A DNA stretch of 64,000 nucleotides, taken from contig SOKL01000197.1 in the NCBI GenBank assembly GCA_004376265.1, forward strand, positions 1,678 to 65,677, in the 5' to 3' direction. This document shows, piece after piece, positions 1 through 64,000 of the stretch (position 1 is the first letter of the stretch; every line of letters begins with the position of its first letter). The notes under the pieces are model-generated. The model did not search any database and was not told the origin of the DNA. It saw only the letters and a program-made list of their open reading frames with translations. Made by a program: the position numbers and the translations under genes. The stretch is from Candidatus Thorarchaeota archaeon (lineage in GTDB: Archaea; Asgardarchaeota; Thorarchaeia; Thorarchaeales; Thorarchaeaceae).

Positions 1-412
1 CAAAAACCATGATTGCAAAAGGAGTTTGAGCAGCTAGTGCGAGGATTGTAATCTGGCTTTTATCACCCAACTCTGACAGTAGTACAAGTGAAAACATTCC
101 AAACATAGTGCCGGGATTGTCACAAGTATCTGGAATATCTGAGTTGGATGTTGCTAGTGTATAGATCCCTAGAACAATGAATAGAATACCCGAAACGTAA
201 GTTATGATTTCAATAGGAAGAGTGGCAGAGAGAATATATCCAATTATAACAGCAATAACGGAAGAAGTTGCAAGAGCGACCATTGTGGCAAGGAGTACTA
301 GCCAAGGACGTCTATATTGAGCGCTAAGACAAATCGTCGTTAGCATCGTTTTGTCACCAAGCTCCATCAGTAGGACCAATCCTGCTGATGAAATCAAGGT
401 CTGAATAGGCAT
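1..412 (-). CDS. UPF0016 (GDT1/TMEM165/MneA-like) cation transporter, 5' part; gene continues past the left edge
   Basis: Own reverse-strand translation from ATG at 412-410; it is absent from the ORF track because there is no stop in the window. It reads MPIQTLISSAGLVLLMELGDKTMLTTICL...FSLVLLSELGDKSQITILALAA. Two E-x-G-D-K-[TS] signatures lie inside hydrophobic helices, with no in-frame stop down to position 1. Confidence 0.7.
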   Translation of the reverse strand, partial: MPIQTLISSAGLVLLMELGDKTMLTTICLSAQYRRPWLVLLATMVALATSSVIAVIIGYILSATLPIEIITYVSGILFIVLGIYTLATSNSDIPDTCDNPGTMFGMFSLVLLSELGDKSQITILALAAQTPFAIMVF

Positions 413-469
413 GGTAATCGAATTCTTGTTGAATCTGTTTTAGAAGTTGTGATTTGTGCTAAAGAAAAA

Positions 470-591
470 TGGTGCGGGAGGTGGGGTTCGAACCCACGAA
501 CTCCTACGAGAGCGGATATCTTATCTGCATGACCCCATGTCTTAATGCGATCTTAAGTCCACCGCCTTTGACCTGGCTTGGCTACTCCCGC
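470..591 (-). tRNA. tRNA-Leu (anticodon UAA) with about 34-nt intron at canonical 37/38 position, CCA encoded
   Basis: Reverse strand reads GCGGGAG-TA-GCC..GGC-G-GTGGA-CTTAAG[intron]A-TCCGC, then a long variable arm, then GTGGG-TTCGAAC-CCCAC-CTCCCGC-A-CCA. It has a 7-bp acceptor stem and a type-II variable arm. Track ORFs 469..657 and 593..784 overlap it and are spurious. Confidence 0.85.
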
Positions 592-697
592 TTTACCCGG
601 TTAGGCCGTAGTCATTCCACTCTTTTTTTAGGAACTCACCGCATTTTTCCTTTCTAGCTAACTGACTCTTCAACTCTTTGGTATTGAGATGAAAAGT

Positions 698-806
698 GGT
701 GGGCCGCGCCGGATTTGAACCAGCGACCTTCGATGTCAATGAGCACAAAGCTCGATTGGATTCTCGGTGTAAGCGAGACATCATAGCCGGGCTAGACTAG
801 CGGCCC
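698..806 (-). tRNA. tRNA-Val (anticodon UAC) with about 32-nt intron after the anticodon stem (position 43-45, non-canonical), CCA encoded
   Basis: Reverse strand reads GGGCCGC-TA-GTC..GAT-G-TCTCG-CTTACAC-CGAGA-[ATCCAATCGAGCTTTGTGCTCATTGACATCG]-AAGGTC-GCTGG-TTCAAAT-CCGGC-GCGGCCC-A-CCA. The anticodon arm is intact, and the insertion lies between the anticodon stem and the variable loop. Confidence 0.8.
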
Positions 807-843
807 TAAACATGTGGCCTTGGCTATTCCAATAAAAAGTTAC

Positions 844-1524
844 TTACGTGCGAAGTGCAACAATATGAACTTCCTGACGTGCTTTATCAAAGCACATCTC
901 TTGTATTTTTTCATAACCCATCTGAGAGATTGTTTTCTTGAGAGTTTCTAATGTGTTAGTGTCATCATGATTGGATTTGAAAGCTGCTATCATCCACCCT
1001 TCTTTTTTGAGAAGAATTGTAAATCTCTCAATGAGTTTCAATGTACCCTCTGGTTCTGTTGTGACATCTACAAGTAAAACGTCGAGATTTCCTGGATTGG
1101 TTATGATAGTTGGATCCATCTCAAAAGCATCAGTGAAGATCACTGAAATCAGAGGGTATTCTTCCACCAATGTGTGTAGATTCTTAGTGAATCTCTTTGA
1201 AACCTCTATTCCAACAGCTTTTGCTCCTTTCTTTGCTAGGTAAGCTAGAAAACCTCCTGCAGAGCTTCCGATATCAAGAGCTAAACATGGAGAATCAACT
1301 AATCTGCCACCGAGTTTTTCATCAATTTCTTTCAGTTTCTTGAAACCAAGTGGGAAATCAGCATCTTGGCTCATGAGTTCGATTGCATCTTTCTCAGAAA
1401 CTTGCTTTGATGGCTTGCATTTCTTTCCATTTACAATGACTAAACCATCTTTGATGGCTCGTTTCGCAGCTTGGCGAGAAGAGAATTGCCCTGTTTCTAC
1501 AAGCCAGACATCAAGCCTTGGCAT
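844..1524 (-). CDS. S4-domain / FtsJ-fold RNA 2'-O-methyltransferase (TlyA family)
   Basis: N-terminal S4-like segment RLDVWLVETGQFSSRQAAKRAIKDGLVIVNGK, followed by SAM motif I LDIGSSAGGF. Confidence 0.75.
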   Translation of the reverse strand: MPRLDVWLVETGQFSSRQAAKRAIKDGLVIVNGKKCKPSKQVSEKDAIELMSQDADFPLGFKKLKEIDEKLGGRLVDSPCLALDIGSSAGGFLAYLAKKGAKAVGIEVSKRFTKNLHTLVEEYPLISVIFTDAFEMDPTIITNPGNLDVLLVDVTTEPEGTLKLIERFTILLKKEGWMIAAFKSNHDDTNTLETLKKTISQMGYEKIQEMCFDKARQEVHIVALRT

Positions 1525-2278
1525 TTTGCATCGCCTTAAGTTCCTTTGGGATGAATAAATGCATTGGGACTCCCCTCAATCGAGGACCTATCGCAGCAAG
1601 CATCCCAGAAGCACGTGTACTTCTTTTGCATCTCAATGAAAACTCGAACTTTCCCAATTGTTCAATTTCATAGATATCTTCTCTATGACCAGATTTCTTC
1701 AATGAACTTTCAATTTGCCTATAATTGGCGCCAAATACTAGAAGTCTTTCGTGATCATCTTGCAACCACTCTTTCAGACGCGAAATTAATTTCTGGTCAA
1801 ATTCAGCTTCTACACGATTATTGTACAAGTCGATACTTGTCAATTTCACCTCAATAGGGAGGTAATCTACAAGAACGAATGCTTCAGTAATCGTCTTCAA
1901 GGGACCGAGTAGATTGAGCTGTTCACGCATTTTATGCAGTGGAACTAAAGCGTCCATTCGTGGAGAATCTGTGACTCCAATGTCAACATACAATCCGTAT
2001 CCAACTTTGCCGACATCCAAGAAACGACCAGGATATTCAACATTACGACTTAGATTATCTGAGAGTAAGGATTTTCCATATTCTTTGGCAAGAGCATTAG
2101 CAATAAACTCCGCATCTTCGCCCTCAATATTTGCTACAATTCGTTCTTTTTTGTCGGTGCCTATGTTAATCAAGCTTGCATCGAGTTCTGCAATCATTGT
2201 GGAGATTTCTGATCTGATAGTTTCTAGGAGTCTTCCTCGATAAGCTCCATACGCTTTTGAGAGTACTACAATCTTCAA
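1511..2278 (-). CDS. conserved archaeal protein of unknown function (possible OB/S1-like nucleic-acid binding core)
   Basis: 255-aa ORF overlapping the downstream TlyA-like gene by 14 nt (operon). The central segment GRFLDVGKVGYGLYVDIGV..DALVPLH looks OB/S1-like. Family not recognised with certainty. Confidence 0.5.
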   Translation of the reverse strand: MKIVVLSKAYGAYRGRLLETIRSEISTMIAELDASLINIGTDKKERIVANIEGEDAEFIANALAKEYGKSLLSDNLSRNVEYPGRFLDVGKVGYGLYVDIGVTDSPRMDALVPLHKMREQLNLLGPLKTITEAFVLVDYLPIEVKLTSIDLYNNRVEAEFDQKLISRLKEWLQDDHERLLVFGANYRQIESSLKKSGHREDIYEIEQLGKFEFSLRCKRSTRASGMLAAIGPRLRGVPMHLFIPKELKAMQNAKA

Positions 2279-2351
2279 CTGGGAACCTCTGACGTGAGTC
2301 CACTATATATGCTAAGTACCTTTTGTAGTAGGAATTGAAGTAAAAGGTGAA

Positions 2352-2873
2352 TTATGATGACGCTTCTAAATCGGCTTTGAGCTCTTCTACACGCTTTCTC
2401 AAGAATGAGATTGCCCCTTCGTTGTCAATAAATTCGAGTTGACCATTGCATGTTGGACATCGGAAAGAAAGATTCATTGCCTCTTCAAATGGCACAGGTG
2501 AAGAATCACGGTTCACACAGGTATAGAGATCATTGTTGCTTTCGTGCTCTAGCCTCTGCTCAAGCAGATTGAGAACCATTCGTTTCTTTCTATTGACCAA
2601 AGCTTGTGCTTTCTTTGGGTCAATTTTCCAGTAGTAAAGGAACCACCCTGTGTTGGTATCACGGATTCTTCTATATGATGCGAGATGATTGTCATGAAGT
2701 TTGTACAGGATTCTTCGTACTATATTCAGCTTCAAATCTGTTTTAGTTGCAATTTCTTCGTCAGTGGTTTCTTCTGCATTGACCAAAACGGTCGACACAT
2801 CAACCCCTTCTTTCCCTGCTATTTCTTCTACAACTAATCGGAAGAGGTCATGATTGAAGTTAGTATGTACCAT
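2352..2873 (-). CDS. tfe: transcription factor E (TFE, TFIIE-alpha homologue)
   Basis: Winged-helix part DEEIATKTDLKLNIVRRILYKLHDNHLASYRR..GWFLYYW plus Zn-ribbon C-x..FRCPTCNG. I prefer the ATG at 2873 (GGTGAT about 8 nt upstream) over the TTG at 2897 used by the track. Confidence 0.85.
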   Translation of the reverse strand: MVHTNFNHDLFRLVVEEIAGKEGVDVSTVLVNAEETTDEEIATKTDLKLNIVRRILYKLHDNHLASYRRIRDTNTGWFLYYWKIDPKKAQALVNRKKRMVLNLLEQRLEHESNNDLYTCVNRDSSPVPFEEAMNLSFRCPTCNGQLEFIDNEGAISFLRKRVEELKADLEASS

Positions 2874-3040
2874 TGACGTAATCACCCAAGTGTGCAAGTA
2901 TGTAACAGATAGCTAGTCGACTGAATTCTACAATAGTGAAAACATCCAAAGTTGGAAATTTACACCTGTAATATTATACCACTAAATAGTATATAAGAGC
3001 TGTTCTTAGACTGAATGAGTTCAATTAACAGAATCGACCA

Positions 3041-3628
3041 TTAATTTTCTTTAGCATCTTCTTGGCGCGCTTTTTGAGATATTTTTCTCTTCACAATTAC
3101 TCTATCGCCAAGAGTAGGTCCAGCTTCAGAACCACCTTTACTTACCTTGATTGGAGCAGTTCCCACTGCTTCCAGAAGAGATATCTCCAGTTCTCTCTCG
3201 AGACCTCTGATTGTCTTACCTATTGGTTTTAGTCGACCTGATTCAATAGACTGTAAAGTGGAGATTCGTTCGCCTATTTTCTGAGCAAGCTCTTCTTGAG
3301 AGAAATTCTTTTTCTGTCTTGCAGTTCGAATGGCTTTTGCATAGTCCTCAATCAAATCCATATCATCAAGCAGAATACCACCAGATCTAGGTTTAGTTTT
3401 TGGTTTTAGCGTAGACGGTTTTCTGGGTCTAGATGGTGTTGGTTTTTCTGGACCACCAATCCAAGAAGGGCGAGTTCTCGGTGCTGATGATGAACGTGGG
3501 CCGGAGGATACAGATTGATTTCCAAACTTTGTGGCGCATTGAGGGCAAACTAGCATTGACGCACCCTCGATAACCATGCTTCGGCCACGACCTTTCATGC
3601 TTCTACCGCATAGCTCACAACTTGCCAC
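3041..3628 (-). CDS. mbf1: archaeal MBF1-type regulator (N-terminal Zn ribbon + C-terminal HTH)
   Basis: CELCG...CPQC ribbon and HTH segment KKNFSQEELAQKIGERISTLQSIESGRLKP. An unusually long Pro/Ser/Lys-rich linker joins them. Confidence 0.8.
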   Translation of the reverse strand: MASCELCGRSMKGRGRSMVIEGASMLVCPQCATKFGNQSVSSGPRSSSAPRTRPSWIGGPEKPTPSRPRKPSTLKPKTKPRSGGILLDDMDLIEDYAKAIRTARQKKNFSQEELAQKIGERISTLQSIESGRLKPIGKTIRGLERELEISLLEAVGTAPIKVSKGGSEAGPTLGDRVIVKRKISQKARQEDAKEN

Positions 3629-3803
3629 TGTCGATTCCCTCTTTTTGTCAATGATTCTTTGTGTGTTGATAAAGATTACCGACTGGACATTTTGACAGTA
3701 TGCGAAAATATGGGTGTAATATCCCGGTTTTATCTGATAGTGTCACTCCGACAAAGCAATCCTTAAAACATCTGCAGTTGATAAAATCCTGAGGTGCCAT
3801 CTA

Positions 3804-5006
3804 ATGCCAGGAACTGTAGACGCCAAAGATGATTCTAATGCCGAGGATTCAGCATACTCGCAAAGCTACACTAGGCACCTAGAGCGCAGACTTCGAGCAC
3901 TCGAAACTGAGAAACAGATTCTACAAGCGGAACGTAGTCGACTTGAGAAAGAAACTCAGACTCTGAGAACTGAACTCGAAAAATTAAGACAGTCTCCATT
4001 AATCACTGCTACAATAACTGAGATGCTCGAAGATGGTCGAGCCATTGTAAAGAGCTCTACAGGACCTAATTTTGTAGTTCATGTAGCATCATCAATCCCT
4101 AGTGATAGACTACAGCCTGGTGTAATAGTAGCGCTCAATCAGAGATCTTTTGCAATCACTCAAGAACTTCCACCATCTCGAGACCCCATAATACGAGCAA
4201 TGGAAATTGAAGAAGCTCCGAGTATTTCTTACCTACAAATTGGAGGACTTCATGATCAACTGAGAGAGATTAGAGAAACTGTTGAAGATCCCCTTTTACA
4301 CCCTGAGTTGTTTGAGAAAGTTGGTATTGAACCACCAAAGGGAGTACTTCTTACGGGATTACCAGGTACTGGAAAGACTCTCTGTGCTCGAGCAGTTGCC
4401 CATGAAACAAATGCCACCTTCATTCGAGTGATTGGCTCAGAACTTGTTCAAAAATTCATAGGAGAAGGTGCACGACTTGTTCGTGAAATCTTCATGTTGG
4501 CTAAAGAGAAAGCTCCTGCAATCATCTTTATTGATGAGCTTGATGCAGTTGGGTCTCATAGGTTGGATATTGCTACTTCAGGCGATAGAGAGGTGCAACG
4601 GACACTGATGCAACTTTTGAGTGAGCTAGATGGTTTTGAAGTCCGCGGCCAAGTTGCTGTGTTGGGTGCTACAAATCGTCCAGATATTCTAGATCCAGCA
4701 TTACTTAGACCTGGAAGATTTGACAGAATTATCGAATTCCCGCTACCTGATGATGAGAGTAGAGTAGAGATATTCAAAATACACACGCGTAACATGAATA
4801 TAGAAACTTCAATTGAATATGACAAACTTCTCGCAGCTACTCAAGGTCGAACTGGTGCAGATATCAAGACCATTTGTACTGAAGCAGGTATGTTTGCGAT
4901 TCGTGACAAGAGAACTTGTGTCACCCAAAAAGACTTTAGAAAGGCAATAACCAAAGTACAGGATCGAGGTTTTGGTGATCGAGCGCCCAGTAATATGTAC
5001 TCTTAG
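3804..5006 (+). CDS. pan: proteasome-activating nucleotidase (AAA+)
   Basis: N-terminal coiled coil (LERRLRALETEKQILQAERSRLEKE), OB segment, Walker A GLPGTGKT, Walker B IIFIDELD and second region of homology. The C-terminal ...SNMYS fits a HbYX-like tail. Confidence 0.9.
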   Translation: MPGTVDAKDDSNAEDSAYSQSYTRHLERRLRALETEKQILQAERSRLEKETQTLRTELEKLRQSPLITATITEMLEDGRAIVKSSTGPNFVVHVASSIPSDRLQPGVIVALNQRSFAITQELPPSRDPIIRAMEIEEAPSISYLQIGGLHDQLREIRETVEDPLLHPELFEKVGIEPPKGVLLTGLPGTGKTLCARAVAHETNATFIRVIGSELVQKFIGEGARLVREIFMLAKEKAPAIIFIDELDAVGSHRLDIATSGDREVQRTLMQLLSELDGFEVRGQVAVLGATNRPDILDPALLRPGRFDRIIEFPLPDDESRVEIFKIHTRNMNIETSIEYDKLLAATQGRTGADIKTICTEAGMFAIRDKRTCVTQKDFRKAITKVQDRGFGDRAPSNMYS

Positions 5007-5032
5007 ACTCGTTTAGAGATTTGTGAACGTAG

Positions 5033-5854
5033 ATGAAGTATAGAAACTTCCTCAAATCAAGATTAAGTGATGATATTCCGGATAATCTTCTGCTTCCTTC
5101 AGGTTTTCATCTTGTAGGACATGTTGCCCTAGTACATCTGGATTTTGAATTGATGAAGTATGCTCATAGAATCGGGAATACAACTTTAGAATATGACTCA
5201 CGTGTCAAATCAGTGGTTGTGAAAACAGGACCAACAAAGGGAAGAACGAGACAACCATCTTATTCCTTAGTGGCTGGTGATAGTAATACAGTTACTACAC
5301 ATATAGAAAGTGGAGTGAAATTCAAACTTGATCCACTTCGTCTTACTTTCTCAGGAGGAAATAAAGGAGAACGTATTCGTGTATCCCACCTTACTAAACA
5401 TGGAGAGAATGTTGTGGATATGTTCTCGTGTGTTGGACAATTTACCCTTCATATTGCTAAAGCAGCAAATGTGGAAGTCACTGCAATAGAGATTAACCCA
5501 GAAGCTTTTGAGTTTCTAGTTGAGAATATCAATCTGAATGAATTGAATGATAGAGTGACTGCAGTGTTAGGAGATTGTCGCAAGGTTCATCCTAGAGGAG
5601 TGGCAAACCGTGTTATTATGGGATATCTGCACGACACGATTTCGTATCTTCCAACGGCGATTGAAACTCTGGTTGATGAAGGCGGTGTGATTCATATGCA
5701 TTTGTCCATTCCTGAATCAGAAGTAAAACGTATCATTAAGAGAATCAATCAAATATGTCGAGGTTATGGATTTCAGTCTACAACAGAGGTGTTTAATGTT
5801 AAGAAATATTCACCAGGTATTGAGCACTTTGTGTTTGATATTCTCGTGAAATGA
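5033..5854 (+). CDS. Met-10+ class-I methyltransferase fold tRNA modification enzyme (Trm5 / Taw2-TYW2 family)
   Basis: Motifs LVGHVALVHL, VVDMFSCVGQFTLHIAK, AIEINPEAF and NRVIMGYL. The 273-aa length fits the short Taw2/Trm5a-type members. Confidence 0.7.
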   Translation: MKYRNFLKSRLSDDIPDNLLLPSGFHLVGHVALVHLDFELMKYAHRIGNTTLEYDSRVKSVVVKTGPTKGRTRQPSYSLVAGDSNTVTTHIESGVKFKLDPLRLTFSGGNKGERIRVSHLTKHGENVVDMFSCVGQFTLHIAKAANVEVTAIEINPEAFEFLVENINLNELNDRVTAVLGDCRKVHPRGVANRVIMGYLHDTISYLPTAIETLVDEGGVIHMHLSIPESEVKRIIKRINQICRGYGFQSTTEVFNVKKYSPGIEHFVFDILVK

Positions 5855-5932
5855 AACAAAGCGTAATCGTTTTATCCAATAGAAAGAGGTTTTGAAGTAT
5901 AACTACAAGTAATCAGTCAGAGAAGTGATCGT

Positions 5933-6328
5933 ATGGGTTTCAGAGGAATGTCACCAAAGCAAATGGCAAGAATGATGAAGAAAATGGGTATTGAGCAAAA
6001 AGAGATTGAGGGTGTTCGAGAGGTGGTTATCCGTTTTGATGATAAAGAATGGGTCATCTTGAATGCTCAAGTTACAATGGTCAAGCAAGCAGGTAGTGAA
6101 TCATTTCAAATATCTGGAACCAAGAGCGAACGAGATTTGACTGGAAGTACACCTGTAAAGACTGAAACACCAGCTTCTGAGGTTGAAGTCAAGAAATCGA
6201 TCGAGATTCCAATGGAAGATGCTGCCTTGGTTGCTAGCCAGACTGGAGTAGATATTGGCGTAGCAAAACAAGCGCTTGAAGAAACTGGGGGCGATTTGGC
6301 GGCAGCTATTCTCAAACTCAGACGATAA
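5933..6328 (+). CDS. nac: nascent polypeptide-associated complex protein (NAC domain + UBA)
   Basis: MSPKQMARMMKKMGI..EGVREVVIRF..VKQAG..FQISG NAC fold, with C-terminal UBA-like DIGVAKQALEETGGDLAAAILKL. Confidence 0.85.
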   Translation: MGFRGMSPKQMARMMKKMGIEQKEIEGVREVVIRFDDKEWVILNAQVTMVKQAGSESFQISGTKSERDLTGSTPVKTETPASEVEVKKSIEIPMEDAALVASQTGVDIGVAKQALEETGGDLAAAILKLRR

Positions 6329-6331
6329 GAG

Positions 6332-6355
6332 AAGGTATTACAGATAATACACCTT
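6332..6355. terminator. AT-rich hairpin in convergent gap nac/atpD (AAGGTATTA-CAGA-TAATAcACCTT)
   Basis: Inverted repeat read directly. It shares the GTATTA/TAATAC arms with the hairpins at 8796 and 15595. Confidence 0.35.
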
Positions 6356-7001
6356 ATTGTTTCTCTTCTTGAGTGATCCAGTCACGTACCATCTTCAGTC
6401 GTACGAAGTCTTCTCGGTCCCGTTCTTCAAGGGCAAGCTTAACAAAACGAGCTGTCGCATCAAGACGGGGGATGACTATTGTTTCAAGTGCAGAAACACG
6501 ACGCTTGGTTTTTTCAATTTCTAGAGCAAGACGTTTTACTGTTGATTCAATCTCTGCCAAACGTACTATTGCGTTCAGAGCTTCTTTGAATTTTTCTCCC
6601 ATAACATCAAACTTAGCGCTTGAGTCTGCAAGGGAGTATGGAAGTTCAGGAGATTGTTGTTCAACTGAGAGAATCGGAACTCTCACACCCATCATAGATC
6701 TTGTGGATATACTCAAATTCGCCACAAATTTACTGGCATATGCAAATTCTACGACTCTTGCAGGACCCATAACCATCTTAGCTTTAGTGAGTGCTGAGAA
6801 GGCCTCTGACAATGCGGAGTCGACTTTCTCTCGAGCTTCCTTGATTTCAGCTATAGCATTGAAAAATTCCATTATGAGAGAATCGCGTTTTTCCCGAAGC
6901 AGATTATGTCCTCGCTCAGCTAGCCGCATTCGATTCTTCAATGCGAGGAGTTCCATGCGGGTTGTTTTAGTCCCAGGCAAGATTTTACTCATGGTAATCA
7001 C
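6354..7001 (-). CDS. atpD: A/V-type ATP synthase subunit D
   Basis: TRMELLALKNRMRLAERGHNLLREKRDSLIMEF... is the typical subunit D coiled coil. No other atp genes are adjacent. Confidence 0.85.
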   Translation of the reverse strand: MITMSKILPGTKTTRMELLALKNRMRLAERGHNLLREKRDSLIMEFFNAIAEIKEAREKVDSALSEAFSALTKAKMVMGPARVVEFAYASKFVANLSISTRSMMGVRVPILSVEQQSPELPYSLADSSAKFDVMGEKFKEALNAIVRLAEIESTVKRLALEIEKTKRRVSALETIVIPRLDATARFVKLALEERDREDFVRLKMVRDWITQEEKQ

Positions 7002-7057
7002 TTCGCTCCATCACAACAGGTCGATGTTATACCTGTTCTAAACTCTTGTGTTTGGCA

Positions 7058-7402
7058 TCAATAAAATGTGAAGGCTAGTGCACTGATGATTATTCCGATA
7101 GTGCAGATGATTAGCCAGTCACGAAGATACTTCCCCGTCAGTTTTGGTCTATCGTTGATTTGACCTGTTGTTATGAAAGTAATAATGAATATGAAAAGAA
7201 ACGCAAATGGTAATGAAATAGTTGTGTTGGATAACTGAACATTTGTTATCATGATGATTCCTACAAGGCCACCAAAAATCAGAAGAGAGAGGATCATTAG
7301 TGAGTTCATGATGTGCTTGATTCGTTCAATATCCATTTCATGTGTCTCCAATAAATTGTCATGTTTGATAGGTCGAGCTTCCAGCCAGTCCATTGTCTTC
7401 AA
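7058..7402 (-). CDS. small membrane protein, unknown function
   Basis: 114 aa with three hydrophobic helices (LMILSLLIFGGLVGIIMI, LPFAFLFIFIITFITT, WLIICTIGIIISALAFTF). Confidence 0.5.
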   Translation of the reverse strand: MKTMDWLEARPIKHDNLLETHEMDIERIKHIMNSLMILSLLIFGGLVGIIMITNVQLSNTTISLPFAFLFIFIITFITTGQINDRPKLTGKYLRDWLIICTIGIIISALAFTFY

Positions 7403-7465
7403 AAAGGTTGTGTCTAAATGTTTTTTTTACCACACACTTTATATCCATAATCAGTTACACAGGAT

Positions 7466-7474
7466 TGTATTACA
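7466..7474. promoter_or_regulatory. TGTAWTACA palindrome (copy in divergent promoter gap)
   Basis: TGTATTACA read directly, 39-47 nt upstream of the 7513 start and 64-72 nt upstream of the 7402 start. Confidence 0.4.
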
Positions 7475-7512
7475 AACAGTACTTGTGATACCAACCTCCA
7501 GAGGTCCTCAAA

Positions 7513-8487
7513 ATGACGATTGCAATCCATGAGAGTGCTCTGATTCGTCACTTCAACACACGTAAGGAAGTTCTCAAGACTTGGGAAGAAAGGATTGGTG
7601 CTAGGTTCTCTCCTTTTCGTGGTTTCAAGATGCCAGATAGTCGTCTATACATAGAAGATAGTGACTTCCTTGATTCCATTGTTGACCTAATCATCACAAA
7701 TGAACGACATGTCTTCATCCGAGGTCCGGTGGGGTCCGGAAAGAGCACGTTAATGCTTTTAGCATTACGGGATTTGCCTACGCTAGCGGATCGCAGTGGT
7801 AACAAATTTGTCACTGGCTACGTAGGAATGACAGGTCTTTATGAGAAGCAAATGGCTTCGGCTATTGCTGACTCTCTCAGGATAAAATACAAGAGATCAT
7901 GGGAGTCAAGTCAGATTATCGATGCAGTTGCTAAGGAAAGTCTTCGAAGATATGTGGAAGAAAAGAGTCGGACTGCACTGTTCATTGAGGATGTTGCAGA
8001 TAATCAAGAGGCCGCCTTTCATAAACTAAGATTCCTTGCTGATTTGCCTACCGAGGAGATGATGGATGCATATACAGAAGCTCTTGATGAGCCTATTTTC
8101 ACTCTAGTGATGTCAGGGACCACGATGTATTGGAATGCAATGCTTTCATTCTTACCACAGATAGCTGATCGTACAGAGCCGCTTGATGTTCCACCGCTAA
8201 GCAATGCAAAAGCTAGAGAGTTCATAGGTCGTCGGATTGCATATGCACAAAACAAAATTGACGTCTTTGATCCAGAGAACTACAGTATCTACCCATTTTC
8301 GGATAGTGCTGTGGATGTCATTAATATTGCAACAAAAGGAAACCCTCGAGACATTCGAATGTTAGCACGTGGATGTCAACAAGTAGCAGCGGAGAATCTT
8401 AGGAATTCCGGAAATCCAGATGTGACTAAGGATATCGCTAAACTTGTTTCTGAAGCATACGCAACTTTACTCAGGGAGGTCCACTGA
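7513..8487 (+). CDS. AAA+ ATPase of the ORC/ExeA/TniB-like kind, unknown function
   Basis: Walker A GPVGSGKST, atypical Walker B ALFIEDV, and sensor-2-like GNPRDIRML. Confidence 0.6.
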   Translation: MTIAIHESALIRHFNTRKEVLKTWEERIGARFSPFRGFKMPDSRLYIEDSDFLDSIVDLIITNERHVFIRGPVGSGKSTLMLLALRDLPTLADRSGNKFVTGYVGMTGLYEKQMASAIADSLRIKYKRSWESSQIIDAVAKESLRRYVEEKSRTALFIEDVADNQEAAFHKLRFLADLPTEEMMDAYTEALDEPIFTLVMSGTTMYWNAMLSFLPQIADRTEPLDVPPLSNAKAREFIGRRIAYAQNKIDVFDPENYSIYPFSDSAVDVINIATKGNPRDIRMLARGCQQVAAENLRNSGNPDVTKDIAKLVSEAYATLLREVH

Positions 8488-8488
8488 A

Positions 8489-8785
8489 ATGAGTCTACTT
8501 GGAAAATATAGAAAAGAAGCAGAAAAAGACGATGAAGAAAAGCCACGATCTGTAATTAGAGAAACTGAATCTGTTTCAAAACAGAGTGAACTCTTACCTT
8601 CTGTTCCTAACAAGGAACGTAAGAGCCCTATCGTTTCCTTCTCTATTCCGACTGATCTCAGAGCCAGCCTAAGAGCGATTCGAAAGACAAAGGCGATTAA
8701 TCTGAGTATGTGGGTAGAGAAACAACTTCGTGAGGCAGTCGCGCAAGAGTTCCCACAGATAGCCGAAGAATTTTTAGAAAGCTGA
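8489..8785 (+). CDS. small acidic/basic protein with C-terminal ribbon-helix-helix-like DNA-binding segment
   Basis: The ATG at 8489 lies 1 nt after the upstream stop, with GGGAGGT 9 nt upstream. The C-terminus PIVSFSIPTDLRASLRAIRKTKAINLSMWVEKQLREAV has a beta-strand/helix/helix pattern of the CopG/Arc type. Confidence 0.55.
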   Translation: MSLLGKYRKEAEKDDEEKPRSVIRETESVSKQSELLPSVPNKERKSPIVSFSIPTDLRASLRAIRKTKAINLSMWVEKQLREAVAQEFPQIAEEFLES

Positions 8786-8795
8786 GTATATTTGG

Positions 8796-8812
8796 TGTAA
8801 TACCAGTATTAG
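8796..8812. terminator. dyad TGTAATAC-CA-GTATTAG in convergent gap
   Basis: Arms TAATAC (8798-8803) and GTATTA (8806-8811). Nearly identical to the dyad at 15595-15610. Confidence 0.3.
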
Positions 8813-8825
8813 AAACAAGATTGTT

Positions 8826-10214
8826 CTAACGAGCGCGAAATTCTGCATAATCTGTTATTCGGGATATGCAGATAGCTGCTATTGCAGGGTCATCATAGCA
8901 AGGTATCTTATTCATTTCCAGCAGCTCCTTCCCGGGCTTCCCAACATCTCCTGCAAGCCAAACTCCCACCACTGGTTTTTTCGTTGAAGCTGTTTGTACT
9001 CCCTCGAGTGTACCAGTTGCATGTTCAGTCCTCTTCATTCCTGCAAAGGTTGGAACACCACATATGACTAAAAGAATGTCGACATTTCTATCATTTAGCA
9101 GCAGTTCAGTAGCTATACTATACTCTCTCTTACCGCCGCTTGCTACAACATCAATTGGATTATTCACAGAAGCCATCGGTGGAAGAACTTGACGAAGTTC
9201 TTCTTGAGTATCCTTTTCCAGATTAGTAATTTCCAGGTTCAATTTTGATGCTGCATCCGTCGCCAAGACACCTGCGCCACCTGTATTGCTAATAATACCA
9301 ACACGACGACCTTTGGGTAAAGGTTGATAATCAAAGATCTTACAAATTTCAACTAACGAGTCAAGAGTAGGAGCTGTGACACAACCAGCTTGACGTATCA
9401 TTCCATCGAATATTTTCGCAGAGCCAGCAAGTGATCCTGTGTGTGATTTCGTGGCGCGACTCCCAACCTCACTTTGACCCCCCTTTAATACCACAACCGG
9501 TTTCTCTTTTGCTGCTGCGCGTAATGACTCGAATAGCTCTCGACCTTTTTCAACACCTTCAATATATGCAGCAATAACGGTGGATTTTGGGTCCTCCCGA
9601 AAGTAATTGATAATCTCAACAAAACCTACGTCAGCAGAATTACCAATACTTGCAAACTTACTCATCCCAATTCTTTTGGATCTGGTGGTGTAAATAATCA
9701 TCCCACCAAGAGCTCCGCTTTGAGATACAAATGCTATATTTCCTCGCTTGGGCATCATAGTGAATGTCCCATTGAAGAGTAGACTGTTTGATACTCCCAC
9801 ACAATTTGGACCAATAATGCGAACTTCAGAATCCTTAGCGGCCTGAACAAGAATCTTTTCGAGCTTGGCACCCTCAGCTCCGGTTTCACTGAAACCTCCT
9901 GAGACTATTATTGCGTTCTTAGCACCTGCATTTCTAATCTCAGGCATCAGTGCAGGGCAATATTTTGCGGCTACTGAAACTATTACAAGATCAACAGGTT
10001 CTGGTAAATCTCCTAAACTCTTGTATGCAGTTACGCCCAAGACGCGGTCTCGACTATGAGTTATTGGGTAGACTTCTATCTCTGATGCTAACAAATTCAT
10101 CATGATTGAATTGCCTAGTTTCCGATGATCTGCAGATGCTCCCACAAGAGCAACTCGTGAGGGATTGAAAAAAGAATCCATACTCTTGACCAATTCAGTA
10201 TCAGAACCTGACAT
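8826..10214 (-). CDS. acetyl-CoA synthetase (ADP-forming) alpha subunit / CoA-binding succinyl-CoA-synthetase-like
   Basis: FFNPSRVALVGAS..KLGN CoA-binding N-terminus; 462 aa with a SHTGSLAG phospho-His loop. Confidence 0.8.
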   Translation of the reverse strand: MSGSDTELVKSMDSFFNPSRVALVGASADHRKLGNSIMMNLLASEIEVYPITHSRDRVLGVTAYKSLGDLPEPVDLVIVSVAAKYCPALMPEIRNAGAKNAIIVSGGFSETGAEGAKLEKILVQAAKDSEVRIIGPNCVGVSNSLLFNGTFTMMPKRGNIAFVSQSGALGGMIIYTTRSKRIGMSKFASIGNSADVGFVEIINYFREDPKSTVIAAYIEGVEKGRELFESLRAAAKEKPVVVLKGGQSEVGSRATKSHTGSLAGSAKIFDGMIRQAGCVTAPTLDSLVEICKIFDYQPLPKGRRVGIISNTGGAGVLATDAASKLNLEITNLEKDTQEELRQVLPPMASVNNPIDVVASGGKREYSIATELLLNDRNVDILLVICGVPTFAGMKRTEHATGTLEGVQTASTKKPVVGVWLAGDVGKPGKELLEMNKIPCYDDPAIAAICISRITDYAEFRAR

Positions 10215-10274
10215 AAGCTCACGCCATAAACGAAGTCGATTTATGTCTGTCGAGTTGGGGAAATAATAATTGTA

Positions 10275-11525
10275 TTACTGGTAGTACAAGTTTCGTCCTT
10301 TACGAAGATGTCTTTGGAGTTTGACTAACTTTCCTCGATTGGTACATTCTCCGTCAAGGCGACTACTAATCACATAATCAGCCTCGGGACATCTTTTGTA
10401 AAGAGTTTCAATAGACTGTGCAGTGGTTTCTTTGATCTCACGATTCTTACTGCTGCATAGTTTGTCGACTAAAATGGCTGCAGCAGATTCATGATAAAAA
10501 TTGCCAATAGCTAAGATTGCCAGTGTTGCAATTCGGGGATTTTTCATATGGGATGTCTTCTCTAAGACGATTACTGAATCAAGAGCTCGCACTGCAATAT
10601 GTGCATTTATACATTGTAGAATCTTCTTGAAATCAACAGTTGTTGTAGAATTTTTGTATTGCGATGATGCTTCATCAAGAAGTGTGTTGAGAGTGGGTAA
10701 TGAATGTCTACTTGCCAAAAGACTAAGTCCGTTTATGTCCTGATGAATTATCTGAGTGAGTAGCTTTCTGTATTCCATATTAGATGGGCGGGAGTGTGTG
10801 TCTTCATCATTTGAAGATGCAGTCGTATCATTTGTAGCATTAATTGGTTCTTGGATTACTGATAATACACGATCAAGAGTACCAGAATCGATTAGAGTAT
10901 CTTTGATTCCGAGCTTTGCCAGAGCGAGACGACCATATTCACAATGCCATAGATTGTTGATATTAGCTGTATCTCCATCTTGTTCTATTGAAATACCTTG
11001 AATTGTTCTGCTCCTAGAGTGTTGAAGCAAATTCACAGTTTCTTGAGAGATTGAAATATTCTCAGAAAAATCAAAGAATAGTGTGTCGCCTCTTTTTATT
11101 TGATCAACTGCTAGATTCTCAAGCTTACGAACAAGCACACGTGAGGCATCAATCATTGAACGCTCAGAATCAAGCTCCTCGAGTAGGGTTGTTGTATCTA
11201 CAGGGACAGGTTCTAAGCCAGTACATGATAGAAGACCAAACACAACTTCTCTGTACTTCAACTCTTCCAGATTTGTTTCATTCTTCCCGATGGTCATTGG
11301 TGAGGAGTATTTCTGATTACGAGCTTTTAGTAGATACTCGAGAGCTGTGGACCATCCATCATCCTGTTCTATCTGTGCAATGATATCCACCAGGTCTCTA
11401 TCTCGATGGTCTCCAATGATATTTGAAATGATACGGATGCGTTCACGTTCATCAGATTCCTTGACTCGTTCTTTGACTGCTTTGAGGATTCTATCGCGCT
11501 GATTTTCTTTTGTCAAGGGCATCAC
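10275..11525 (-). CDS. hypothetical protein, C-terminal HEAT/armadillo-like repeats
   Basis: 416-aa ORF. The C-terminal ATLAILAIGNFYHESAAAILVDKLCSSKNREIKETTAQSIETL looks HEAT-like; no catalytic motifs recognised. Confidence 0.45.
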   Translation of the reverse strand: MMPLTKENQRDRILKAVKERVKESDERERIRIISNIIGDHRDRDLVDIIAQIEQDDGWSTALEYLLKARNQKYSSPMTIGKNETNLEELKYREVVFGLLSCTGLEPVPVDTTTLLEELDSERSMIDASRVLVRKLENLAVDQIKRGDTLFFDFSENISISQETVNLLQHSRSRTIQGISIEQDGDTANINNLWHCEYGRLALAKLGIKDTLIDSGTLDRVLSVIQEPINATNDTTASSNDEDTHSRPSNMEYRKLLTQIIHQDINGLSLLASRHSLPTLNTLLDEASSQYKNSTTTVDFKKILQCINAHIAVRALDSVIVLEKTSHMKNPRIATLAILAIGNFYHESAAAILVDKLCSSKNREIKETTAQSIETLYKRCPEADYVISSRLDGECTNRGKLVKLQRHLRKGRNLYYQ

Positions 11526-11603
11526 AACTTCATGGGGGTTGTTCGTACAATGAATCTAAGATTGTGATTAAGGTTTGTTCAGATTATATGTTACTGTATT
11601 TCT

Positions 11604-11612
11604 TGTAATACA
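11604..11612. promoter_or_regulatory. TGTAWTACA palindrome inside 18-nt box TGTATTTCTTGTAATACA
   Basis: Read directly. The 18-nt box 11595-11612 matches 13136-13153 at 17/18 positions, and lies 70-87 nt upstream of the 11525 start. Confidence 0.45.
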
Positions 11613-11648
11613 TGTATCAAATTACCATCAAATTTGGTCAAAAAAGGT

Positions 11649-11664
11649 GTTCTAAGATTAGAAC
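11649..11664. promoter_or_regulatory. dyad GTTCTAA-GA-TTAGAAC
   Basis: 7-bp perfect arms read directly. It lies about 30-45 nt upstream of the candidate ncRNA 5' stem. The half-site TAGAAC/GTTCTA is shared with the GGAACACGTGTTCTA palindromes. Confidence 0.3.
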
Positions 11665-11692
11665 TATGTACCATTGTTACTATGAATAATAT

Positions 11693-11872
11693 GAGTGTGT
11701 CGTGCAATGACAAGTAGGCCGACGTCGATGAGGCACACCTCTCCGACGTATCAGGCGTTCGTCATTGTCATCTCTATCTCCTCAAACAAACCTCCAGGAT
11801 GCTAATGGTTGCCTGAGTGATGGAGAAGGCTGTACTCGCATACGTTGGTATACTTCGTAGTGCGACACGCTC
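11693..11872 (+). ncRNA. candidate structured RNA of unknown class (about 180 nt)
   Basis: GC-rich island in a 391-bp gap with no ORF of 60 aa or more. Three helices can be read:
- A terminal 10-bp helix, GAGTGTGTCG (11693-11702) with CGACACGCTC (11863-11872), including one G-U that is only valid on the plus strand.
- An inner helix, ATGACAA (11707-11713) with TTGTCAT (11765-11771).
- A hairpin at 11722-11749: 6 bp, a 2x2 internal loop, 4 bp and a CACA loop.
TTTATTTTT follows at 11879-11887. Strand not certain. Confidence 0.35.
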
Positions 11873-11916
11873 TAGCCGTTTATTTTTCTACTACTGTCTA
11901 TGTTACGCTTGAGTAA

Positions 11917-12456
11917 TCATTCTGACTTCCTTCTGGAGATATCTGATTTGAGTGCAAGTGATGCAGAGAGTTCATCAAGTGCTGACATGATTGTCCGTTC
12001 TGTAACCCTGACACTCTCCAATTCTTCAGCTGATAGTTCAATCTTACCGGCAAGAATATCACGAATCCTTCGATAATCCCCAATCCGTGCTGCGACTTCT
12101 TCGAATGGGCGAAATATAGTATTCTCGAAAAGACCCAAGTATGCTAAAAGTAGCATTGTATAGAAACAGCGTGAGAGGTTTCTTCGTGCCTGTTTCAGTG
12201 TTCTGTTGAATGCCCCTCTGGAAACGCCACGTGATTTGGTTCCTTGCTTAGATCGATACGATGCCTTGTTTTCATATGTGATATGAGATCCATAGTTATC
12301 CTCTACTACTAAATCAATGAGGAGTGTTTCTATCTGAGCCTCACTTAATACTGACCCTTCCTGTAGTTTCTTCAGGATTGGTTCCCTTAGCACTTGTTTC
12401 GCACCAGATGCCAATTGCTTCATGGTTTCCTTTTCTTTACTTTGTTCAGATTTCAA
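11917..12456 (-). CDS. hypothetical protein, possible HTH DNA-binding protein
   Basis: 179-aa ORF. The segment SRGVSRGAFNRTLKQARRNLSR resembles a sigma-r4/LuxR-like HTH recognition helix. Weak. Confidence 0.4.
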   Translation of the reverse strand: MKSEQSKEKETMKQLASGAKQVLREPILKKLQEGSVLSEAQIETLLIDLVVEDNYGSHITYENKASYRSKQGTKSRGVSRGAFNRTLKQARRNLSRCFYTMLLLAYLGLFENTIFRPFEEVAARIGDYRRIRDILAGKIELSAEELESVRVTERTIMSALDELSASLALKSDISRRKSE

Positions 12457-12641
12457 ATTAGGTTACTCTCCGTTTATGCGATATTCAATATTATACTTCT
12501 AAGTGCTCCAGAGTCAATAGAAAGGGTTTTACCAAGGTCTTCTCACACAGGTTATTAGTCCTAATGGGTGGATACAGTTTTGTATACAAAGAATAGTGTA
12601 CTGTGCTTAAGTAGGTTTCAGTTCGGTCTTATTGTGAAATT

Positions 12642-12650
12642 TGTAATACA
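12642..12650. promoter_or_regulatory. TGTAWTACA palindrome
   Basis: TGTAATACA read directly. A related spacer-less palindrome TTTGTATACAAA lies at 12579-12590 in the same gap. Confidence 0.35.
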
Positions 12651-12662
12651 CTAGACTATTGA

Positions 12663-13073
12663 TTATCTGTTTGAGAGAGTCCATTCAGAATCGGGTGTCA
12701 TGACAACGAACCCTAGAATTAGATTTCCTCTAATCTCATCAAATTTATAGACTCCAAAAACATTTCTTCCTGATCCATCATCCCACTCAACTCGACCGCG
12801 TAAAAGATAATGTTGGAACACAACACGACTCTGTTTTCTAACAGAAGCGAAAAGATTCTTGTATTTCCTACGTTGAGAAGGTCGGATACTCCATCTAGAA
12901 AGAATGAATCTATTTGTGAGACTGTTACTTGAAATCAAGACTGATTTTCTACCTCTATTATTGACTGCTTCTTTGAGAGCGTTTCTAAGACAATCAGGTA
13001 TTGATGCTAATATTGATGGAGTTGCCTCGGGCTCACGAACAATTGATCGGGTACGTACACTACGGCTTGTCAA
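12663..13073 (-). CDS. hypothetical protein
   Basis: 136-aa ORF, basic, with no recognisable motif. Confidence 0.4.
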   Translation of the reverse strand: MTSRSVRTRSIVREPEATPSILASIPDCLRNALKEAVNNRGRKSVLISSNSLTNRFILSRWSIRPSQRRKYKNLFASVRKQSRVVFQHYLLRGRVEWDDGSGRNVFGVYKFDEIRGNLILGFVVMTPDSEWTLSNR

Positions 13074-13144
13074 ATCAGTTCAACTCTTCTCTCCTACTTG
13101 AACCTTAAGAGGTCCTATGGAGATTTGATTAGTAATGTATTTCC

Positions 13145-13153
13145 TGTAATACA
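13145..13153. promoter_or_regulatory. TGTAWTACA palindrome inside 18-nt box TGTATTTCCTGTAATACA
   Basis: Read directly in the divergent gap 13074-13220. A further GTATTAC lies at 13172-13178. Confidence 0.45.
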
Positions 13154-13220
13154 ATTAATAATCGGGAGTTTGTATTACTTCACTGGATTAATATCTTGAA
13201 TAATTACGAGAGCATCAAAG

Positions 13221-15593
13221 GTGTCTAGGCCTGTGAAAAGAAGAGCTGTAATTCATGTGATTGGTATTGTCCAAGGAGTTGGATTCAGACCTTTCATTTA
13301 TCGAGTTGCACAATCACTATCCCTTACAGGATTTGTGTTGAATCTTGGTAACGCAGGAGTAAAGGTGGTTACAGAAGGTGAAGACGACAAAATTCGGACG
13401 TTGATCAAGTGGATTGAGAGTAAACCACCATCCATATCCCAAGTAGATACAATTGACGTTGTTTGGGAAGATACAAGTAATTCCTTTACGTCATTTGATA
13501 TACTTAAATCAACAACAGTCAGGACTGGAGAATTCACACCTGTATTACCTCCTGACATTGCGATGTGTAATGATTGTGTTGGAGATCTAACTAATTCTGA
13601 TTCACGATGGTATCTCTATCCATTTACATCCTGTACAGCATGTGGACCTAGATTCTCAACCATCACGGACCTTCCATATGACCGTCCAAATACCACAATG
13701 ATTGAGTTTCCACTATGTGATACTTGTAATACAGGTTATACATCGCCTCTCGATCGAAGGTATCATGCTCAAACAACAGCCTGTGAAGCATGTGGACCAA
13801 TCTATAGACTTGTTGATTCTTCTGGAATGAAAATTGAATGCAGTGATTCAGTACTTCAAGTATCACGTTTTATTCAGAAAGGAAACATTGTTGCAATCCA
13901 AGGAATTGCAGGAACTCATATTGTAACCAAGACTACCGATACTAAACCACTAGAACTACTCCGTAAAAGAAAGAGAAGATTTCAACGACCTTTTGCTATA
14001 ATGGTCAAAGACCTCTCTATTCTCAGACAGATTGTTCATATCACTTCTAAAGAAGAAGTCTTGCTTACATCTTGGCGAAGGCCCGTCGTGCTACTTCAGA
14101 AGAAAGATTTGTTCAATTCCAATGTATCATCAATTATACCTAATGATGTCATAGAGTTGATTGCTCCTGAGCTAGATACCATAGGAGTTATGCTTCCTTA
14201 TGCTCCGGTTCATCATCTTCTGTTTCGATACACAACAGAACCAGCCTTGGTGATGACCAGTGCTAATCCTATAGGAGTTCCAATGTATATCGAACCTGAA
14301 GAAATAGTATCTGAGCTTCAAGATATTGTGGATTATTCTCTTGTTCATGATCGTAGGGTGTTCCAGAGAGCTGACGATTCGGTCATCAAAGTCTTGCCTG
14401 ATAGTAATCCAGTATTCATTAGACGAGCCCGAGGATATGTACCCGAACCCCTTCAATTTGAGGGTCCTTGGAAACTAATCAAGGCTATTGCTGTAGGTCC
14501 CGAAGAAAAAGCCACAGCCTCCATATTGAAATCTGAACGTATTTACCCAACTCAACATATCGGGAATATCAGTCGAGTAGAGAGCCTGGATTTCCTTTCT
14601 CATGCAATGAATCACATGCTCCACCTTCTTGATATCAGCAAACTAGATGGAGTAGCTTGCGATTTCCATCCGGAGTTCCTGACTACTGAACTGGCAGAGA
14701 AATTAGCCAATGAACAAGATGTCCCTCTCTTTCGTGTACAACACCATCACGCACACCTTGCATCATTGATAGTGGACCAATCTTTGGACTACGATACGAG
14801 TATTGTTTGTATTACAGCAGATGGATTTGGGTTTGGGATAGATGGACATGCATGGGGTGGAGAGATACTGTTTGGAGATTTGAGAGAGTTCAAACGAGTG
14901 GGAGGAATTATGAGTGTAAATTATCCCGGAGGTGACCTCTCCGCGATATACGCCTCGAGAACAACTCTTGGGATATTGAATGGTCATTTGAATAGAGATC
15001 AGCTTCTCCAAGTGGTAAATGCAGCTCCAATTGGTCTTGATACAATTATGACTTCAAATACTTTGGATATCTTAATAGATACGCTTGATCGGGAAATAAA
15101 CACAATGAACAGCACAAGCGCAGGACGCTTTCTTGATTCTGTGGCCATGGTTCTTGGAGTGTGCTCTGAGAATTCCTATAATGGTGAATGTCCAATGAAA
15201 TTAGAAGCAGTGGCGAAAGAAACAGATTTGCGAGTCGACCCGAAATTTGTGAATACAGAGAATGGTTTGAATCTTGACATATCTGATGCCATGTTACAGT
15301 TCTTAGAGTTACAAAAGAAAGGTATCAGTAAACACGAGATTGCATATGCCGCACAGTGGTACCTTGGCAATTCATTGGCCGACATTGCCTGCAGAGTAGC
15401 GATAGAGAAAGGAGTTGAGTATGTGGGATTCTCTGGTGGAGTTGCGCTGAATCGAATCATTACGAAAGCAGTATTGGATCGTATTAATCAATACAATCTC
15501 AATCCATTAATTCATCTCAATGTCCCTCCAGGTGATGGAGGTATTTCGATTGGACAAGTAGCAGTTGCTGGAGCCAGGTTGGTTGATTCATAG
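13221..15593 (+). CDS. hypF: [NiFe]-hydrogenase maturation carbamoyltransferase HypF
   Basis: GTG start. Acylphosphatase-like N-terminus (VIGIVQGVGFRPFIY), two CxxC-x18-CxxC Zn-finger pairs, a YrdC-like domain and a Kae1-like C-terminus. 790 aa. Confidence 0.9.
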   Translation: MSRPVKRRAVIHVIGIVQGVGFRPFIYRVAQSLSLTGFVLNLGNAGVKVVTEGEDDKIRTLIKWIESKPPSISQVDTIDVVWEDTSNSFTSFDILKSTTVRTGEFTPVLPPDIAMCNDCVGDLTNSDSRWYLYPFTSCTACGPRFSTITDLPYDRPNTTMIEFPLCDTCNTGYTSPLDRRYHAQTTACEACGPIYRLVDSSGMKIECSDSVLQVSRFIQKGNIVAIQGIAGTHIVTKTTDTKPLELLRKRKRRFQRPFAIMVKDLSILRQIVHITSKEEVLLTSWRRPVVLLQKKDLFNSNVSSIIPNDVIELIAPELDTIGVMLPYAPVHHLLFRYTTEPALVMTSANPIGVPMYIEPEEIVSELQDIVDYSLVHDRRVFQRADDSVIKVLPDSNPVFIRRARGYVPEPLQFEGPWKLIKAIAVGPEEKATASILKSERIYPTQHIGNISRVESLDFLSHAMNHMLHLLDISKLDGVACDFHPEFLTTELAEKLANEQDVPLFRVQHHHAHLASLIVDQSLDYDTSIVCITADGFGFGIDGHAWGGEILFGDLREFKRVGGIMSVNYPGGDLSAIYASRTTLGILNGHLNRDQLLQVVNAAPIGLDTIMTSNTLDILIDTLDREINTMNSTSAGRFLDSVAMVLGVCSENSYNGECPMKLEAVAKETDLRVDPKFVNTENGLNLDISDAMLQFLELQKKGISKHEIAYAAQWYLGNSLADIACRVAIEKGVEYVGFSGGVALNRIITKAVLDRINQYNLNPLIHLNVPPGDGGISIGQVAVAGARLVDS

Positions 15594-15594
15594 T

Positions 15595-15610
15595 TGTAAT
15601 ACTGGTATTA
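15595..15610. terminator. dyad TGTAATAC-TG-GTATTA in convergent gap hypF/iorB
   Basis: Arms TAATAC (15597-15602) and GTATTA (15605-15610). Confidence 0.3.
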
Positions 15611-15616
15611 ACTTGA

Positions 15617-16231
15617 TTACTTGTGTGCTTTTGCCAGTTCAAGTCCTAGTTTTGTAGCTCCAACGTTGACTTTCTCGAATTTCTTTGGAAAAGCATCTTT
15701 TACAACATCCATTACAGTATCTTCAGTCACAGGAATAAGACCGGTACCAATGATTGCTCCTAACATGACCATATTGAGAGACCGGGTGCTACCTGCTTTC
15801 ACAGCCAAGTCTAAGGCATCGAACTCTATGATCTTGTCTGTGAATTTGTTCATGCTTTTGATGATTTCATCATGGGTAGGATATTCTGCATTCCCCATTG
15901 AAACTGCAACGGGGTATTGAACATGAGAGTTCATCAAAACACAACCACCCTGTTTCACAAGGTGAATCTCTCTTAGAGTTTCTACAGGTTCGAAGCCCAC
16001 AAGAAGATGAGCAGAGCCAGGGTCTATAATTGGTCCTCTGGCATTGTCACCAATTCGAACAGTGCAGACAACATGTCCTCCTCGCTGAGCCATTCCATGA
16101 ATTTCACCTACGCGAACGTTGAAACCGCAATGAAGAACTGTCTTTGCTAGAATCTCAGCCAAGGTTAGAACTCCTTGTCCTCCCACTCCTGTGATAGCAA
16201 TATTTACTGTATTACTATTGTTACTCGTCAT
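15617..16231 (-). CDS. iorB: indolepyruvate:ferredoxin oxidoreductase beta subunit
   Basis: NIAITGVGGQGVLT N-terminus. I prefer the ATG at 16231, which has AGGAGGA about 9 nt upstream inside the iorA 3' end. The longer track ORF would overlap iorA. Confidence 0.85.
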   Translation of the reverse strand: MTSNNSNTVNIAITGVGGQGVLTLAEILAKTVLHCGFNVRVGEIHGMAQRGGHVVCTVRIGDNARGPIIDPGSAHLLVGFEPVETLREIHLVKQGGCVLMNSHVQYPVAVSMGNAEYPTHDEIIKSMNKFTDKIIEFDALDLAVKAGSTRSLNMVMLGAIIGTGLIPVTEDTVMDVVKDAFPKKFEKVNVGATKLGLELAKAHK

Positions 16232-16232
16232 T

Positions 16233-18125
16233 CTATGCATCCTCCTGCTTAATCGCACCCTGAGGACAAACAGATGTACAGATACCACATAGGTTGCATT
16301 GGGTTTCATCAATCACAGCCTGTTCGGTTTCTGGATCCATATACATCGCAGGACAAGAGAGTCTGTTAAGACAACGTTTGCATGCATTGCAAATTTCAGA
16401 ATCCACATAGTATTTGGGTAGTGATTCTCCTGTACGGCGACGGTCAGCTGCTTCGAGAAGAGCACAAGGTTCTCTTGAAACTAACACAGCAGGACTATGA
16501 TTCTCTCGAGTCCACTTGACCATCTCACGAACTTCGGCAACCAAGCTCGCCAGAGATTCAAACGGTTCTACTGTCTTGGTATATTTCACACCTAATCCCT
16601 TACAGACCTCTTCAATATCAAGAGGTGGGACCTCCTTTTGCATACCTGTGACTCCAGTACCAGGATGGGGTTGATGCCCAGTCATTGCGGTTGTTCTATT
16701 ATCAAGGATTACGAGACTGATTCGATGTTGGTTATAGACTGCATTAGCAATACCGGGTAGACCTGATGCGAAGAAAGTACTGTCACCTATGGAAGCTACT
16801 ACATCTTGGTCTGTGACTTCCGACAATCCGCATGCTGTCGTAATTGATGATCCCATATCGAACAGAATATCTGCTGTTTCCAATGGTGGAGCAATACTCA
16901 AGGTGTAACAACCAATATCGGTAGGATAGATTGCCTTTCCTCTTGTTGCTACTTTGATTGCATAGTAAGTTGCTCTATGCGGACAACCGGCACAAAGAAG
17001 CGGGGGTCTCGGAGGTAATTCAGGCAAATCATTGATTTTCTGATCCATCTCTTCCCAGTTAATAGGTGTATTACATGTAGTAATCTTACTTAATGCTTCC
17101 ATTACAATCCTTGGACTATACTCATACGTACGTGAGAAAATTCCTTGGTCCTTTCCAAGAATGTCAACTGTAATCTTACTGAGATGAGCTAATCTTCTTG
17201 CATGAGTTTCAAGAAATGGCTCAAGTTCTTCAACAATCATAACTTGCTGATGACGAGCTAGAAATTCGGTGACCATTTTTTCAGGAATTGGATGTGTGAT
17301 TCCAAGCTTCAATACTTCTGCTTTGATTCCCATTGTCAATAGTGCTTCTACAACATGGTTGTATGCCACACCACTTGTGATTATTCCAAGATCTCCCTCG
17401 CCCTCAGTAAAGTTCAATGGACTTTTCTCAGATAGTTCACGTGCGATATCTATCTGTCCAAGAAGCCATGGATGCCGCTTGCGTGCCACAGATGGAATGG
17501 GTACAAAACGAAATGGTTCCTTTTCGAACTCGACCTTGTCAGGACGTGATAAAATCTTTCCAAATGTTACTGGAGCTCGTGTGTGATTCACTCGTGTTGT
17601 TGTACGGAAAAGAACTGGAAGTTCTAATTCTTCTGAGAATTTGAAAGCTTCGAGAAGCATTGACTTTGCTTCTATAGGATCAGCGGGTTCTATCATTGGC
17701 ACATTTCCCATTAATGCATAGTATCTACTATCGTTCTCATTTTGTGAACTCCACATACTTGGGTCATCAGCTACTACAATCACCATTCCTCCACGGACAC
17801 CAACATATGCCAATGAAAAGAATGGGTCTGCAGCGACATTGAGACCTGGACCTTTACAGACCATCATGGATCTCACACCTGCAACAGCAGCTGCGCCGGC
17901 AACCTCTAGAGCAACCTTCTCATTCGTACTGAATTCAAAGTAGAAATTTGGAATATGCGGGGCCATTAATGTCAAATTGTTCCCAATTTCACTATTTGGT
18001 GTACCAGGATAAAGAGCAACAAGTCGAACGCCTGCTTCTAGTACACCTCGCGCAATTGCTTCATTAGCAAGAAGAAGAATCTCCTTTCCTGGTTTATCCT
18101 CAAGAAGTTCCTTTGGCTTCACCAA
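16233..18125 (-). CDS. iorA: indolepyruvate:ferredoxin oxidoreductase alpha subunit (TPP + 2x[4Fe-4S])
   Basis: TTG start. The N-terminus GNEAIARGVLEAGV..YPGTP, a TPP motif GDSTFFASG and C-terminal CxxCxxCxxxCP clusters are present. 630 aa. Confidence 0.9.
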   Translation of the reverse strand: MVKPKELLEDKPGKEILLLANEAIARGVLEAGVRLVALYPGTPNSEIGNNLTLMAPHIPNFYFEFSTNEKVALEVAGAAAVAGVRSMMVCKGPGLNVAADPFFSLAYVGVRGGMVIVVADDPSMWSSQNENDSRYYALMGNVPMIEPADPIEAKSMLLEAFKFSEELELPVLFRTTTRVNHTRAPVTFGKILSRPDKVEFEKEPFRFVPIPSVARKRHPWLLGQIDIARELSEKSPLNFTEGEGDLGIITSGVAYNHVVEALLTMGIKAEVLKLGITHPIPEKMVTEFLARHQQVMIVEELEPFLETHARRLAHLSKITVDILGKDQGIFSRTYEYSPRIVMEALSKITTCNTPINWEEMDQKINDLPELPPRPPLLCAGCPHRATYYAIKVATRGKAIYPTDIGCYTLSIAPPLETADILFDMGSSITTACGLSEVTDQDVVASIGDSTFFASGLPGIANAVYNQHRISLVILDNRTTAMTGHQPHPGTGVTGMQKEVPPLDIEEVCKGLGVKYTKTVEPFESLASLVAEVREMVKWTRENHSPAVLVSREPCALLEAADRRRTGESLPKYYVDSEICNACKRCLNRLSCPAMYMDPETEQAVIDETQCNLCGICTSVCPQGAIKQEDA

Positions 18126-18212
18126 TCACCGATCCTCCATGTTTGGATGTTTCGAGTGAGATTATGAGTAGTGTATCAGTCTTACGGTATTGAATGCGAC
18201 CCTATAATACTT

Positions 18213-18226
18213 GGAACACGTGTTCT
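18213..18226. promoter_or_regulatory. palindrome GGAACACGTGTTCT (copy 1)
   Basis: 12-bp perfect core GAACACGTGTTC, 88-101 nt upstream of the iorA start, followed towards iorA by TATTATAG. Confidence 0.6.
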
Positions 18227-18246
18227 AGTTAGTATTGCGCAGATAA

Positions 18247-18270
18247 GACCCCTTGACTTCCAGTAGAAAG
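18247..18270 (-). promoter_or_regulatory. ORB-like origin recognition box (left, G-run pointing left)
   Basis: Minus strand reads CTTTCTACTGGAAGTCAAGGGGTC: dyad TTTCTA-C-TGGAAG followed by a G-run. Confidence 0.5.
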
Positions 18271-18392
18271 ATCAAAATGAAGTGGCCATCAGCGAGCGTG
18301 TGTATATGCATTATAAAATGGAGATAAGTGACAGCTGTATAAATGATTATAAATACTTTTTGGTATTTAACCGGTTAGACATTTTTTAAATA
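18271..18392. other. candidate duplex-unwinding element between inverted ORB-like boxes
   Basis: 122 bp. Positions 18301-18392 are very AT-rich (tgtatatgcattataaaatgg...ataaatactttttggtatttaa...attttttaaata). Confidence 0.4.
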
Positions 18393-18416
18393 GTTTCTAG
18401 TGGAAGCAAGGGGGTT
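18393..18416 (+). promoter_or_regulatory. ORB-like origin recognition box (right, G-run pointing right)
   Basis: Plus strand reads GTTTCTAGTGGAAGCAAGGGGGTT, inverted relative to 18247-18270. Confidence 0.5.
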
Positions 18417-18427
18417 CAATTGGATTT

Positions 18428-18441
18428 GGAACACGTGTTCT
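18428..18441. promoter_or_regulatory. palindrome GGAACACGTGTTCT (copy 2)
   Basis: Part of the 20-nt ATTTGGAACACGTGTTCTAT, which is repeated exactly 62-63 bp downstream. Confidence 0.6.
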
Positions 18442-18468
18442 ATACTTCTTAGGATCCATTTCGCAACT

Positions 18469-18477
18469 TGTATTACA
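18469..18477. promoter_or_regulatory. TGTAWTACA palindrome
   Basis: TGTATTACA between palindrome copies 2 and 3. Confidence 0.35.
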
Positions 18478-18490
18478 AATAATAACATTT

Positions 18491-18504
18491 GGAACACGTG
18501 TTCT
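18491..18504. promoter_or_regulatory. palindrome GGAACACGTGTTCT (copy 3)
   Basis: Identical 20-nt context to copy 2. It overlaps the stop codon of ORF 18503..18949. Confidence 0.6.
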
Positions 18505-18949
18505 ATCGAATTTCCTGTACAACCTCATAGATCTTGAATTTTAGAATGTCTGCATACATATGAAAAAGTGCGTCGAACTCAAAACGATATTCAAAAGGAA
18601 CCAGTATAGCTGAATCAGCAACAGCCTCTGTACCGGGACATTCATCCATTAGACCTGGTTTTCGTTTCTGTTTGATTCCAGATTTTGTCTTCCAGGAATA
18701 TACATACCCATAGAGTTCCTTTGTAAAAGCAACTCGTCTTGCATTACTTTGTCTTGCATGTCGACAATCATAGAGATACAGATACGAAGTCAATTGAAAC
18801 AACCAAATTAAAGAACACGTGTTCTGATTTTGAGTGCTAGTAATACACCACCAAATACTTGGCCTGCACGGAAAAGTTAAAGGATAAGCAGCTTGGCCCT
18901 TGACATTGTCAACAAAATCTATCAGAAACTTGACTAGGGGGACAATCAA
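18503..18949 (-). CDS. doubtful ORF; only the C-terminal ~90 codons look protein-like
   Basis: The C-terminal part RVAFTKELYGYVYSWKTKSGIKQKRKPGLMDE..FEYRFEFDALFHMYADILKFKIYEVV is plausible. The N-terminal part is W/C/Y-rich and contains palindrome copy 4. No in-frame ATG follows that site, only TTG. Confidence 0.3.
   Translation of the reverse strand: MIVPLVKFLIDFVDNVKGQAAYPLTFPCRPSIWWCITSTQNQNTCSLIWLFQLTSYLYLYDCRHARQSNARRVAFTKELYGYVYSWKTKSGIKQKRKPGLMDECPGTEAVADSAILVPFEYRFEFDALFHMYADILKFKIYEVVQEIR
18812..18825. promoter_or_regulatory. palindrome AGAACACGTGTTCT (copy 4, perfect 14-mer)
   Basis: Read directly, 124-137 nt upstream of the LKR gene start at 18949. Confidence 0.55.
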
Positions 18950-20250
18950 TGAACCGGATTGGACTTAAGAAAGAAGAGAAAGCGTTTGAAACGCGGGTTC
19001 CAGTGGTGCCCGATCATGTCAAATTTCTACATGATAAACATGGCATTGAATTTCTACTTGAACCAAGCACTCAACGTGCTTTCACAGAAGACGAGTACCT
19101 CAATGCAAATGCTAGAATTTTGTCACTAAAGGGTAGTAATACATCAGTGGTTTTGGGAATCAAGGAGATGCCCATTGATTTCTTTGAAGAGAATATAGTT
19201 TACATATTCTTCAGTCACACTATCAAAGGACAGGATTACAATATGCCCATGCTCAAGCGAATAATGGACGTAGGAGCCACACTGATTGATTACGAACGTG
19301 TAATTGATGATAAGGGTCGAAGATTGATCTTTTTCGGAAACTGGGCTGGAATGGCTGGTATTTCGGATACATTTCGTATGCTCGGTGATCGTTTAGAATC
19401 ACAGGGTGTAAAACCCAATCCATTTGCTGATATGAAACCGACCTTTGAACTAGGAGGACTTTCAGAACTGAAGGAGGAATTCGCTGCTCTTGGTAGGCGT
19501 ATCAAAGAACAAGGACTTCCCGAAGAGCTCAAACCATTTGTTATCGGTTTTGCTGGTTATGGTAATGTATCAAAAGGTGCTCAAGAGATATTCGACATAC
19601 TTTCACATGAGGTCATTAATCCAGAAGAACTGGAACATATTCCTCCCAAATCAGACTTACTCTACAAATGTGTCTTCAAGGAAGAACATATGGTTGAACC
19701 CCGAAGCTCTTCTGAACAGTTCGACCTTCAAGACTACTACAAGAATGGAGCAGCAAAATACGTTGGTGTATTTCACAAACACGTTCCCTATCTTACCGTA
19801 TTAATGAATTGCATCTACTGGACAGAAAAGTATCCTAGATTGGTAACCAAGGAATTCATCAAGAATCATTGGAAACAAGAATCTCGAAGGCTCCAGATTG
19901 TGGGGGACATCTCTTGCGATGTTGAAGGTGCTATAGAATTCACCTTGGATTGTACAAAAGCAAACAAACCTGCATTCACATACATAATTAATGAGGATCG
20001 AGCCGAGATAGGTGTCGTAGGTGAAGGTCCAGTCGTGATGGCAGTTGACAATCTTCCAAGTGAGCTTCCACGCGAATCATCCACATCTTTCAGTGAAACA
20101 CTTCTTGACTTTATTCCTGCCTTAGCAAATGCAGATTTCACTGTTCAATTCTCCGAGCTTGAACTACCACGGGAGCTCAAAGATGCTGTAATTGTATATC
20201 AAGGTAAACTAACAGAAAACTATCAATATCTCAGTCAATATATTCCATAG
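18949..20250 (+). CDS. lysine-ketoglutarate reductase-type saccharopine dehydrogenase (L-lysine-forming; LKR domain homologue of eukaryotic AASS)
   Basis: Blocks that I recognise from the AASS LKR half: FFSHTIKGQDYNMPML, GNVSKGAQ, IYWTEKYPRLVT, GDISCDVEGAIEF, DNLPSELP and AVIVYQGKLTENYQYL. Confidence 0.8.
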   Translation: MNRIGLKKEEKAFETRVPVVPDHVKFLHDKHGIEFLLEPSTQRAFTEDEYLNANARILSLKGSNTSVVLGIKEMPIDFFEENIVYIFFSHTIKGQDYNMPMLKRIMDVGATLIDYERVIDDKGRRLIFFGNWAGMAGISDTFRMLGDRLESQGVKPNPFADMKPTFELGGLSELKEEFAALGRRIKEQGLPEELKPFVIGFAGYGNVSKGAQEIFDILSHEVINPEELEHIPPKSDLLYKCVFKEEHMVEPRSSSEQFDLQDYYKNGAAKYVGVFHKHVPYLTVLMNCIYWTEKYPRLVTKEFIKNHWKQESRRLQIVGDISCDVEGAIEFTLDCTKANKPAFTYIINEDRAEIGVVGEGPVVMAVDNLPSELPRESSTSFSETLLDFIPALANADFTVQFSELELPRELKDAVIVYQGKLTENYQYLSQYIP

Positions 20251-20261
20251 GAGGACAACGA

Positions 20262-21578
20262 ATGAAGAAAATACTATGTCTGGGTGCAGGTTTAGTAGCC
20301 CGCCCGTACATCCAATATCTATCAGACAATGATTTCCATGTCATTGTTGCTAGCCGTACAAAAAGTAAAGCTGATCGTCTAATTGAGGGATGCAATAATA
20401 CCGAAGCAGTGGCTTTCAATATTGCAGAAGATGATGAACTTCTTGAGGAGCTTACCAAAAAAGCTGACCTCGTTTGCTCTTTACTACCTTACACATATCA
20501 TGTGAAGGCAGCTAAAGTTGCTATAAAACACAAGACACACTTCTGCACTACATCATACATTTCAGATGAAATGAAGGCACTCGAAAGCGAAGCAAAGAAT
20601 GCTGGTATATTGCTCTTGAATGAATGCGGAGTTGACCCTGGAATCGATCATATGAGTGCAATGAAGATTATCGATGAAGTTCATAATAATAAAGGAAAGA
20701 TTGAAAGCTTCACCTCTTTTACGGGAGGTCTTCCGGCTCCTGATTCAAATAACAATCCTTACGGTTACAAATTGTCTTGGAGCCCACGGGGAGTGCTTCT
20801 TGCTGGCCGCAATGATGCACAATTCCTTCGTGATGGAAAAGAAGTCAAAATCCTTGGTTCTGATCTCTTTAGTAATTATGAACTCATGGAAATCCCTGGA
20901 ATGGGTACATTTGAAGGATATCCGAATCGTGATAGTCTCTCCTACATTAACATTTACGAAATATCAGAAACAAAGACAATGCTTCGTGGGACTTTCAGAA
21001 ATATAGGTTGGTGTGGCACATTAGACAAAATTGCAGACTTGGGTCTTCTAGATATAGAAGAACGATCTCTTGAGGAAATGACATATGCCGACCTCATGCG
21101 AGAACTAACATCAAGCAGTGATTCAGATGTAAAGACTGCAGTTGCGAAGGCTTGTGATATTGAATCTAATGATTCGATTATCGAACGTTTGGATTGGTTA
21201 GGCTTGTTTGAAGAAAAGCAGATTCCTTCAGGCACCAAAACAATCTTAGATGCCCTCTGTAATCTCTTTGAAGAAAAGATGCAGTATGCACCTGGAGAGC
21301 GCGATATGATTGTCATGCATCACGAATTCTTAGTACAATATCCAGACAAGAAACAGAAGATCACCTCTACTCTCATCGACTACGGTATTAAGAATGGAAA
21401 CAGTTCCATGTCAAGGACCGTGGCTCTTCCAGTTGCGATAGCCAGTAAGCTGATTCTAAATGGTGAGATTACCTTGACGGGAGTTCACAGACCCATAATA
21501 CCAGAGATCTATGAACTAATTCTCCAGGAACTGGAAACACTCGATATTAAGATGGACGAAAAAACATTTGATTTGTGA
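20262..21578 (+). CDS. saccharopine dehydrogenase (L-glutamate-forming; SDH domain homologue of AASS)
   Basis: Rossmann motif KILCLGAGLVARP, plus GVDPGIDHMSAMKIID, GGLPAP..NNPYGYKLSWSPRGVL, EGYPNRDS and GERDMIVM. Confidence 0.85.
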   Translation: MKKILCLGAGLVARPYIQYLSDNDFHVIVASRTKSKADRLIEGCNNTEAVAFNIAEDDELLEELTKKADLVCSLLPYTYHVKAAKVAIKHKTHFCTTSYISDEMKALESEAKNAGILLLNECGVDPGIDHMSAMKIIDEVHNNKGKIESFTSFTGGLPAPDSNNNPYGYKLSWSPRGVLLAGRNDAQFLRDGKEVKILGSDLFSNYELMEIPGMGTFEGYPNRDSLSYINIYEISETKTMLRGTFRNIGWCGTLDKIADLGLLDIEERSLEEMTYADLMRELTSSSDSDVKTAVAKACDIESNDSIIERLDWLGLFEEKQIPSGTKTILDALCNLFEEKMQYAPGERDMIVMHHEFLVQYPDKKQKITSTLIDYGIKNGNSSMSRTVALPVAIASKLILNGEITLTGVHRPIIPEIYELILQELETLDIKMDEKTFDL

Positions 21579-21622
21579 TATCAAAACGATGGGGTCTGAA
21601 CATGGGTTCCAATGATCCGAGT

Positions 21623-22249
21623 TCATTCCCCTACTCGCATCTGTATAGCAGCTAATAGTCCCTCGGCTCTCTCTGTTTCTTTCTGGACTTCTACAATTTC
21701 AGTCCTAAGTCGGTATGTATAACCAGAACGATTTCCATATCGTTCTAAATGACCTTTACCATTATTCCACATCCTAGCAAGGTATGTTGATGTAGTGCTC
21801 TTTGGTAGCTTTTCAGTGAATGAATCTTGATATATCTCAGTCACATCTAGTGAGGAGAACTTCCCATGTTTGAAGGATGCATAGATTATCACTTGCATCT
21901 TGTCGTAGTTACTCATTGACTCAAATCGAGTGTCTTCTATTCCAACTTCTGTAATCTCTTCGCTGACTGGTTCAAAGATATATCCAGTACTTGTTTCTAG
22001 GAAGACCTTGAACTTAACAAACATTTCTTCAATACTGCCACCTTTGACCTGAAAACTGGATTCTTCTCCCATCGTTTCATCTGATACAAGGATCTTGAAA
22101 TCAAATGGAGATTCAGTCAAAGCTAGTATTTTGCTGAACCTGTTAAGAGCCTCATCTGGTTTGACATACTTGCACTGAAAGATCTCGCGTAAGCCAGGAG
22201 CTGAGCTATAAGTGAATTCGTAGATATAATTAGTCCTGTCTTCTGTCAA
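21623..22249 (-). CDS. hypothetical protein with C-terminal winged-helix-like segment
   Basis: 208 aa. The C-terminus DVTEIYQDSFTEKLPKSTTSTYLARMWNNGKGHLERYGNRSGYTYRL fits helix-turn-helix plus wing. Confidence 0.45.
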   Translation of the reverse strand: MTEDRTNYIYEFTYSSAPGLREIFQCKYVKPDEALNRFSKILALTESPFDFKILVSDETMGEESSFQVKGGSIEEMFVKFKVFLETSTGYIFEPVSEEITEVGIEDTRFESMSNYDKMQVIIYASFKHGKFSSLDVTEIYQDSFTEKLPKSTTSTYLARMWNNGKGHLERYGNRSGYTYRLRTEIVEVQKETERAEGLLAAIQMRVGE

Positions 22250-22545
22250 ACCTTGTATCTCCTATACTTCTTTCTATTCACAATCAACTATATTCATTTC
22301 GCAAATAAGTGTGAGTATGTGAATTATCTATACCGAGATAAGAGCTACATAATGCGTCTGTACACATATGGGACTCGTCCACCCCGTATTTACTGTGCTG
22401 ACGTCTTGTTCAGTCTATTTGACCATAAAAAAGCATTATGAGCCCTTTTTTCGTCAATTTAACTGGATTCTCCATTCGTTTTCTTATTCACTAATCTATG
22501 GTCCTTGTGAATGAGCAAGTAAGCATTTCATATCTCTTCTTACCC

Positions 22546-22569
22546 GTTTCCAGTGGAAACGAAGGGGTG
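22546..22569 (+). promoter_or_regulatory. ORB-like box GTTTCCAGTGGAAACGAAGGGGTG
   Basis: Perfect dyad CGTTTCC-AGT-GGAAACG followed by GGGG. It matches 19 of 24 positions of the box at 18393-18416 and is closest to the textbook ORB layout. Confidence 0.5.
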
Positions 22570-22735
22570 TGCTTATTCACAGGCACCATAGCACATATCG
22601 TGCCTCCATTCCAGTTCTAAGGCGATAAGATGTTCCGTTTGTTACAGAGTGTTCACAATATTGGCGCCATTCACACAGATGTAGTGTGAATTAATGTAAA
22701 CATGAACAATATGTGAAATCAAAACACGTGTGTGA

Positions 22736-23785
22736 CTACTCCGTAGGGATTAGATAATCAGTGGAACGTTCACCTAGAACAAGCTGCATATACTGATCAT
22801 CATCTCTGTGGTCTGTGACCAATTCAAATCTTCCAAATGCTTCAAACTGAACGCCTGTTGAAACTTGTTCTGTGAATCTACCTCGATAGCTGATAAGCTT
22901 CTCAAGATTTGGTATACTAGTACATTCCACTTGGTATTCACAAGGTGTGAATATAGAATCATTACTGCCTAGCACTTTCCCAGATATTTTTTGATAACCT
23001 CTCATCTGATATGATAAATCACCATAAACATAATCGAGATCAGACTGAGTCTTTACTAACCTAATAAAGAAATGATAATCCCCTATCAAGCCCTGTAACA
23101 TCTTGTTTCTCTCTATTTCTATGAGAAGAGGATGCAAATCAGTATGTGCTTCCCATCTAAACAAAACATGATTCTCGAGTAGTTGCCCTGAATATCTCCT
23201 TACTTCAGGAATATTATCAATCTTCGTACAAATACCAGAGTAAAATTTTCGACACGCAGTTGATCCATAGATTACTAAGTCAATATCTGATTCCTTACCA
23301 GCTACACCTACAAGCTGAGAACCTGTAATTCCAATATTACTCCATTCAATCTCAGTTACTTCTACTAATTTTCTCGCGAGTACAACAGATTCCCTTTCTA
23401 GATGTGTGACCTCATCTGCTTCCCGCATTTGAGCTAAACGATCTACAGGGTCAAGAATTGATTCAATCTTCTCCTCTGAAACTGATTGCACAATCCTTCC
23501 ATGCGGTTCACTGTTCCATAAATACTCAGGGTATTTCTCTCTGAGGTATTTTTCACGCTCATCAAGATCGTACACTTTTTTGAATCCAGTACTCGATGAT
23601 TCTGATGGGACATAACGAAGGTATGCTATAATCCGATTTTCTGGGTGAACTACACCTTTTACCTCAAAGACAAGATTGTCAGAGGTTATGACAAAATATC
23701 CTTCTATAGGACTTTCAAGCACTGTAATCATAGCGGCCAATGTATAGCATGGTATTAAAGCCGCTTGTCTAATTATCCAAATCAT
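22736..23785 (-). CDS. predicted nucleotidyltransferase (Pol-beta-like NTase fold) with C-terminal OB-like domain
   Basis: Motif GITGSQLVGVAGKESDIDLVIYG (G-S...D-x-D). The start may be the ATG at 23731, since 23785 overlaps the divergent start at 23784. Confidence 0.5.
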   Translation of the reverse strand: MIWIIRQAALIPCYTLAAMITVLESPIEGYFVITSDNLVFEVKGVVHPENRIIAYLRYVPSESSSTGFKKVYDLDEREKYLREKYPEYLWNSEPHGRIVQSVSEEKIESILDPVDRLAQMREADEVTHLERESVVLARKLVEVTEIEWSNIGITGSQLVGVAGKESDIDLVIYGSTACRKFYSGICTKIDNIPEVRRYSGQLLENHVLFRWEAHTDLHPLLIEIERNKMLQGLIGDYHFFIRLVKTQSDLDYVYGDLSYQMRGYQKISGKVLGSNDSIFTPCEYQVECTSIPNLEKLISYRGRFTEQVSTGVQFEAFGRFELVTDHRDDDQYMQLVLGERSTDYLIPTE

Positions 23786-24992
23786 GACAGATAGACTTGA
23801 TATAAAACAAGACTTCGGTATCTATGATCAGAACCAAGATTTAGTCTACTTAGATTCTGCAAGTACTTCTCTTGTACCAAAATCTGCAGTAGCTGCCACA
23901 AGTAGCTTCCTGAACTCTGTCGTAGCATCAGCACGTCGTGGAGCACACAAGTTTGCAATTAGAGGTGGTGCTATTATCGAAGATGTCCGAGGTTCGTTGG
24001 CACGTTTTCTTGATACTGATAAGTCGCAGATATCGTTCCAAAAATCCATTCCTAGTTCTATTGGATCATTGATTTATGGGTATGACTGGAAAGCGTCTAA
24101 TAAGAACAAAATTGTAGTCGCGCAGAGTGAAGAAAATTCCATTTTCGTTACATTACTACGAGCTGCTGAAGTACTTGGTTTGACTGTTGAAATCGTACCC
24201 ATTGATAGTGAAGGGGTCTTATCTCTCGAAAAACTTGATGACCTGATAGATGATGATACCGGTTTTGTAGCAGTTGGTCATGTGATACCAGGATTTGGAT
24301 TATATAATCCGATAGAGGAAGTGACGAAAATTGTTCGGAAAACAGATGCTCTTCTACTTACGGATGCAACTCGATCTGCTGGATTTGATAAATCTATCAC
24401 ATCATTAGGTTCTGATATTCTGGTTTTATCTGCTAATGTGGGTCTGATGGGTCCTCCAGGATTAACCCTTCAATGGATAGACAAATCAGTAGGTGAATCA
24501 CATCGCCCTGGAATATTAGGGGGTTCCGCAGTTTCCGATGTCCAAATTGGATCATTCAAACCAGCTTCACAACCAGACAAATTCGAATCAGGTTACTTGA
24601 ACGTACCTGCAATCGCCGGACTGGGTGCTTCCTTAGAGTATCTCGTCGATCTATATTCACAAGGATTTACTACACACATAGAATCACTATCAAAGTATAT
24701 GTACAAACGACTGGTTGAACTGCCCAATATTGTCATTTATGGTAGACCTGATGAAAACACAACGATATTTGGTTTCAATCTCAATCCTGAAATTGTTAAT
24801 TGTCATGATATCGCCTTGTTTCTTGATGAATCAAATGTGGCTGTCAGAAGTGGTCTCATCTGTGCCCACCCTCTAGTTCAAGCCGTATCAGCTGAGGGTA
24901 TCATCCAAGCATCAATTCATGCATACAACTCACTTACAGATATTGATCATCTGATGGATACACTTGTAATAATATCTAATCAATTACTATAA
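23784..24992 (+). CDS. class-V aminotransferase-fold / cysteine desulfurase-like protein, apparently lacking the PLP lysine
   Basis: YLDSASTSL N-terminus, TDATRSAG Asp block and Cys loop VRSGLICAHP are conserved. Where SufS/IscS have S-x-H-K, this protein reads LSANVGLMGPPG. Confidence 0.6.
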   Translation: MTDRLDIKQDFGIYDQNQDLVYLDSASTSLVPKSAVAATSSFLNSVVASARRGAHKFAIRGGAIIEDVRGSLARFLDTDKSQISFQKSIPSSIGSLIYGYDWKASNKNKIVVAQSEENSIFVTLLRAAEVLGLTVEIVPIDSEGVLSLEKLDDLIDDDTGFVAVGHVIPGFGLYNPIEEVTKIVRKTDALLLTDATRSAGFDKSITSLGSDILVLSANVGLMGPPGLTLQWIDKSVGESHRPGILGGSAVSDVQIGSFKPASQPDKFESGYLNVPAIAGLGASLEYLVDLYSQGFTTHIESLSKYMYKRLVELPNIVIYGRPDENTTIFGFNLNPEIVNCHDIALFLDESNVAVRSGLICAHPLVQAVSAEGIIQASIHAYNSLTDIDHLMDTLVIISNQLL

Positions 24993-25283
24993 TGAGAAAA
25001 CTGGTGGATAGAACAAAAAGTACTGTACGATAACTGCAAGAAGGATTCCACTCAAAACTAATCCCTTTCCTTTCGCAGCATTTACTCCAGTAAACCAGAG
25101 AATTGCACCCACAAGAACAACTACGAAAGCAGAAATATTCCCAATGAAAATCAGAAAATCCCAAATCTCCATGAAATATCCTGCTATCAGATTAACGAAA
25201 TCAGTCAAAGGGCTCAGAAGCGAATGTGACCACATTGGTTTCACACAGTAATTTAGCATGCCGTGTGAATTTAAAGACCTCAA
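24987..25283 (-). CDS. small membrane protein (two hydrophobic helices joined by a short basic loop)
   Basis: ...NISAFVVVLVGAILWFTGVNAAKGKGLVLSGILLAVIVQYFLF. Start uncertain: TTG at 25283 overlapping the glmS stop, or ATG at 25259, 25235 or 25172. Confidence 0.45.
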   Translation of the reverse strand: MRSLNSHGMLNYCVKPMWSHSLLSPLTDFVNLIAGYFMEIWDFLIFIGNISAFVVVLVGAILWFTGVNAAKGKGLVLSGILLAVIVQYFLFYPPVFSL

Positions 25284-27103
25284 AGAACGGTTACAGATTT
25301 TGCAAGGTTGCGAGGTTTGTCAGGGTCATAACCCTTTCTTAATGCCATATAATAACTGAACAACTGCAAGGGAACTACATATGGCATTATTGAAAACTCA
25401 GGTTCCACATCACTAGGGATTGTGAATGTATGGTCGGCTATACTTGACATATCATTATCATTCTTCTGAATCACTGATATGATAGTCGCTCCTCTTGCTT
25501 TCATTTCCATGATATTTCCAATTATTCTTTTTCTAGTATCATCATTTGGAGCGACGAATATGACCGGATATCCATCCTGAACAAGTGCTATAGGTCCATG
25601 TTTCGACTCTCCAGCAGAATACGCCTCAGCATGATTGTATGCAATCTCTTTGAGCTTGAGCGCACCTTCCTCAGCGGTGGCCATCGAAATTCCTCGACCC
25701 AAGAAGAGAAGACTTGGCTTGTCGTAGAAGAGAGAAGCCAGTCTCCTTGCCTTTTCTTCATTCCGTGAAATCACATTCGAAACCAATTCAGGCATTTTCT
25801 GCAAAGATTCAAGTTTTCCTTGAATGGTTGCAGTATCCTTGAATCCTGTCAATTCACTCAATGCCAAGGCAATCAAAGCTAGTGAAGTTAGCTGGACCAT
25901 GAAGGTCTTTGTTGCGGCGACTCCAATCTCAGGTCCTGCTTGGGTAATCACAGTGTGATCTGCTAACCGAGTGATTGAGCTTCCTACAACATTCGTAATT
26001 GCTACAATTTTTGTACTAAATTCTTTAGCAAATTTGACTGCACTTATTGTATCTGTTGTTTCGCCAGATTGCGTAATAGCAATTATACAATCCTTGTCTG
26101 ACAAAGCGTCATAAACAGTGTCTGAGAAATCACTTGCCAACTCAAAGGATGGGAGTATACCAGCAAGTGATGCAAACATATGTCGTCCAGCTATTGCAGC
26201 ATGACCAGAAGTGCCCATTGCTATTATGTACACTCTCTCAGATGATTTGATTATCTCGGCGGCTTCTTTGATAGTTTCTGGACGAAGTCTGAGTGTGTTT
26301 CGAATTGCTTCAGGTTGTTCATGAATCTCTTTCAACATGAAATGCGGATACCCACTCTTTTGTGCCTGATCTGCAGTCCAACTTATCTTGATAGTATCAC
26401 GTTCTACTGATGATCCATCAGAGAGTTTCTCTATTCTTATTTCGTCTGTAGTCAGACTTGCTATCTCACCATCTAAAAGTAGAATCATGTCATTAGTCAT
26501 AGGAAGAAAAGCAGGAATATCCGAAGACACATATGAAACCCCAGATTTTGTACCAATGACAAGAGGGTTGCCATCGCGTGTACATACTATCTTTCCATTA
26601 TCTTTTGTCGACATTGCTACAATTGCATAGGTTCCTTCTATTCTCTTAGAAACTTCCTTCAGTGCTTCAGCTAGACTAAGTCCTTCTTTCATATAATCCT
26701 CAAGCATATGTGGAATTACCTCAGTATCGGTTTCGGAGTTTAATTTGTGACCTTTCTTACTAAGCTCTAATCGGAGTTCCATAAAATTGTCTATGACACC
26801 ATTATGAACAACAGCAATCTCGTTATGACAATCAAAGTGCGGATGAGAGTTCAACATAGAAGGAGGTCCATGTGTAGCCCATCGTGTGTGACCAATACCC
26901 ATAGATCCAGGCATCTCATCAAGATTTAGTCTTCTGTGCACTTCATCAATTTTTCCTTGATCTTTTTTAACATACAACTTGTTATCCGATATTGTTGTCA
27001 CTCCAACCGAGTCGTAGCCCCGGTATTCAAGGCGTTTCAGTGCTTGATGCAGGAAGGGTGCTACAACACCTCGTTTCTGAACAACACCAATTATTCCACA
27101 CAT
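25280..27103 (-). CDS. glmS: glutamine--fructose-6-phosphate aminotransferase
   Basis: The start is set at the ATG giving MCGIIG (catalytic Cys2). Two SIS domains are present and the C-terminus is ...KPRNLAKSVTV. Confidence 0.9.
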   Translation of the reverse strand: MCGIIGVVQKRGVVAPFLHQALKRLEYRGYDSVGVTTISDNKLYVKKDQGKIDEVHRRLNLDEMPGSMGIGHTRWATHGPPSMLNSHPHFDCHNEIAVVHNGVIDNFMELRLELSKKGHKLNSETDTEVIPHMLEDYMKEGLSLAEALKEVSKRIEGTYAIVAMSTKDNGKIVCTRDGNPLVIGTKSGVSYVSSDIPAFLPMTNDMILLLDGEIASLTTDEIRIEKLSDGSSVERDTIKISWTADQAQKSGYPHFMLKEIHEQPEAIRNTLRLRPETIKEAAEIIKSSERVYIIAMGTSGHAAIAGRHMFASLAGILPSFELASDFSDTVYDALSDKDCIIAITQSGETTDTISAVKFAKEFSTKIVAITNVVGSSITRLADHTVITQAGPEIGVAATKTFMVQLTSLALIALALSELTGFKDTATIQGKLESLQKMPELVSNVISRNEEKARRLASLFYDKPSLLFLGRGISMATAEEGALKLKEIAYNHAEAYSAGESKHGPIALVQDGYPVIFVAPNDDTRKRIIGNIMEMKARGATIISVIQKNDNDMSSIADHTFTIPSDVEPEFSIMPYVVPLQLFSYYMALRKGYDPDKPRNLAKSVTVL

Positions 27104-27172
27104 TTCCATACACCTCAAGAGCTATAGAAGTCCCTAGTAAAATTGCACAAAAAGGGTTTGTATCAGTGAAAA

Positions 27173-27484
27173 TTAACCGGTTAGTTCGATTTCTATGTAC
27201 ACAGAATCAGGAATTCGAACTCGCATTATCTGTCGAATTGCTCTTTCATCAGCATCGATATCAATCAGACGTTTATGAACTCTCATCTCCCACTTGTCCC
27301 AAGACTCAGAACCTTGTCCACAAGGTGTCTTTCGTGTAGGAACAACCATTTTACGAGTGGGAAGGGGAATTGGACCTGCCATTCGGACACCTGTCTTACG
27401 AGTAATCCTCTTAATTTGATTACATACACCGTCTAAGTGTTCGGTGCTTGTGCTTGATAGTCTAATTCTCGCTCTTTGAGTCAT
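27173..27484 (-). CDS. rps10: 30S ribosomal protein S10 (uS10)
   Basis: [15 protein letters not shown]...[14 protein letters not shown]-like [27 protein letters not shown] at 27484 with GAGGAA upstream. Not preceded by tuf. Confidence 0.9.
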
Positions 27485-27619
27485 CTGGAAGTTCCTCACG
27501 GTAAAGGTGTCCGATGCTTTTCAAATATAAAGTGGATAAAAAGCTTGTCTTGTGGAGGACATAGTGGTGCTTTCCAGAAAAGCAATGTCCATAAGTAAGA
27601 CTCACGATTGGGTTTTTGA

Positions 27620-28423
27620 GTGATGGAAGTGGAGCGCACTATTATTGTGAAACTTGGTGGTTCCGTGATTACTCACAAAGGATCATCACCACCTACGACT
27701 AACGATGAGAATCTTTCTCGGATTGCTAAGGAACTAAAGTCATACAAAGGGGGACTTGTTGTGGTTCTAGGAGGAGGAGCTCATGGACACCAATCAGCCC
27801 ATTCACACGGTTTTGGAAATCCCAACACTCCAAAAGAGCAGCTATTGATGGGAATCCCACATATCCGTCATAATATGTCAATCTTAGCACTCAAGGTCGA
27901 ATCAGAGTTAAATAATGAAGGAATCCCCACAATTGTGATTCCACCTTTTACTATTGTAACACTCCGAAACAAATCGATTCAAGACTTTTCAATAACAACA
28001 ATGAAGAAAGCACTAGAGAATGGGTGCGCTGTGGTGATCCATGGGGATGTATGTTTCGATGAAGAAAGAGGTGCATCAATTCTAAGTGGTGACACAATAG
28101 CAGTATTTCTGGCCAGACAGCTCGATGTAAAATCAATATACATAGGCACTGATGTTGATGGGGTTTTAGATGACAATCCAAAACTGAATCCGTCTGCAAA
28201 ACACATTCCCGTAATAGACCATAACAACAAGGAAGATGTCCTCACCAAGACTGGTCCTTCTATGAACACCGACGTCACAGGTGGTATGTCTAAGAAGGTC
28301 AATGAGCTCCTTGAACTTGCGAAACAGGACCTTGATATCATTATCTTCAATTTGACTGTTCCAGGTCGTCTGACTTCATTATTATTGGGGGAGTCTACCA
28401 TTTGTACAAGAATTATGCCTTAG
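27620..28423 (+). CDS. isopentenyl phosphate kinase (amino-acid-kinase fold)
   Basis: IIVKLGGSVITHK and VVLGGGAHGH motifs. GTG at 27620 or ATG at 27623. Confidence 0.7.
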   Translation: MMEVERTIIVKLGGSVITHKGSSPPTTNDENLSRIAKELKSYKGGLVVVLGGGAHGHQSAHSHGFGNPNTPKEQLLMGIPHIRHNMSILALKVESELNNEGIPTIVIPPFTIVTLRNKSIQDFSITTMKKALENGCAVVIHGDVCFDEERGASILSGDTIAVFLARQLDVKSIYIGTDVDGVLDDNPKLNPSAKHIPVIDHNNKEDVLTKTGPSMNTDVTGGMSKKVNELLELAKQDLDIIIFNLTVPGRLTSLLLGESTICTRIMP

Positions 28424-28424
28424 T

Positions 28425-31400
28425 CTAGGTTATCAAAGCAGAAACCTCGTCATCCATTGTTCTAACAATCAAGTTGCTTGGAGTAATGACACTTTCTTCA
28501 AGATACTCGGATGCTGTCAAAACACAGACAACCTTGGTTGATTTACATATCCTACAAGCCACATCACTATGAAGATGAAGTAGAGTATTTAGCTGCTGCT
28601 GATTTGGGAATATTACGTAGGACGCCCCACTGACACAGAGGTCATAATAACCATGACTTCGGTATATTTTTTTATTATGTTTCTTGAGCGCTATTTCTAT
28701 TACACTCACAGCATTCTCCTTCAGACTTTGTAAGACTGAAGAATTGACTAACCAGAGACCATCATCAAGTTCTACAAACTGTGAAGCTCTCTCAATCCGG
28801 AGAGCAATCAAAACCTCATCAGCCAACAGCTCAGTTAGCGCTCGTTTGCCCTCTTCAATATTCAAGGAGGCCGCTCTGCCTTTGCGAGACTGCAACGCGG
28901 TGGTTTCAATAAATTCTAACAAATCTTCCCATTTGACTTGTCCATTGGAGATATCAACCAAATCCTGAATCAGACCAAACCACAGTCTAATCTGAATAGC
29001 ACGATTTGTAGCTGAACCAACTTCATGCATTGCTCCAATTAGGTCTACTTGCTCTGGAAACTCAGAGTTTTCAGTTAATTGAGTTTGAACTTTAGAATCA
29101 GCTACACTACTCAGACTTTCAATAACAGAATCAAGAGACTTTGGAAATGCAGAAACGACACAGACATCATTAAACTCTTCAGAGGAATCCATCAACTCTC
29201 TTAATTTTGCTGCAGCGATACTTCCTCTGACAACTACAAATAATTCTCTGACACCATTTTGTAATCTGTTCATCTGATCCCTTATCTTATCTAAAATTGA
29301 CCCCATTGACGATGCTCGTAGATGTTCGGGTATGATTACTATCGCCTTGTCTTCTAAGACAATATCTGGAAACTCAGGAACATCCGATGATGAAACAACA
29401 CATTCCATTGCTAGCTTGTCATATATGTACTCAATAATAACACATCTGACTGCATCTAATGCTTTTCCTGGAAGAGTGAATACAAATCCTCCAGGAACAA
29501 GTGCCAAAGCTTCTCTATCTACGGAACCTAATGAAACGAGATTTCGAATCACCTCTGATATATCATCATCCACATTTCTGGGATCCAATGTTGATAGAAG
29601 ATTTCGAATCTCTTCCTCTGTCGACCACCTTTCTGCGGCCAAAAAAGCTACTACATGACTTCCCAATCTATCTATCCTGTTGAACACAAGTGTTTGAGCC
29701 TCAGGTGTTTGGATTGGTTCAGAATCCTCTGACTCGATGTTATCTGTAAGAATAGTATCTGGCTTATCCTCATTCGAAATAGAATCATCAATTTGAGGTA
29801 CTGGTACACGAACTGGCTGTGATTCAACATCAATGGAGTCTAGAAACGGTTTTGTAGCAATCTCAAAGGTTTCAGTATGTGGAATGCTCATCAATGCTCT
29901 ACCACGTTTCAGAACCCGTAGATAGCGTTCCTGTTCTTCATTTAATGATAGAAACCTTCCACCAATCTGGCTGTCATAAGGTAATCGGAATACAACTTTT
30001 GTAGAAGTGTTTGCTAAGATATTTGAGGAAATATTAGGGCGTGTTGATACTACAATGACACCCTGCCCAGTTGCTCGCTGCAACATTACCATGGATTCAC
30101 CAGTTGTTACATCTGCAGCTGAATGCCTTGTGTAACTTTCAGGTACAAGATTACTTGCTTCTTCTAGAACTACTACATGATGCAGACCTTCTGATATTCC
30201 TCGTTTCATAGAACTATCAAAGATGCGTTTAGCCACAAGATTGTAAAATAATCGGGCTGCATCCATCCCTCCAGTTCTTGCAATATAACTCAAATCAAGG
30301 ATAACACGTCTATCAAGAAGAGCCGAAATCCCGATAGCCTTTGGACCTCCTTTTAGTATGGACCCCAGAGGTTCCCGAGTCAAGATTTCAAGACGATTAA
30401 GAAGTGCATCTCGAGTCATATTTCCAATTCGGTCTTTATTCGCAAGATCTGAAATAGCATCAGTTAGGGCCTGCACAGAGTTATTATCCAATGACTCAAC
30501 AACTTGTATCACAGATTCCCTGAGCAGCTTTTCCATTGCTGGAGAAAGTTCTGAGGAATCACCTCGTTCATTCAGGAGTTCTCTCAAAATAATAAAGGTA
30601 GAATGAGCACAGTTTTTATCACCCTTCATTTCAGGATCAATGAGATTAATAGTAAATGAAGTGTCAGCACCCGGTTTGAGAACCAACACGTCGGAATCAT
30701 CATTCCTGACAAGTCCAAGATACTCTGAACCTTTTATATCAAATATCCACCAAGGAACACTTGTATTCTCACTTAATTGAGCCATGAGGTGCTTAACGAG
30801 TGTAGTTTTACCTGTCCCAGTGGCTCCTAAGACTGCAACATGTTCTCTCAACCAATCGACTTTCAAACCAACGCTGGACAATCGACGACCACCAAAGACT
30901 GTTTCCGCGATAACTAAATCATTATCCGTTAACTCCTTAGTAGGCACGGGAAACACCGGAGCTTTTGTTGGAGTGATAATTGGAAGCTGTTGAATTGGAG
31001 TATTGACAAAAGATGTTAGTTTAGTAATATGCATACTTTGGTGTTGCAAGTGCCTTCTAGTAAGCAATCTATATGCTGTGCGTTTCACAATCTTCTTGGT
31101 ATTCAATTTGATGAAATCACTTCCACCCCAAATGGAATATACGAGCCCAATAATTCCATCCAAATCATCCCCAATTCTTTCATCAGAGAGAGATTTAATC
31201 ATAAAATACACGGTGGTGTCAAACCAACCTATTGAATCTTGAATCTCTTCATATCGAGTAAGAAGTTTCTTCTTAGCTGCATAATCTTGCAGTGACTCCT
31301 CTTTTCTTCTCTCTTTTGCCTGAATGTTCTTCCATTGACCTTCAAGTGTCCGTTTTTCTTTACCAGGTTTTGCTGTTGAAAAAACACAAGTCATACTTGT

Positions 31401-32258
31401 ATTGTATCTTTGTCTAAGTGCTGTAGAGATAAAAGTTCCAACTTGAGATGCGTCTAGCGATGGAGATGTTCGGGGTGTTCCTTGCAACACAATCAATGCA
31501 GAAGACCCAATGTTCCTCGTAGGGCTCAGTTTACCAATATCGATTATTCCATTGATATGACTAAGAGCCACCTCCTGCAAGTTTTCATCATCGAGCAGAT
31601 TGAGTTCTACATTGTTCAAGGATGCAAGTAGAATTGCTTCAGTTCTAGTTGCTTCTCTTCTGAGAATCTCTTGGATTTGTCCAACATCTTGTCCCGTCGT
31701 AGTAATGAAGATACGGAGATAAGGTTCCCCTTCAGATACACCTGCTTCAAAAGCCATACTTACTGATTTAGTCATTCCTGCACGCATTGCTAGTAGCATA
31801 CTTTCGTTATACTTTGGTTTACCATCCTCATCAAGATATACAGATCCTGATACAGAAACGATGTCTAAACAACAGGTCCCAATCACATAATCATCCAACT
31901 GAACCAATAACACATTATTCTCTACAGAAACAACAGGTTTTTGGAACTGTATTTTCTGAATCGATAGTAGAGAACCTGCAAGGATGGGTATTACACAAAT
32001 TATCACTTCGATGAACATCTTCTGAGGTATCTGAGGTTGTGTGGTTAATCCAACTAGAGGTAGCAGATATACGAATAGTAAATAGATTCCAGCAATAATG
32101 ATTCCACTCATCCAACTCGTCCTTATCCAGAACCAAGTGTTACTTTGTTGTGAATAAGAAACTGGTTTTGTTTCATCTGCACACGGCAAGCTGAATGATT
32201 CCTCCTTGTCTGAGAGTAAGTGCCTCTGGAACCAAACCATGGTACTAGAGCTAAGCAT
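28425..32258 (-). CDS. giant membrane-anchored FtsK/HerA/VirD4-superfamily ATPase with ~480-aa uncharacterised C-terminal extension
   Basis: Two N-terminal TM helices (WMSGIIIAGIYLLFVYLLPLVGL, FIEVIICVIPILAGSLLSI). Walker A VAVLGATGTGKTTLV followed by IFDIKGSEY, Walker B HHVVVLEEASNL, and GVIVVSTRPNISSNILANTSTKVVFRL. The C-terminal part has winged-helix-like segments. Confidence 0.65.
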   Translation of the reverse strand: MLSSSTMVWFQRHLLSDKEESFSLPCADETKPVSYSQQSNTWFWIRTSWMSGIIIAGIYLLFVYLLPLVGLTTQPQIPQKMFIEVIICVIPILAGSLLSIQKIQFQKPVVSVENNVLLVQLDDYVIGTCCLDIVSVSGSVYLDEDGKPKYNESMLLAMRAGMTKSVSMAFEAGVSEGEPYLRIFITTTGQDVGQIQEILRREATRTEAILLASLNNVELNLLDDENLQEVALSHINGIIDIGKLSPTRNIGSSALIVLQGTPRTSPSLDASQVGTFISTALRQRYNTSMTCVFSTAKPGKEKRTLEGQWKNIQAKERRKEESLQDYAAKKKLLTRYEEIQDSIGWFDTTVYFMIKSLSDERIGDDLDGIIGLVYSIWGGSDFIKLNTKKIVKRTAYRLLTRRHLQHQSMHITKLTSFVNTPIQQLPIITPTKAPVFPVPTKELTDNDLVIAETVFGGRRLSSVGLKVDWLREHVAVLGATGTGKTTLVKHLMAQLSENTSVPWWIFDIKGSEYLGLVRNDDSDVLVLKPGADTSFTINLIDPEMKGDKNCAHSTFIILRELLNERGDSSELSPAMEKLLRESVIQVVESLDNNSVQALTDAISDLANKDRIGNMTRDALLNRLEILTREPLGSILKGGPKAIGISALLDRRVILDLSYIARTGGMDAARLFYNLVAKRIFDSSMKRGISEGLHHVVVLEEASNLVPESYTRHSAADVTTGESMVMLQRATGQGVIVVSTRPNISSNILANTSTKVVFRLPYDSQIGGRFLSLNEEQERYLRVLKRGRALMSIPHTETFEIATKPFLDSIDVESQPVRVPVPQIDDSISNEDKPDTILTDNIESEDSEPIQTPEAQTLVFNRIDRLGSHVVAFLAAERWSTEEEIRNLLSTLDPRNVDDDISEVIRNLVSLGSVDREALALVPGGFVFTLPGKALDAVRCVIIEYIYDKLAMECVVSSSDVPEFPDIVLEDKAIVIIPEHLRASSMGSILDKIRDQMNRLQNGVRELFVVVRGSIAAAKLRELMDSSEEFNDVCVVSAFPKSLDSVIESLSSVADSKVQTQLTENSEFPEQVDLIGAMHEVGSATNRAIQIRLWFGLIQDLVDISNGQVKWEDLLEFIETTALQSRKGRAASLNIEEGKRALTELLADEVLIALRIERASQFVELDDGLWLVNSSVLQSLKENAVSVIEIALKKHNKKIYRSHGYYDLCVSGASYVIFPNQQQLNTLLHLHSDVACRICKSTKVVCVLTASEYLEESVITPSNLIVRTMDDEVSALIT

Positions 32259-32352
32259 ATGAACACCCCCAAATTACACAATAGAAATCTGTACATTGTA
32301 GGAGAATAAAAACCCAAAATCAGACTGATTAGCTGAGTTTATCCCTAGGGGG

Positions 32353-34323
32353 GTGTCCGGTATCAAGAAGTCTTACTGGTTTCCAGCTATACTTGCGATT
32401 TTCATCTCATTTTCCTTAGTCACATTCAGTTCGGATAACGTGACAGCTGAAGATGAAATTCAGGTAATCCGTGGTAGCACAATATCAATAACAATAACAA
32501 TACTTCAGAACGGTAGCTATGGAACTCCTGTCCAAAATCAGCCAATCTATTACTTTGATCAGACAGCTAATCTACTACTTGGTTTTGCTGTATCTAATCA
32601 GGATGGCATTTGCTCACTTGATTGGAAAATACCATTAAGCCAAACCCTTGGACTAGTTACCATTAATGCAACATTCTATGGTAACGAATCTCTTTCATTA
32701 TCACCCTCATATCAACGTGTATCCCTTTTGGTGCTTTCACAAACTAGTATAGAAGTTGACCAGATGCCTGGAATACTTGCTCCAGGAGACTTGTTATCTT
32801 TCAATGCCCATTTAGTGGATGATTCAAATATTTCAATCCGAAATGCTACACTTACAGTTTTCAAGGACTCAATACCCCTTACAACCGTAATTACAAATAC
32901 CTCAGGTTATGCACTTTTTGAGATTGAATGTAATAACACATGGATTTCACTTGGTGGAAACAATATTCGTATCTTATACAACCAAAATCTATTCAATTTT
33001 CTAAATGGTACTGAGTTTACATTCAATGTAGAAATAGCGCAAATTTCCACATTTCTAAATTTTGACTCACCATATCCGAACGAGATAGAGCTCAGTGCTG
33101 TTGTCGACTTGTACATGACATTATCCGAAGGAAATACTACTCTTCCCGGTGAAATCCTCGAAGTTACACTTGATGAATATCATCTAAGTTTCATTATCTC
33201 AAATAGTTCAGGAAAAGCTAATTTCTACACGACTATTGATGAGAGATTTTCACTGGGTACACATTCTTTGAAGATACACTATAACGGTACAGATCGATAC
33301 TTTGAATCCACACTAGAGGCAATTGTTACTATAACCAGTCCAGTAACAATAACAGTAGAGGTCCCCGAATTTGCTGAAATTGGTTCGAACTTACCTGTTC
33401 AGATTACAATAACTGATCTATTGAATAGATATATTCCAAACTCCACTTTTTCGCTATATGATATGACCTCTGATCAGAATTTTTCGGGCTTCATTGAGGA
33501 TACAATTATTGATTTTCAATATAGTCTTCAAGGACCCGCAGGAACGCATACTCTCGCCATTGAAATCCGTGAGAACCTATTCATCTCCGAAAACAGATTT
33601 ACCATGAACTTTACTGCTTGGTCCCGTCCTGAAATCATACTTATTAATACTGGAGTAAATCATTATGCTTCCCCAAACCAAGAACTCACTTTTGAGGTCA
33701 GGATGATAGATTGGATTGGAAACTGTTCATTAAGAGATCTCCAGCTACTTATCGATAACGAAAGCTATACTTCAGGTACCACAGATGATAAAGGACTCGC
33801 AATCTTCTTTTTTTCATCACCTGTAAATGAAGCACTATACAACATATCAATAATCTATAATGGAAACAGTAGTAAATACGAACTTGCGACTAAGCATGAT
33901 TACAATCTTTTTGTCACTACATTTATGCCAATAATAATCGAACTGGATTCGTATGAAATAGTTGCACCACTACATGAACTAGCAGTGCAGCTTACGGTGA
34001 GAGGTCTAAATGGTTCGCGACTAAATGGAGTAATTGTGAACTTAGAATGGCTTTCTTTTGATTCAACCACCGAGAGTTCCAAAGGAGGGCTCATTCTCCT
34101 TCATCTCACAATTCCAACTGTAGGTGGCAATTACACACTATACTTTGAGTCAGAACCAACACGTTTCATAGATTCTTCAAGTGGTTCAATATTGATAGAA
34201 ATAACATCGAATGATATTATGTCAATAGAAGGTGTTGGTATCACAGGTATGATTTTCGCTTTAGTAGCATCAATTGGAATTGTATCAATTCCAATAATCA
34301 GGCGTCGAAATCTGTTAGGGTGA
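32353..34323 (+). CDS. surface-exposed beta-rich repeat protein, N-terminal signal/anchor and C-terminal TM anchor, many N-x-S/T sequons
   Basis: GTG start. Signal-like WFPAILAIFISFSLVTFSS. Repeated Ig-like-looking segments and more than 15 N-x-S/T sequons. The C-terminal helix GITGMIFALVASIGIVSIPII is followed by RRRN. Confidence 0.6.
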   Translation: MSGIKKSYWFPAILAIFISFSLVTFSSDNVTAEDEIQVIRGSTISITITILQNGSYGTPVQNQPIYYFDQTANLLLGFAVSNQDGICSLDWKIPLSQTLGLVTINATFYGNESLSLSPSYQRVSLLVLSQTSIEVDQMPGILAPGDLLSFNAHLVDDSNISIRNATLTVFKDSIPLTTVITNTSGYALFEIECNNTWISLGGNNIRILYNQNLFNFLNGTEFTFNVEIAQISTFLNFDSPYPNEIELSAVVDLYMTLSEGNTTLPGEILEVTLDEYHLSFIISNSSGKANFYTTIDERFSLGTHSLKIHYNGTDRYFESTLEAIVTITSPVTITVEVPEFAEIGSNLPVQITITDLLNRYIPNSTFSLYDMTSDQNFSGFIEDTIIDFQYSLQGPAGTHTLAIEIRENLFISENRFTMNFTAWSRPEIILINTGVNHYASPNQELTFEVRMIDWIGNCSLRDLQLLIDNESYTSGTTDDKGLAIFFFSSPVNEALYNISIIYNGNSSKYELATKHDYNLFVTTFMPIIIELDSYEIVAPLHELAVQLTVRGLNGSRLNGVIVNLEWLSFDSTTESSKGGLILLHLTIPTVGGNYTLYFESEPTRFIDSSSGSILIEITSNDIMSIEGVGITGMIFALVASIGIVSIPIIRRRNLLG

Positions 34324-34330
34324 AAAGAAG

Positions 34331-34439
34331 TGGTGCTCCGGCCGGGATTCGAACCCGGGTCGAGGGGTCGAGAACCCCCCATGCTGGGCCGGACTACATT
34401 CGGTACTGCTGTAGGATTTCTACAACGTTCTACCGGAGC
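34331..34439 (-). tRNA. tRNA-Glu (anticodon CUC) with about 31-nt intron near position 9/10 (non-canonical), CCA encoded
   Basis: Reverse strand reads GCTCCGG-TA-[GAACGTTGTAGAAATCCTACAGCAGTACCGA]-ATGT-AGTCCGGCCCA-GCAT-G-GGGGG-TTCTCGA-CCCCT-CGAC-CCGGG-TTCGAAT-CCCGG-CCGGAGC-A-CCA. Confidence 0.75.
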
Positions 34440-34525
34440 CTGGAATGGTATGCCAGTCCGGAGCGCGAGAGCTCTGTCCAGAGCTTCACAAATAAGCCTT
34501 TCCCCAATAAGAGAATCAGTTTCTA

Positions 34526-34735
34526 TTATGGTGTACCAAATAACTGAGTTATGCCATTCCAACTATCCTGTAATAGCTGAAGTAATCCTTCTATGACATC
34601 TTGTGCCCACCCTGTGGCTTGGAGAATGACTGCAATTACAATAGAAACTGTTACTACAGCAAGACCAAGGAGAAGACTTTCTTCTACTAATGGTCCACCT
34701 TTTTCATTTCGAATCAAACCTGCATCCTCTGTCAT
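34526..34735 (-). CDS. small single-TM protein with Flp/type-IV-pilin-like N-terminus
   Basis: MTEDAGLIRNEKG-GPLVEESLLLGLAVVTVSIVIAVIL. A charged leader ends in G. A Glu at +5 and a hydrophobic helix follow, as in the G/xxxxE(Y/E) motif of Flp prepilins. It lies 48 nt downstream of the secretion ATPase. Confidence 0.5.
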   Translation of the reverse strand: MTEDAGLIRNEKGGPLVEESLLLGLAVVTVSIVIAVILQATGWAQDVIEGLLQLLQDSWNGITQLFGTP

Positions 34736-34783
34736 AGAGTTCTGTTTGCTTTCAACCTTTTAAAGCCCCCAAACGAATCAGGT

Positions 34784-36481
34784 TCATTGAGATTCATTTC
34801 CGATTACATCTAGTGGATGACCATTCGACCACAATCGTGCACTTAGTATATCTAAGTCTGATCGATATTGCTCGTTAGTCATCATATCCATTATATTTCT
34901 GAGAGCTGGTTCATGACTCTCAATCCCATAATCCCTTGCATATATCAAAAATGCTCCATCATGAGCCCAATCGCGTTGTCCCTCTTTGAAATCATAAACA
35001 ACATTCAGTCCCGAGAATTGTAAAAGACCGTCCACTTTTTTCCTCCTAGTTTCAACTATTTCTTTTACCCTACGTTTAGACTCTCCTGGTTTTGGTCTTT
35101 CAAGAGTAACTATCAAGTCCATCATTGCGAGATTAGAATCTTGGATTCCATGACTAAGTTTCCATCTAGAAATAAGACTGGATGATGAGTCACTGTGGCA
35201 AGTCTGTAGAGAACGGAGACCAGCTGCAATCGCTTGAAAAAGAGCATTACTATGTTCAGCTGTTTGTATCTCTCCAAGAATGAGATAATCTGGTGATCTA
35301 TGTAGACTCTTGATGATTTCACTACTTTTATCCGATTTTCCCAACTGCTCATCCACAGGGTCTACTCTAAACCGAACTTGATGATGGTTCTTTTGATTTC
35401 TACTTTCCACAGCATCTTCAATGTAGATCTTCCTCCACCAGCGAGGTGTTGTCATATCCAGTGCATTCAGAAGCGTGGTCTTTCCAGTGCCTGGTCCTCC
35501 CGTTATGGTAATATTGAACCGACATGTAACTGATAGAAGTAGGATTGCAGCCACCTCGGGAGTGATTGTGTTATTATCAATTAAATCAGTAATTGAAAAC
35601 GGGCGGTTACGTGCACGCCGAATCTCAAGATGTAGCCCATCTGGACTGAGTGGAGGGATGCTAACGGAGAAACGTAGAGATGCTCCGAGAACCTGTAAAT
35701 CCATCTTCAACGAAGGATTGCTTCTATCTAAGTGAAGATTGCTCTCTGCACGGATTAATGTGATAATCTTGGGCACATCACTCTCAATAAAAGTGAAATT
35801 AGTGTCACATCTACCTAATTTCTGATGGTCAAAATATACATTAGCACCGGGATAATCAAGGTATAATTCCTCCACTAAATCATCTAGTAAGATCGGTATG
35901 AGAGATCCAAAAACACTTCTGCGTTGGGCAATGATTTCGGAAAGAGTAGTCCTTGTGGTTTGGTTTATTTCAGGAATGAGTTTCAGAATGTGTTTAGAAA
36001 TAATGTCAGTAATCATCTCAAGTCGCTGAGTTATTCCCTTTCTTACTGAAAACATACCACTACTATTCTCGAATTGTGTTGTAGTATCACTCAACTCTTC
36101 GACCAAAGAATACTCCAGGGAAGTCCTCACAATGGGAATGGAATGATGCTGTATCTGGTTCCTTGATTTCTTAAACAGAGTCAGATAAGGTCCGACTTTG
36201 TAAATCTCAAGAATATCGCCCAAATCTCTGAACAGTGGACAATTTATCCCTATGAACACAGTTTCCCATCCGTCAACATACCATGGAGGGTATGTTTGCT
36301 GCAATTCCTTATGCTCATTGAAATGAAGCAAACCTCGTTCTGCTTCAATCAATACTGTTCGAATGTTCTCCGTTGAAGAATTCTCACTCTGTCCTAATTT
36401 GCGACAACCAACATCCATCCTTTCAGGACAAGCTTCACATCTTCCAACAGAACATCGAATTAAACGAGTTTCTGAATCCAT
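34784..36481 (-). CDS. type II/IV secretion-system ATPase (FlaI/TadA/VirB11-PilB superfamily)
   Basis: Walker A ITITGGPGTGKTTLLNAL, then KIYIEDAVE and SPDYLILGEIQTAEHSNALFQAIAAGLRSLQTCH. A Cys-rich N-terminus (CSVGRCEACP) is also present. Confidence 0.8.
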   Translation of the reverse strand: MDSETRLIRCSVGRCEACPERMDVGCRKLGQSENSSTENIRTVLIEAERGLLHFNEHKELQQTYPPWYVDGWETVFIGINCPLFRDLGDILEIYKVGPYLTLFKKSRNQIQHHSIPIVRTSLEYSLVEELSDTTTQFENSSGMFSVRKGITQRLEMITDIISKHILKLIPEINQTTRTTLSEIIAQRRSVFGSLIPILLDDLVEELYLDYPGANVYFDHQKLGRCDTNFTFIESDVPKIITLIRAESNLHLDRSNPSLKMDLQVLGASLRFSVSIPPLSPDGLHLEIRRARNRPFSITDLIDNNTITPEVAAILLLSVTCRFNITITGGPGTGKTTLLNALDMTTPRWWRKIYIEDAVESRNQKNHHQVRFRVDPVDEQLGKSDKSSEIIKSLHRSPDYLILGEIQTAEHSNALFQAIAAGLRSLQTCHSDSSSSLISRWKLSHGIQDSNLAMMDLIVTLERPKPGESKRRVKEIVETRRKKVDGLLQFSGLNVVYDFKEGQRDWAHDGAFLIYARDYGIESHEPALRNIMDMMTNEQYRSDLDILSARLWSNGHPLDVIGNESQ

Positions 36482-36555
36482 TTAGTCAATCACCTTAGTT
36501 GGATTTCTAACTATCATTCAGAGGGTTCAAAGATAATCTCATAGTAAAAAGAGAT

Positions 36556-37599
36556 TCATTGCACACTCTCTTGAGATAGCTCGATTATCTTCTTCATCAT
36601 ACCAAAGTGGTCGCGGATACTATACTCTGCAACCTTTGTTGCATTCGATGCGAGTTTTTGAGTAAGAACTGCACGTTTTTCGTGGTGAATTGCTATTATC
36701 CGATCACTGGCATAAGCTACTGAAACTGTGAATATGAAGGGATTTCGACCTCCTCGCTTAGAGGCAGGTATCATATCAAGAACCTCCAATACCTTGTTTC
36801 TAAGAGCATTCTCGTATTCTTTAACTTCCCATCCTCTTGAATGAACCTTGCTGACTACCTTTGGATTATTCATTAGCATAGAGATTACCCTTGGGACATA
36901 ATCATCTGGCTTCCGAATTTGAGGTGAATATCCAGTCAATGATTTTAGCCTGAGTGCTTCTCTCACGATGGCCCTTACATTGACACGGTGTCCGATTTTC
37001 TCAAACACATTTGCTATCTCATCAAGGGTTATTGGAGCTTCATCTTTGAACTCCCTGACAGCCATCAAAAGACAGACTGCAATCAACAATATGTTGTTAC
37101 TTACTCTCTGAGGAGATTCTGACACCACCTTCTTGTAGAGATATGCTGTACGATCTCGAACTTGATCATTAAGCATAAGAAGTTTGGATACATGATTTAG
37201 AGTCCTGAGAGCTCTATACTTAGCCTCATTCTTTCCGATTCTAATTCTGGTACTATAGATTGTTTTCAGCCGTTTGAATTTCTTCTGCATTCTTCCGGAT
37301 AATGCATGTCCTTGAGAATCTTGAAAGTATTTATCCTTGTGAAATCCAATGTAACTACCAAGTCCATCTACGATATGCATCCGATTTCCTAGTGACACAT
37401 AGACACTTGCTCCAGGAGAGTTCGCATGTGGTCGATGCCCCATTTGGTAAGTTGGCAAAACAAATTCTCTTGAGAGTACCAAACCACATTCCGCACATAC
37501 AATGTGTCCTTGACTTGTGACCAAGAAACCACTGCAATCTGGACATAATTTCGAATTTGATGAACGAGATTCACATGATCCATTAGTCAAAAGCCACAC
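36556..37599 (-). CDS. tfb: transcription initiation factor IIB (TFB)
   Basis: GTG start. Zn ribbon CPDCSG..VCAECG followed by two cyclin-like repeats. 347 aa. Confidence 0.8.
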   Translation of the reverse strand: MWLLTNGSCESRSSNSKLCPDCSGFLVTSQGHIVCAECGLVLSREFVLPTYQMGHRPHANSPGASVYVSLGNRMHIVDGLGSYIGFHKDKYFQDSQGHALSGRMQKKFKRLKTIYSTRIRIGKNEAKYRALRTLNHVSKLLMLNDQVRDRTAYLYKKVVSESPQRVSNNILLIAVCLLMAVREFKDEAPITLDEIANVFEKIGHRVNVRAIVREALRLKSLTGYSPQIRKPDDYVPRVISMLMNNPKVVSKVHSRGWEVKEYENALRNKVLEVLDMIPASKRGGRNPFIFTVSVAYASDRIIAIHHEKRAVLTQKLASNATKVAEYSIRDHFGMMKKIIELSQESVQ

Positions 37600-37752
37600 C
37601 CATTAAACAGATGTGCAATCACTCCTAACTGAGTTTCAGATACCTAGTATCCACTCACAGGGAATACTAATTCGTCAGAATGAATTCCTGCCAAGATTGA
37701 ACAGACTTTATTGGCTTGGTCAGAAAGAGAGATTGCCGAAAGTAATCTCAAC

Positions 37753-38118
37753 TCACATGATCGCCAAGAAAAACTTGTCAGAGCTGAAAGTATTACTTTG
37801 GCTTGGAGTGGCTTTTGCGACAGAAAGAACTAATCTTAGCCCGCCTACAGAACCAATAATATCCAGATTATCATTTACTATTTTTTTGAAAACATTACCC
37901 TCAACGTAGAGCTTGGCCTGATCTCCCTTTGTAATAGGTTTGGAATCAATCAAGATACTAATCGAATCATTTGGGCTTAACATGTCACAAAGCGCATCTG
38001 GTAATTCTAATGAGAGTGTAGCACCATCACTTTTTGAAGACACATTCAACAACTTTAGCCTTTGAGTTTCAGTTTCCTTAATAGAGTCAATGACAGCATC
38101 CTTGAGTCGAATTACCAA
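37753..38118 (-). CDS. probable RNA polymerase subunit Rpo8 (RpoG, Rpb8 homologue)
   Basis: The C-terminal pattern LYVEGNVFKKI...IIGSVGGLRLVLSV...DKFFLAI parallels the YVMxGKVY...SFGGLLMxL signature of Rpb8/Sulfolobus Rpo8. Located directly upstream of tfb. Confidence 0.5.
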   Translation of the reverse strand: MVIRLKDAVIDSIKETETQRLKLLNVSSKSDGATLSLELPDALCDMLSPNDSISILIDSKPITKGDQAKLYVEGNVFKKIVNDNLDIIGSVGGLRLVLSVAKATPSQSNTFSSDKFFLAIM

Positions 38119-38217
38119 TTGAAATCACACTCCATTTAGTTAGAGTCTTTGACTGATGGCAAGCCGGGGTGAATTAAACCTACCGTTGAAACCAGGTGCT
38201 GTTTTTTAGGAAGGGTA

Positions 38218-39903
38218 ATGACAGGTTTCTGGTGTAGATCAGTGAAACGAAGGATACGAGCACTAATCCCAATATCGTTATTGCTCATTACATGTTTAGC
38301 AGTGCCTGTTTCTGCATTCTACTTTGATTTTCAGTATTTTGAAACTGACAAATTAGTATACGAAGTTGGCGAAACAATAAACATGGTTGCCAAATTAATT
38401 GCAGACTTTAGCAATCAGGGATGGAGTTACATTTCATTTGCTGTGGTGACAGACTTAGGTCCAGCGTTCGCAGATGAATATTTCATACCTCCCTCACCTG
38501 ACGTTCGCTACTTGAACTCATCATACACAATTCTACCTGAACACACATCCCCTAATGCCACTGGAGTCCAAGCGTTTGTTCTTTTCAATATCGAGATATT
38601 CAATACTGTTTCACAGGGAGCAGGGGACAATATCGAAATCACCATAGTCAGAGGACATCTTGATGTGATTCCACAAACACCTCTAATAGTTCAGTCTGAG
38701 ATTGACATGACGCTTTCGTTCAAGGTCGAAAGCATACATAACAGCAGCGTGGTTTACGCTGACGAAATATTGTCTTTACAAGTGGAGGATTTGAATTCTC
38801 AGACAGTTCTTGATACAAATTTGTTAACAACTACTGAAGGATTAATTTCCTTAAATTGGAATGATTCTCTAGGTCCGCCAGGATCATACAATCTAACACT
38901 GGTAAGTAACGGAAATGATGATTTTCTACCCTTTTCGGAATCATTTCAAGTAACTGTACTCCCTGCTTTGTCCAATTTATCCATTGTTTCTGCACCAATA
39001 TTCATCCATTGTCAATCACCCGATGGGAGTCATATTGAACAAGCTGATATTATTGTTGAACATATTGATCTCAATCTCAATTCTATCAATGATAGTACAA
39101 TTATTTGGGAAACAAGTTTTGGAAATGGTTCGATGACAAATCAAGGTAACGGACAATATTCTACAACTATTCCTTTTGAGACTAGTCCAGGAACCCATTT
39201 GGTTAATATCACTGCATCAAATCCTCAATTTCAGATAATTAGGGAAACAACCGTTATCAATGTTCTTCCTAATTCCTTACAATTCTCTCCGTTGCAACCT
39301 TCTTGGAATGTCACAAGAGGTCAAAATGTTACTATTGAGTTTCTAATTGAATTCGAACTCGATTGGAATCAAACGGTACAAGTTCAGTTCATTGATGGAG
39401 ATAATGAGTTCTCACTAGAATCAGAGATTTATCATGGAATATCAAGTAATCTTGTAATTTCAACATCATCTAATTATTCCATTGGCCCTCATACTGTGAA
39501 TGTTTCAACTAATAGTGAATATTATTCATTCCAAAATATATCTCAGTTTATTTTAGACGTTATAGGAATAATGAATCTAAATATATCAATCAACTCAGCA
39601 TTCTATAGAGAATCACTAAACTTCACCCTCACACTCCTCGATGATAACACTGAAACGATTGATTTTATTGACATTTTCGTATTTTACGACAATGAGGTCA
39701 TACCTTTCACAGTCATCAATTACGTCAATTCAAATATTGTACATTCTATTTCACTACCTCTGTGGCTTTCTCATGGTCTTCACAATATCTCATTTCGAGT
39801 GGAAAGTGACTACTTTCATAATATCTACCAAACATTGGTTGTCCAAGTCTGGATGAAAACAGATATTTCAATCGTGATTGTGATGAGTAACGGGGGAGAT
39901 TAA
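38218..39903 (+). CDS. secreted/surface beta-rich protein with many N-x-S/T sequons
   Basis: Signal-like IRALIPISLLLITCLAVPVSA. Composition and sequon density resemble 32353..34323. Confidence 0.55.
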   Translation: MTGFWCRSVKRRIRALIPISLLLITCLAVPVSAFYFDFQYFETDKLVYEVGETINMVAKLIADFSNQGWSYISFAVVTDLGPAFADEYFIPPSPDVRYLNSSYTILPEHTSPNATGVQAFVLFNIEIFNTVSQGAGDNIEITIVRGHLDVIPQTPLIVQSEIDMTLSFKVESIHNSSVVYADEILSLQVEDLNSQTVLDTNLLTTTEGLISLNWNDSLGPPGSYNLTLVSNGNDDFLPFSESFQVTVLPALSNLSIVSAPIFIHCQSPDGSHIEQADIIVEHIDLNLNSINDSTIIWETSFGNGSMTNQGNGQYSTTIPFETSPGTHLVNITASNPQFQIIRETTVINVLPNSLQFSPLQPSWNVTRGQNVTIEFLIEFELDWNQTVQVQFIDGDNEFSLESEIYHGISSNLVISTSSNYSIGPHTVNVSTNSEYYSFQNISQFILDVIGIMNLNISINSAFYRESLNFTLTLLDDNTETIDFIDIFVFYDNEVIPFTVINYVNSNIVHSISLPLWLSHGLHNISFRVESDYFHNIYQTLVVQVWMKTDISIVIVMSNGGD

Positions 39904-41021
39904 GATGTGGTCATAGCCTGAAGAAGCTCATCAGGTTCAATCATGAGCCCTCCTCCAATTTTTCGTAGTGGTATAATCTCAACTGACCCTTTTACAGCTC
40001 GTTCAACTTCTCTTGATAATTGTCCAAGGTTCAGTTCGGGAACCAGAATCTGATTAACAGTTTCAGCGAACTTTCTAACTGCTTCTTCAGGAAACGGCCA
40101 AAGTGTTCTCAACCTCATAGATCTTAGTCTTGACCCCGAACTGGTTGCTATAAGCTCTTCAACTGATCTAGATGTTGAACCGAATGATACAATTCCCCAC
40201 TCAGCTGTATCATGTCCTGAAAAGAGATAGTCCTCGATATATTCCTGTGCATCACAAATCTTCTTAGATAATCTTCTGATAAGCAAATCATGAACTTTTG
40301 GGTCTGCAGTTTTTCGAAAACCTTGATTGTTATGAGTGGACCCCGTCACAAGTAGATCATGACCATCTCCGAATCTAGGCATCAATGCATGACCCTCATC
40401 GTCAACATCTCCATACGGTTGATTTCCTGTGATAGTAAATTGCCTTTTCACAGTGACATCATTAGAACGGTCAACTACAACTTTCTCACGTGAATGTGCG
40501 ACAATTTCATCAGAGAGAAGAATCACTGGATGTCTAAGATTCTCGGAGAGTGCAAAGGCTTTGATTGTCAACTCGTATGTTTCCTGTGCAGAATTCGGTG
40601 CGAGAACCACACTTTCATAATCACCATGTGATCCCCATCGTGCTTGCATGAAATCACCCTGAGCCGCTTTGGTTGCTTGTCCAGTACTAGGACCAGCCCG
40701 TTGGACATTTACAATAACACAAGGAGTTTCTGTCATTACTGCATACCCAAGATTTTCCTGCATGAGACTAAAACCGGGGCCTGAGGTTGCTGTCATAGAC
40801 AGTTTTCCTCCCCAAGAGCTACCGATAACAGCAGAAACTGCAGCAATCTCATCCTCCATCTGAAGGAATACTCCATCAACTTTAGGGAGTTCATGCGACA
40901 TAATTTCTGCTATTTCAGAAGCTGGAGTGATTGGATAACCTGCAAAAAATCTACATCCTGTGGCAATAGCGGCTTCAGCACATGCCTGATTTCCTTGCCA
41001 AAATTCGATAGACATCGTCAT
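39900..41021 (-). CDS. 2-oxoacid:ferredoxin oxidoreductase alpha subunit (KorA/PorA-like), no partner subunit adjacent
   Basis: GNQACAEAAIATGCRFFAGYPITPASEI, TATSGPGFSLMQE and VQRAGPSTG. Confidence 0.8.
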   Translation of the reverse strand: MTMSIEFWQGNQACAEAAIATGCRFFAGYPITPASEIAEIMSHELPKVDGVFLQMEDEIAAVSAVIGSSWGGKLSMTATSGPGFSLMQENLGYAVMTETPCVIVNVQRAGPSTGQATKAAQGDFMQARWGSHGDYESVVLAPNSAQETYELTIKAFALSENLRHPVILLSDEIVAHSREKVVVDRSNDVTVKRQFTITGNQPYGDVDDEGHALMPRFGDGHDLLVTGSTHNNQGFRKTADPKVHDLLIRRLSKKICDAQEYIEDYLFSGHDTAEWGIVSFGSTSRSVEELIATSSGSRLRSMRLRTLWPFPEEAVRKFAETVNQILVPELNLGQLSREVERAVKGSVEIIPLRKIGGGLMIEPDELLQAMTTS

Positions 41022-41156
41022 GATTCAGGTCTCCGGACTGGCGTTGGCAACTCTGTTCAAGATAAGTATACTCTTTTGACAGTGTCTTGTAAACATCATA
41101 ATTGTTATCCATATGCCGATAGTCTTTTATCAAATATAACTCGGATGGGTTGCGCA

Positions 41157-41233
41157 GCGACCGTGGTCTAGTCTGGTTAGGACTGAAGCTTCCCAAGCTT
41201 CCAAGCCGGGTTCAAATCCCGGTGGTCGCACCA
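41157..41233 (+). tRNA. tRNA-Gly (anticodon CCC), no intron, CCA encoded
   Basis: GCGACCG-TG-GTC..GAC-T-GAAGC-TTCCCAA-GCTTC-CAAG-CCGGG-TTCAAAT-CCCGG-TGGTCGC-A-CCA. Confidence 0.9.
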
Positions 41234-41444
41234 ATACTTTTCGTTAGATTTAAGGGAAGATAGACAATTATAATATTGGCGAGTGATGATTGCTATGACC
41301 CCAATGAGTCAGAAATGACGATGATATGGATCTTGAGTTAGGAGCTCGCCATTACTTTCGGCAACCTCCCCTTTGATTATCCATTTAAGCGTACACTCCG
41401 AAAATCCTTTTAAGGTGCATAAACAGAGCTGTTTCTCGACTGTC

Positions 41445-42662
41445 ATGCCTCACGACTATGTTGAAGATGAACTCAGTAGACGTAGCGTATTCAAATCAGA
41501 ACAGTTCTTATCTATCGACTATGTACCAGAGAGTCTTCCTCACAGACAAAATGAAATCAGGGCTCTTGTTCAGAGCTTTAAGACTTTAATCAGCTCCCCA
41601 GGTCAAACAAGCCACAAATTCATCATTGAAGGTCCTGTGGGAACTGGAAAGACTGCGGTTGTAAAACGCTTCTCTGAACAGATGATTCAAGCTGCAAAGA
41701 GGCGTAATATCAGGCTTCACAGTATTCACATTAACTGTCGTGTTAACAAGACAGCATACCTTGTATTCCTTCGAGCGTTAAGAGAATTCGTACCAAAATT
41801 TCCCAGACGTGGACATTCCCCTGATGAGCTTCTTCAAATGCTAGTTGAAGTCCTCGATGAAGAGGATCGATACCTCTTGTTGATTCTTGACGAACTTGAT
41901 TATTTCATCAAACAAAGAGGCGCTGACATACTCTATGACCTAACTAGGATAATGGATGATAGGTTGAATGCAACACAGCGTCTCTCAATCATCGGAATAG
42001 GTCGTGAAATTCCCCTTGATGAAAAAATTCTTGATGCTAGCACACTCAGTACACTCCAACGTAATGTTCTACGATTTTCAAGGTACAATCATGATGCACT
42101 TTCAGACATTCTACGAGACCGTGTAGATATGGCCTTTGAGAAAAAGACTGTTATGGATGAAACAATCCAAGTTATCTGTGATATTGCATCTGGGCATGGT
42201 GATGCACGCTATGCAATTGAGCTCCTATGGCGTGCTGGAAAAAGTGCTGATAGTGACCAAGCAAATGTTGTAATACCCGATTATGCACGTCGTGCTAAAG
42301 CTGACACTCATCCTGAGCTTAGAAAGGAGATTTTTGCATCACTGCCTATGCAACATCAACTTTTGTTGTTGGCAGTAGCAAGGCAACTTAGGGATATTCG
42401 TAGTGCGTATGTCACAATGGGCGAAGTTGAAGAAATGTATCGCTTAATATGTGAAGAATATTATGAAGAACCACGAGCACATACCCAGATTTGGGAATGG
42501 GTCCAAGATCTTCATTCTCATGGGATAATAGATGCAAAGAAATCAAGCACAGGTCAGAGAGGTCAGACTACTCTAATCGGGTTCTCTGATGTTCCAGCTG
42601 AGATGTTAGAACAGTTCCTCTCAGGGTTACTCGATACCTCCAAGGAGGTTGTGAGAAAATAG
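41445..42662 (+). CDS. orc1: Orc1/Cdc6 replication initiator
   Basis: The start is set at MPHDYVEDEL... YVPESLPHRQNEI, Walker A GPVGTGKT, Walker B LLILDELD and the sensor GDARYAIELL are present, with a C-terminal winged helix. Confidence 0.9.
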   Translation: MPHDYVEDELSRRSVFKSEQFLSIDYVPESLPHRQNEIRALVQSFKTLISSPGQTSHKFIIEGPVGTGKTAVVKRFSEQMIQAAKRRNIRLHSIHINCRVNKTAYLVFLRALREFVPKFPRRGHSPDELLQMLVEVLDEEDRYLLLILDELDYFIKQRGADILYDLTRIMDDRLNATQRLSIIGIGREIPLDEKILDASTLSTLQRNVLRFSRYNHDALSDILRDRVDMAFEKKTVMDETIQVICDIASGHGDARYAIELLWRAGKSADSDQANVVIPDYARRAKADTHPELRKEIFASLPMQHQLLLLAVARQLRDIRSAYVTMGEVEEMYRLICEEYYEEPRAHTQIWEWVQDLHSHGIIDAKKSSTGQRGQTTLIGFSDVPAEMLEQFLSGLLDTSKEVVRK

Positions 42663-42956
42663 ATGGACGATGAAAGCTCATCTAAAGTTGCCATTGAGGA
42701 TATATTCTCATCAAGAGGCAGAATCAAGATACTCAAGACACTAGCTGGAGCTGATCATAGTGAGCTACCTATCTCTGAGCTCTGTAGAAAAGTGAACCTC
42801 AACCACAGTTCAACAAAATCACATCTTAAAGTGTTGATCAGATCTGGCCTAATTGAAGAGAAGACATATGGATCAAGAATCAAAATCTACCGATACAAGA
42901 TCGAAGACCTAAGAGCACGGTCTCTCCGGAGTCTGTTCAATTTATGGGACTCATAA
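42663..42956 (+). CDS. ArsR-like winged-helix protein, translationally abutting orc1
   Basis: The ATG immediately follows the orc1 TAG. GRIKILKTLAGADHSELPISELCRKVNLNHSSTKSHLKVLIRSGLIEEK. Confidence 0.65.
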   Translation: MDDESSSKVAIEDIFSSRGRIKILKTLAGADHSELPISELCRKVNLNHSSTKSHLKVLIRSGLIEEKTYGSRIKIYRYKIEDLRARSLRSLFNLWDS

Positions 42957-42971
42957 TGGGGGTTTCGTGAT

Positions 42972-43835
42972 ATGACGGACTATTTAGCGCGTCTGTTCTA
43001 TCTTGGCGACCTATATTATGGTTCACAATACCAACTTGGTTTCGATACTGTTCAAGGAAAACTAATTGATGCTTTAAACAGTTGGACCGGTGAAACACAT
43101 TCACCCCAAACAGTTCAACTTTCAGGAAGAACCGACCGAGGCGTTCACAGCATTGGACAACTAGTAATGCTGACTACGAGTAAACCAATTGACGTTGATA
43201 AGATAAACAAACACCTTCCAGAAGATATTCAATTGTGGGCGTCTGTAAAAGCTCCCGTTGACTTCAAACCCCGATACAGTGTATTGATGCGCCATTATAG
43301 ATACTATCTAACTGAATTTTGGAATGATGTTGATTCTACGCTGGTCAAGAAAGCTATTAACATTCTGATTGGTTCTAATGATTTCAGTCACTTATCAAAA
43401 CCAGACGCAGGGCGTAACACTCTAACCACGATTCTAAATATATCCCTCCAAGATGCTCATGAAGTATTCTTTCTAGATTTCTTCGGAACTCGTTTTCTTT
43501 GGAAATTAGTAAGGAAGATTGTTACTCTACTTACTGATGTAGGAAGAGGAAAAATCGGACTTGATGTAATCAATGACATACTTTCTGGACGCATTAGAAT
43601 TCCCAATGGAATCCGACCAGCTCCCCCAGAGAACCTAATTCTGATTGAAACTGCAATTCCGTTCAAACTAAAGATCAGTAAATACGCCATTCGGAGGATT
43701 ATGGCTCATCTACACGAAAGATTCGAGTACCATAAGCATTCAACAAAGACCCTAAGAAATGTCATCGATTTCTTTTCCGAACCAAGGCTGACTTTTCGAC
43801 CCTCAACCAAGCGGCGAAATTCTTCAGAACCTTAG
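42972..43835 (+). CDS. truA: tRNA pseudouridine synthase A (TruA/Pus1 family)
   Basis: YLGDLYYGSQYQ and the catalytic GRTDRGVHSIGQ. Confidence 0.85.
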   Translation: MTDYLARLFYLGDLYYGSQYQLGFDTVQGKLIDALNSWTGETHSPQTVQLSGRTDRGVHSIGQLVMLTTSKPIDVDKINKHLPEDIQLWASVKAPVDFKPRYSVLMRHYRYYLTEFWNDVDSTLVKKAINILIGSNDFSHLSKPDAGRNTLTTILNISLQDAHEVFFLDFFGTRFLWKLVRKIVTLLTDVGRGKIGLDVINDILSGRIRIPNGIRPAPPENLILIETAIPFKLKISKYAIRRIMAHLHERFEYHKHSTKTLRNVIDFFSEPRLTFRPSTKRRNSSEP

Positions 43836-44976
43836 GATTAATCTCGATAATCTTTTGAATGGTGTCTAGATGGGTCTGTTGAACACGTCTTTTTGATACT
43901 CCTGTAAGAGAAGCAAGAGAAGATCGGACTTTAGATTGTTTGTCCCGCTTTCTGTTACCCTGCCAAACAAGTAAGGGCCATGTCGGCTGAGAATATACAA
44001 CTCTTCGAAAAGGGGTTTTAGTCCTGCTCATTGCTACTCCTGTTGCAAAGAAATCATAGACATAAGCAAGAAGTTTCCAATTCTGGTTTCTCATGATTCT
44101 ACCTAGCGATACATCAGCAAGAGAAAGTCCTTCAAATCCATCGTTCAGCTCTTTTGGGGTTAGAAGATGAAGATGAAGATTTTCTTCAAGCCATAAGATC
44201 AGCGAGTCGTGGGGAAGTTCTGATTCAGATAGTATTCTCCTTGCCATCTTAGAATCATTTGTAGCAAATAGATGCCTCAAAGTTTCTTCTGTCCCTCTTC
44301 GAATATCTCTAGATGTTGTAATAGTTTGCGATGATGAACCACCTCGTACCTGTGACTCCAAGTCCGAAACTGCTGCTCTAAGGTCTCCTTCTGCATTCTC
44401 GATAATCTCTTCAAGAATATCTTCAGACACATTTTCTTGGTTCTCTGATAGAATATACCTCAATACAGTTGTCATATCATCGCTTTCAATTAATCCAAAA
44501 TTGAAGACTTGGCACACCTTCAATAAGTCTTTGAGTCGGGGACTATTAGGATCATTTGCGGTCATTACAATTGGATGTACGGCATCTCTGATTACTTTCA
44601 GGATTGCACCTACTCCCCCTCTGTCACTAGTACCTGAAAGACCATCAACCTCATCTAGGAGTATGATCCTATCTCGTCCATCTAGAGTCATTTGGGACGC
44701 AGCTCGCCACACTAAAGTTTCGATACTATCCTTATTCCTCTTATCGCTGGAATTAAACTCAACTAATTCCATATCCAAATCATTTGAGATTGCGCCTACT
44801 GATGCAGTTTTTCCTGTTCCAGGAGGACCAATTAGAAGGGCTGCGCTCTTACTTGGTTTTCCTAACATCCATGAATCAATCCAAGCCTTTAATGCCTTGA
44901 TTGTTTCGGGATTTCCTACTAGCTCACTGAGACTTTTAGGACGATGCTTCTCAGACCAAGGTAGATTATCATTCAA
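43762..44976 (-). CDS. rfcL: replication factor C large subunit
   Basis: LPWSEKHRPKSL and GPPGTGKTA. The start is taken as TTG 44976 (alternatively GTG 44985), overlapping the rfcS stop. The longer track ORF is an artefact. Confidence 0.8.
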   Translation of the reverse strand: MNDNLPWSEKHRPKSLSELVGNPETIKALKAWIDSWMLGKPSKSAALLIGPPGTGKTASVGAISNDLDMELVEFNSSDKRNKDSIETLVWRAASQMTLDGRDRIILLDEVDGLSGTSDRGGVGAILKVIRDAVHPIVMTANDPNSPRLKDLLKVCQVFNFGLIESDDMTTVLRYILSENQENVSEDILEEIIENAEGDLRAAVSDLESQVRGGSSSQTITTSRDIRRGTEETLRHLFATNDSKMARRILSESELPHDSLILWLEENLHLHLLTPKELNDGFEGLSLADVSLGRIMRNQNWKLLAYVYDFFATGVAMSRTKTPFRRVVYSQPTWPLLVWQGNRKRDKQSKVRSSLASLTGVSKRRVQQTHLDTIQKIIEINPKVLKNFAAWLRVEKSALVRKRNR

Positions 44977-45997
44977 CAGAATCACTACCAGTTCCAATAC
45001 GTGCCAGAAGTGATGCCAACTGAATTTCTCCATTTGCACCCTCACCCACACGAAACTCAATCTCTGCTGTATGTTCCAAAATGACCATCCTTTTGTGAGG
45101 TTCAAGACCGAGACTATCAACTTCACGATGCATCTGTTTCACTAGGTCAATAGGTGAAACACCTTGCCGGTAAATAAGATCTCTAAGACTATCGAGAGAA
45201 TCGACATATCGACCCTTATGTGCATCAATCAGCATCTGTCGTACACTCTCAGGATTTGCTCTCCCTGAAATTGAATACACAACTTCATCTGTCACTTTTT
45301 CCCCTGTAGATGATGCAGCCTGAAGGAGGTTTAGTGCCGCTCTCATATCACCTTCCGTAAGATATAGAATAGCCTCGATACCTGTTGGTGCAAGATCAAC
45401 ATTCTCTTTCTTTGCAACAAACTTGAGCCTACCTGAAATATCATCTTCACTTAGTTTTGAGAAACGGAAAATAGCACATCTTGATTGAATTGGAGGAATA
45501 ATCCTACTCGAATAGTTACAGATTAACACCATTCTACATGAGGCTGCGTACGATTCCATGGTTCGTCGAAGAGCATGCTGTGCGTCCGATGTAAGATGAT
45601 CGGCTTCATCAAGAACTAGTATCTTGAACGGTGCGTTTCCTGAAGGCATTGTTCGTGCAAAATTCTTAATTTGATTTCTCACAACGTCTATTCCTCTTTC
45701 GTCACTGGCGTTAAGTTCCATGAAGTTTCGTTCAAAGGAATCACCAAAGAAGTCTCTCGCCATTGCCATTGCCGCTGTAGTTTTACTAGTCCCTGGTGGT
45801 CCTGTAAAAAGACAGTGTGGCACCACCTTATTCTCAACGAATTTCTTCAAGCTGTCAATCACTGATTCTTGACCAATGATTCCACTCAATGAAGGTGGTC
45901 GGTATTTTTCAGTCCATAAATCCAGATCCATTGAAGTTCCTTCCATATCTTGTAGATGTTTCAGTTTTACAGCCAGAATCTGCTTCGACTCTTTCAT
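44969..45997 (-). CDS. rfcS: replication factor C small subunit
   Basis: LWTEKYRPPSL, GPPGTSKTT, LDEADHLT and the SRC motif QSRCAIFRF. No intein. Confidence 0.9.
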   Translation of the reverse strand: MKESKQILAVKLKHLQDMEGTSMDLDLWTEKYRPPSLSGIIGQESVIDSLKKFVENKVVPHCLFTGPPGTSKTTAAMAMARDFFGDSFERNFMELNASDERGIDVVRNQIKNFARTMPSGNAPFKILVLDEADHLTSDAQHALRRTMESYAASCRMVLICNYSSRIIPPIQSRCAIFRFSKLSEDDISGRLKFVAKKENVDLAPTGIEAILYLTEGDMRAALNLLQAASSTGEKVTDEVVYSISGRANPESVRQMLIDAHKGRYVDSLDSLRDLIYRQGVSPIDLVKQMHREVDSLGLEPHKRMVILEHTAEIEFRVGEGANGEIQLASLLARIGTGSDSVE

Positions 45998-46106
45998 GAC
46001 ACCTTAAAAGATTCTCTGACCAATCCGATATAATCTAAATGCTGATTTAATCACTATGTTTCGTTATCAAAGAGCAAGGGCTTTATCTCCGATAACATAG
46101 AATAAA

Positions 46107-46676
46107 GTGTGGGAAGTCATGAAGCTGTGCAGTGAAGCAAAAGATGTGATGAAGCAATTTGATATGCTATTTCTCAATGAGATTCGGGAATGTATTTTCC
46201 AGAAATCTCTCCCTGAGATAAATGTGAATGGGAAGAAATTAGGTCCCTTCAATAAAGATGACAGAGCAAATCTGCCTAATTGGGTGATTGAGCGACTTCT
46301 AAATCGCGGAATAGTTGATCTTTCTCCAGAAGATGCGTATGACTCTGTACGACGTCTTCAGAACCTATATCGTGAAGAAGAGAAACAACCACACAAATTG
46401 CAGACGTTTCAACCATTTCTTTACACAGCTTTTGGGAGGAAGTTAATTCGTCTACAAAGTGATAAGACATCTATAGACCCACGAAAATATGAAGAAATCG
46501 AGAAACTACAGCGCATGGTTCCATTTCTGGTCGAAACCAGATTATCGAAGATTCTCCGTGTTGCGAAATCAGGGGGGTATCAAGAAAAACGAAAACTGAT
46601 GGCTTATGAAGAGCGTTGGCTGTGTGAGGAACTAATCGATCTCTTGTCTGGATGGCGCCAAAACATCTTGAAATAG
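46107..46676 (+). CDS. GINS complex subunit (Gins23-like position upstream of mcm)
   Basis: About 185 aa and helical. LPNWVIERLLNRGIVDL and RLSKILRVAK resemble Psf/Sld5 A-domain blocks. Its position next to mcm matches Sulfolobus. Confidence 0.55.
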   Translation: MWEVMKLCSEAKDVMKQFDMLFLNEIRECIFQKSLPEINVNGKKLGPFNKDDRANLPNWVIERLLNRGIVDLSPEDAYDSVRRLQNLYREEEKQPHKLQTFQPFLYTAFGRKLIRLQSDKTSIDPRKYEEIEKLQRMVPFLVETRLSKILRVAKSGGYQEKRKLMAYEERWLCEELIDLLSGWRQNILK

Positions 46677-46738
46677 GCTGTGAGTATTAGTGTCCTTAAA
46701 TACAAATCCCGAAGAACTAAAAATCGAATACAGAAAGA

Positions 46739-48826
46739 ATGTCATCGAGGTTGAGAAAGATGTCTGGTTATGATGAACAGGAAAGGTTTGAAGAGTTTCT
46801 AAGAACCTACAAAGACGAACATGGAATCTCTACCTATTGGACTCGAGTTCAACAGATGTCTATTAATGATGAAATTTCAATAACTGTAGATTTTCAGGAT
46901 CTATCAAGCTTCGATAATGTGTTCATAGCCCTCGCAGCTGAAGACCCAAAAAGATTCCTCGAAATGGTCAACGGGGCTTTGCTTTCTGTGCTAAGAGTCG
47001 AAGATCCCGATTATATCAATAGTCTTGCTGATATTAGTGTCATAAAAACCCGTTTCACTGGGTATCCAGATCACGTCCCGCTTCGTACAATTCGTTCGCG
47101 TCATATTGGAAAGTTGATTCACATCAGCGGAATTATGATGCGTGCCAGTGAAGTCAAACCTCTACTAGTAAAAGCTATTTTTCTGTGTCGAATTTGTCAT
47201 GCAGAAATCCCTCAAGATCAAGATGAAGGAAAGTATACTGAACCTGCGCTATGTCCGGTTTGCACAAAAAAGACTCCGATACGACTAATCCCTCAGAAAT
47301 CACAATTCAAGGACTGGCAGAAGGTCAGAATACAAGAATCACCAGAAGAACTACCTCCTGGGCAGATGCCCCGATCAGTCGATGTCATTTTAGAAGGTGA
47401 TATCGTTGACATATCCAGACCTGGAGATTTGGTTAAAGTCACTGGAGTATTACAGACATCTCCTGATTTCTCAAGAAGAGGTGGTAGGTTAGCCACATTC
47501 AACATATTCATCGAGGCAAACGGTGTTGAGATATCTGATAAAGAGCATGAACAGATTCAGATATCAGAAGAAGATGTGAAACGTATCGAAGAATTGTCTC
47601 AACATCCACAAGTTTACGAAAGAATTCATGCATCTATCGCACCCTCAATCCAAGGACATGAAGATATCAAAGAATCTATTGCCCTTCTAATCTTTGGTGG
47701 AGTACCAAAGTTACTATCTGATGGAACTCGTTTAAGGGGTAAATCAAACATATTGATGATTGGAGATCCTGGAACTGGTAAGAGCCAGATACTCAAGTTC
47801 GTATCCGTACTTGCCACTCGAGGACTGTATACATCAGGAAAAGGAACAACCGCTGCTGGACTTACTGCAGCAGTTGTTCATGACACAGATTCTAGCGCAA
47901 TGACCCTTGAGGCTGGAGCTTTAGTCTTAGCAGATCAAGGAATAGCTTGTATTGACGAGTTTGATAAGATGGACCCCAATGACCGGACTGCTATACATGA
48001 AGCAATGGAACAACACACAGTCAGTATTGCAAAAGCAGGTATTGTAGCTACACTCAATGCAAGAACCTCAATTCTCGCAGCTGCAAATCCAACCTTGGGT
48101 CGTTATGAAGATTCGCTTACTCTTCAAGAAAACATAAGACTGCCATTTACAATCTTATCACGATTTGACCTGATTTGGATCATGGTCGATACTGTGAATG
48201 TTGAACAAGACCGTGAACTAGCAAAATTTATTCTAGACATGCACCAGATGAAGAAACCTCCGGATCAAAGTGGCATATCACCTATCTCCCCCGACTTTCT
48301 GAAGAAATACATTGGATATGCAAATCTTAACGTATCTCCCCAACTTACTCCGGAAGCAGCAGAGGTCATTGAGAATTTCTATGTCGACCTAAGAAAAAGC
48401 GCTGAGGGCGGAGGAGCAATTCCTATCACTGCTCGGCAACTTGAATCACTTGTTAGACTTGCGGAGGCAAGAGCCAGAATGGCACTTCGATCTAAAGTCA
48501 ACAAAGAAGATGCCCGAGCGGCAGTTCGCTTGATGGAAGAATCATTGCGGATGGTAGCAATGGATAGAATAACTGGTAGAATTGACATCGATCGTCAAGT
48601 GTCCAAAATGAGCGCTGAACAGAGAAGCTCGTCTGATATCATCATCAAAGCACTACGAGATATGGAGGCGGAGGGAACTTCAACAGCGAACATAGATGCT
48701 TTGATACAGAGAACTGTTTCAATGGGTCTATCACGTGAAAGAGCTGAAAAGGTCATTGAGAAACTACTCAACGACGGGATACTATATAGTCCACGAGAGG
48801 GTAAAATCAGACACTCCCAGAGCTAA
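46739..48826 (+). CDS. mcm: MCM replicative helicase
   Basis: Zn motif CRICH..CPVC, Walker A GDPGTGKS, Walker B IDEFDKM, arginine finger SRFDL and a C-terminal winged helix. 695 aa, no intein. Confidence 0.95.
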   Translation: MSSRLRKMSGYDEQERFEEFLRTYKDEHGISTYWTRVQQMSINDEISITVDFQDLSSFDNVFIALAAEDPKRFLEMVNGALLSVLRVEDPDYINSLADISVIKTRFTGYPDHVPLRTIRSRHIGKLIHISGIMMRASEVKPLLVKAIFLCRICHAEIPQDQDEGKYTEPALCPVCTKKTPIRLIPQKSQFKDWQKVRIQESPEELPPGQMPRSVDVILEGDIVDISRPGDLVKVTGVLQTSPDFSRRGGRLATFNIFIEANGVEISDKEHEQIQISEEDVKRIEELSQHPQVYERIHASIAPSIQGHEDIKESIALLIFGGVPKLLSDGTRLRGKSNILMIGDPGTGKSQILKFVSVLATRGLYTSGKGTTAAGLTAAVVHDTDSSAMTLEAGALVLADQGIACIDEFDKMDPNDRTAIHEAMEQHTVSIAKAGIVATLNARTSILAAANPTLGRYEDSLTLQENIRLPFTILSRFDLIWIMVDTVNVEQDRELAKFILDMHQMKKPPDQSGISPISPDFLKKYIGYANLNVSPQLTPEAAEVIENFYVDLRKSAEGGGAIPITARQLESLVRLAEARARMALRSKVNKEDARAAVRLMEESLRMVAMDRITGRIDIDRQVSKMSAEQRSSSDIIIKALRDMEAEGTSTANIDALIQRTVSMGLSRERAEKVIEKLLNDGILYSPREGKIRHSQS

Positions 48827-48849
48827 ACACGACACTAGTAATAATCTCG

Positions 48850-51102
48850 GTGGAGATGGGTAAAATTCGATTGGAAGAGTTGCAAATCAATAAGAAAATA
48901 ATCGCACATCTTCAGACACATGGGATTTCAGAGCTCTTTGAACCACAGGAGATGGCGTTTAAAACGGGGGTTCTCAGCGGAAAAAACCTTGTATTAGCAA
49001 TCCCCACAAGCTCTGGAAAAACGTTAGTCGCAGAAATCTGCATGCTCAAAGCTATTCTTGATGGACGCGGAAAGGCACTATATCTTGTGCCATTAAAATC
49101 ACTTGCACGTGAAAAGTATACTGAATTCAAAAAGTACGAGGAACTAGGAATAACCACCGCTATGTCTGTAGGGGATTACGATTCACCTGGAAGAAACCTG
49201 AAAGATGCTGACATTGTTGTAGTGACAACCGAGCGAGCCGATTCTCTAGTCCGCCATAAGACTGAGTGGATTAACAATGTAGGGATTGTTGTTGCTGATG
49301 AGGTTCATCTCATCAATGACATAAAACGAGGACCGACCCTTGAGATGGTGTTAGCTAAACTAATGCAAATCGTCGAAAATATACAAATTATTGCTCTGAG
49401 TGCTACAATCTCGAATGCAGATCAAATTGCTGAATGGCTCAAAGCTGAAATGGTGAAAAGTACTTGGAGACCGGTACCCCTGAGTGAAGGAGTCTATCTA
49501 GATGGTAAAATCGATTTCTTCCAAAATGGAAGAATTAAATCTAGAGATATCAAAAGAGAACGAAAGATGGAATTAGCCGATATTACCTGTGATACCCTTG
49601 ACGATCATGGACAGGTTCTCATTTTCGTATCCAGCCGTCGTTCAACCGTTGCAGTAGCGAAGAAACTTGCATCATCTTTGCGTCGCTACATCACAGAAGA
49701 TGCAATACATCTCTTAGCAAAAGGAGCTAAGAAAATCGCTTCATCTCCATCAGCACCTGAAGCCTCCAAAACTTTAGCTCGATTAGTGGCCAATGGTGCA
49801 GCATTCCATCATGCAGGTCTTGATAACAAAGAACGTGCGCTTGTGGAGGATTATTTCAAAGCCAACTTATTGAAGGTAATTGTTGCAACACCAACCCTTG
49901 CTGCAGGGGTGAACTTACCAGCAAGACGGGTCATCATTCGGGATTATCGTCGATTCGACCAAGATCAGGGTAGTTACGCCATACCGGTTTTGGAATACAA
50001 ACAAATGGCAGGTCGTGCTGGACGACCCAAATACGATGACTATGGAGAAGCAGTACTTTTTGCACGAACTGAACCTGAACATGATTTTCTAATTGACAAT
50101 TATACATTATCTGAACCCGAGGAAATCACCTCTAAACTTGCATCGCCACGTGCGGTTAGGTCTCATCTACTAGCCTCAATTGCTTCGGAGATGACGCAAA
50201 ATCGTGAGGAAATAGACTCGCTGATCGCTGGTACATTCTTCTCGCATCAAAATGGGCAACTGGAAATGGATCATCATATCTCAAGCGCCTTAGGGTTCCT
50301 TGAGAGTGGTGGTCTCATTAAAACCTCATCGTCGAATATGTTTTCAGCTACACCTCTAGGCAAGAGAGCATCCCGACTCTATATTGATCCCTACACTGCA
50401 ATTCTTCTTCGAGATGTATTAACAGAAACAAACAAACACAGTACGTTAGGTTTCTTGCATCTCATTTGCTATACGCCTGATCAACCAGTTACATATGTGA
50501 CCCAAGCGGAAACTGAGGAATACTCTACTCTACTTCATAATCAACTCAACGAGCTCATGGTTGAACCACCGGTGGAAGAAGAAGGACCTCGTGCATATTC
50601 AGACTTTTTGGCACAGCTCAAGACAGCATCCATTCTTCATGACTGGATTTCCGAAAAGACTGATAATAACATAACAGAGCAATATAACGTCGGAATGGGC
50701 GATGTACACAGATTTGTACGATCTGCAGAATGGCTGACATACGCCGCATCGGAGATTGCACGAATAGTTGACGCCCCCACTCATATTGCACCACTCCACA
50801 ATTTAAAATCCAGGCTTCGTTATGGAGTGCGAACCAATATCCTTGAACTTGTGAGTCTTAGAGGCGTTGGTCGCATTAGAGGTCGAATGCTTCACAATCA
50901 CGGTTTTACAAACCTTGCCGACTTGTATAAGGTTCCCATAGACGAATTGGCGAGAATACCTACTATAGGCTCTTCGATTGCAGAATCCATCAAGAAACAG
51001 TTGGGCATCGATGTAAAAACTAGAACTCGAATAGAGGAAGAACATCAAATAGAAGATGATGCTGATTCTGTACAGACATTGTTAGAAGATTTTGGAAACT
51101 AA
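48850..51102 (+). CDS. hel308: Ski2-like DNA helicase Hel308/Hjm
   Basis: PTSSGKT, DEVH, SAT and HHAGL motifs, followed by winged-helix, ratchet and HhH domains. GTG 48850 or ATG 48856. Confidence 0.9.
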   Translation: MEMGKIRLEELQINKKIIAHLQTHGISELFEPQEMAFKTGVLSGKNLVLAIPTSSGKTLVAEICMLKAILDGRGKALYLVPLKSLAREKYTEFKKYEELGITTAMSVGDYDSPGRNLKDADIVVVTTERADSLVRHKTEWINNVGIVVADEVHLINDIKRGPTLEMVLAKLMQIVENIQIIALSATISNADQIAEWLKAEMVKSTWRPVPLSEGVYLDGKIDFFQNGRIKSRDIKRERKMELADITCDTLDDHGQVLIFVSSRRSTVAVAKKLASSLRRYITEDAIHLLAKGAKKIASSPSAPEASKTLARLVANGAAFHHAGLDNKERALVEDYFKANLLKVIVATPTLAAGVNLPARRVIIRDYRRFDQDQGSYAIPVLEYKQMAGRAGRPKYDDYGEAVLFARTEPEHDFLIDNYTLSEPEEITSKLASPRAVRSHLLASIASEMTQNREEIDSLIAGTFFSHQNGQLEMDHHISSALGFLESGGLIKTSSSNMFSATPLGKRASRLYIDPYTAILLRDVLTETNKHSTLGFLHLICYTPDQPVTYVTQAETEEYSTLLHNQLNELMVEPPVEEEGPRAYSDFLAQLKTASILHDWISEKTDNNITEQYNVGMGDVHRFVRSAEWLTYAASEIARIVDAPTHIAPLHNLKSRLRYGVRTNILELVSLRGVGRIRGRMLHNHGFTNLADLYKVPIDELARIPTIGSSIAESIKKQLGIDVKTRTRIEEEHQIEDDADSVQTLLEDFGN

Positions 51103-51107
51103 CGATG

Positions 51108-52154
51108 TTAAAATAAAGGAGAATCTTGAACAACTCTCTCAATCAGTTCTTCTGTGTATTGTGTGCATGTTTCGCTCTCAGTGTGGCTATCATCAAACAC
51201 TGAAACTTCTAATCCTGACAATTCTTGAAGGAGGTTCAGAGAGCACATACCCATCACTTCAAGATTATACCCACCTTCCAAAAAACAGGTTATTTTTCCA
51301 TCTGTGTACGATTTAGCCAGTTGGTTCAATCGTGAGTTCATCATCGCAAAACCTGAGGTTGTGAGACCAAGTGAAGTCAACGGGTCTTTGAAATGTCCAT
51401 CATATCCTACTGAAACAAGTATGAATTCGGGTTTATATGACTCAAAGAGGGGATCCAGCACACCGTCAAATACGAGTTCATAGGAAACATCCCCTGCACC
51501 CGGGTACATTGCAAGATTGACAGTATACCCCTTTCCAACACCTTCGCCGATTTCATCTGGAAATCCTGAACCTGGGAAGAGTGATCTTCCATCTTGATGT
51601 AGTCCCATATATAGTACATTGTTAGATGAATAGAATGTACTCTGTGTACCATTTCCATGATGTGCATCATAATCAACTATCATGATCCGTTGCATATTAT
51701 ACTCGTTCAATAGATGTTCTGCAGCTACTGCTATATTGTTGATAAAACAAAATCCAAAGGCTCGTTTGTATTCAGCGTGATGTCCCGGAGGTCTACATAA
51801 TACAAATGCATTGTTCGAATCGCTATGCATAATTCTATCTACAGCCTCAATTCCACCTCCTGCAGCTAGAAGTGCTGCATCATAGGTGTGTGCATTGACT
51901 GCTGTATCCATTGTATAGAAGCCACCCCCTTTCTCTGATTTCTCTCTTATGCCTTCCAAGTAAGTCTCATCATGAATTGGATATATCTTATCCAACGAAG
52001 CTTTCTGGGGTGTTAGGAGATTCACCTGTAGACTTTCTAAAAGACCTGCGGTTGTAAAGGACTTCATAGCACTTCTCAACCGGTCTGGATTTTCCGGATG
52101 TCCTGGAGACATTACATGTTCAACAAATTCATCATGATATACCAAATCGGTCAT
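51108..52154 (-). CDS. histone deacetylase-family amidohydrolase (AcuC/acetylpolyamine deacetylase-like)
   Basis: RPPGHHA, DYDAHHGNGTQ and GGY motifs. Confidence 0.8.
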   Translation of the reverse strand: MTDLVYHDEFVEHVMSPGHPENPDRLRSAMKSFTTAGLLESLQVNLLTPQKASLDKIYPIHDETYLEGIREKSEKGGGFYTMDTAVNAHTYDAALLAAGGGIEAVDRIMHSDSNNAFVLCRPPGHHAEYKRAFGFCFINNIAVAAEHLLNEYNMQRIMIVDYDAHHGNGTQSTFYSSNNVLYMGLHQDGRSLFPGSGFPDEIGEGVGKGYTVNLAMYPGAGDVSYELVFDGVLDPLFESYKPEFILVSVGYDGHFKDPLTSLGLTTSGFAMMNSRLNQLAKSYTDGKITCFLEGGYNLEVMGMCSLNLLQELSGLEVSVFDDSHTESETCTQYTEELIERVVQDSPLF

Positions 52155-52222
52155 TGACTATCTATTGCGAGGAAGATACTGATAAGTTTAAAGTCGTACT
52201 CAATTAATCCTCAGACGTAATT

Positions 52223-52236
52223 GGAACACGCGTTCT
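52223..52236. promoter_or_regulatory. palindrome variant GGAACACGCGTTCT (copy 5)
   Basis: Flanks TTGGAACACGcGTTCTAA match copies 1-3 with one substitution. It lies 69-82 nt upstream of the deacetylase start at 52154. Confidence 0.5.
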
Positions 52237-52283
52237 AAGAGTGGCAATGTTTATCTTTAGTTTGAGTTACGGCAATTAATCAC

Positions 52284-52392
52284 GGGTCGGTAGTCTAGCT
52301 TGGTATGATTCTTGCTTGGGGCGACTGAGGAAGTCAAACCTCAAGTCACAGAATGCAAGAGACCGGGAGTTCAAGTCTCCCCCGGCCCACCA
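52284..52392 (+). tRNA. tRNA-Pro (anticodon GGG) with 32-nt intron at canonical 37/38, CCA encoded
   Basis: GGGTCGG-TA-GTC..GAT-T-CTTGC-TTGGGG[intron]T-GCAAG-AGACC-GGGAG-TTCAAGT-CTCCC-CCGGCCC-A-CCA. Confidence 0.85.
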
Positions 52393-52396
52393 TCAC

Positions 52397-52966
52397 TTAT
52401 TGAATATTCCACAATATGTCATAAACTGGTCCAGTGGGCATCAAGGTGCTTTTCATCATGTTGAAACCTGAAATGGTCATAGAACCTATTGTTTCGTTGG
52501 CAATCTCTTCAAGATTATCAACAATCTTTCCAGAATCTTTGACATGTCGTACTCGCGCTATTGTTGCATGAGGAGTATATTTTCTTCTCTCAGGCAGATA
52601 ACCAATGTCATTCAGCAACGAATCAATTTCAAGCTTCAAATCTTGAACTTGTTGTCCATTATTGGTCACGCCAATCCAAACAACTCTCGGTCTTCGATTG
52701 TTAGGGAAAGCTCCCACTCCAGCAATTACTATTTCAAAAGGTTCAATCTCAATCTTTTCGAGTTGATCCCTGATTTGATTGATTCTTGTGATTGGAGTAT
52801 CACCGAAGAATCGTAATGTGAAATGAATGTTATTAATCTCCACAAGTTTCATTTTAGCAGCTTGTGGGTCTAGCCTTTGCTGGACTTGTGACACGCGGGA
52901 CAATAACGCTTGATCATCGATATCGATGCTTAGAAAAGCTCTGACAAGGTTATTCACACTTACCAT
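52397..52966 (-). CDS. thpR: RNA 2',3'-cyclic phosphodiesterase (2H family, LigT/ThpR)
   Basis: Two H-x-T/S-x motifs: HFTLRF and HATIAR. Confidence 0.85.
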   Translation of the reverse strand: MVSVNNLVRAFLSIDIDDQALLSRVSQVQQRLDPQAAKMKLVEINNIHFTLRFFGDTPITRINQIRDQLEKIEIEPFEIVIAGVGAFPNNRRPRVVWIGVTNNGQQVQDLKLEIDSLLNDIGYLPERRKYTPHATIARVRHVKDSGKIVDNLEEIANETIGSMTISGFNMMKSTLMPTGPVYDILWNIQ

Positions 52967-53056
52967 CTCAACAAGTTACAATACATATACATCAATATTA
53001 TCATAACGATTAATGGTTCTAAGGGAATTCTTAAAGGACAATCACAAAACGAAGTC

Positions 53057-54205
53057 GTGGTGACAATCAATAAGTTGACGAAGCGTAAGAAATCTAGCGT
53101 AGATATTCCATCACACACTCGAGAAACCACCAAGAAGAAATCATTGAAACGTGGAATTGAGGTTCCAGAGGCTAATCTTATCGTATTGAAGGCTATCGGA
53201 TTTCCTTTCAGACTGAGAGGAGACCCCAAACCTACAGGTCTTGAAATTGATAATGAAAAAATATTCTCAGATTACGCACGTGAGCAATGGATGGGAAGTT
53301 CAGTTCATTTAGGTGCGTTTCTGTTTGATCGATATATTATGCCGGATTATGCATTTGAAATAGTGGAAGTACATCCTGAACACTCTGTGATTACAGAGAA
53401 TACGCAGATTCAGCTTAGCTCTATCTCTGATTCTGAAACCGTTTCTCCACAACGTTTGATTACGCTTGAAGATGTGATCGGACACGAACCCATGAAACAA
53501 AAGTGTAGATTGATACTGGAATATCTCCGCCATCCTGCTCAGTTTGGAGAATGGGCTCCACGAGCAATACTTTTCCACGGTCCACCGGGGACAGGCAAAA
53601 CACTAACTGCAAGAGCTGTGGCTAGTGAGGCTGATGCAAGAATCTTTCTTGCAAGAGCATCAGATCTTATTGGTGTTCATGTAGGTGATGGAGGGAGGCG
53701 AATTACATCCCTGTTTGATGATGCTCGAAAGCATGCACCAAGCATAATCTTCATTGATGAGCTGGATGCAATCGGTCTTGCCCGTTCTTATCAATCAATA
53801 CGTGGTGACGTTTCAGAAGTTGTGACCGCATTGCTAGGAGAGTTAGACCAGACCACTGAGGAATCTGGAGTCGTAGTTATTGCTGCAACTAATGCACTCC
53901 CCTTGATAGATCCAGCAATTCAGACCCGTTTCGATACTGTATTTGAGTTCTCGTTACCAACACCAAAAGAACGGCTAGAAATCTTGAAACTATACACCAA
54001 ACGTTTACCTCTTAAACTAGAAGCTGACCTACAAGATATTGTTGATAGAACCGAAGGCTTATCTGGTCGAGATCTCCGAGACCGGATTCTGAAAGAATCT
54101 TTGCATCTAGCGATATCCGAAGGTTCTTCGTCAATATCAAAGGATATTGTTCGTCGTGTATTGAACACGATCAAAACCAAGGACACACCTGATTATACAG
54201 TCTAA
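53057..54205 (+). CDS. single-module AAA ATPase with CDC48-N-like domain
   Basis: GTG start. Walker A GPPGTGKT, Walker B IIFIDELD and second region of homology. The N-terminal beta-barrel-like segment is FEIVEVHPEHSVITENTQIQL. Confidence 0.7.
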   Translation: MVTINKLTKRKKSSVDIPSHTRETTKKKSLKRGIEVPEANLIVLKAIGFPFRLRGDPKPTGLEIDNEKIFSDYAREQWMGSSVHLGAFLFDRYIMPDYAFEIVEVHPEHSVITENTQIQLSSISDSETVSPQRLITLEDVIGHEPMKQKCRLILEYLRHPAQFGEWAPRAILFHGPPGTGKTLTARAVASEADARIFLARASDLIGVHVGDGGRRITSLFDDARKHAPSIIFIDELDAIGLARSYQSIRGDVSEVVTALLGELDQTTEESGVVVIAATNALPLIDPAIQTRFDTVFEFSLPTPKERLEILKLYTKRLPLKLEADLQDIVDRTEGLSGRDLRDRILKESLHLAISEGSSSISKDIVRRVLNTIKTKDTPDYTV

Positions 54206-54221
54206 TCAGAGATGAAAATAA

Positions 54222-54779
54222 ATGAAGTTAATAATCGTGACTGGAATGCCGGGTGCAGGAAAAAGTGGATTTGCTTCAGCATTTCATAATGCTGGAATTC
54301 CGATAATTGTAATGGGTGATGTGATTCGAGAAGAAACAAAAAAACGAGGTCTTGATCCAAACCCAGAGAACACTAAGAATGTTATGCTGGAATTGAGAGA
54401 GAAAGATGGTCCTGGAGCTGTTGCATCATTCTGTGTAGACGAATTGAAGGGATTAACAACAGACGCAGTAGTTATCGATGGGTGCAAGAGCATAGCGGAA
54501 ATTGATGTCTTTGATGACTATGCTGATGAAGTTGTCATTGTCTGTGTTCACACATCCCCAAGAGAAAGATACACCCGTCTTAGAGAACGCAATCGTGATG
54601 ACGCGCCGCCGAGTTGGGAAATGTTTAGAGAGCGTGATATTCGAGAGATATCTGTAGGTGTAGGGGGCGTGATAGCACTAAGTGACATAATGGTCATCAA
54701 TAATGGCACACTCAAAGAATTCCAACATCAATCAGCGGAGCTCGTCAAGAGGATGGTCCAAGATGGATATTCTCATTAG
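54222..54779 (+). CDS. P-loop nucleotide-kinase-like protein (UPF0200 type)
   Basis: MKLIIVTGMPGAGKS P-loop, 185 aa. It is coupled to the downstream UPF0201-like gene. Confidence 0.6.
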   Translation: MKLIIVTGMPGAGKSGFASAFHNAGIPIIVMGDVIREETKKRGLDPNPENTKNVMLELREKDGPGAVASFCVDELKGLTTDAVVIDGCKSIAEIDVFDDYADEVVIVCVHTSPRERYTRLRERNRDDAPPSWEMFRERDIREISVGVGGVIALSDIMVINNGTLKEFQHQSAELVKRMVQDGYSH

Positions 54780-55185
54780 ATGTACAGTAAATCCAACGGA
54801 AGATGCTCTCAAAGTAAAGAGAGCTCTTGAAAATATCATCGGACTCCAAACATTCACTTCCGAGAATCACGGTGAGATAACAGAACTCGTTCTCACTGAT
54901 TCGAAGCAAGAATCACTGAATCTTGTGCGTCAAACGATTCACGAATTAAGAATTATCAATGCAGCTCGTAAGCGATTGTTGTCGAATTGGAACAATACAT
55001 CGACACAGATTCACTTTGACAAACAAGCCGCATTAGTTGGAAAATTAAGAATTATTGATGATAGTACCGATTTACCACCTTTAGGAACCATCGAGATTGG
55101 TCTTATTTTCGAGGAAGAATCACAATTTGAGGAATTCCTTCACTGGTTCACACCTCCAACCAAAAAAGGCCGGATTATCAATTAG
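54763..55185 (+). CDS. UPF0201-like small RNA-binding-fold protein
   Basis: Start at MDILIRCTVNPTEDALKVKRALENI, overlapping the upstream gene by 17 nt. The N-terminal V-x-P-T-E-D block is typical of this archaeal family. Confidence 0.5.
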   Translation: MDILIRCTVNPTEDALKVKRALENIIGLQTFTSENHGEITELVLTDSKQESLNLVRQTIHELRIINAARKRLLSNWNNTSTQIHFDKQAALVGKLRIIDDSTDLPPLGTIEIGLIFEEESQFEEFLHWFTPPTKKGRIIN

Positions 55186-56204
55186 AACCCCACAGTCAGT
55201 ATTTCTCTGACAAGTCCGGTGTGCACTTTGATACGAAGCATTTGACCAACTACAAGACCACTGTTTCTCACCAGATTCTGAATGTTCATCTTGCTACTTC
55301 CACAAATACACAGGCTTTCATTACGCCTACGGAGAATTGAATCAATATTTCCCAAAAGGCTCTCAACAAGGTGAACAGCATGGGCACCTCTTGTTGAACT
55401 AGCTCTTCCATATGGTGGATCAGTTACAATACAATCACACTCCCGGATTGGAATATTCCGAACATCTCCCTGAATGAAAGTATGATTGTTTCCAATTTCG
55501 GCTAGGTTTTCTACGCCTCCACTGAGTAAACGCCAATTCAAATCAATACCTACAGTCTTAGCACCTAACAATGAAGCCTCGCACAGAATCCCTCCCCCCC
55601 CACAGAACGGGTCGAGTATTATCTCGCCAGGCATAACACCAGCAAGATTACACATCACTCTGGCGAGAGTAGCGTTCATCATACTAGGGTGAAAGAATGG
55701 TTTTCGACCTGGATTACGATTCCGAAGACGAGGACGAAGCTGTGATGCATATGATTTACATACCAAGACCGAGTCTGGAAATAGAAAAACAAGAATTCGT
55801 GATTGAGGATTATCAAGAGACACACCAGCATGTGTGACTTTTTTGATGTGGGCACCCAATCTTGACTCGATTTCTTGTCTATCTCTGAACTTATTCTTCT
55901 TAGATACTGATATTGTTCTCACAGAGTATGTTTCGGTGGATCTAATTGAGTTTTTCAAAACATTTTCAGACAGGGTAGTTTCCAAAGCACCTTGGTCTGA
56001 CGTTTCAGTATAGACAATTCCGGCCTCTTTAACCAATGCAGCCCTCTCAAGCAAAAATGGGACTGGATTAGATGGACTATCAATCAATCCGATACGATCT
56101 CTCCATGATATTTCATCTAATTTCAATAAACGAACTAATGCATTGACCTCTGCTTGAGCCACATCAATATGCTCGCCAGATATGTAGACAAAATACTTGG
56201 TCAA
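55182..56204 (-). CDS. THUMP-domain tRNA (guanine-N2)-methyltransferase (Trm11/TrmG10 type)
   Basis: ILDPFCGGGGIL SAM motif and the catalytic DPPYG. Confidence 0.75.
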   Translation of the reverse strand: MTKYFVYISGEHIDVAQAEVNALVRLLKLDEISWRDRIGLIDSPSNPVPFLLERAALVKEAGIVYTETSDQGALETTLSENVLKNSIRSTETYSVRTISVSKKNKFRDRQEIESRLGAHIKKVTHAGVSLDNPQSRILVFLFPDSVLVCKSYASQLRPRLRNRNPGRKPFFHPSMMNATLARVMCNLAGVMPGEIILDPFCGGGGILCEASLLGAKTVGIDLNWRLLSGGVENLAEIGNNHTFIQGDVRNIPIRECDCIVTDPPYGRASSTRGAHAVHLVESLLGNIDSILRRRNESLCICGSSKMNIQNLVRNSGLVVGQMLRIKVHTGLVREILTVGF

Positions 56205-56214
56205 TCAACCATCC

Positions 56215-56979
56215 CTACTCGTATAGATTATCGCCGCCTGAAAAGACACGTTGCATTTCTCCGTATAACACGTCTATTCCAGTCATCTCCTTGGCTGAAA
56301 CTGGCACATTGCCAGTAGCTGTATCAAGAGTTCTCAGCATCTCAAGAATTGACCTTGCATACTCTCGACGCAATCCTTCTTCAGATGCATCAAGAGCTTC
56401 TTCTAGCGTATATATCTCGGCACCCCACTCAACGATCTCTTCCAACTCGATTTCAGTCAAAATATCTGGTTTACTTAAGACGTTCAATTGCGGAAGTCCA
56501 AACCGAATGCTGATTGAAATTCCAAGAAGAGTTGATGAGAGATACCCCGTCGGGGTCCGAGCAATATTCGAGTCAAGTAGGTACAGAGATAGTGCTGGAT
56601 CATCCCCCTTGAGACTAGAAACCATCAATGGTCCAGAGTTACGGTACGCAAAGAGCTCCATCTGCCCCGGACAATCCACAAGAACATAGTCTCGTTCTGT
56701 ATCGATAATCTCATCTCGTAAATCACTGGCATGACTAATTGCCATATCTAATGACGCAACGAGAGCACCATTAGGACCCAAACCAAAAGAGCTCATCACT
56801 TCTCCATAGTTGACATACTCCCTAATATCAACATCACTTGTATACGGAGGTGAATCTACACCTGGATCAAGATTGACTACTGTTACGCTTAGATCCGATC
56901 CCACAAACCATTTTTCTAATGAAGACGTAAGTAAGGATTTACCTGATCCTGCAGTACCGACAATAAATATGAAAAACAT
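56215..56979 (-). CDS. GPN-loop GTPase
   Basis: Start at MFFIFIVGTAGSGKS. VNLDPG, the signature GPNGAL, and PGQMELF. Confidence 0.85.
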   Translation of the reverse strand: MFFIFIVGTAGSGKSLLTSSLEKWFVGSDLSVTVVNLDPGVDSPPYTSDVDIREYVNYGEVMSSFGLGPNGALVASLDMAISHASDLRDEIIDTERDYVLVDCPGQMELFAYRNSGPLMVSSLKGDDPALSLYLLDSNIARTPTGYLSSTLLGISISIRFGLPQLNVLSKPDILTEIELEEIVEWGAEIYTLEEALDASEEGLRREYARSILEMLRTLDTATGNVPVSAKEMTGIDVLYGEMQRVFSGGDNLYE

Positions 56980-57081
56980 CTGAAGTCCCAATTCGGAGTA
57001 TCAGAACTCCCTCTTTGAGTTCTTCGGTATTGCACAAATTTTCTAAACGCCTACCACAATATCAGTCGGCAGTCAACGAAT

Positions 57082-57879
57082 TTGAAATCGGCGTATGCGC
57101 AACTCTTATCAGCGATTCAGGAAGGCAGACCAAATATGGACAATAGTGAGGCACTCCGGAGGCTTGCAGAGGCAATGGCTGGCGAGATATGTCTCACAGA
57201 ACATGATCCTGGATTAATCATGCGTCGTTGGCGTGAACGATTTCATATCTCTCAGAAAAACCTTGCAAAGCACCTTAGTGTATCCCCGTCAGTCATTAGT
57301 GATTATGAAAGTGGTAGAAGGAAGTCCCCCCGTGTTGAAACTATCAAACGTTTTGTTGAAGGATTGATAGAGATGGATGCTGCAGATGGAGGAAGAGTAT
57401 CTATGGCACTTGAAAAGCTGATTACCCCAGAAATTGCCTCAGATGCAATTCTTGATAGTCGCGAGTTTGGAGTTCCTATTCCCTCTCGGCTGCTTGTGGA
57501 TCATCTTGACTGCAAAGTACTTACGCATCGAAACTTACTCGATAGAGACATCTATGGTTATACTGCACTTGATAGCATAAAAGCAATCGTGAGTCTCACT
57601 CCTCAACAACTGCTTCGGCTATATGGTGGAACAACGCAACGTGGCGCGATCCTCACTAATGTGTCCACAGGTAAATCCCCGATGGTTGCAATAAAAGCTA
57701 GTCAGATTGGCACTTCTGTAGCAATAAAACCAGCAGTAGTCATATTACAAGGAGTAAAAGAGATAGATTCTATTGCGGTACGCATTGCAGACAGCATTCA
57801 CATTCCTCTATGTGTGTCAGAGATTGAATCTGCCGAAGAGTTGATTCGTGAATTACGATTGTTTGACCCTCAGATGTAA
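57082..57879 (+). CDS. XRE-type HTH protein with archaeal C-terminal domain (predicted transcriptional regulator)
   Basis: ISQKNLAKHLSVSPSVISDYESGRRKSP. The start may be the ATG at 57136. Confidence 0.6.
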   Translation: MKSAYAQLLSAIQEGRPNMDNSEALRRLAEAMAGEICLTEHDPGLIMRRWRERFHISQKNLAKHLSVSPSVISDYESGRRKSPRVETIKRFVEGLIEMDAADGGRVSMALEKLITPEIASDAILDSREFGVPIPSRLLVDHLDCKVLTHRNLLDRDIYGYTALDSIKAIVSLTPQQLLRLYGGTTQRGAILTNVSTGKSPMVAIKASQIGTSVAIKPAVVILQGVKEIDSIAVRIADSIHIPLCVSEIESAEELIRELRLFDPQM

Positions 57880-57904
57880 TAAATGTTCAAAATGGTGAAG
57901 CTCA

Positions 57905-59200
57905 ATGGAATTCTCTATGGAAATCAATGACCCCATTCATGGCTTTATTGGTCTAACTGATATTGAGGCCAAAATAATCAACTCACTACCCTATCAGAGA
58001 CTACGAAGAATCAAACAACTTTCAGGTGGACATTTCGTTTATCCAACAGCGGAACACACTCGATTCGGGCATTGTATAGGTGTGATGTACCTTGCGGGGT
58101 TAAGTGGTAAGAGACTTCTAAATCGAATGGGTCTAGGAGACAAAAAACTACAGGAAATACGAATAGCTGGTTTGCTTCATGATATTGGACACGGACCATT
58201 CAGCCATGTCTTTGAAGAAGTACTGATAGAGAAACGGGGAATGAACCACGAGGATGTGACAGAGTGGATAATTCTCAAGAGTGAACTTGGAGAGATGTTA
58301 GAGTCAGAAGGAATCTCAAAGAAGCGTATTGGCGATCTTGTTCGTGGACGTCAAAAGACTAAGAAGGATTCAATTATCGCTGGGATAGTTGCTGGTCAGA
58401 TAGACTCTGATAAAATGGATTATTTGATTCGAGACTCGTTCTATTGTGGAGTCAATTATGGATTGGTTGATATTCATCGTCTAATTGATAGCATTGAAAT
58501 CTCGAAAGATTATCAGATGCAATTTGACATCGCTGCAAGAGGAGCTTTAGAATCGTTTCTTGTAGCTAGATACGAGATGTTCCTCAATGTCTACTATCAC
58601 AAGACTGTACGAAGCGTCGAGGTGATGTTAATCAAGCTAATTAATGCAGCAGATAACACACTACAATTGACCAGTTTTTCAACACCTGAAGAATTCATTG
58701 AATTAGATGATATGTCACTGATATCCAGAATACGGAGCATTGATCCATCTGAGTCTGAAGATGCTAAAGAGGCTGCAAGAATGGTCAATCTTCTAGATTC
58801 GCGTGTCTTGTATAAATCCGCTTTTGAAAAAGTACTTCACACTCAGGATAGATTCGTTTCCAAGATTCTCACTAAGAGCAAGGTTCGTGAAAGCATTCAG
58901 GAAGAGATTGCCTCCATTGCAGGTGTTGAAAAGGACGAAGTTATTGTTGATGTACCTACATTGCCATCGGTTCCATACAATCCCCACCAGCTTGACCCAA
59001 TGGAGATAAATATCTTTGAAATCATTGATGGTAAGAGAATTCCTCACAATCTCTCAGAGTATTCAAATATTGCAGAAATGATGAAAGTATATCTAGACGT
59101 GATTCGAGTCTATACTTTCGAGAAGAACCGCGTAAAAGTTGGTAAAGCGGCACGTGCAGTCTTTCAGGAAGTACCCGATGCAGCCCTGATTCACATGTAG
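57905..59200 (+). CDS. HD-domain dNTP triphosphohydrolase-like protein (SAMHD1/dGTPase-like)
   Basis: HTRFGHCIGV, LLHDIGHGPFSH and DSDKMDYLIRDSFYCG. Confidence 0.75.
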   Translation: MEFSMEINDPIHGFIGLTDIEAKIINSLPYQRLRRIKQLSGGHFVYPTAEHTRFGHCIGVMYLAGLSGKRLLNRMGLGDKKLQEIRIAGLLHDIGHGPFSHVFEEVLIEKRGMNHEDVTEWIILKSELGEMLESEGISKKRIGDLVRGRQKTKKDSIIAGIVAGQIDSDKMDYLIRDSFYCGVNYGLVDIHRLIDSIEISKDYQMQFDIAARGALESFLVARYEMFLNVYYHKTVRSVEVMLIKLINAADNTLQLTSFSTPEEFIELDDMSLISRIRSIDPSESEDAKEAARMVNLLDSRVLYKSAFEKVLHTQDRFVSKILTKSKVRESIQEEIASIAGVEKDEVIVDVPTLPSVPYNPHQLDPMEINIFEIIDGKRIPHNLSEYSNIAEMMKVYLDVIRVYTFEKNRVKVGKAARAVFQEVPDAALIHM

Positions 59201-59286
59201 AACGGCATCTCAAATTCTGTGTGGTGATTATATAGTCACGAGATGGATTCTATTTTGAACCCAACAATCTGTCCGGGGCTGAGGAC

Positions 59287-60234
59287 TTGAGTGACGAAAT
59301 TACTGAAACCCTACAGAACATTAAAGCCATTACAGGCGTTGAAAACGTTGTTTTAATTCAAAAGGATGGGCTTCCTGTTGCAAGTGCAGGAGTATGGTTC
59401 AGTAAGGACGAAGTCTTTGCGGTGGCGTCTTCGACTTGTGCCATCTTTGGTGTTGCCAAGCTTATTCATGGGGATTTCAAGTATCTTCTAATGGAATCTG
59501 ATACTTCTAAGGTCTTCCTTGCATCCCTACCAAATGACCCTAACTATTTCCTAACGGTAACCACTGCACCGAGAGTGAACCTTGCCGCATTATTCATTGA
59601 AATGAAAGATAGTCTATCTCGACTTTCTTTCTTATTAAGGCAGCAAGGAGATGGAAGGTTTCCACCTCTTCGATCATATAGCCTTGACGAAACCAAGCAA
59701 GTTCTCCAAGGTTTTGCAGTAGCGGAAGGGCGTGATACAACTTATGGTGTATCACGTTCAATGATTTCCCTAGACCGTTCACAAGCACTGAGTCTTAGAG
59801 CACTACTTCGTCAAGTTTATGACTGTATTCCAAATATTGGATCAGTATTTTTGTCACTTAGTGGAGGTGTCCGAGTCTCGTTGGAAGGATTTACCAACGA
59901 TAGACTCGCTGCAATGTCCTTTGCACTCCACGATGCCTCAGAACGAGTGGTCCGAACGTTGAGGAATAGACCCCTTCAGACGGTCTTATGTGAAACAGAA
60001 GATACGCGCCATTTTATCTATGCAGTTCCAAATGGTGTATTTAGTCTGTGGGTGAATAGAAAAGGTCAGAAGCTTGGTCTCATGAGACTACTTCTGAAGC
60101 ACTATATCGAAGAGATAAGAAGAGTTCTAGCGTCAGCAGCCGCAGTAAAGCCTGCTGTCCCAGATGAATTGAAAGAACTGCTATTGTCCGGGAGTTCCGA
60201 TGGCGGTTTGATGCTAACGAGGAGAGAACCATGA
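59287..60234 (+). CDS. tandem Roadblock/LC7 (MglB-like) domain protein
   Basis: TTG start. The first domain is ITGVENVVLIQKDGLPVASAG...AVASSTCAIFG. The second is IGSVFLSLSGGVRVSLEGFTNDRLAAMSFALHDASER. Confidence 0.65.
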   Translation: MSDEITETLQNIKAITGVENVVLIQKDGLPVASAGVWFSKDEVFAVASSTCAIFGVAKLIHGDFKYLLMESDTSKVFLASLPNDPNYFLTVTTAPRVNLAALFIEMKDSLSRLSFLLRQQGDGRFPPLRSYSLDETKQVLQGFAVAEGRDTTYGVSRSMISLDRSQALSLRALLRQVYDCIPNIGSVFLSLSGGVRVSLEGFTNDRLAAMSFALHDASERVVRTLRNRPLQTVLCETEDTRHFIYAVPNGVFSLWVNRKGQKLGLMRLLLKHYIEEIRRVLASAAAVKPAVPDELKELLLSGSSDGGLMLTRREP

Positions 60235-61151
60235 CATATTCAATCATGCGACTGATAGAGTTAATGGGTGATCAGTTTCCAATCCTATTAAACTCAATCT
60301 TGGAACGAATGCCAGTAATTGTGGCTGGTGGGGACATTGAACTTGTAGATGACATTACTGAAAGTCTTTCTACACTAAGTCCACATCGCCACAAATTGGT
60401 ATTCTGGCGAGACTTCACCTCTGAATCTGAGATACTCTCAGTCTGGGAAGAAGAGAAACATAACTACGAGGTGAGAAGAACCGTCGTTTGTGGACTTTCG
60501 GGAAATCTCAGACTTGCAATGGATAGGATTACACACTTTGCAGGGTGGATATTAACAGTACCAATTGGATTTACGGTTCTTGGAGTTCAAGTGACTGAGA
60601 ACACACTACAAGATGTTACAGCACACATCCTCAAGAAATCAGAGAACTGCGGAATCCTAAGGGTGAGTTCACCGTCATCAATAACGTTCTCACTTGTAAG
60701 ACATTCAAACAATAGTCTCGAGGTTGAGAAGAAGATTGTAAACAAGATATTAATCCGCAAGAAGCAGTCATTGGAGAGAATAAGACGTCTCCTTACAAAA
60801 TCACTTCGAGGGCTTAATGTTTCAGATCATGTCCTGACTGCAGTTCTCAATTTGGATGATGAATCTGATAAGATTACACAGGATGTTTTCGAGGAAGAGA
60901 TTAACAATTATGTTCATGCTGCACGTAGAGCAGTAACTCTATTGTCAAGAATTCGATTGGTCCGAGAACTTGGTGCATCAACGACACTTACGGAGAGGAA
61001 CCTCTATGAAACCATTGGTTGGGATGGTGGGGATTTACCAGCCCTCATTCAATTCATCAGATCAGAGTGGCATGAAGATTTCTCTGACTGTGTTAAGAGC
61101 GGCGCTTTGTCTGGTCTTGGAGCTTGGGTAGATAGTATGTGGGGAACGTAG
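60231..61151 (+). CDS. hypothetical protein, middle gene of Roadblock-GTPase operon
   Basis: ATGA start/stop overlap with the upstream gene. 306 aa with no P-loop. PVIVAGGDIELVDD looks like a degenerate nucleotide-binding strand-loop. Confidence 0.5.
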   Translation: MTYSIMRLIELMGDQFPILLNSILERMPVIVAGGDIELVDDITESLSTLSPHRHKLVFWRDFTSESEILSVWEEEKHNYEVRRTVVCGLSGNLRLAMDRITHFAGWILTVPIGFTVLGVQVTENTLQDVTAHILKKSENCGILRVSSPSSITFSLVRHSNNSLEVEKKIVNKILIRKKQSLERIRRLLTKSLRGLNVSDHVLTAVLNLDDESDKITQDVFEEEINNYVHAARRAVTLLSRIRLVRELGASTTLTERNLYETIGWDGGDLPALIQFIRSEWHEDFSDCVKSGALSGLGAWVDSMWGT

Positions 61152-61167
61152 GAACGGAGGACAGAAC

Positions 61168-61749
61168 ATGATTATTGACTATGGAAATCGTACAGTAGGA
61201 TTGAAAATCGTCTTCTTTGGACCAGCGATGAGTGGAAAAACGACATCAATACGCTGGTTATTTTCAACACTCGACTATGCTGAAAAACTAACATCCATAG
61301 AAAATACAGTGGGACGTACAATGTTCTGTGATTTTGGTACGATTCCATTCTCTCTGAGTAACAGATGGACGATAAATGCTCATGTCTGGTCTGCTACGGG
61401 GCAAGATTTCTACAGATCTACAAGAGAAGTTGTGCTAGTTGGGGCTGATGGTGTGATTTTTGTTGCAGACTCTCAAGAACATCTCCAAGATGAGAATCTA
61501 GCAAGCTGGAATGAGCTAATGTCTATGATCGAAGGGGAGGAACGACCGCTCCCGCTTATTGTATGTCTCAATAAGCAAGATTTACCTGAGGCCTTACGGG
61601 AGGACCAACTTCGAACACATCTGAAGATTCCATCTTCAGTACCTGTGTTTATGAGTATTGCGCGAGAAGGACATAATATCGTGGAAGCATTTCAATATCT
61701 CTTTCAAAATGCAATGCGTGCGAGTGTTCTTGCTCAACCTATCTCATGA
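61168..61749 (+). CDS. small Ras-superfamily GTPase (MglA/Arf-like)
   Basis: G1 GPAMSGKT, G2 Thr in VGRTMF, G3 WSATGQ and G4 NKQD. GGAGG lies 7 nt upstream of the ATG. Confidence 0.75.
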   Translation: MIIDYGNRTVGLKIVFFGPAMSGKTTSIRWLFSTLDYAEKLTSIENTVGRTMFCDFGTIPFSLSNRWTINAHVWSATGQDFYRSTREVVLVGADGVIFVADSQEHLQDENLASWNELMSMIEGEERPLPLIVCLNKQDLPEALREDQLRTHLKIPSSVPVFMSIAREGHNIVEAFQYLFQNAMRASVLAQPIS

Positions 61750-61873
61750 GCGCGAAATCAATCGAATCGAACCGATATCGAACAAACCATTTATACCCCC
61801 AATCGTGACAACAGCCGCAGTTCTGGACTGAACAACAATCATTGATGTAAAATAATATCCGAGGCTGCAGTTC

Positions 61874-63553
61874 TTGAATTCAAGTCAAAAGAAACCTAAT
61901 TTTGTATTCATCACAGGTGGTGTACTCTCAGGAATAGGCAAAGGAGTAACTACAGCTTCTATCGCTAAATTATTCCAGTTTCGAGGATATAGCATTCGGA
62001 TAATCAAGATTGATCCGTATTTGAATATTGATCCCGGTACACTGAATCCAATTGAACACGGAGAGGTCTTTGTGACAGACCAGACTTGGACATTCAAACC
62101 CGTTTCCGAATTTGAGTTCGAAATCTCAGAAATTGACCTAGATTTTGGTACCTATGAACGATTCACAGGAATGGAAGTTCATCCTTCGCAAAATATTACA
62201 TCTGGTCAAATCTACATATCCGTCATCCTTGAAGAACGGAAGGGCGGTTTCTTAGGTCGGACTGTACAAATCATTCCTCACGTTACTGAAAGAATCAAAC
62301 AACGAATCTGGGAAGTCGTTGAGAAAGAACCAGTACCTGATATTCTATTGGTCGAAATCGGAGGTACTGTTGGTGATATTGAAGCTAGTCCATTTCTTGA
62401 AGCAGTAAGACAGCTTGTCAGTGAACAGGGTCATAACAACACTGCTGTAGTTCATGTCACACTTGTACCTTACATAAAATCAGTTGGAGAGTTCAAGACC
62501 AAACCAACACAACACAGTGTTAGAACGCTTCAAAGTCTAGGTCTCCAACCCGACATCATGATATGTAGAGCAGAGAAACGTCTTCCAAATCCTGCTAAGG
62601 AGAAGATAGCTCTATTTTGTAATGTTCCTAAAGAGAGAGTAATTTCCAATCCAGATATTCCTGTAATTTATCAACTCCCACTGTCTTTCGAGGAAGAAGG
62701 TCTTGGAACTATACTTGTAGATCATTTTGGATTAGAGCAGAGAGAGTCAAAGACTGAAACTTGGACTAAAATGGTTAAGTCCTTTGAAAATGTATCAGAA
62801 ACCGTAGTGATTGCTATGCCTGGTAAGTACACTACACTTGGTGATTCATACAAGAGTATCAACCAGGCTCTATCGCACGCCGCAGCATCTGTTGGTTGTC
62901 AAATTGAGATAAAGTGGATTGAAACAGAGGAGAGAAGTACTGAGGAATGTCTTATTGAGGACTTATCGAATGTGGATGGGGTTCTTCTTACTCCGGGTTT
63001 TGGAGAACGTGGTGTCGAAGGGATGATATGTGCTGCTAATGTCACATTAGATTCCAAGATTCCCCTTCTAGGAATTTGTTATGGTGCACAACTATCTGTA
63101 GTAGCATTTGCTCGGAAAGTAATGGGTTGGAAAGGAGCACATACTACCGAGGTAGATATTGATAGTCTTTATCCAGTCGTTGATTTGTTGGATGAACAGA
63201 AAATCATTGATGACAAGGGTGGAACTATGCGTCTTGGAGGTCATGATGTTGTTATCATGAAAGGCACGCGATTACATGAGCTTTACAAAACCGAAACAGT
63301 TCACGAGAGATTTCGCCACAGATTCCACCTAATCGACCGATACCTAAACAAGATGAACGAAAAGGGTTTGAAGGTTTCCGCTCATGACTCAACTGGACAT
63401 ATAATCAATGCAATCGAACATGTCGATCATCCTTTCTGGATTGGAGTTCAATATCATCCAGAGTTCAAATCACGACCAGGTAAACCACATCCCCTTTATT
63501 TGGGCCTAATAAGGGCCGCAATTGAATATAAGAAGGTGAGAGGGAAAAACTAG
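61874..63553 (+). CDS. pyrG: CTP synthase
   Basis: TTG start. FVFITGGVLSGIGKG, a glutaminase domain with GICYGAQ, and HPEF. Confidence 0.9.
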   Translation: MNSSQKKPNFVFITGGVLSGIGKGVTTASIAKLFQFRGYSIRIIKIDPYLNIDPGTLNPIEHGEVFVTDQTWTFKPVSEFEFEISEIDLDFGTYERFTGMEVHPSQNITSGQIYISVILEERKGGFLGRTVQIIPHVTERIKQRIWEVVEKEPVPDILLVEIGGTVGDIEASPFLEAVRQLVSEQGHNNTAVVHVTLVPYIKSVGEFKTKPTQHSVRTLQSLGLQPDIMICRAEKRLPNPAKEKIALFCNVPKERVISNPDIPVIYQLPLSFEEEGLGTILVDHFGLEQRESKTETWTKMVKSFENVSETVVIAMPGKYTTLGDSYKSINQALSHAAASVGCQIEIKWIETEERSTEECLIEDLSNVDGVLLTPGFGERGVEGMICAANVTLDSKIPLLGICYGAQLSVVAFARKVMGWKGAHTTEVDIDSLYPVVDLLDEQKIIDDKGGTMRLGGHDVVIMKGTRLHELYKTETVHERFRHRFHLIDRYLNKMNEKGLKVSAHDSTGHIINAIEHVDHPFWIGVQYHPEFKSRPGKPHPLYLGLIRAAIEYKKVRGKN

Positions 63554-63573
63554 TGGAGCGCACTCTTGATAAG

Positions 63574-64000
63574 ATGTTGTCAAAACTAGTTGAGGAAATC
63601 GAGCATATCGAAGTCACAAAAACGCGTTTTGGAGAGGTGCTTCGAAATGTAAAGAAAAGGATAGACTTGAGTAAATTTCCCGCTGTTGCATCTAACATTA
63701 TTGATATGCAATTAACGACGAAGATTAAACCGACCACCTTGTCTGGCCTTAGAATAGTTGGGGTTGATGGAGGTCTTGTACGAAAACGTTTCAGGTCCAT
63801 GGATTTGATTCTGACAAAAAGTATTGCAGTAATATTCCATTTTGGTCCGGAAGAAGGACCAACAGTCGATTTCTTTCCAGAAGCTTTTCCAGAACTTAAA
63901 ATCAGACCATTGATGCTAACTTTGTCAAGTGTAGAAATAGACCAGCTAGCGTCTCTTGAGCGAATTGCCGCAGAACTGCGAGTGACTTTATCAGTCCTTG
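63574..64000 (+). CDS. partial ORF running off the right edge, possibly a NurA-like nuclease
   Basis: Own translation: MLSKLVEEIEHIEV...LRIVGVDGGLVRKRFRSMDLILTKSIAVIF... The hydrophobic-VDG(G/S) strand resembles NurA motif I. No stop before 64000, and GTG 63553 is an alternative start. Confidence 0.35.
   Translation, partial: MLSKLVEEIEHIEVTKTRFGEVLRNVKKRIDLSKFPAVASNIIDMQLTTKIKPTTLSGLRIVGVDGGLVRKRFRSMDLILTKSIAVIFHFGPEEGPTVDFFPEAFPELKIRPLMLTLSSVEIDQLASLERIAAELRVTLSVL

Follow-up and report, generated by a model that had tools for sequence, protein, structure and literature searches.

Genes 1-3 of the locus analyzed here are probably the Thorarchaeota copy of an Asgard-wide operon for a self-contained, three-part small-GTPase switch, in which a Roadblock platform would serve as GAP or scaffold and a DENN-like protein would be the GEF candidate. 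The genes lie in a 64,000-nt stretch of Asgard DNA (the window; Thorarchaeota, contig SOKL01000197.1, assembly GCA_004376265.1). Gene structure, predicted folds, family assignments and the conserved gene order are shown here.

Gene layout and conservation of the three-gene core

The operon and its junctions were mapped as follows; coordinates are those of the window.

59227-59235, + strand: possible archaeal TATA-like box, ATTATATAG, about 55 nt 5' of the gene 1 start (sequence reading)
59287-60234, + strand: gene 1, tandem Roadblock/LC7 protein, 315 aa, TTG start (ORF list)
60231-60234, + strand: ATGA overlap of the gene 2 start and the gene 1 stop (read from the sequence)
60231-61151, + strand: gene 2, predicted DENN-like protein, 306 aa, ATG start (ORF list)
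61152-61167, + strand: gene 2/gene 3 spacer, 16 nt, GAACGGAGGACAGAAC (read from the sequence)
61156-61160, + strand: Shine-Dalgarno-like GGAGG, 7 nt 5' of the gene 3 ATG
61168-61749, + strand: gene 3, putative MglA-type small GTPase, 193 aa, ATG start (ORF list)

An earlier note on this DNA had described three tightly packed genes on one strand, joined by an ATGA overlap and by a 16-nt spacer with GGAGG ahead of 61168. Its coordinates agree with the ORF list, and both junctions were found in the sequence at the positions given. The box at 59227-59235 may be the promoter element of the operon. Genes 1-3 are genuine genes and not chance ORFs, since each of them has hundreds of homologues, the start codon position of gene 1 is occupied by TTG, ATG or GTG in 19 of 20 Thorarchaeota relatives sampled, and order and spacing are kept across loci.

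A survey of the arrangement brought together about 90 syntenic loci. Order and tight spacing of the three genes were kept in every Thorarchaeota species locus that reached far enough (80 loci), and the overlap or near-abutment of genes 1 and 2 was retained in Thorarchaeota loci and in Odinarchaeum. Outside Thorarchaeota, a DENN-like gene and a GTPase gene with an upstream Roadblock gene were present in Odinarchaeum LCB_4 (L087), Sigynarchaeota (L088), Baldrarchaeia (L002), Asgardarchaeum (L090) and one further lineage (L004). The concern that the middle gene might not be conserved beside Roadblock/GTPase pairs was not borne out, as gene 2 has kept its place beside Roadblock and GTPase genes even in remote Asgard classes, where its identity is no more than 20-34%. 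Loki-type genomes contain DENN-DENN tandem pairs (L003, L089).

Synteny inside Thorarchaeota alone proves little, because the flanking genes are also largely conserved there: an HD-domain gene was found in 64 of 65 loci and a CTP synthase gene in 56 of 65. Genes 1-3 could thus be mere neighbours held together by local synteny in one lineage, with no joint function. We regard this as very improbable. The flanks are conserved only within Thorarchaeota, whereas across Asgard classes (20-45% protein identity) the three-gene core alone persists and its surroundings are wholly different. Moreover, the genes still overlap at start and stop or lie within a few nucleotides of one another, and all three families interact in known systems. 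Genes 1-3 are an operon conserved across Asgard archaea.

Liu, Makarova et al. (bioRxiv 10.1101/2020.10.19.343400) had predicted an operon of Roadblock, small GTPase and DENN genes that most Asgard archaea retain. In that preprint the operon GTPase is described as distinct from Rag and an FLCN-like regulator role is proposed; the GTPase is labelled 'Rab-like' and the Roadblock protein 'LAMTOR1-like', whereas we find an MglA-type GTPase and a fused double Roadblock protein. Judged by its components, the present locus probably corresponds to their operon (Fig. 5b), and the three-gene module is already known as a prediction. The components and the wide Asgard conservation are shared, and the present survey reproduces the distribution over Thor, Odin, Baldr, Sigyn and Asgardarchaeia lineages. 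The present work adds that the client is of the MglA type and that the two Roadblock domains are fused into a putative pseudo-dimer, and it adds a DENN-DENN tandem variant. No report of an experimental test of the Asgard Roadblock-GTPase-DENN operon was found in the literature searched. The paper of Liu, Makarova et al. on the Asgard operon reportedly appeared in Nature in 2021.

The GTPase and the double Roadblock protein

The following motifs were located in the gene 3 sequence.

61219-61242, + strand: G1 GPAMSGKT, residues 18-25
61312-61320, + strand: switch I, G-R50-T51
61390-61404, + strand: G3 S75-ATGQ79 (SATGQ, residues 75-79)
61570-61581, + strand: G4 NKQD, residues 135-138

All G motifs that had been claimed for this protein (G1, G3 and G4) were present, and the replacement of the G3 aspartate is indeed that of MglA-type proteins, with S75-ATGQ aligning to T-VPGQ of Thermus thermophilus MglA. 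The accompanying label 'Arf-like' has to be given up; it is the best Pfam label only. When gene 3 was compared with PDB sequences by phmmer, T. thermophilus MglA (3t12) was matched at E 7.1e-28 and Myxococcus xanthus MglA at about 3e-26. The Arf GTPase entry 8oul followed at 7e-10 and Rab at 1e-8, and solved MglA is thus far closer than either. In the alignment with MglA, R50 falls on R53, S75 on T78 and Q79 on Q82. Position 75 is S or T in the orthologues of five other Asgard lineages, R50 and Q79 are invariant in the cross-class Asgard alignment, and the motifs are conserved in the Odin, Sigyn, Baldr and Asgardarchaeia orthologues. Judged by these sequence features, gene 3 is a small GTPase of the MglA type with a putative intrinsic switch-I arginine and catalytic glutamine.

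Gene 3 was also considered as a Rag/Gtr GTPase, that is, as a member of the Rag/Ragulator system. This was rejected, as the protein is a bare 193-aa G domain and, unlike Rag, carries no C-terminal Roadblock domain. The Pfam model Gtr1_RagA gave 18.7 bits on gene 3, under its cut-off of 22.

Gene 1 was divided into three parts.

59287-59643, + strand: Roadblock domain 1, about residues 1-119 (Pfam and AF2 model)
residues 120-163, + strand: linker of low confidence (AF2 model)
59776-60141, + strand: Roadblock domain 2, about residues 164-285 (Pfam and AF2 model)

The two Roadblock/LC7 (MglB-like) domains that had been read from the sequence were recovered by three approaches. Pfam Robl_LC7, whose cut-off is 23 bits, matched two stretches with 41.2 bits (E 1.4e-10). 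In the AF2 model (pLDDT 84.5, pTM 0.79) the alpha-beta-beta-alpha-beta-beta-beta-alpha unit occurs twice. A Foldseek search of this model against the PDB returned 108 matches at E<=1e-3, and each single domain superposed with TM 0.77-0.87 on Asgard Roadblock proteins, LAMTOR2 and MglB. The pTM of the model suggests that the two domains have a defined relative arrangement. A BLAST comparison of the N-terminal with the C-terminal Roadblock half gave only a 37-residue match (E 0.009); the duplication is seen by profile and structure, not by pairwise sequence comparison. Pfam PF08923, which we take to be the MP1/LAMTOR3 family, is present in relatives of the gene 1 protein and would suit the 'LAMTOR-like' label of Liu et al.

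Among solved proteins, the Mon1/Ccz1 chains of the tri-longin Rab GEFs alone could be aligned across the whole Roadblock pair of gene 1 (about 293 columns, E 2.9e-7). Mon1-Ccz1 and gene 1 have in common that one chain holds several longin/Roadblock folds. However, the rmsd of about 19 A indicates a different relative domain arrangement, gene 1 has two such domains and not three, and Mon1/Ccz1 and gene 1 do not resemble each other in sequence.

The predicted fold of the middle protein

The DENN module is a known fold of small-GTPase regulators. Three features of gene 2 bear on its relation to this fold.

60231-60695, + strand: predicted alpha/beta core (cDENN-like), about residues 1-155 (AF2 model)
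60312-60392, + strand: most conserved motif, R26-x-P28, strand 1 (PVIVAGG), helix 2 and P51-H-R53 (family alignment)
60720-61139, + strand: predicted all-helical domain (dDENN-like), about residues 164-303 (AF2 model)

The AF2 model of gene 2 (pLDDT 92.5, pTM 0.88) consists of an alpha/beta domain and a helical domain. Helices alternate with six strands in residues 5-155 and residues 164-303 are all helical, which is the DENN-type layout of an alpha/beta core followed by an all-helical domain. A longin/uDENN domain is absent from gene 2, whose model goes straight into the core at helix 1 and strand 1. In the Foldseek search DENND1A, DENND1B, C9orf72 and DENND10 were among the top 18 matches, with probabilities of 0.66-0.91 and weak E values of 0.02-0.08. 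These DENN matches span about 300 columns, i.e. both domains, at a global TM of merely 0.31-0.35. No match of the gene 2 model reached E<=1e-3.

The first match was the AAA+ subunit of the T4 clamp loader (E 6.8e-3). Gene 2 might then be no DENN homologue at all, its resemblance being that of a generic three-layer alpha/beta core with a helical lid, and the protein a degenerate P-loop NTPase-like scaffold of AAA+ or VirB11-like descent that has become a pseudo-enzyme. Many AAA+, CpaF and VirB11 ATPases indeed lie in a similar E range, CpaF with probabilities of 0.85-0.90, and strand 1, loop and helix of gene 2 sit where a Walker A loop would be expected. We consider this pseudo-enzyme improbable. 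As had been claimed, the middle protein lacks a P-loop: neither a Walker A nor a Walker B motif is present, and its invariant residues are R26, P28 and R53 instead (family alignment, 34 sequences). For most AAA+ matches the probability was 0.1-0.4, the TM 0.15-0.27 and the rmsd above 16 A, and the CpaF/VirB11 matches cover about 200 columns, or one domain, against about 300 for DENN. In addition, Liu et al. independently name the third protein of the operon DENN. An active P-loop NTPase was ruled out, as the Walker motifs are missing.

Sequence profiles point in the direction of DENN as well. Of the 24,736 Pfam models, Folliculin_C matched the largest number of gene 2 family members (3 of the 34 sequences in the family alignment, best E 4.8e-4), which also speaks against the pseudo-enzyme; DENN matched one. 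A total of 44 relatives was scanned. Folliculin_C gave three matches with a best score of 20.2 bits (cut-off 27) and DENN a single match of 13.1 bits (cut-off 23.4), and the curated cut-off of these models was reached neither by gene 2 nor by any of the 44. All of these matches fall on residues ~5-62 in a colinear register. The conserved motif aligns to positions 4-62 of Folliculin_C, positions 90-132 of DENN and residues 234-255 of C9orf72. When the family alignment was compared by hhalign with single PDB sequences, a weak match to the DENN region of C9orf72 was obtained on this N-terminal motif (P 0.014), and the comparison with human FLCN-CT was not significant (P 0.26). Residues 28-41 (PVIVAGGDIELVDD), which the earlier note had flagged as a 'degenerate G1 strand-loop', form strand 1, loop and helix 2 in the AF2 model; this is the segment where relatives align to the start of Folliculin_C/DENN and hhalign to C9orf72.

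Other searches with gene 2 were negative. The family profile found only spurious ferritin matches among PDB sequences, on a charged helical stretch, and phmmer with one relative (P0130) gave no relevant PDB match. In a set of 5.8 billion proteins the best 120 matches of the profile were all from Thorarchaeota. The diverse family alignment contains no stretch of 7-10 conserved columns. That no family could be recognized for gene 2 thus stands for the protein of the window, which has no match in Pfam, NCBIfam or PDB sequences. It does not stand for the operon, as the Roadblock, GTPase and DENN combination had been published by Liu et al. A clear unrelated enzymatic fold was not encountered, and the predicted fold resembles a DENN module. 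On the basis of the model gene 2 appears DENN-like, with all similarity scores below the usual significance thresholds, so that the assignment is not statistically strong. The proposal of a coupled operon with a conserved third component, a candidate GEF, effector or scaffold, is supported by the conservation and by the DENN-like fold.

A possible three-part switch and its relatives

In the mechanism that we favour, the switch would be the MglA-type GTPase, which would supply both catalytic residues itself, arginine R50 and glutamine Q79. The platform would be the fused double Roadblock protein. It most likely reproduces within one chain the homodimer of MglB or the LAMTOR2/3 heterodimer, and would bind to the GTPase and serve as GAP or scaffold. 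The DENN-like protein, with its cDENN-like core and dDENN-like helical domain but no longin, would most likely form a split DENN module together with the Roadblock platform, and is the best GEF candidate. We infer the physical interaction of the three proteins and the assignment of the GAP and GEF roles. The cellular process under control would probably be related to membranes or polarity.

The MglA/MglB system (M. xanthus, T. thermophilus; PDB 3t12, 3t1q, 6h5b, 6izw) is close on two sides. MglA is the closest solved relative of gene 3 and shares the Ser/Thr in place of the G3 aspartate, the switch-I arginine and the catalytic glutamine, and the Roadblock domains of gene 1 superpose on MglB. 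In contrast to MglA/MglB, the Roadblock domains are here fused in one chain and not a homodimer, an extra DENN-like gene lies between the Roadblock and GTPase genes, and the archaeal host lacks the motility machinery of myxobacteria. Ragulator-Rag (LAMTOR2/3 with the C-terminal Roadblock domains of RagA/C) likewise pairs a Roadblock platform with small GTPases, and LAMTOR2 ranks with the top structural matches of either gene 1 domain.

Eukaryotic DENN modules (the Rab35 GEFs DENND1A/B, 6ekk and 3tw8; folliculin-FNIP2; C9orf72-SMCR8, 7mge; DENND10, 8p0v) share with the predicted gene 2 structure an alpha/beta core that precedes a helical domain. Over its full length, the gene 2 model is matched best by these proteins, with scores that stay under the usual limits of significance. 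The gene 2 chain differs from them in having no longin/uDENN; instead, a double Roadblock protein, of longin-related fold, is encoded by the overlapping upstream gene. The client differs as well, being MglA-type and not Rab, Arf or Rag.

Eukaryotic longin and DENN complexes, of which FLCN-FNIP and C9orf72-SMCR8 are examples, function as GAPs rather than GEFs. Genes 1 and 2 could likewise encode a joint GAP, comparable to folliculin-FNIP2 (for RagC) or C9orf72-SMCR8 (for Arf/Rab). Another option is that the Roadblock protein on its own is an MglB-type GAP and the DENN-like protein an effector or membrane adaptor that has no exchange activity. MglB is a Roadblock GAP that positions MglA's own arginine and glutamine, and both residues are retained in gene 3. 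The sub-threshold sequence matches of the gene 2 family moreover concern Folliculin_C and C9orf72, both components of GAP complexes, and not the classic Rab-GEF DENNs. A 2026 paper reports the proposed MglA GEF RomRX to be an effector; MglA-type proteins may accordingly need no GEF. However, the catalytic arginine of FLCN, SMCR8 and NPRL2 resides in a longin domain fused to DENN, which gene 2 lacks, and its best DENN matches by Foldseek are the Rab35 GEFs DENND1A and DENND1B. The observations agree with either activity, and we regard a GAP or effector role as a rather unlikely alternative to the GEF role preferred here.

A tentative evolutionary reading, which we think doubtful, is that the operon preserves a DENN module from before fusion. 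A Roadblock/longin platform and a cDENN+dDENN subunit would still be separate, co-translated proteins, and the original client would have been MglA-type and not Rab, Arf or Rag. The longin-DENN proteins (DENND, FLCN/FNIP, C9orf72/SMCR8) would have arisen by fusion of such neighbours, and the Loki-type DENN-DENN tandems would be archaeal forerunners of the FLCN-FNIP-type heterodimer.

The operon offers a cleaner experimental target, with an MglA-type client that would bring its own catalytic arginine, a putative pseudo-dimer as its partner and a small (306 aa), confidently predicted DENN-like protein. With both Roadblock domains in one chain, the three proteins could plausibly assemble at a simple 1:1:1 ratio. 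Work on three soluble proteins of one operon could show in which capacity an archaeal DENN acts, be it as GEF, as cofactor of a GAP or as effector. Eukaryotic membrane traffic and nutrient signalling are run by DENN, longin/Roadblock and small-GTPase modules, and the occurrence of DENN, Roadblock and GTPase in one compact Asgard operon bears on the origin of the eukaryotic trafficking and signalling machinery.

Gene layout and surroundings

The operon comprises the following three genes.

59287-60234, +, gene 1, tandem Roadblock/LC7 protein, 315 aa, TTG start
60231-61151, +, gene 2, middle protein, putatively DENN-like, 306 aa
61168-61749, +, gene 3, MglA-type GTPase, 193 aa

All three ORFs lie on the plus strand exactly where the earlier note had placed them, and the sequence features it had named were recovered. 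Genes 1 and 2 are joined by an ATGA overlap at 60231-60234. The 16-nt spacer (61152-61167) contains GGAGG at 61156-61160, 7 nt 5' of the gene 3 ATG. The GTPase carries GPAMSGKT, SATGQ and NKQD, and gene 2 encodes PVIVAGGDIELVDD. Comparison with relatives backs the unusual TTG start codon of gene 1: in 19 of the 20 sampled, the equivalent position holds TTG, ATG or GTG.

Neighbouring genes in the window are ordinary archaeal housekeeping genes.

PRS2-type AAA ATPase
54222-54779, +, nucleotide-kinase-like protein
54703-55185, +, RNA-binding protein
RMKL-like methyltransferase
56215-56991, -, GPN-loop ATPase family protein (PF03029, Pfam ATP_bind_1, E 5.5e-58)
HTH protein
HD-domain protein
CTP synthase

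The ORF calls of the kinase-like and the RNA-binding-domain genes (window 54222-55185, +) share 77 nt; the latter gene probably starts at an internal codon further downstream. The GPN-loop ATPase gene, 2.3 kb upstream, encodes a second P-loop NTPase that is unrelated, of a family common to archaea and eukaryotes.

Roadblock protein and GTPase

Pfam matched Robl_LC7 in two stretches of gene 1, above the curated cut-off. PF08923, the MP1/LAMTOR3 family, was also found in several gene 1 relatives. An alignment of 37 such relatives from several Asgard lineages was used as input to AlphaFold2. The resulting model (pLDDT 84.5, pTM 0.79) contains two full alpha-beta-beta-alpha-beta-beta-beta-alpha units, residues 1-119 and 164-285, with a low-confidence linker between them. 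Foldseek returned 108 PDB matches at E<=1e-3, and one domain superposes on single Roadblock proteins of Prometheoarchaeum/Thorarchaeota, on LAMTOR2 and on MglB (TM 0.77-0.87). The sole PDB matches spanning both domains were the multi-longin chains of Mon1/Ccz1, whose domain arrangement, however, differs from that of gene 1 (rmsd about 19 A). The fused Roadblock pair would form an MglB2-like or LAMTOR2/3-like platform binding one GTPase.

Gene 3 was labelled Arf, Roc or Ras by Pfam. It is far closer to the MglA proteins of Thermus and Myxococcus (E 7e-28 to 3e-26) than to any other solved protein; the next are an Arf GTPase entry (7e-10) and then Rab7 (1e-8). Three residues align with MglA hallmarks.

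R50, aligned with MglA R53, intrinsic arginine finger
S75, aligned with MglA T78, replacement of the canonical G3 aspartate
Q79, aligned with MglA Q82, catalytic glutamine

These hallmarks are kept in the GTPase orthologues beside the DENN-like gene of Odin, Sigyn, Baldr, Asgardarchaeia and one further lineage. The gene had been described as MglA/Arf-like; since MglA proteins are its closest solved relatives and the hallmark residues are conserved across orthologues, the MglA part is right, and "Arf-like" is merely a label of convenience. As MglB does, the Roadblock platform may bring R50 and Q79 of the GTPase itself into position and so stimulate hydrolysis.

The middle protein

The gene 2 protein of the window had no match in Pfam, NCBIfam or PDB sequences. 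Its best matches (75-93% identity) are in Candidatus Thorarchaeota assemblies. When 1.8 billion cluster representatives were scanned exhaustively with HMMER, a small family of 64 representatives emerged, mostly of about 300 aa, with named relatives at 20-34% identity in Baldrarchaeia, Asgardarchaeia, Sigynarchaeota, Odinarchaeum yellowstonii LCB_4, Lokiarchaeia and "Promethearchaeota". One 400-aa member, P0132, matches the family only over its C-terminal residues 254-399 and may have an extra N-terminal domain; it had no Pfam match. Within Thorarchaeota (loci L007-L086), the gene 2 protein is the fastest evolving of the three. In L076 and L077, for example, identity is 52-53% for the DENN-like protein versus 64-67% for the Roadblock protein and 64% for the GTPase.

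R26, P28 and R53 are invariant in the alignment of 34 family members, whose consensus opens with L-I-L-x-x-L-L-x-R-x-P-I-x-x-x-G ... V-D ... L-x-P-x-R. The Pfam family with most members matched (3 of 34, best E 4.8e-4) is Folliculin_C, which covers the DENN region of folliculin; DENN was matched once. All four matches lie within residues about 5-62 and run colinear with the beginning of the Folliculin_C profile. The same N-terminal motif was aligned by hhalign of the 34-member alignment against PDB-verified sequences of FLCN-CT (P 0.26) and C9orf72 (P 0.014).

The AlphaFold2 model built on this alignment (pLDDT 92.5, pTM 0.88) shows two domains, an alpha/beta one with six strands (residues 5-155) and after it one made up of helices alone (residues 164-303). 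A DENN-like fold was anticipated from this two-domain pattern prior to the structural search. Foldseek against the PDB placed four different DENN proteins within the top 18, each over about 300 columns.

Foldseek matches of the gene 2 model to DENN proteins
DENND1A-Rab35 (6ekk), E 0.021, probability 0.91
DENND1B-Rab35 (3tw8), E 0.024, probability 0.84
C9orf72 (7mge_C), E 0.057, probability 0.72
DENND10 (8p0v_M), E 0.08, probability 0.66

The scores in this search were weak, with no match reaching E 1e-3, and a T4 clamp-loader subunit ranked first. CpaF and VirB11 ATPases scored similarly, over one domain only. Individually weak, these lines of sequence and model evidence are mutually consistent and agree with the literature in suggesting a DENN-like protein. 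Without a longin domain of its own, such a protein would most likely take the Roadblock platform as its "uDENN" and promote nucleotide exchange. Alternatively, Roadblock and DENN-like proteins might together act as a GAP of the folliculin type, or the latter might serve as an effector.

Conservation and published prediction

A one-genome-per-species scan gave 80 loci, nearly all labelled Thorarchaeota. Together with the best gene 2 matches, this places the window in an Asgard archaeon. The order Roadblock, DENN-like, GTPase and the tight spacing were kept in every Thorarchaeota locus extending far enough. Stronger evidence comes from distant loci, which encode the same three products in order.

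L087, Odinarchaeum LCB_4, 315 / 300 / 187 aa
L088, Sigynarchaeota-type contig, 328 / 300 / 191 aa
L002, Baldrarchaeia, 308 / 297 / 183 aa
L004, further distant lineage, 334 / 302 / 192 aa

Fragments L001, L005 and L006 are consistent with this arrangement as far as their sequence reaches. Flanking genes are common to Thorarchaeota loci only, while the three genes are kept in the distant loci; therefore the three genes form the conserved unit.

Two variants were also observed. In L090 (Asgardarchaeum) the upstream gene (3637-3999) encodes only 120 aa; on the double-Roadblock profile its match is confined to positions 207-305, in the C-terminal Roadblock domain, which makes it a version of the platform protein with a single domain. 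No Roadblock or GTPase gene was found beside the DENN-like gene in L089 (Lokiarchaeia-type contig) and L003 ("Promethearchaeota" genome). A second DENN-like paralogue lies upstream there (family HMM E 2e-50 and 6.5e-50), and the tandem pair (L003:4052-5936 and L089:3101-4936) recalls the FLCN-FNIP or C9orf72-SMCR8 heterodimers.

In L005 (1634-2241) the GTPase beside the DENN-like gene is broken into two ORFs of 92 and 109 aa that overlap, reflecting a frameshift, pseudogene or assembly error. Directly 3' of the GTPase gene, Baldr-type loci carry a 208-aa gene with no annotation. Outside Thorarchaeota, ribosomal protein S26e, a PadR regulator and a CDP-alcohol phosphatidyltransferase recur near the module (L002:6457-8449, L005:2310-5135, L006:1375-3162, L090:5478-5768), and CTP synthase is the downstream neighbour in 56 of 65 Thorarchaeota loci. 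A connection with CDP-lipid synthesis is conceivable but may be coincidental.

The earlier note's overall interpretation proved sound and the finding is real. Gene structure, two Roadblock folds, MglA-type catalytic residues, a confident gene 2 model and a gene order shared across Asgard classes are shown. The module had been predicted in earlier literature, and its novelty is low. In their published description, Liu et al. (bioRxiv 10.1101/2020.10.19.343400) report an operon kept in most Asgard archaea, with three proteins including a DENN-domain protein and a GTPase distinct from Rag, and propose a GEF role for the module by analogy with folliculin. At the level of that description, composition and distribution agree with the present operon. 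Later papers mention Asgard DENN domains in passing only, and discuss Asgard FLCN/SMCR8-type longins or Roadblock and GTPase structures. As our literature search found no experimental work on the Roadblock-DENN-GTPase operon, and as the module is relevant to how eukaryotic GTPase regulators arose, we consider it of moderate interest.
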